Shown: positions 1 through 11,736 of the stretch, one piece after another
Layout of the letters: every line of letters begins with the position of its first letter
Numbering within the stretch: position 1 is the stretch's first letter
NCBI GenBank assembly: GCA_038208905.1
Contig: JBBQYG010000131.1
Location: 1-11,736, forward strand
Direction of reading: 5' to 3'
Source: Candidatus Sumerlaeia bacterium
GTDB taxonomy: Bacteria; Sumerlaeota; Sumerlaeia; SLMS01
Length of the DNA stretch: 11,736 nucleotides
Position numbers and translations under genes: made by a program
Notes under the pieces: model-generated
Told to the model about the DNA's origin: nothing
Seen by the model: the letters and a program-made list of their open reading frames with translations, nothing else
Databases searched by the model: none

Positions 1-4
1 CGCT

Positions 5-23
5 TGGTTGGCGGTTCCAGAAT
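5..23 (+). repeat. Left copy of an imperfect direct repeat flanking the DUF5677-like gene
   Basis: TGGTTGGCG-gtt-CCAGAAT (5-23) versus TGGTTGGCG-CCAGAAT (1052-1067): 16 identical nt with one 3-nt indel. Confidence 0.4.
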
Positions 24-69
24 CTATTCCGAGAATCACTGACCACAGCAGGCCTAGGAGCATTCAACC

Positions 70-1050
70 ATGAGCAACCCATTAGTCCCAGTTCCCGGCT
101 ACCGGAATCAAAATGCCGCTGCATTCAACTCGCTTCTTTCGATGGCGGAGACCTACCGGAAGGTCTTTAGGCCCGCCGTCAAGAGCCAGATGAATCCAAC
201 GGCAATCGAGCAGCTCTTTCAGTCCCACGCGACTCGCGGTGCAGGTTTGCTCAATAGTCTGGATCGCCTTGATGGTGCTCAGCACTTCCAAAGCTCGGCG
301 GCAACCATACGGCTTCTCTTCGAGATCGCCGTGGAGGTGCAGCTTCTGGATATCCGATCCAAACTCGGTATTGCCGAGGATCCGAATGACGATACAGTCA
401 GGAGGCACGACCTTGCTGCTCGTTGCGCCCTGCTAAAGTGGTCACGAGGCTTTGCAAACTGTCCAAGAATAGCAGGGAATTCACTTCAGGATCGCAGTGC
501 CTCTTACTTGCAAGACCAGCAGGACTTACTAGATAGTGAAGTCGCCAAGTACACGACCACCAACATCATGGGCAAGCTCATAGCTCGTGCTCCCCGGTCC
601 GTCCGCGAAAGCAGGGGGGAAACCGGGCGTGAGACGATGCCAGTGAAACCGGGTAGAGCATTCAAGTTTCAGCACTGGTTGAACCTGAACTTGAGTGAAC
701 GGGTAGACCTGTTGGATCGCTTTGGCGATGGATCGAAGTTCCGCGATTGGTATACGAACGAGTATGGCATCGCCAGTGTATATACGCATGGCAGTCTCAG
801 CCTCCTCGGCAAAGCCGGGACCGATGACATCACAAATGGGCTCACCATTCTCTACTATTGGTGCGTGGAAGTGTGCTGCGACAGCATCATGCTGCCAATT
901 TTTGATGAGCTGAAGCTAAATACTCCGGACTCGGAAGCTTGGCAGCGGATTGCGCAAGCGAAGGACATGGCAATGAGCGCAGGGGATCACTTTCTCTCAC
1001 ACGCCCCAGAAATCTGGCAACAGCACCTGAAATCTGAAGGGATGTCGTAA
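70..1050 (+). CDS. Hypothetical protein, probable DUF5677 family (HEPN-like), 326 aa
   Basis: AGGAG RBS at 56-60, ATG at 70, TAA at 1048-1050. Motifs SAATIRLLFE (S-A-x-x-x-R-x-x-x-E) and YGIASVYTHG (Y-x3-S-x3-H) resemble DUF5677 as I recall it. More A/T-ending codons than the neighbouring genes. Confidence 0.7.
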   Translation: MSNPLVPVPGYRNQNAAAFNSLLSMAETYRKVFRPAVKSQMNPTAIEQLFQSHATRGAGLLNSLDRLDGAQHFQSSAATIRLLFEIAVEVQLLDIRSKLGIAEDPNDDTVRRHDLAARCALLKWSRGFANCPRIAGNSLQDRSASYLQDQQDLLDSEVAKYTTTNIMGKLIARAPRSVRESRGETGRETMPVKPGRAFKFQHWLNLNLSERVDLLDRFGDGSKFRDWYTNEYGIASVYTHGSLSLLGKAGTDDITNGLTILYYWCVEVCCDSIMLPIFDELKLNTPDSEAWQRIAQAKDMAMSAGDHFLSHAPEIWQQHLKSEGMS

Positions 1051-1051
1051 C

Positions 1052-1067
1052 TGGTTGGCGCCAGAAT
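1052..1067 (+). repeat. Right copy of an imperfect direct repeat flanking the DUF5677-like gene
   Basis: TGGTTGGCGCCAGAAT begins 2 nt after the stop codon and matches 5-23. Confidence 0.4.
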
Positions 1068-1085
1068 TCCCTCATCCCCGACCCC

Positions 1086-1895
1086 CTACCGCTCCAGCCC
1101 CCACCGCCGCCTCACCGTTCTCTCGACCTTGGAGAACACCAGAAGGTCCACCGTGAGGCCGATGGCGAGGATGACGAGGATGGAGGCCATCATCATGGAC
1201 ATGTCGTTGAACTGGCGCCCAGTGTCCAGGAGGCGCGCGACGCCGATGACGTCCTGACGGATGAGTTCGGCGGCCATGAGGCTGCGCCAGGCGAAGGTCC
1301 ACCCCACCTTGAGTCCGCCGATGAGTTCCGGCAGCGAGGCGAAGAGCAGGATATCCTTGGCCAGGGTGAGGCGCTTGGCGCCCAGCGTCAGGCCGACCTT
1401 GACGTAGATCGGGGGGATGTTGCGCACGGCGCTCTCCGTGGAGAGAGCGATGGAGAAGAGCGCGCCGAGGATGATGACCATCAGGATCGCGTTCTCGTTC
1501 AGGCCCACCCACATGAGCGCAAAGGGAAGCCAGCAAATGCTGGGGAGCGACTGGAGCGAGAGAATCAGCGTGCCCACGGTTTGCTTGAGGATCCAGCTCC
1601 GCGCGATGAGCACGCCGAGCACGATGCCGCCCACCGCGGAGATTCCATAGCCAACCAGGATCCGCGCCATGCTGGCGCCAATGGAGCGAATGATCGAGCC
1701 GTCCGCCGTCATGGACCACAGGGTCCGGAGGACGTCCATGGGGCCCGGTAGCAAGTAATCGGGGATGGAAGGTATCAGCGAGGCGAAGTGCCAAAGCACC
1801 GCCAGCATGAGAAGGAATCCCACGCGCAGGCCAATCTTGGTGGCAAGGCCGGGCTCCTGCGCTCCTGCCGCCGCTGGCGATATCGCCACGCTCAT
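1086..1895 (-). CDS. ssuC: ABC transporter permease, SsuC/TauC/NitT family, 269 aa
   Basis: Multiple hydrophobic helices; LPGP motif, SLPSICWLPFA, EAA-like loop (VRNIPPIYVKVGLTLGA), AWRSLMAAEL. ATG 1895-1893 overlaps the upstream TGA (ATGA). Family is secure; substrate and symbol are inferred. Confidence 0.9.
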   Translation of the reverse strand: MSVAISPAAAGAQEPGLATKIGLRVGFLLMLAVLWHFASLIPSIPDYLLPGPMDVLRTLWSMTADGSIIRSIGASMARILVGYGISAVGGIVLGVLIARSWILKQTVGTLILSLQSLPSICWLPFALMWVGLNENAILMVIILGALFSIALSTESAVRNIPPIYVKVGLTLGAKRLTLAKDILLFASLPELIGGLKVGWTFAWRSLMAAELIRQDVIGVARLLDTGRQFNDMSMMMASILVILAIGLTVDLLVFSKVERTVRRRWGLER

Positions 1896-2932
1896 TTCTT
1901 GCCGAGAACCTCGTTGAGTAGCTCGGGGCGGACGAGTGCCTTCAAGTCGATCTCACCCGCGGGAAGGAATCCAAGGTCCCGCCCCCATGCGTAGAATTTC
2001 TCGAAAGATGCGAGATCGGGCTCCACGCGAAATTCGACGTTATCCAGAGAGGACTTCAGCACTGCGTCGGGGAGGCGCTTCTTCGTGAGCACTTCCATCT
2101 GGTCGTTGAGGACGGGGGCAAGCGACTGGCGATCGGCCTCAAGCTCGCGCGTCAGGGCGACGTGGACTTCGAGGAACTTCTTCACAAGGTCGGGGTGCTT
2201 TTCGAGGAACTCCGCGCGGACGATCACGTTGGTCAGCGTGAAGTATCCCGACTCCCAAAGCTCGTTCTCCGCCGCGATCTTCACCACCAGGCCCTTGTCG
2301 ATCAGGCGGCTGGCCCAGGGCTCGGGAATCCAGGCGGCATCGAGCTGGTCCTTCTCGAAGAGGATCTCGATGTCCGGATTCGCGATGGGGATGATCTCCG
2401 TCTCGCCGCCTGCGTCCTTCAAGGTGGACTTCAGTTCGCTGATCACATAGTGCCGGGCGGAGATGTCCTGCGTATTGGCAAGCTGGGGGGTGGCGATGCG
2501 AGCGCCCCTGAGCTGGGCCAGCGTCGTGATGCCGCGCTTCTTGCTGCCCACGATCATGATGCCATTGTCCACGGCGCCCGCGATCACGCGGACTTCCTTG
2601 CCCTTGGATTTCACGAAGCCGTTCAGCGTGGGAGACGGCCCGATGTAGGAGATGTCGAGCTGACCGCCAAACATCGCCTCGATCACCGAGGGGCCCGCGT
2701 TGAACGTCATGGGCCTGAACTCCGCGATCCCCTCGAAGGCCTTTGCAAAATCGCCGCGATTCACGCCAATCATCGCCTGGGCGTGGGTCACATTGGGGAA
2801 GTAGCCAAGGTTCACGCGAGGCTTGGCGCCGGGGTTCTGAGCGCCTTCCCCGCAGGCCGCGACCAGCAACGCCGCGATGAACAATAGCAATCCAAGGCCG
2901 ATGAACCCGTAAGTGAGACCAACTCGCTTCAT
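1892..2932 (-). CDS. ssuA: ABC transporter substrate-binding lipoprotein, SsuA/NMT1-like (aliphatic sulfonate type), 346 aa
   Basis: True start is MKRVGLTYG (ATG 2932-2930, ATGA overlap with the ATPase stop), not 3505 as in the ORF track. Signal peptide with lipobox-like LVAAC; motifs LGYFPNVTHAQA, FNAGPSVIEA, YIGPSP, PQLANTQD, AWIPEPW. Confidence 0.88.
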   Translation of the reverse strand: MKRVGLTYGFIGLGLLLFIAALLVAACGEGAQNPGAKPRVNLGYFPNVTHAQAMIGVNRGDFAKAFEGIAEFRPMTFNAGPSVIEAMFGGQLDISYIGPSPTLNGFVKSKGKEVRVIAGAVDNGIMIVGSKKRGITTLAQLRGARIATPQLANTQDISARHYVISELKSTLKDAGGETEIIPIANPDIEILFEKDQLDAAWIPEPWASRLIDKGLVVKIAAENELWESGYFTLTNVIVRAEFLEKHPDLVKKFLEVHVALTRELEADRQSLAPVLNDQMEVLTKKRLPDAVLKSSLDNVEFRVEPDLASFEKFYAWGRDLGFLPAGEIDLKALVRPELLNEVLGKK

Positions 2933-3780
2933 ATACCTTCGCCCTCCCTCACGAGATTGCTTCCGGCCTTGGGGGGAGCTTCCGGATGCCACTCGGGGTC
3001 TAGTTCCCGGGCGGCCACAAGATTCACTTCTTCGCGGATCTGCGCATGGAGCTGCGCGGTGTAGGCACCCAGTTCTTCCGACTCCGCCGAGCGCGGGTAT
3101 TCGAACGGCACTTTCAGGATCGTCTTGATGCGCCCCGGCGCGGCGGTCATGATCATCACCCTGTCGCTCAGCATGACGGCCTCGCTCAGGTTGTGGGTGA
3201 TGAAGAGGATCGTGGTCTTTGTCGCCTGCCAGATGCTCTGGAGCTCGTCGTGGAGCACCTCGCGCGTCTGCGAGTCCAGCGCGCTGAACGGCTCGTCCAT
3301 CAGGAGCACGCCCGGCTGCAGCGCGAGGCCGCGCGCGATGCTGACGCGCTGGCGCATTCCGCCAGAGAGCTGATGCGGCATCGCATCGGCATAGCGCGAC
3401 AGGTGCACCATGCGGAGGAAGTGCATCGCGCGCTCCTTGCGCTCCGGCTTGGCGATTCCCGCCAGCTTGAGCCCGTACTCCACATTGGCGCAGACGGTCA
3501 TCCACGGCATCAGGCCGGGCTCCTGAAACACCACCGCGCGGTCGGGCCCCGGCGCCGTCACGGGCTTGCCGTTGACGGTGACGCTGCCTCCGTCGGGACG
3601 CTCAAGGCCGGCCAGAACATTGAGCAGAGTGGACTTGCCGCAACCCGAGGGACCAATGACGGAGAAGAACTCGCCTGATTCGATGGTGAATGTGACTGGC
3701 GATAGCGCCACAAACTGGCGCGGTCGCCCAGTTTCCATACGGACGAAGGACTTCTGAACGTTGTTGAATTCGATGGTCAT
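2929..3780 (-). CDS. ssuB: ABC transporter ATP-binding protein, SsuB/TauB/NrtD family
   Basis: Walker A GPSGCGKST, Q-loop VFQE, signature LSGGM, Walker B LLMDEPF, H-loop ITH. Start either ATG 3780 (MTIEF) or ATG 3795. Confidence 0.92.
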   Translation of the reverse strand: MTIEFNNVQKSFVRMETGRPRQFVALSPVTFTIESGEFFSVIGPSGCGKSTLLNVLAGLERPDGGSVTVNGKPVTAPGPDRAVVFQEPGLMPWMTVCANVEYGLKLAGIAKPERKERAMHFLRMVHLSRYADAMPHQLSGGMRQRVSIARGLALQPGVLLMDEPFSALDSQTREVLHDELQSIWQATKTTILFITHNLSEAVMLSDRVMIMTAAPGRIKTILKVPFEYPRSAESEELGAYTAQLHAQIREEVNLVAARELDPEWHPEAPPKAGSNLVREGEGI

Positions 3781-3797
3781 GGGGCCGGCTCGCATCA

Positions 3798-3820
3798 ATC
3801 CCTACTAAAGTGGTCGGAAT
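3798..3820. promoter_or_regulatory. Candidate Rrf2-family (CymR/IscR-like) operator, imperfect 8-7-8 palindrome
   Basis: ATCCCTAC-TAAAGTG-GTCGGAAT; arms match 6/8 as an inverted repeat. Lies just upstream of the ABC operon and overlaps the predicted -10/transcription start. Confidence 0.5.
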
Positions 3821-3846
3821 AGTGGGGAGGTGCCACGGCGAGTCAA
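3819..3846 (-). promoter_or_regulatory. Putative sigma70-type promoter of the ABC operon
   Basis: Minus strand TTGACT (3846-3841), 16-nt spacer, CACTAT (3824-3819). Good -35, mediocre -10. Confidence 0.4.
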
Positions 3847-3953
3847 CGGGAAAGGGCGCCTATGCTGACGGAATGCTGACCAGCGTTCGGCGATGCTCCA
3901 CGGGAGAGTCCGCCCCCAAGCACATTTCCCCTCAATGATCGACGAGGTGACAC

Positions 3954-4214
3954 ATGGAATCGATAGGCGTACTGGAAGCGCGAATGCACTTTGGCAAACT
4001 ACTGGATCGCGTTGAACGCGGCGAGCGTGTCGCCGTAACCCGGGAGGGTCGCCATGTGGCGACAATAATTCCTGCGCACATGCAACCGGGCGAGGCCACG
4101 CTCGCCGTAGAGCGCATCCTTGACCGCAGGGAGCGGATTCGCCGTGAAGGGGGCGGACTGAGCATCTCCTCGATCCTTGCTGCTCGGGACGAGGGGCGTA
4201 AGGGAGTCTCGTAG
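3954..4214 (+). CDS. Type II antitoxin, Phd/YefM (prevent-host-death) family, 86 aa
   Basis: GAGGTG RBS; N-terminus IGVLEARMHFGKLLDRVERGERVAVTREGRHVATIIP is a typical Phd/YefM DNA-binding domain; sits directly upstream of a PIN gene. Confidence 0.9.
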   Translation: MESIGVLEARMHFGKLLDRVERGERVAVTREGRHVATIIPAHMQPGEATLAVERILDRRERIRREGGGLSISSILAARDEGRKGVS

Positions 4215-4597
4215 TCGACGCGCCGATCATGATCGCCTGGGCCGCCCCCGATGAGGTTAGCCCGAAAGCGGATGCGGTCATGCGACAGGTCATGGTGACC
4301 GGGGTAGTTGTGCCGAGCCTCCTGTTCCTCGAGATCGCCAACATACTGGTTACGAATGAGCGCAAGAACCGACTGACTTCCGAGGAAGTCGCAGGTATCG
4401 TCCTTGATCTGGGAGAACTGGCGCTCGTTATCGATCACGAAACAGCCTCACTTGCCCGCCAGCATCGCCTCACCGTCTACTATGCCGCCTATCTGGAACT
4501 TGCAAAGCGGCGTGGGTTGCCACTGGCAACGCGGGATCGCGAACTGCTGGCCTCTGCGAGAGCCGAAGGTTTGGCCGTAGAATTCGAACCCATATAG
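4202..4597 (+). pseudogene. vapC: VapC/PIN-domain toxin, probably inactivated
   Basis: Frame reads TAA-GGG-S-L-V-V-D-A-P-I-M. The first PIN strand and catalytic Asp (VVDA) lie upstream of the first ATG (4229), with no canonical start codon before them. The usual L-T-x-Y-D-A-x-Y motif reads LTVYYAAY. FLEIAN and LPLATRD are retained. PIN identity is secure; pseudogene status is inferred. Confidence 0.7.
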
Positions 4598-4624
4598 ACA
4601 CGAAATTCCCGATACTCGGCGATG

Positions 4625-5797
4625 CTATCGCACTCGGTTCCGAAGTCCCTCCGCCAGTGCTTCCACAACTCGGCCACATTCCGCTTCGCTCATCGCGGGG
4701 CCGAGCGGGAGGGTGAGGATGCGGGCTTCGACGGCCTCCGTCACGGGGAGGTCCACCGCGCGGCCCGTAGTCTGGAAAAAAGGCGCCGTGGAGCCAAATC
4801 GATGCAGCGGCGGATAGTGGATCGAGGTCTGGACGCCAACCTCCTTCATCGCAGTCATCACGGCGCGACGGTCGGCGCCGACGGGAAGCAGGACGCAAAA
4901 GAGATGGTGGGCCGATGTCCCGCGCGGGCGCGAATAGGGAACACCGAGTCCCGGGATGCGCGCGTCCTCCATCAACCTGCGGATGACGCCGGCAACCCGC
5001 GCGCGATCCTGCGTCGCGCCGGGCAGCTTGCGGAGCTGCACGCGCCCAATGGCGGCGCGGATTTCGTCCATGCGCGCGTTGGTCCCCACGCAGGCCACAT
5101 CGTAATCATGCGAGTGGCCACGCGCGCGATCCCACGTCGTCCGGGTGATCCCGTGGGAGCGAATCAATCGGCACCGCGCGGCGAAGCCCTCGTCGTCGGT
5201 GGTGATCATGCCGCCCTCGCCGGTGGTCATGTTCTTGTTGCCGAAAAAGCTCCACGTCGCGGCCCGGCCAAAGGTGCCGATCTTGCGCCCGTCCAGCTCT
5301 GCGAGCGGTGCGTGGCAGGCGTCCTCGATCAGGACGAGACCACGGTCGTGCGCCAGCGCCTCCAGTTCCGCCATCGCCGGACAGAAACCCGCGTGGGGCA
5401 TCGAAACAATGCCCCGTGTGCGCGGCGTGATCTTGCGCGCGACGTCCTGCACGTTGATGGTCAGATCGTCCTCCGATGCAACATCCGCCAGCACAGCCAC
5501 CACGCCCAGGCGCCTCAGCCCGTTCAGGCACGCCACGAACGTGATCGAGGGGAGGATTACCTCGTCGTCGGGGCCGAAGCCCGCGACCTCGTAGGCGATC
5601 TCCAGCGCCGTGGTCCCGTTGCTGACGGCGACGGCATGGCGCGAGCCCATCGCCACCGCGAACTCTCCCTCGAAGGCCGCAACCTCCTCGCCCATGGTCA
5701 GCCACTTCGACCGCAACACCCGGACGGCGGCCTCGACTTCCTCTTCGTCCAGCGTGGTGGTGGTTAGGGGGATCTCGAACATGGTGGGAAGGAACAT
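4625..5797 (-). CDS. DegT/DnrJ/EryC1/StrS family PLP-dependent nucleotide-sugar aminotransferase, 390 aa
   Basis: AAGGAG RBS before ATG 5797 (alternative ATG 5782). Motifs SNGTTAL, IEDACHA, SFFGNKNMTTGEGG (PLP lysine), GTNARMDEIRAAIG, IHYPPLH, LTLPL. Confidence 0.93.
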   Translation of the reverse strand: MFLPTMFEIPLTTTTLDEEEVEAAVRVLRSKWLTMGEEVAAFEGEFAVAMGSRHAVAVSNGTTALEIAYEVAGFGPDDEVILPSITFVACLNGLRRLGVVAVLADVASEDDLTINVQDVARKITPRTRGIVSMPHAGFCPAMAELEALAHDRGLVLIEDACHAPLAELDGRKIGTFGRAATWSFFGNKNMTTGEGGMITTDDEGFAARCRLIRSHGITRTTWDRARGHSHDYDVACVGTNARMDEIRAAIGRVQLRKLPGATQDRARVAGVIRRLMEDARIPGLGVPYSRPRGTSAHHLFCVLLPVGADRRAVMTAMKEVGVQTSIHYPPLHRFGSTAPFFQTTGRAVDLPVTEAVEARILTLPLGPAMSEAECGRVVEALAEGLRNRVR

Positions 5798-5918
5798 GGC
5801 GACTCCTTCGGTCGGAGGCAAGGGCATCCCCGGCGGCGACGTTCAATGCTTGATCACCCGCTATCCCCTTCATTCTCGCTTGAGTAGCCCGGCCACAGCT
5901 CGGGCAAGATGGCGGGCC

Positions 5919-7610
5919 ATGCACGAACCGACAGAAACTCACCGCATGCATTTTGCCCTCGCGGCTCTCGTCCTCCTCGCTTTTGCCCCCTTCGCCTGGG
6001 CCGACTTGTTCTGGGACGACTATCTGGTTATTCGCCCCGATGGCCCCATCGCCGACTTGTCGAGCGTTTGGCGGACGTGGTTTGGGCGGTGCATTCTATT
6101 CCCGCCGGGATACGACTATCCCTATTACCGCCCGCTCATCGATATCTCCTTCACGCTCGAGTACGCCCTCGCGGGTGTGCATCCATTTCTGTATCACCTG
6201 ACCAACTTTGCGCTGCATCTGGCGAACGCGCTCATGGCATTCGCCATTTTGCGGACGCTATTGGGCGGAAGATTGCTTCCGGCCTTTGTCGGGGCGGGGC
6301 TTTTCGCGCTGCATCCGATTCAGTGCGAGAGCGTCCTGTGGCCGGCGGCGCGGCCTGCCGTTCTGTCGCTGTTCTTCGCCCAGATTGCGGCGCTGTGCTA
6401 CCTGCGGCTCCGGCGCGCCGGGGCATCGCCCGCGTGGATCGTCGGCGTTGTGGGCGGATTCGTGGCGGCGTTGCTGTCAAAGGAAGTTGCGGTGGCGTTG
6501 CTGCCCCCCGCGCTGCTGCTGTTTTGCGCACGGCGTAGCGAGCCGGTGCCGCGTCGCTGCTGGATAGCGGCCGCGCTGCTGGGCGTCTCGCTCGTTGCCT
6601 ATCTCGCTCTGAACCGCGCGGCGGGAGATAGCGCCTCGATGCTATCGACTGTCGGAATCGTTGCGTTTGCGGAGTTCGTGTTCCAGATATTCGGCTTCTA
6701 TCTGGCGCACCTCGCCGCTCCGTTTGGCTTCGCGCCGGCTTACCCCGTATGGGCATTTCGCGAGACGCACTTCCTGGCGATTGGCGCGGTGGGCGCAGCG
6801 ACGCTGCTTGTCGCCTTCGGGTGGGGCCTTTGGCGGCGGACACCCACCGCGGTCCTCGTTGCCGCGGGAGCGATGCTGTTTGGCGGGGGAGCAGTGCTCC
6901 CCGCCTTGGGCGGGCAGCTCACCGTGGCCGACCGATACGTGTATCAGGCGATGTGGGGTCTGGGGCTGTTGATCGCCGTTGCCGTGTGCCGCATACGCGA
7001 GACGCGCAAGTCGATCACGGCGGCGGGAGTCGGTTTGGCGCTGTTGGCGTTGCTCGCGCTCAATCAATCGGTGTGGTGGTCCTCATCGGACATGCTATGG
7101 ATGCGCACGGTGCAGGTGGCCCCCGATAGCCTGGAGGGGAACATCTATATGGGGCAATATCACGAGCGTCGCGGCGAGCTGGCAGAGGCCGCCACCTGCT
7201 ACGAACGCGCCGCATTCCCGCCGCGAGAGACCAGCGCCCCCGCGAAGTTCGACGCCGCCTTGTCGCTTGGATCCGCCCGCCTCGGCCTCGGCGAGTTCGA
7301 CGCAGCCGACCGGGCCCTTGCAATCGCGGAGGCATCGCCCCGACACGCCAACAATGCGATCGTTCGCCGTGCCATCGTCGCCTCCGCCTCCGGCAACGCA
7401 GACGCTGCGCGCGCCCACATCGCGCGATTCGCGGACTCGGGTAAGGAACTTCCGGGTATATACATCAACCTCGCGCTGTTGTCGCTCCGCATGGAAGGCG
7501 ACCTCGCCGCCGCCGCCGCGTGGTATGCCAAGGCGCGCGCCCGCGGGGCCGCGCCCAATGCGGAACTGGAAACTGCGGGCCAGAAAACGGTCGTTCCCGA
7601 AAGCCCTTGA
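5919..7610 (+). CDS. TMTC-like GT-C fold membrane glycosyltransferase with C-terminal TPR-like helices
   Basis: WDD after the first TM helix, YYRPL, YHLTNFALH, LFALHPIQCESVLW, ALLSKE, ADRYVY, then a soluble Ala-rich helical region (MGQYHERRGELAEAATCYERA). Start at ATG 5919 or 5946; the 5610 start overlaps the divergent gene. Confidence 0.82.
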   Translation: MHEPTETHRMHFALAALVLLAFAPFAWADLFWDDYLVIRPDGPIADLSSVWRTWFGRCILFPPGYDYPYYRPLIDISFTLEYALAGVHPFLYHLTNFALHLANALMAFAILRTLLGGRLLPAFVGAGLFALHPIQCESVLWPAARPAVLSLFFAQIAALCYLRLRRAGASPAWIVGVVGGFVAALLSKEVAVALLPPALLLFCARRSEPVPRRCWIAAALLGVSLVAYLALNRAAGDSASMLSTVGIVAFAEFVFQIFGFYLAHLAAPFGFAPAYPVWAFRETHFLAIGAVGAATLLVAFGWGLWRRTPTAVLVAAGAMLFGGGAVLPALGGQLTVADRYVYQAMWGLGLLIAVAVCRIRETRKSITAAGVGLALLALLALNQSVWWSSSDMLWMRTVQVAPDSLEGNIYMGQYHERRGELAEAATCYERAAFPPRETSAPAKFDAALSLGSARLGLGEFDAADRALAIAEASPRHANNAIVRRAIVASASGNADAARAHIARFADSGKELPGIYINLALLSLRMEGDLAAAAAWYAKARARGAAPNAELETAGQKTVVPESP

Positions 7611-7643
7611 CCCTCCGGCCTCGCCAAAGGCTCCCTGCCAACA

Positions 7644-7898
7644 CTGTCGGTTCGCTCCCAACTCGCAGGCTTTTCGAGGAGGGCGCGTCGCAAGAGGGAA
7701 TCCGGTTCGAAGCCGGAACTGCCCCGCAGCGGTAAGTGGCAACGAGCGCCGTTACGAAGCACTGGCCCCACGTGGCCGGGAAGCGACGGCTCCCAGGAAA
7801 CCCGGAAAACCATCCGGAAACGGCCACAAGTCCGAAGACCTGCCGCCAGGTCGCGCGAAGTATTCGCGCGATTTCGACTGGGCCCTCGTGGGAAGGGC
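7644..7898 (+). promoter_or_regulatory. Cobalamin (B12) riboswitch
   Basis: Conserved elements in the expected order: AAGAGGGAA, P4 CCGGTTCGAAGCCGG, ACTGCCCCGCAGCGGTAA, CACTG...GGGAAG, B12 box AAGTCCGAAGACCTGCC (7828-7844). P1-like pairing of 7644-7650 with 7843-7849. P13-like hairpin GCCCT-CGTGGGA-AGGGC (7882-7898), whose loop could kiss the CCCCG loop. Confidence 0.93.
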
Positions 7899-8164
7899 GG
7901 GTCGGGCCATGCGGCAGCGATCGCCGGATCTTCGCGTTCCGTAAAACCCCCTCCGCATCCAACCATTCAGGCCCGAACTCGCTCGCGGGAGCGGGAGTCG
8001 GCACGGTCATTCTGTGCATCGGTGCGTCCGGACCACCGATGCTTGGCGGCCGTCTCAATTCCCATCCCCTGAACGCGATTGACTGATGGGAAGCGCCGCG
8101 CTCACCGGCAGGCGCCCCCCGGGCGGCCTCAGTGCCGCCCTGCCAATCCTCAGGGTATGACCAC

Positions 8165-9478
8165 ATGAAAAGCAGTCACCTCGTTTCGTCGCTTGCCGCC
8201 GTGCTTGCCACGGCCGCTTCCACCGGCAGGGCCGAGTGGTCCTCCATCCATCGCGACGCCGGCAACAACGCCGTCGCGCCCATCGCCGCCTCCATCACCG
8301 ACCTTACGTCGAACGCGCAGTTTTCCACCGGCCTTGCCGACATTGCCAACGCATGCCGCCCCATCGTCGCGGGTGGCAGGGTCTATGCCGTGGCGACGCA
8401 GCTCTCTCCCGAGCGCATCCGGATCAAGTCCTTCGACAAGACCAACCTAACGCCCGGACCGGAGAGCGCCGACCTCGACGCGGGCGTGTCCGTTTCCTTC
8501 GGTACCGCCTCGGCTCCGCTCGTTGTTACCGCCGATGATGCGCTGTACTTCGGCACCGGCTCCACCGTGTATAGACTTAATGCTTCCACCCTGACGCAGA
8601 CTGGCGCGGCGTGGTCCACGATGCTATCGGCCACCAACACCTCGGCCGGCGCCTACTACATGATTCTGAACTCGAGCCCCGCGGCGGGCGGAAGCTCGAT
8701 TCTGGTAAAGACGTATCCCACCGCATTTGGCGACATTGCCGGATCTCAGGTCGTGTCGCTCAGCAAGACCACCGGCGCGGTCGAGTGGTATGCCGTCACG
8801 GGCGGGCGCGGCAGCCACAGCCCCGCCTATGTTGATCTGGGCGCGAGCAAGGTCGTCATCGCGGAGCGTCAGGTTTCCAATGCGGAGATTGGCCTTCGCG
8901 CCTACGATGCCGCCTCCACGGGCGCCGCCACGCCAATCTGGACCTCCTCCTGGACCCTGACGGCCGGTGGCTTTCACGGCTTCTGGGGCGACATGCTGGT
9001 GGACGGCGGCAAGATTTACACCATCACCACCGACCTTGCGTTTCCGGGCCCCGCGGCGGGTCATTTGATCCGCGTGGACGCGGCAACGGGCACGCTCGAT
9101 TGGAGCACGCTCACCATCGGGAGCGACGTGCCCCCGGCGCTCGTGGGCGGAGAGCTGATTGTCTTCGCCGACGGCGGGAATCTGCTGCGATTCAACCCCG
9201 CCACCGGCGCCCAGATCGGGTCCACGGTCAACGTGGGCGGCAACGCCTTCCGCAACTACTTCGCCGCCACCAACGACTCGCTCTACCTGGCGCAGTCGGG
9301 TAACGGCATCCGCAAGTTCACGCTGACGGGAACACTTCAGAGCAGCAGCACGATCGCCGCCTTTGGCGGGCCAGTCTCCATCGATTCCGCCACTGGGTTC
9401 CTCTATGTGCCCACCAGCTCGGGATCGTTGAACGTCGTCACCGGAGCCAGCGGCGTCGCCGACTGGCTCGGCTACTGA
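8165..9478 (+). CDS. Secreted PQQ/BamB-like beta-propeller protein, 437 aa, downstream of the B12 riboswitch
   Basis: Sec-type signal MKSSHLVSSLAAVLATAASTGRA|EW. EWSSIHRDAGNN resembles the N-terminus of PQQ-like propellers. Trp-docking repeats LSKTTGAVEW, VDAATGTLDW, FNPATGAQI. Ser/Thr/Gly/Ala-rich; ends SGVADWLGY. Confidence 0.8.
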   Translation: MKSSHLVSSLAAVLATAASTGRAEWSSIHRDAGNNAVAPIAASITDLTSNAQFSTGLADIANACRPIVAGGRVYAVATQLSPERIRIKSFDKTNLTPGPESADLDAGVSVSFGTASAPLVVTADDALYFGTGSTVYRLNASTLTQTGAAWSTMLSATNTSAGAYYMILNSSPAAGGSSILVKTYPTAFGDIAGSQVVSLSKTTGAVEWYAVTGGRGSHSPAYVDLGASKVVIAERQVSNAEIGLRAYDAASTGAATPIWTSSWTLTAGGFHGFWGDMLVDGGKIYTITTDLAFPGPAAGHLIRVDAATGTLDWSTLTIGSDVPPALVGGELIVFADGGNLLRFNPATGAQIGSTVNVGGNAFRNYFAATNDSLYLAQSGNGIRKFTLTGTLQSSSTIAAFGGPVSIDSATGFLYVPTSSGSLNVVTGASGVADWLGY

Positions 9479-9479
9479 C

Positions 9480-10781
9480 ATGCGTATAGCAAGATATACA
9501 GCCACAGTTCTTGTGCTGCTATCCGGCGTGGCCTCCGGCGGATTCCTTCCGCCGGAGGCCGTCACCGACGGCGCAGGCCAGGATCAGCTTGCCCGCAACC
9601 CCACCAAGGCCATCGCCATCGACGTGGATGGCCGCCTGCATCTCGCCTATTGGCGTGGTGGCTCCGTGACGACCGTGGCGGAGCCCTCCTACGTGCTCTA
9701 TCGCGGTTGGTCAGTCGGCTCGGGCTGGAGCGCGGAGGAGATTGTCGATGAGTCCTTCATTGGGCCCGACCGGCTTGGGGGGCGAAGTCCTTCGCTCGCC
9801 ATCGACGCCCGCGGCGACCTCTGGCTCGCGTGGCACGACCACCGCCACAGCACGGCATTGCAAGGATACATCGACAATCTGGAGATATATGCCGACGTCC
9901 GCCTGTCAAGCGGCGGCGGATTTTCAAGTATCGATCTTCGCCTCACCACCACCGCGGCGGGCGGAGCGGGGGACAATGGCTACCTCCCGATGTTGGCCCC
10001 ACACGTCGATGGCAGCCTGAGTGTCGCGTGGTACGACTTCACTGCCGACGCCGCCGTTTCTGACATCTACCTCAAGCAGTCGGACGCCTCCGGCGCGTTC
10101 AACCTGGCGGAGCCGGTATCCTCGCTCCGAGTCACCAACAAGGACGATCGCGGCGGCTCGCCCGCATTTACCGTTGCCGACCTGTCGGTTGATGCCACGG
10201 GCAGGCGGCATCTGGCGTGGGCCACGGGGACGTCGGCTGCGGGGGCCGATATTTACTACGCCTCCGCGTCCACTGGATCCGTGGCCGCCTCGCCGCAAGC
10301 GATCTCAACAGGCACCTCCAGTTTTTTCGACACACCGCGCGTACTTGCCGCAGCCACAGGCGATGTCTGGATCTACTGGTCGGATTCATCGAATGCGAGC
10401 GACAAGGAAATCCGCCTCCGCCGACTCCGCGCGGGCGAGGCCACCTTCGATGCCGTCACCACGCCGGAACCAGCGGCAGGCTCTCAGGTCCAGCCCGCAC
10501 TCGCCATCGGTGCCGCGGGGGACATGCACTTAGCATGGATCGACGAGCCCACGAATCGCGTCGTGTATAGACACTACCCGTCGCCCGGAGCCCCCGCCGA
10601 CGGCACCGAAACCATTGCCGCGGGAACCGGTCCGCTCCAGCGCATCGCGATGACGCTGAACGCCGACGGTCGGCCCCACCTCGTCATCGAGGAAAGCCTC
10701 GGATTCACCGCGCGCCGCCTGTGGCACGCGCGCCCCACCGACGCCGAGATGGGAGTGGATGGGTGGAATCTCTACAAGTAA
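9480..10781 (+). CDS. Secreted beta-propeller-like repeat protein, 433 aa
   Basis: One nucleotide after the previous stop. Signal MRIARYTATVLVLLSGVASG. About seven blade-like repeats: AIDVDGRLHLAYW, AIDARGDLWLAW, PHVDGSLSVAW, SVDATGRRHLAW, AAATGDVWIYW, AIGAAGDMHLAW, LNADGRPHLVI. Ends MGVDGWNLYK. Confidence 0.8.
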   Translation: MRIARYTATVLVLLSGVASGGFLPPEAVTDGAGQDQLARNPTKAIAIDVDGRLHLAYWRGGSVTTVAEPSYVLYRGWSVGSGWSAEEIVDESFIGPDRLGGRSPSLAIDARGDLWLAWHDHRHSTALQGYIDNLEIYADVRLSSGGGFSSIDLRLTTTAAGGAGDNGYLPMLAPHVDGSLSVAWYDFTADAAVSDIYLKQSDASGAFNLAEPVSSLRVTNKDDRGGSPAFTVADLSVDATGRRHLAWATGTSAAGADIYYASASTGSVAASPQAISTGTSSFFDTPRVLAAATGDVWIYWSDSSNASDKEIRLRRLRAGEATFDAVTTPEPAAGSQVQPALAIGAAGDMHLAWIDEPTNRVVYRHYPSPGAPADGTETIAAGTGPLQRIAMTLNADGRPHLVIEESLGFTARRLWHARPTDAEMGVDGWNLYK

Positions 10782-10987
10782 TCGCCGATCAAGAATCTGG
10801 GAAGGACACCGACCTCCTCCCCGGGGATTCCTACCTGGAAGGCACCCGCATCGTCTTCACCGAGGCATACCACCGGCGGCGCGGATGGTGCTGTGGGTTG
10901 GGATGTCGGCATTGTCCGTGGAGGGAGGACGCCCCCTGCGCGGCCTCCGCGCGCGATGCTACGCCCACTGCGAAAAATCTTGGTTGA
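10763..10987 (+). CDS. DUF5522 family small Cys-rich protein, about 74 aa
   Basis: GDSYLEGTRIVFTEAYHRRRGWCCGLGCRHCPW fits the DUF5522 pattern (FT-x3-H-x2-RG-x-CC-x2-GCRHCP). Probable start is GTG 10763 with GGAG at 10752-10755; start uncertain. Confidence 0.82.
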   Translation: MESLQVIADQESGKDTDLLPGDSYLEGTRIVFTEAYHRRRGWCCGLGCRHCPWREDAPCAASARDATPTAKNLG

Positions 10988-11069
10988 TCCCCCTTTTTCT
11001 CGGTTGACTTTCGCGAACGATATGGTCAAGGTCCGGCTATCTTTTGGAAAGTCGAGATACTCATATCTC

Positions 11070-11736
11070 ATGAAAAATTCACTCTTGATTGCCGCTGTAT
11101 GCGCCTTAAGCTCGCTCGGTTACTCACAAACCGTCACGGTGGACGGGACATCCGCCCCCCCGACCAACTATCCTACGATCACTGCCGCCCTGTTGAGCTT
11201 TGACTCGGGCACCTCGGGGCCGAATGCAGGCAATTTGGCCCCCAACGTGATTAACGTCACCACCTTTGGACCCCACGATGTTCGGATTCCCGTGCTCGGC
11301 ACGGGTGCCGTAACCCTTATCGGCGCGGCCGTTCAGGTGGTTGATGGCACCGAGGGCTTCTCGATCATCGGCGTCGGAATCAAGCCGCTTATCCTCGTCC
11401 AAAACAACGAGGTCTCCACTGGCGACGGAATCGTCATCCAGAACGGCGCCACAAACACCTTCGAGAACCTGATCATGGCGCCTTCGCCGACGGGTGCTGC
11501 GGTTGGCGACGATCTGATCAATCTGATTGGAACCAATTCCCGGCTCGACGTCATTGATTCGGTGATCACCTGCCTTCCCGCCGCATCGGCGACATACACC
11601 TCGATCGGCGATATTCCCGCGGGCTTGCTCGATGGCAGCGCCGTGGCGGACGCAACAGTGATCCGCACGGGCGACAACGGCGTTTTCGTGGGAGCCACGG
11701 GAAACACCAACGTCGTTCTCAACTTCAACAATAGCG
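11070..11736 (+). CDS. Secreted protein, probable right-handed beta-helix (pectin lyase-like) fold; truncated by the window edge
   Basis: Manually translated open frame from ATG 11070 to the end: MKNSLLIAAVCALSSLGYS|QTVTVDGTSAPPTNYPTITAAL...NVINV...GDGIVI...TFENLIM...DSVIT...GDNGVF...LNFNNS. Signal peptide plus a Y-P-T-I-x-A-A cap typical of beta-helix proteins. Absent from the ORF track because it has no stop in the window. Confidence 0.8.
   Translation, partial: MKNSLLIAAVCALSSLGYSQTVTVDGTSAPPTNYPTITAALLSFDSGTSGPNAGNLAPNVINVTTFGPHDVRIPVLGTGAVTLIGAAVQVVDGTEGFSIIGVGIKPLILVQNNEVSTGDGIVIQNGATNTFENLIMAPSPTGAAVGDDLINLIGTNSRLDVIDSVITCLPAASATYTSIGDIPAGLLDGSAVADATVIRTGDNGVFVGATGNTNVVLNFNNS

Follow-up and report, generated by a model that had tools for sequence, protein, structure and literature searches.

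A cobalamin riboswitch and the operon behind it

The window (the whole stretch of DNA that we analysed, 11,736 nt) carries a cobalamin riboswitch followed by three coupled genes on the + strand, which encode two propellers, here called P1 and P2, and a DUF5522 protein:

7631..7861, + strand: cobalamin riboswitch aptamer (RF00174), by Rfam covariance-model match
7881..7899, + strand: conserved post-aptamer hairpin with the Shine-Dalgarno-like GGGAAGGG in its 3′ half, by alignment and RNAalifold
7909..7944, + strand: possible upstream ORF of 11 codons, speculative, read from the sequence
8165..9478, + strand: P1, predicted secreted PQQ_2/BamB-type beta-propeller, 437 aa (Pfam PQQ_2), first-slot gene
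9480..10781, + strand: P2, predicted secreted seven-bladed beta-propeller, 433 aa (AF2 model, W-x-D repeats)
10763..10987 (alternative start 10721), + strand: DUF5522, small cysteine-rich protein (Pfam PF17653)

Our comparisons use 24 loci that encode P2 relatives, mostly from Candidatus Sumerlaeota genomes and labelled with L-numbers. The riboswitch, called previously in a sequence-only reading that placed its start at 7644, is real according to Rfam: that start lies inside a match that scores 89.1 bits in the window (gathering score 31.5, E 2e-21) and spans the whole model, positions 1–189 of 189, without truncation. About 25 nt past the aptamer, 11 of the 20 riboswitch leaders examined have the Shine-Dalgarno-like element, and RNAalifold predicts the surrounding hairpin with 7 pairs, 4 of which show at least one compensatory change; this hairpin is probably part of the expression platform. 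A kissing loop between the leader hairpin loop and an aptamer loop was considered and dropped (only 5 of 11 aptamers contain a complement, and its position varies among them). The ATG at 7909 lies 11 nt past the Shine-Dalgarno-like element and an ATG at similar spacing is visible in 9 of 11 aligned leader segments; the peptide differs between the window and L018, with no conservation, and we offer the upstream ORF only as speculation. The window leader before P1 is 303 nt long, and a terminator scan found no terminator-like site within 7862–8164. Across 7300–11736 the promoter scan gave no sigma-70-like promoter, and the single terminator-like site lies inside P1, fewer than shuffled sequences give. 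Terminator-like hairpins do follow the aptamer in L006, L007, L008 and L010.

P2 starts 1 nt past the P1 stop, and the GTG start of the DUF5522 gene at 10763, with GGGAG 8 nt upstream, overlaps the P2 stop by 19 nt (61 nt for the alternative GTG at 10721), so the tight coupling of the three genes described earlier stands. Pfam and NCBIfam scans found no gene of the BtuB, BtuFCD, ECF, cob/cbi, MetE or Nrd types in the operon, in agreement with that description. The translated N-termini of P1 and P2 are hydrophobic and signal-like; since these regions contain no cysteine, neither protein has a lipobox, as had been proposed. Both P1- and P2-type proteins end in a W-x-x-Y-E tail. Prediction of a P1–P2 complex (residues 24–437 and 21–433) gave a score of 0.00, which is uninformative either way.

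Read from its ATG at 8165, P1 (437 aa) is identical to database entry P0008. It matches Pfam PQQ_2 (PF13360) at 37.1 bits against a cutoff of 27.6, its orthologues score 47–95 bits against the same family, and a 10-sequence profile, run over every PDB chain sequence with a limit of E ≤ 10, has its best relatives in BamB (E 5e-16), tetrathionate hydrolase and PQQ dehydrogenases. Assignment as a BamB equivalog was rejected (15.3–15.4 bits against NCBIfam cutoffs of 423 and 285).

P2 belongs to no Pfam family by Pfam scans. AF2 predicts a confident beta-propeller (pLDDT 93.6, pTM 0.91), and its sequence shows seven repeats, each with a strand that closes on W-x-D. Both of the sequence-only reading's "secreted beta-propellers" are predicted propellers with signal-like N-termini. 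Across 78 sequences, W118, D120, R122, W184 and D186 are invariant; the protein includes a W-H-D-H-R-H stretch, in which only W118, D120 and R122 are invariant or at least 90% conserved and the histidines are not. An NCBIfam PDIAV lipoprotein assignment was rejected (48.4 bits against a cutoff of 90, over one stretch). By word-indexed homologue searches, P1 and P2 have just 6–7 relatives and the L020 first-slot domain has 3; because an exhaustive profile search gave 297 matches at E ≤ 1e-30, with roughly 100 full-length P2 clusters, the P2 family is larger than those searches suggested.

Among the 49 Foldseek matches listed for P2, propellers of the GH145, sialidase and lectin types come first (TM about 0.6), with PL24/PL42 lyases also near the top: 4irt, 5mvh, 5mum and 7esk have TMq 0.57–0.61 (0.61 for 5mvh, 5mum and 4irt), E 4e-13 to 5e-10 and 10–16% identity. 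In a search of every PDB chain sequence with a limit of E ≤ 10, the profile of the 78 sequences matched only 4irt (E 0.011, borderline) and a xylanase (E 0.028). These enzyme folds and matches would fit a P2, and perhaps a P1, that is a secreted enzyme acting on corrinoids or corrinoid-holding material, for example releasing or remodelling cobamides outside the cytoplasm; such an enzyme would be under B12 control since what it produces goes into uptake. The invariant W, D and R at the P2 strand ends also resemble a catalytic site, and the P1 profile reaches tetrathionate hydrolase and PQQ dehydrogenases. We nevertheless think an enzymatic role unlikely: TM values near 0.6 at such low identity are generic propeller similarity, some loci seem to have binder-like domains in the first slot (see below), and we know of no extracellular corrinoid-processing enzyme with a seven-bladed propeller fold like that of P2.

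The DUF5522 assignment is secure in Pfam (PF17653, 55.1 bits against a cutoff of 25, E 7.7e-15), and 30 of 30 Atlas matches are DUF5522 clusters, the best three scoring 0.94 and the neighbours being stand-alone DUF5522 proteins of 62–73 aa. The protein has no signal peptide, and a literature search for DUF5522 found no papers. It lies 3′ of P2 in the window and in L012, with a 4-nt overlap in the latter, and in no other locus compared; it is thus an accessory, and its earlier casting as a regular partner of the propellers does not hold.

The riboswitch–P2 link and its changing companions

The earlier suggestion that homologues be checked for riboswitches has a positive answer. In 18 of the 19 loci with enough upstream DNA to be testable, a cobalamin riboswitch lies upstream of P2 on the same strand. 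About 332 kb of locus sequence contains 20 riboswitch matches, all of which share the strand of P2 and fall inside its gene cluster or next to it, with none elsewhere. Of these, 19 are upstream of P2, L011 contributing two, and the remaining one lies 1.3 kb downstream of the P2 fragment in L022. P2 identity is 31–47%, with a median end branch of 0.6 changes per site, and the flanking genes differ completely: the link survives deep divergence and rearrangement of the neighbours. In L010, L011, L013 and L016 the riboswitch directly precedes P2.

Because all loci come from one lineage, the 18 linked cases are not independent events, and the linkage could be inherited synteny without functional meaning, with only the leader regulated and P1 and P2 ordinary envelope proteins such as a BamB-like assembly factor and a cell-surface propeller, respectively. 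A P2 paralogue fragment in L023, which directly follows argG and has no riboswitch in the 10 kb upstream, would fit this explanation, as would the lack of a recognisable terminator or clear RBS-sequestering design before P1 in the window. We regard it as highly improbable, given that the link is kept while the flanks differ and the first-slot gene swaps among three families or disappears, that P1 falls far below the BamB equivalog cutoffs, and that terminator-like hairpins follow the aptamer in the four loci named above.

P2 is the conserved core, whereas at least three families, that of P1 among them, can take each other's place in the first slot. The slot between riboswitch and P2 holds P1 orthologues in L007, L018, L019 and L024, longer forms in L012 and L014, and elsewhere either of two other secreted families (one of about 380 aa) or nothing; P1 is absent in 4 loci. 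The two-propeller description therefore stands in that both genes lie in the riboswitch operon, but they are not equal partners, P1 being swapped or absent.

For the first-slot proteins of L015, L017 and L020, three weak leads hint at a resemblance to the B12-binding beta domain of transcobalamin (DUF4430). Their nearest Atlas clusters (DUF4430) score 0.88; SCO2322_fam matches at E 7.8e-6, below its cutoff; and in Foldseek all of the top 7 matches of the domain are intrinsic factor, transcobalamin or 3u7z, at E 0.4–1.2 and from a poor model (pLDDT 44.6, 5-row alignment) that has no match at E ≤ 0.001. Pfam scans, with the limit relaxed to E ≤ 10, gave no PF14478 (DUF4430) match, and a profile search of the PDB found only a lectin, at chance level.

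A more frequent P2 companion than DUF5522 is a conserved pilin-like gene (product about 220–235 aa), present with P2 in 10 of 24 loci and absent from the window; in L022 it has its own cobalamin riboswitch. A literature search for cobalamin riboswitches with pilins gave nothing relevant by title. L019 has the longest reach towards known uptake genes, with a co-oriented run of riboswitch, P1-type gene, P2, pilin-like gene, Peripla_BP_2, ABC_tran and FecCD. In NCBIfam the Peripla_BP_2 gene scores best as BtuF and the FecCD gene as BtuC, and for the ABC_tran gene corrinoid ATPase ranks second to heme ATPase; all these scores are below equivalog cutoffs. The proposed search for nearby btu genes thus succeeds in this one locus: neither the window nor any of the other 23 loci, as far as scanned, has BtuFCD-like genes beside P2, and no BtuB or TonB-type gene was found in the window or among the locus neighbours scanned.

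Cobalt transporters are likewise among the genes under cobalamin-riboswitch control, and the module could serve the acquisition of cobalt or nickel rather than of a corrinoid. In L004 and L009 an opposite-strand NikR gene adjoins P2, a DtxR-type repressor gene lies 3′ of P2 in L011, and the W-H-D-H-R-H stretch is the kind of feature that could be read this way. Even so, a metal-acquisition role appears improbable: the P2 histidines fall outside the invariant or at least 90% conserved columns of the 78 sequences, no cobalt/nickel permease (CbiMNQO, NiCoT) was seen, and for the neighbouring ABC genes of L019 the best-scoring names are BtuF and BtuC.

A proposed envelope stage of cobamide acquisition

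On balance, we favor the view that the locus encodes a BtuG-independent, envelope-stage module for cobamide acquisition, controlled by the riboswitch and with P2 as its core. The steps that we infer are ligand-dependent repression, export, corrinoid binding and hand-off. The riboswitch would bind a cobamide and, at high cellular levels of the cofactor, turn off the + strand operon of exported proteins. P2 would be a Sec-exported, non-lipidated propeller that captures corrinoids or passes them towards a BtuFCD-type inner-membrane importer; P1 would be an accessory of this pathway that other proteins can replace, perhaps an alternative binder or one that acts upstream, and DUF5522 an occasional cytoplasmic passenger.

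Several observations argue for acquisition: the strong riboswitch in the window, a link to P2 in nearly all testable loci that outlasts divergence, the four loci in which the riboswitch directly precedes P2, the L019 operon that reaches BtuF/BtuD/BtuC-like genes, the L022 pilin-like companion with its own riboswitch, the signal-like N-termini of P1 and P2, and the three weak leads to the transcobalamin beta domain. There is also precedent, in a BtuG review (PMC13616437), for a seven-bladed propeller that binds B12 and for riboswitch-controlled binders in Bacteroides. Against acquisition stand the lack of a sequence relation between P2 and BtuG (and of BtuG among the Foldseek matches listed), nearest P2 folds (glycoside hydrolases/lyases, sialidases, lectins) that would fit an enzyme or a glycan binder, the riboswitch-less fragment in L023, the absence of BtuB/TonB-type genes among the neighbours scanned and of adjacent BtuFCD-like genes outside L019, the window leader without a terminator-like site, a DUF4430 lead that rests on a poor model without a Pfam match, and the single lineage of all loci.

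A bolder version of the acquisition hypothesis, which we put forward tentatively and as unlikely, is a Sumerlaeota corrinoid-capture apparatus unrelated to BtuB/BtuG: P2 and the highly conserved pilin-like protein would form a pilus- or bindosome-like envelope scaffold, to which interchangeable first-slot binders would feed cobamides for transfer to BtuFCD. These binders may be the PQQ-type propeller, the family of about 380 aa or the transcobalamin-beta-like domains, and the W-x-x-Y-E tail could be a docking or sorting tag.

Cobamide acquisition shapes microbial communities, and to our knowledge its extracellular and envelope steps are largely unknown outside Bacteroidota. The locus is a conserved, riboswitch-marked set of uncharacterised, predicted exported proteins in an uncultured phylum, and the recurrence of the switch-to-gene link across that phylum suggests a possible, so far undescribed route to B12. 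Should P2 or its partners bind corrinoids, B12 capture would have been invented here independently, and several protein families now without a function would gain one. A search for Sumerlaeota with cobalamin found nothing relevant by title and abstract start, and a general genomics paper on the phylum (PMC8092238) has no mention of B12 by a term search of its main text.

Comparison with known systems

The closest folds to P2 among those listed, and its borderline sequence match to 4irt, are those of GH145/PL42/sialidase-like propellers; identity is 10–16%, and we know of none of these enzymes that is B12-regulated. P1 resembles BamB and the PQQ_2 propellers in its Pfam match and in the reach of its profile to BamB, and differs from BamB in scoring below the equivalog cutoffs (285–423), in having no lipobox and in its place in a riboswitch operon. 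The BtuFCD importer is approached in L019, where the operon runs into genes named BtuF, corrinoid ATPase and BtuC, though with scores under the equivalog cutoffs and with no counterparts in the window. In the archaeal bindosome, substrate-binding proteins carry type IV pilin-like signal peptides; by analogy only, a pilin-like protein is here encoded together with uptake-related binding proteins, but as a separate gene that is missing from the window.

The nearest functional parallel is BtuG/BtuH/BtuJ/BtuK of Bacteroides thetaiotaomicron, which capture cobamides at the cell surface and, like the predicted exported proteins here, are accessory proteins encoded behind cobalamin riboswitches. A BtuG review, the only paper found on cobalamin riboswitches with beta-propellers, describes BtuG as a propeller of seven blades with a B12-binding site on one face, riboswitch-controlled surface binders in Bacteroides and deposited BtuG structures such as 8BMZ (PMC13616437). 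P2 is also predicted to be a seven-bladed propeller, with its seven W-x-D strands. Despite the PDB deposits, neither the P1 nor the P2 profile matched BtuG among all PDB chain sequences at E ≤ 10, which is in line with the earlier proposal of independently recruited propellers. Unlike BtuG, P1 is of the PQQ_2/BamB type and the P2 repeats are GH145/sialidase-like, neither protein has a lipobox, no BtuB partner gene occurs among the neighbours scanned at P2 loci, and P2 is accompanied by a pilin-like protein in a number of loci and by BtuFDC in a single one. If our favored reading is right, the system would functionally resemble the BtuG/H/J/K surface relay of Bacteroides while being built from unrelated proteins.

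The riboswitch and the genes behind it

The Rfam scan of the window detected a single family, cobalamin. The sequence-only reading had described a B12 riboswitch heading a candidate B12-scavenging operon of two secreted beta-propellers (P1 and P2) and DUF5522, and its account of the riboswitch and the three following genes proved correct, because the Rfam match, the gene positions, the Pfam matches and the N-termini of both propellers (hydrophobic, signal-like and without cysteine) all agree with it.

Features of the window operon and its leader
7631–7861, + strand: cobalamin riboswitch (Rfam full-length model; 89.1 bits, gathering score 31.5, E 2e-21)
7881–7944, + strand: leader hairpin with a Shine-Dalgarno-like GGGAAGGG, then an ATG that begins an ORF of 11 codons; 11 of 20 riboswitch leaders have comparable elements
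8165–9478, + strand: P1, a PQQ_2 propeller (Pfam)
9480–10781, + strand: P2, beginning one base past the P1 stop
to 10987, + strand: DUF5522 ORF (clear Pfam match), starting at GTG 10763 or GTG 10721

The DUF5522 start at 10763 gives a 19-nt overlap with the P2 stop and has GGGAG 8 nt upstream; that at 10721 gives a 61-nt overlap. The next + strand gene (11071–11735), 83 nt past DUF5522, codes for a secreted protein of no assigned family and lies within a stretch of lower G+C (0.57 vs ~0.65).

The aptamer-to-P1-start distance is 303 nt, and no terminator-like site was found in that interval, whereas terminator-like hairpins follow the aptamer in several other loci. The small hairpin common to 11 of the 20 leaders lies about 25 nt 3′ of the aptamer and bears GGGAAAGG in its 3′ half, with an ATG a short distance 3′ of it in 9 of the 11 aligned segments. 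In the window, ATG 7909 begins the 11-codon ORF, whose peptide is not conserved.

Elsewhere in the window are a probable Phd/PIN toxin–antitoxin pair (3954–4597; Phd antitoxin TIGR01552, E 2.8e-8; PIN match weak at E 0.0017, below cutoff) and, on the − strand, a DegT/DnrJ/EryC1 aminotransferase gene (4625–5827, E 7.7e-102). In locus L018, too, the riboswitch has a DegT gene upstream of it, a hint of local synteny. The ABC transporter permease (BPD_transp_1) and NMT1-like substrate-binding protein genes at 1086–3505 (− strand) appear unrelated to the B12 operon.

Linkage of the riboswitch to P2

An exhaustive search returned about 100 full-length P2 clusters, and riboswitches were compared in 24 loci (L001–L024) from species-representative genomes, gathered by alignment of P2 relatives. 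Their records label 17 as Candidatus Sumerlaeota, 2 as Omnitrophota and 2 as Hinthialibacterota (two contigs of one genome); 3 are unlabelled. Five (L002, L003, L004, L021 and L022), whose contigs start less than about 130 nt from P2 or inside it, were left out of the riboswitch test. A same-strand cobalamin riboswitch lies upstream of P2 in 18 of the 19 testable loci (61.7–115.7 bits); in L023 there is none within 10 kb upstream of the P2 fragment, which sits 20 nt after an argininosuccinate synthase gene. Across ~332 kb, all 20 riboswitch matches are on the P2 strand, inside the P2 gene cluster or next to it, 19 upstream of P2 (one of them a second match in L011, at threshold level) and one downstream (L022, 1.3 kb past the P2 fragment); the flanks held none away from the cluster.

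The threshold-level match in L011 (31.5 bits; region 8611–9555) precedes a gene for a secreted protein of 272 aa that has no family, and stands just upstream of the strong one before P2, making tandem riboswitch units. An Acido-Lenti-1 small RNA match was also seen (L001:16534–16580; 42 bits, gathering score 37).

All of the evidence is of a comparative kind and from a single lineage. The P2 proteins are 31–47% identical to that of the window, the median end branch of their tree is 0.6 changes per site, and flanking genes vary between loci. That the arrangement is inherited synteny without function is contradicted by the persistence of the riboswitch link through gene swaps.

Occupants of the first slot (between riboswitch and P2) of the modular unit, in the 19 loci with a riboswitch before P2, window included
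P1-type PQQ_2 propeller, 7: window, L007, L018, L019, L024; longer in L012, L014
~380-aa secreted family, no Pfam match, 5: L001, L005, L008; longer in L006, L009
Third family, 3: L015 (three repeats), L017, L020
Empty, 4: L010, L011, L013, L016

The third family had no match in the Pfam scan and a sub-threshold match to SCO2322_fam; its nearest named Atlas clusters score 0.88. Its best seven Foldseek matches comprise intrinsic factor, transcobalamin and 3u7z (E 0.4–1.2, from a poor model with pLDDT 44.6). The SCO2322_fam, Atlas and Foldseek matches are three weak leads towards a relationship with the transcobalamin beta domain, DUF4430, which PMC4350170 describes as B12-binding. In L012, an IS200-like transposase gene (3503–3949; Y1_Tnp, E 7.8e-24) separates the P1-type gene from P2.

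Companions of P2 and a cobamide reading

A pilin-like protein of ~220–235 aa that bears a prepilin N-terminal methylation motif (59–83% identity among loci) is encoded after P2 in L001, L005, L013, L015, L016, L018, L019 and L021, before it in L017, and directly behind its own cobalamin riboswitch in L022; the window has no such gene. The L022 riboswitch (113.7 bits; region 2375–3324) is immediately 5′ of the pilin-like gene, and both lie downstream of a radical SAM/SPASM gene and a P2 fragment with a frameshift. Only the window and L012 (4-nt overlap) have DUF5522 behind P2; its neighbours in the Atlas, from Bacteroidota and Acidobacteriota, are stand-alone proteins, and a literature search on it found no mention.

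P1-type and P2-type proteins end in a short tail that they share, (D/E/G)-W-x-x-(Y/W/F)-(E/K/Q), found at 9460–9478 and 10755–10781 of the window and in L007, L015, L019 and L024. Among 536 ORFs of 150 aa or more, 10 carry a strict form of the pattern, and 9 of these belong to the P1 or P2 class; an unrelated 864-aa protein (L005:8843–11437) ends in the same tail. In the P2 model it is of low confidence and outside the propeller, with W429 at least 90% conserved. The tail could act as a tag for sorting or docking.

Cobalamin riboswitches repress genes for cobamide uptake or synthesis, cobalt supply or B12-independent isoenzymes. In L019 the co-oriented run extends into Peripla_BP_2, ABC_tran and FecCD genes. 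The best names that NCBIfam gives these are BtuF, corrinoid ATPase (ranked after heme ATPase) and BtuC, with no score reaching the equivalog cutoff. Because the regulated proteins are probably exported and this one genome joins the unit to a BtuFCD-like importer, we lean towards a module for cobamide acquisition at the envelope stage, in which P2 is the core and P1 an exchangeable accessory. The riboswitch would then repress an operon of exported proteins serving cobamide acquisition, in which P2 would be the constant component and P1 could be swapped. Literature searches found no description of a riboswitch–P2 system.

A cobalt or nickel function would fit the NikR genes adjoining P2 in L004 and L009 and the DtxR-type gene in L011; the lack of conservation of the histidines in the P2 stretch W-H-D-H-R-H speaks against it. 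The NikR genes (L004:1411–1821; L009:10339–10749, − strand) come directly after P2 but on the opposite strand, and each adjoins a gene for a secreted protein of ~195 aa that contains cysteine and has no family; the DtxR-type repressor gene follows P2.

Propeller folds and known systems

The Pfam scan assigned P2 to no family, even at E≤10. Its predicted fold is a confident propeller (pLDDT 93.6, pTM 0.91; 78-sequence alignment), and its sequence has seven repeats, each a strand terminating in W-x-D (53–59, 114–120, 180–186, 243–249, 296–302, 349–356 and 399–406). W118, D120, R122, W184 and D186, invariant in the 78 sequences, probably form the ends of the second strands of blades 2 and 3. Such ends usually face one entrance of the central channel in propellers, and these residues may do so as well.

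Foldseek against the PDB matched P2 to GH145 hydrolases (5mvh, 5mum, 4irt; TMq 0.61), Photorhabdus lectins, sialidases and PL24/PL42 lyases, and at E≤10 the P2 profile found only 4irt (E 0.011) and a xylanase (E 0.028) among PDB sequences. The hydrolase- and lyase-like neighbours speak for a rival to the acquisition module, a secreted enzyme working on corrinoids or their carriers. The P1 profile matched BamB (E 5e-16), tetrathionate hydrolase and PQQ dehydrogenases; identity with BamB was rejected at 15 bits against the 285–423 of the equivalog models.

Homology of P1 or P2 to BtuG, the Bacteroides surface propeller that captures B12, was also rejected: the P1 and P2 profiles found no BtuG among PDB sequences at E≤10, and no BtuG entry is among the 49 P2 Foldseek matches listed. 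The review PMC13616437 describes BtuG as a seven-bladed propeller, and on that description its likeness to P2 is confined to the general seven-bladed architecture.

Follow-up and report, generated by a model that had tools for sequence, protein, structure and literature searches.

The C-terminal tail of about nine residues shared by two proteins of the window is very probably a portable targeting tag: as judged from sequence comparison, it is carried by Sec-exported proteins, contains no membrane helix, lies outside the fold behind a flexible linker, and would stand in place of the anchor signals or the T9SS domain used in other phyla. In the whole 4.2-Mb genome (G000), 54 to 62 of approximately 3220 predicted genes carry the ending [ST][SD][VA]-x-[DNG]-W-x-[LM]-[YF], plus or minus one polar residue, compared with approximately 6 expected by chance. 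The tail offers a ready rule for annotating the exported or surface proteins of Sumerlaeota, most of which are otherwise hypothetical.

The tail-bearing proteins of the window

The window analyzed here is the whole of contig C131, a stretch of 11,736 nucleotides, and its features are listed in Table 1. The genes of protein 1 and protein 2 are separated by 1 base, and their open reading frames end in ...TGAS-GVADWLGY* and ...TDAEM-GVDGWNLYK*, respectively, exactly as claimed in the original prediction. Protein 1 matched Pfam PQQ_2, and its best Foldseek matches were BamB chains, which are 8-bladed propellers; its AlphaFold2 model had a mean pLDDT of 76.5 and a pTM of 0.80. This protein is predicted to be a Sec-exported BamB-like or PQQ-type beta-propeller with the tail. 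For protein 2, Pfam gave no match, and the NCBIfam model PDIAV_lipo was matched below the cut-off only. Foldseek placed its model (mean pLDDT 85.9, pTM 0.87) among sialidase/lectin-type propellers, and protein 2 is predicted to be a Sec-exported propeller of this type with the tail. The different folds bear out the claim that the bodies of the two proteins are unrelated.

Table 1. Features of the window relevant to the C-terminal tail
Feature	Positions	Strand	Description
Protein 1 gene	8165..9478	+	437 aa from ATG 8165 (alternative start GTG 8132); stop 9476-9478
Protein 1 signal peptide	8165..8236	+	MKSSHLVSSLAAVLATAASTGRAE; without lipobox Cys; residues 5-42 pLDDT <50
Protein 1 tail	9452..9475	+	GVADWLGY, after linker TGAS
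Protein 2 gene	9480..10781	+	433 aa
Protein 2 signal peptide	9480..9539	+	MRIARYTATVLVLLSGVASG; residues 1-19 pLDDT <50
Protein 2 tail	10752..10778	+	GVDGWNLYK, preceded by variable linker
Third signal-peptide gene, 5' part	11070..11735	+	runs off the contig end, C-terminus beyond it

In the model of protein 1, the last strand comprises residues 422-425, and residues 428-437 showed pLDDT values below 50 and no secondary structure. Residues 424-433 of protein 2 likewise had pLDDT values below 50, with no secondary structure in the tail. Being disordered in both models, the tail appears to lie beyond the last propeller strand, as had been proposed, and not to form an integral closing strand. The tails of protein 1 orthologues were SVRDFLLY, RVRDWEGLR, RVYHWEVWE, GVADWLVLE, SVSDWLMLD, and SVSNWGVLGW. 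In an alignment of 12 protein 2 orthologues (A1), the body ends at GDIWF and is followed by a linker of 10-18 residues with indels; W429 is invariant, and position +3 is Y in 10 orthologues, W in 1, and R in 1. Thus, the orthologues keep the Trp while the linker before the tail varies.

Outside the lineage, only 7 relatives of protein 2 were found, all with at least 38% identity and one named Candidatus Sumerlaeaceae, and no anchor swap was visible among them. For the third gene, four distant homologues (31-38% identity) had visible ends, and a W-containing variant was present in three of them (GSWFAIR, GSWFAIH, and NEWMLLNEE). A role of the tail as a Trp C-mannosylation site for the neighboring membrane/TPR protein (5922-7607) was considered and rejected, since the pairing was seen once only and the family of the neighbor was not identified.

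Frequency and distribution of the tail

The genome-wide counts were based on our own home-made set of 3220 gene predictions. The pattern W-x-[LMIVWSG]-[FY] was found at the exact C-terminus of 25 genes and one residue before the end of 24, against a background of 1.27 per offset on average over offsets 5-64 (Poisson, 8e-45). The looser pattern W-x-x-[FY] occurred 29 and 28 times at the two end positions, respectively, compared with 3.3 per offset. Signal peptides were assigned to 45 of 50 complete carriers and to 1045 of 2885 other genes (Fisher, 6e-15), a crude value obtained with a lax home-made heuristic that flags 36% of all genes. These counts agree with the original prediction that the motif is more frequent at the C-termini of secreted proteins than expected by chance.

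The logo of the 45 signal-peptide carriers showed S/T at position -5, S/D at -4, V/A at -3, N/D/G at -1, the central W, L/M at +2, and Y/F at +3. The last of these was followed by nothing in 24 carriers and by one of N/E/Q/D/K/Y in 21, so that all 45 stop 0-1 residue past [YF]; up to two extra residues were seen in relatives. K was the last residue in only 2 of the 45, and no basic cluster was observed. The tail had originally been described as G-V-x-x-W-x-x-Y; its W and the aromatic residue at +3 were retained in the logo, whereas the Gly was not conserved.

When the tail was removed, the 62 carriers fell into 53 unrelated families. Their Pfam content was diverse, with NCBIfam choice-of-anchor D, Q, and Z domains, and they included a giant FG-GAP/TSP3 protein, proteins with lectin-like domains, and glycosidases. 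The carriers were spread over 43 contigs. A dedicated carrier locus was rejected because, the pilin family aside, no neighboring family recurred more than four times. No Pfam or NCBIfam model matched the tail in the 31 carriers scanned, and no description of it was found in the literature searched, in line with the expectation that it had not been catalogued.

DNA-pattern counts revealed tail enrichment in 68 of 75 Sumerlaeota genomes and placed the tail across this phylum and a second one, to which G079 belongs, and not in the outgroups tested. The tail-bearing relatives were Sumerlaeota or Sumerlaeia records, and this result, together with the enrichment, substantiates the mention in the original prediction of similar ends in Sumerlaeota. 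Another genome with pilin matches, G074, showed a weak enrichment (80 versus 56, and 7 versus 6 in another count). G119, from a phylum labelled Hydrogenedentes, was rejected as tail-bearing and treated as noise: it gave 110 versus 61 with the loose pattern, 7 versus 4 with the stricter one, and no pilin-model match at E 1e-20.

Relation to known sorting signals

The catalogued short C-terminal sorting signals are described as a motif followed by a membrane helix and a basic cluster (10.1101/2023.06.07.544157). Like the signals of the LPXTG/sortase, PEP-CTERM/exosortase, GlyGly-CTERM/rhombosortase, MYXO-CTERM/myxosortase, and PGF-CTERM/archaeosortase systems, the tail is a short, lineage-confined C-terminal signature placed behind a linker on many unrelated Sec-exported proteins per genome. 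It also swaps with such tripartite signals in homologues of a metalloprotease family and occurs on choice-of-anchor proteins. Unlike them, however, it has no hydrophobic segment or Arg/Lys cluster, and only 0-2 residues follow the motif, so that the protein cannot be held in the membrane to await an intramembrane or membrane-bound enzyme. A tag that lacks a membrane helix and a basic end and is borne by approximately 60 proteins per genome across two phyla must therefore be recognized by a mechanism different from those of the catalogued short signals.

G000 (completeness, 93.9%) gave 0 matches to exosortase PF09721, 0 matches to sortase PF04203, and nothing over the cut-off for PEP-CTERM PF07589; the enzyme search covered exosortase and sortase. 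Separately, 44 signal-peptide proteins of this genome had a hydrophobic stretch and a basic end, among which no common motif was apparent by eye. The tail resembles the T9SS C-terminal domain (Por_Secre_tail PF18962, TIGR04183) in being C-terminal, free of a membrane helix, and attached to folded periplasmic cargo of many families. It differs from this folded beta-sandwich of approximately 75-80 residues in its length of approximately nine residues and its disorder, and PF18962 was matched neither in G000 nor on 29 carriers. The enrichment, the disordered tails, and the lack of a model match support the view that the tail is a compact, undescribed tag distinct from LPXTG, PEP-CTERM, GlyGly-CTERM, and the T9SS domain, as originally suggested.

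The swap was observed in an NF038122-like metalloprotease family. Of its five Sumerlaeota-labelled homologues, three end in W-x-x-Y plus 0-2 residues, one has a variant, and one is without the tail. The W tail was found in 0 of 49 complete non-Sumerlaeota homologues, 27 of which have a hydrophobic stretch and a basic end according to our own classifier. The homologues from other phyla end in PEP-CTERM-like, Cys-type, or other membrane-anchor sequences or in a T9SS domain; the distant homologue P0055, for example, has a precomputed PF18962 domain. In one pair, ...TAVPDWNLY and ...AVPEPS+TM+RR occupy the same position. By comparison, the Sumerlaeota tail sits where homologues of other phyla carry membrane-anchor signals or a T9SS domain.

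Within the phylum, exosortase PF09721 was found in 9 of 75 genomes, comprising every one of the 7 in family f15 along with 2 in family f7, and was not seen in the other 66. The idea that exosortase is an alternative to the tail within Sumerlaeota was rejected: there was no anticorrelation, because f15 has exosortase yet is rich in tails (271 versus 90).

Candidate routes for the tail-bearing proteins

Six carriers adjoin pilin-like genes, compared with 1.39 expected, and 4 of 2000 permutations reached this number (62 carriers and 40 pilin-like genes); since only 6 of 62 carriers adjoin one of the 40, most carriers and most pilins are unpaired. The bodies of the six carriers are mutually unrelated, and the neighboring pilins are GspG/PilA-like paralogues of an expanded family. 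The pair on C44, a pilin followed by a carrier, was kept in 11 of 13 genomes with an orthologue, the other two being uninformative, and was also kept in G079 of the other phylum. The pair on C248 was retained at just 3 of 10 loci. One carrier is the last gene of a PilM-PilO-secretin operon. The ESM Atlas located the C44 carrier close to clusters of the CBM96 type (score 0.93, with 153 features in common), which we note as a lead only.

G000 encodes 4 secretins, 16 T2SSE-type ATPase hits, and approximately 40 pilin-like genes. Full-length matches to the pilin model were obtained in all 75 Sumerlaeota genomes, with 19-44 per genome among the best 40 candidates, so that these numbers are lower bounds, and G079 had 78. 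In 4 tail-less outgroup genomes, the N-terminal helix alone matched the model, and 5 genomes of the Hydrogenedentes-labelled phylum gave no match at E 1e-20. This co-distribution of the pilin subfamily and the tail compares two positive phyla with nine negative genomes of a few lineages and thus contains very few independent contrasts.

We infer as the candidate most likely route, with a probability somewhat short of even, that the free tail docks in the periplasm on one of the many GspG/PilA-type pilin-like proteins. Type II secretion or type IV pilus-like machinery would then carry the docked cargo out through a secretin, or the cargo would stay held on such a fiber. The support for binding comes from gene neighborhood: docking on pilus-like machinery is favored because carriers adjoin pilin-like genes beyond chance and one pair is conserved across both phyla. 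This pair is a concrete pair of proteins that can be tested in vitro without a cultured host. If the pilin link is true, it would bear on the selection of folded cargo by secretin-based machines and on the purpose of the large families of pilin-like paralogues in uncultured phyla.

The nearest parallels are the type IVb pilus systems of TcpF and CofJ, whose export signals are reported to attach to minor pilins, TcpB and CofB, respectively; the disordered N-terminal signal of TcpF hooks onto TcpB, and its Tyr5 is critical (PMC9565799, PMC10120004). Like these signals as described there, the tail is a short, disordered terminal peptide with an aromatic residue on a Sec-exported folded protein, and the cargo gene may lie beside a pilin gene. 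The reported signals are N-terminal, with one cargo per system and a minor pilin at the tip, whereas the tail is C-terminal, sits on approximately 60 cargos, and has GspG/PilA-like paralogues as gene neighbors, the pilin link being suggested by gene neighborhood. As an observation against the parallel, the signal of TcpF is N-terminal and addresses one cargo, not approximately 2% of a proteome.

Substrate recognition by type II secretion is described in one of these reports as "not well defined" (PMC10120004). Like type II secretion substrates, the carriers are folded periplasmic proteins in a genome with secretins, T2SSE-type ATPases, and pilin-like genes; unlike the substrates reported, they share a linear C-terminal motif, for which the literature searched offered no parallel. 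In a bolder proposal, which is possible but rather doubtful, the tail would represent the first general and linear signal for secretion by a type II or type IV pilus-like system and would address approximately 2% of the proteins in two uncultured phyla, with pilin paralogues as cargo adaptors. If true, such adaptors would explain the dozens of pilins in both phyla.

Alternatively, the tail may be a non-covalent surface-retention tag, which we consider fairly unlikely. In this case, the aromatic tail (V, W, and Y/F at intervals of three residues) would bind or insert into outer-membrane lipid, LPS, an S-layer, or a similar component of the envelope after any crossing of the outer membrane and thereby keep enzymes and adhesins on the cell. 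Because homologues of other phyla have membrane-anchoring signals at the tail position, surface retention is argued for as much as release; moreover, the giant FG-GAP/TSP3 protein, the lectin-like proteins, the glycosidases, and the choice-of-anchor domains are typical surface cargo, and the tail is flexible and exposed in both models. Nevertheless, nine residues with a single Trp would anchor a protein only weakly in a membrane, the final residue is charged or polar in about half of the tails, and no receptor candidate was found. Retention at the surface would also leave the excess of pilin neighbors and the cross-phylum pair unexplained.

It is decidedly unlikely that the tail is the substrate of a sorting enzyme, that is, a peptidase or transpeptidase in the periplasm or outer membrane that would remove it and link the protein to lipid or glycan, functionally replacing exosortase/PEP-CTERM without membrane retention. 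The position of the tail at that of PEP-CTERM in the metalloprotease pair given above and the absence of visible exosortase from 66 of 75 genomes, with tail enrichment in 68 of 75, are consistent with such a replacement. However, the signals of this kind catalogued in 10.1101/2023.06.07.544157 are all tripartite, while the tail has neither a membrane helix nor a basic cluster; no enzyme candidate occurred in the carrier neighborhoods, and family f15 combines exosortase with many tails.

The tail ends with Y/F as the last or next to last residue and is free and flexible, as expected of a ligand for a periplasmic reader of C-termini. PDZ proteases of the DegS/Prc type read aromatic C-termini, and the beta-signal of outer-membrane proteins is formed by the final strand of a transmembrane beta-barrel, in which hydrophobic residues alternate and an aromatic residue comes last. 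That the tail is a ligand for a PDZ-domain protease or a beta-signal mimic engaging an Omp85-type translocator is nevertheless very improbable. The spacing between the aromatic residue and the carboxylate is not constant (+0 in 24 tails and +1 in 21, with up to two extra residues in relatives) and is therefore a poor fit to carboxylate-anchored PDZ binding. Readers of this kind are also found almost universally, unlike the lineage-confined tail. Unlike the beta-signal, the tail forms no strand, its hydrophobic positions (-6, -3, -1, and 0) do not alternate, and the two modelled carriers are predicted to be soluble propellers and not barrels. Finally, the probability that the tail has no signaling role and reflects a fold end-cap or chance convergence is negligible, since it is borne by 53 unrelated families, is not part of the fold in either model, is fixed at the C-terminus, and stays conserved behind a varying linker.

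Tailed propellers of the window and proteome-wide enrichment of the tail

The genes of protein 1 (8165–9478) and protein 2 (9480–10,781) adjoin on the same strand, and both products have a signal peptide. The protein 1 body matched Pfam PQQ_2, and its model was closest to BamB chains in structure comparison. The Pfam scan yielded no match for the protein 2 body, and its model resembled sialidase, GH, and lectin propellers. The bodies are therefore different propellers, in line with the original observation that the two proteins share a Trp-containing C-terminal tail on differing bodies. Residues 233–310 of protein 2 matched NCBIfam NF053835 (PDIAV motif-containing lipoprotein) with 48 bits, under the cut-off of 90. 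Seven database proteins were found for the protein 2 family, which seems restricted to this lineage.

Features of the window and of contig C12 of the same genome
Feature	Position	Strand	Remarks
Phd/YefM-type antitoxin gene	3954–4214	+	
122-aa gene	4229–4597	+	Follows antitoxin gene; no Pfam match
Multi-pass membrane protein with C-terminal TPR region	5922–7607	+	Directly upstream of both tail genes; sole Pfam match, weak TPR_14
Protein 1 tail	9452–9475	+	C-terminus GASGVADWLGY*
Protein 2 tail	10752–10778	+	C-terminus EMGVDGWNLYK*
PilM, PilO, 307-aa, STN-type secretin, 153-aa, 399-aa, then 1000-aa tail carrier (Golvesin_C + fn3)	C12:28991–39732	−	

In the AlphaFold2 models of proteins 1 and 2, the tail is not part of the predicted fold. 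The protein 2 model (12 orthologues; mean pLDDT 85.9) had its last strand at 412–417, and residues 424–433 had pLDDT values below 50 and no secondary structure. The protein 1 model (seven sequences; mean pLDDT 76.5) had its last strand at 422–425, and the pLDDT of residues 428–437 was below 50. Thus, the alternative raised beforehand, that the tail is an integral closing strand of each propeller, was not seen in either model. In the protein 2 alignment, a conserved GDIWF closed the body and was followed by a linker of 10–18 residues with indels and an invariant Trp; at position +3 (Trp = 0), Tyr occurred in 10 sequences, Trp in one, and Arg in one. The protein 1 orthologues kept S/R-V-x-D-W, with the last aromatic residue often replaced by Leu and, in one orthologue, Phe instead of the Trp.

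The window makes up the complete contig C131 of its genome (G000; 4.24 Mb, 301 contigs, 64.5% GC), for which gene calling by a self-trained codon model gave 3220 genes. The core W-x-[LMIVWSG]-[FY] formed the extreme C-terminus of 25 gene products and stopped one residue short of it in 24, compared with a mean of 1.27 per offset at offsets 5–64 (Poisson, 8e-45). W-x-x-[FYW] with 0–1 polar residue was C-terminal in 54 genes, and a broader definition in which the final position could also be Leu, Ile, Met, or Val gave 62 carriers. A few carriers are chance matches, such as proteins of 1066 and 507 aa that look cytoplasmic and lack a signal peptide. A crude and lax heuristic called signal peptides in 45 of 50 complete carriers, compared with 1045 of the 2885 remaining genes (odds ratio 15.8; Fisher, 6e-15). 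The predicted enrichment at the C-termini of secreted proteins was thus borne out. The logo of the tail was [ST]-[SD]-[VA]-x-[NDG]-W-x-[LM]-[YF]. This motif ended the protein in 24 carriers, and a single further residue (N/E/Q/D/K/Y) came after it in 21.

Exchange with other C-terminal signals and distribution of the tail

Single-linkage clustering of the 62 carriers without their tails gave 53 families. Pfam matches were obtained in 12 of 29 carriers scanned (FG-GAP/TSP3, Golvesin_C, fn3, GHL10, F5/8-C, LTD, lactonase, and NHL). NCBIfam added choice-of-anchor D, Q, and Z domains, an MtsC-like region, and an NF038122-type metalloprotease, and none of its models matched the tail itself in the carriers scanned.

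For the metalloprotease, 55 complete genes from named genomes were compared. Among five Sumerlaeota/Sumerlaeia-titled homologues, three ended in W-x-x-Y with 0–2 further residues, one had a variant (VWLME), and one had no tail; a homologue titled Candidatus Omnitrophota (isolate HK-STAS-OLB16-2) ended in NWFAYE. The tail occurred in none of the remaining 49, of which 27 had a hydrophobic stretch and a basic end by our own classifier, including some plain PEP-CTERM ends. One homologue had AVPEPS, a TM segment, and RRRR where a Sumerlaeota protein has AVPDWNLY*, and a further homologue (P0055, protein database) carried a precomputed T9SS tail domain. Hydrogenedentes-/Nitrospir*-labelled homologues (L046, L047, L048, L054, L055, and L103) had ends including LPVAG or LPAAG, a hydrophobic stretch, and RKRK, and others had (GE)n linkers, then Cys and a membrane segment; these ends are further C-terminal signals at the position of the tail.

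No exosortase, PEP-CTERM above cut-off, T9SS tail domain, or sortase was found in G000 (93.9% complete). Exosortase (PF09721) was present in nine of 75 Sumerlaeota genomes, namely all seven of family f15 (G044–G050), which is also tail-rich, and G060 and G062.

Distribution was surveyed with the DNA pattern W-x-x-[FY]-[polar]-TAA/TGA, which covers only a subset of tails, with the reversed pattern serving as the control.

Occurrence of the DNA pattern and its reversed control
Group	Genomes	Pattern	Control	Genomes with pattern > control
Sumerlaeota	75	2744	1471	68/75
Outgroups (labelled Hydrogenedentes, Phycisphaerales, Corallococcus, Akkermansiaceae)	4	31	45	0/4
Hydrogenedentes-labelled phylum	26	779	660	16/26
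Phylum of HK-STAS-OLB16-2 (G079)	31	2552	1518	31/31

Enrichment was weak in Sumerlaeota families f6, f8, and f12. The phylum label of G079 is unlike that of every Sumerlaeota genome, and G079 therefore belongs to a different phylum. In a biased sample of 12 places in G079 chosen for motif-like codons, 11 closed open frames of at least 285 aa, with upstream context fitting the motif (e.g., SSVDGWELYQ and ASVDDWDLYE). A stricter pattern gave 17 vs 0 (control) in G000, 22 vs 5 in G041, 18 vs 6 in G105, 8 vs 1 in G079, 5 vs 1 in G029, and 7 vs 6 in G074.

No Pfam or NCBIfam model matches the tail in the carriers scanned, and no description was found in openly available full-text literature; the tail was not encountered in these sources as an already catalogued signal. 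A Sumerlaeota genomics paper (PMC8092238) contains neither "C-terminal" nor "pili". A preprint on myxosortases and short C-terminal sorting signals (10.1101/2023.06.07.544157) describes the standard signal design as tripartite and contains none of "Sumerlaeota", "BRC1", "tryptophan", or "Trp".

Pilin-like neighbours and candidate function

A role for the tail as a portable targeting tag acting after Sec export seems well supported. One family recurred ten times among the genes lying up to three positions from a carrier. Its members are GspG/PilA-type pilin-like proteins that have a prepilin N-terminus and, at the C-terminus, the conserved motif YDPTNGT-x-S-x-GD. Of the 40 such genes found by HMM in G000, six lay directly beside carriers (1.39 expected; six reached in 4/2000 permutations) and nine within two genes (2.6 expected; nine reached in 1/2000). 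The six adjacent carrier bodies were mutually unrelated. Orthologues for the pilin–carrier pair on contig C44 were found in 13 of 41 relatives searched, and in 11 of these a pilin gene of the same orientation immediately preceded the carrier; in the other two, a contig end cut the locus off or only a fragment matched. This pair was also present in G079, and the pair on C248 was retained in only 3 of 10 loci. The pilin-like family has expanded, with dozens of paralogues in each of the 75 Sumerlaeota genomes (at least 19–44 scored matches and 34–273 first-look candidates in each) and in G079 (78 matches). In four tail-less outgroup genomes, the model matched the N-terminal helix only, and five genomes of the Hydrogenedentes-labelled phylum gave no match at E 1e-20. 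G000 had four secretins and 16 T2SSE-type ATPase hits.

From this neighbourhood and co-distribution, we infer that the pilin-like family is a candidate machinery partner of the tail. The terminal peptide of a carrier may ride the pilus through the secretin, by analogy with TcpF, whose disordered export signal binds the minor pilin TcpB (PMC9565799 and PMC10120004). TcpF offers a working example of a terminal peptide carried by a pilus through a secretin, although its signal is N-terminal and the present tail is C-terminal. Against this pilin route, most carriers and most pilin-like genes are not neighbours, and independent contrasts are few. It can be argued equally that the tail instead keeps proteins at the cell surface, as its exchange with membrane anchors in homologues suggests.

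All six pilin-adjacent carriers (contigs C2, C34, C44, C48, C49, and C248) had Met at +2 (W-x-M-[FY]), a residue seen at that position in 12 of all 45 carriers with a signal peptide (hypergeometric, 1.1e-4). In other genomes, the orthologues of the C44 carrier mostly had Leu at +2. In the window, the 122-aa gene is probably the toxin partner of the Phd/YefM-type antitoxin.
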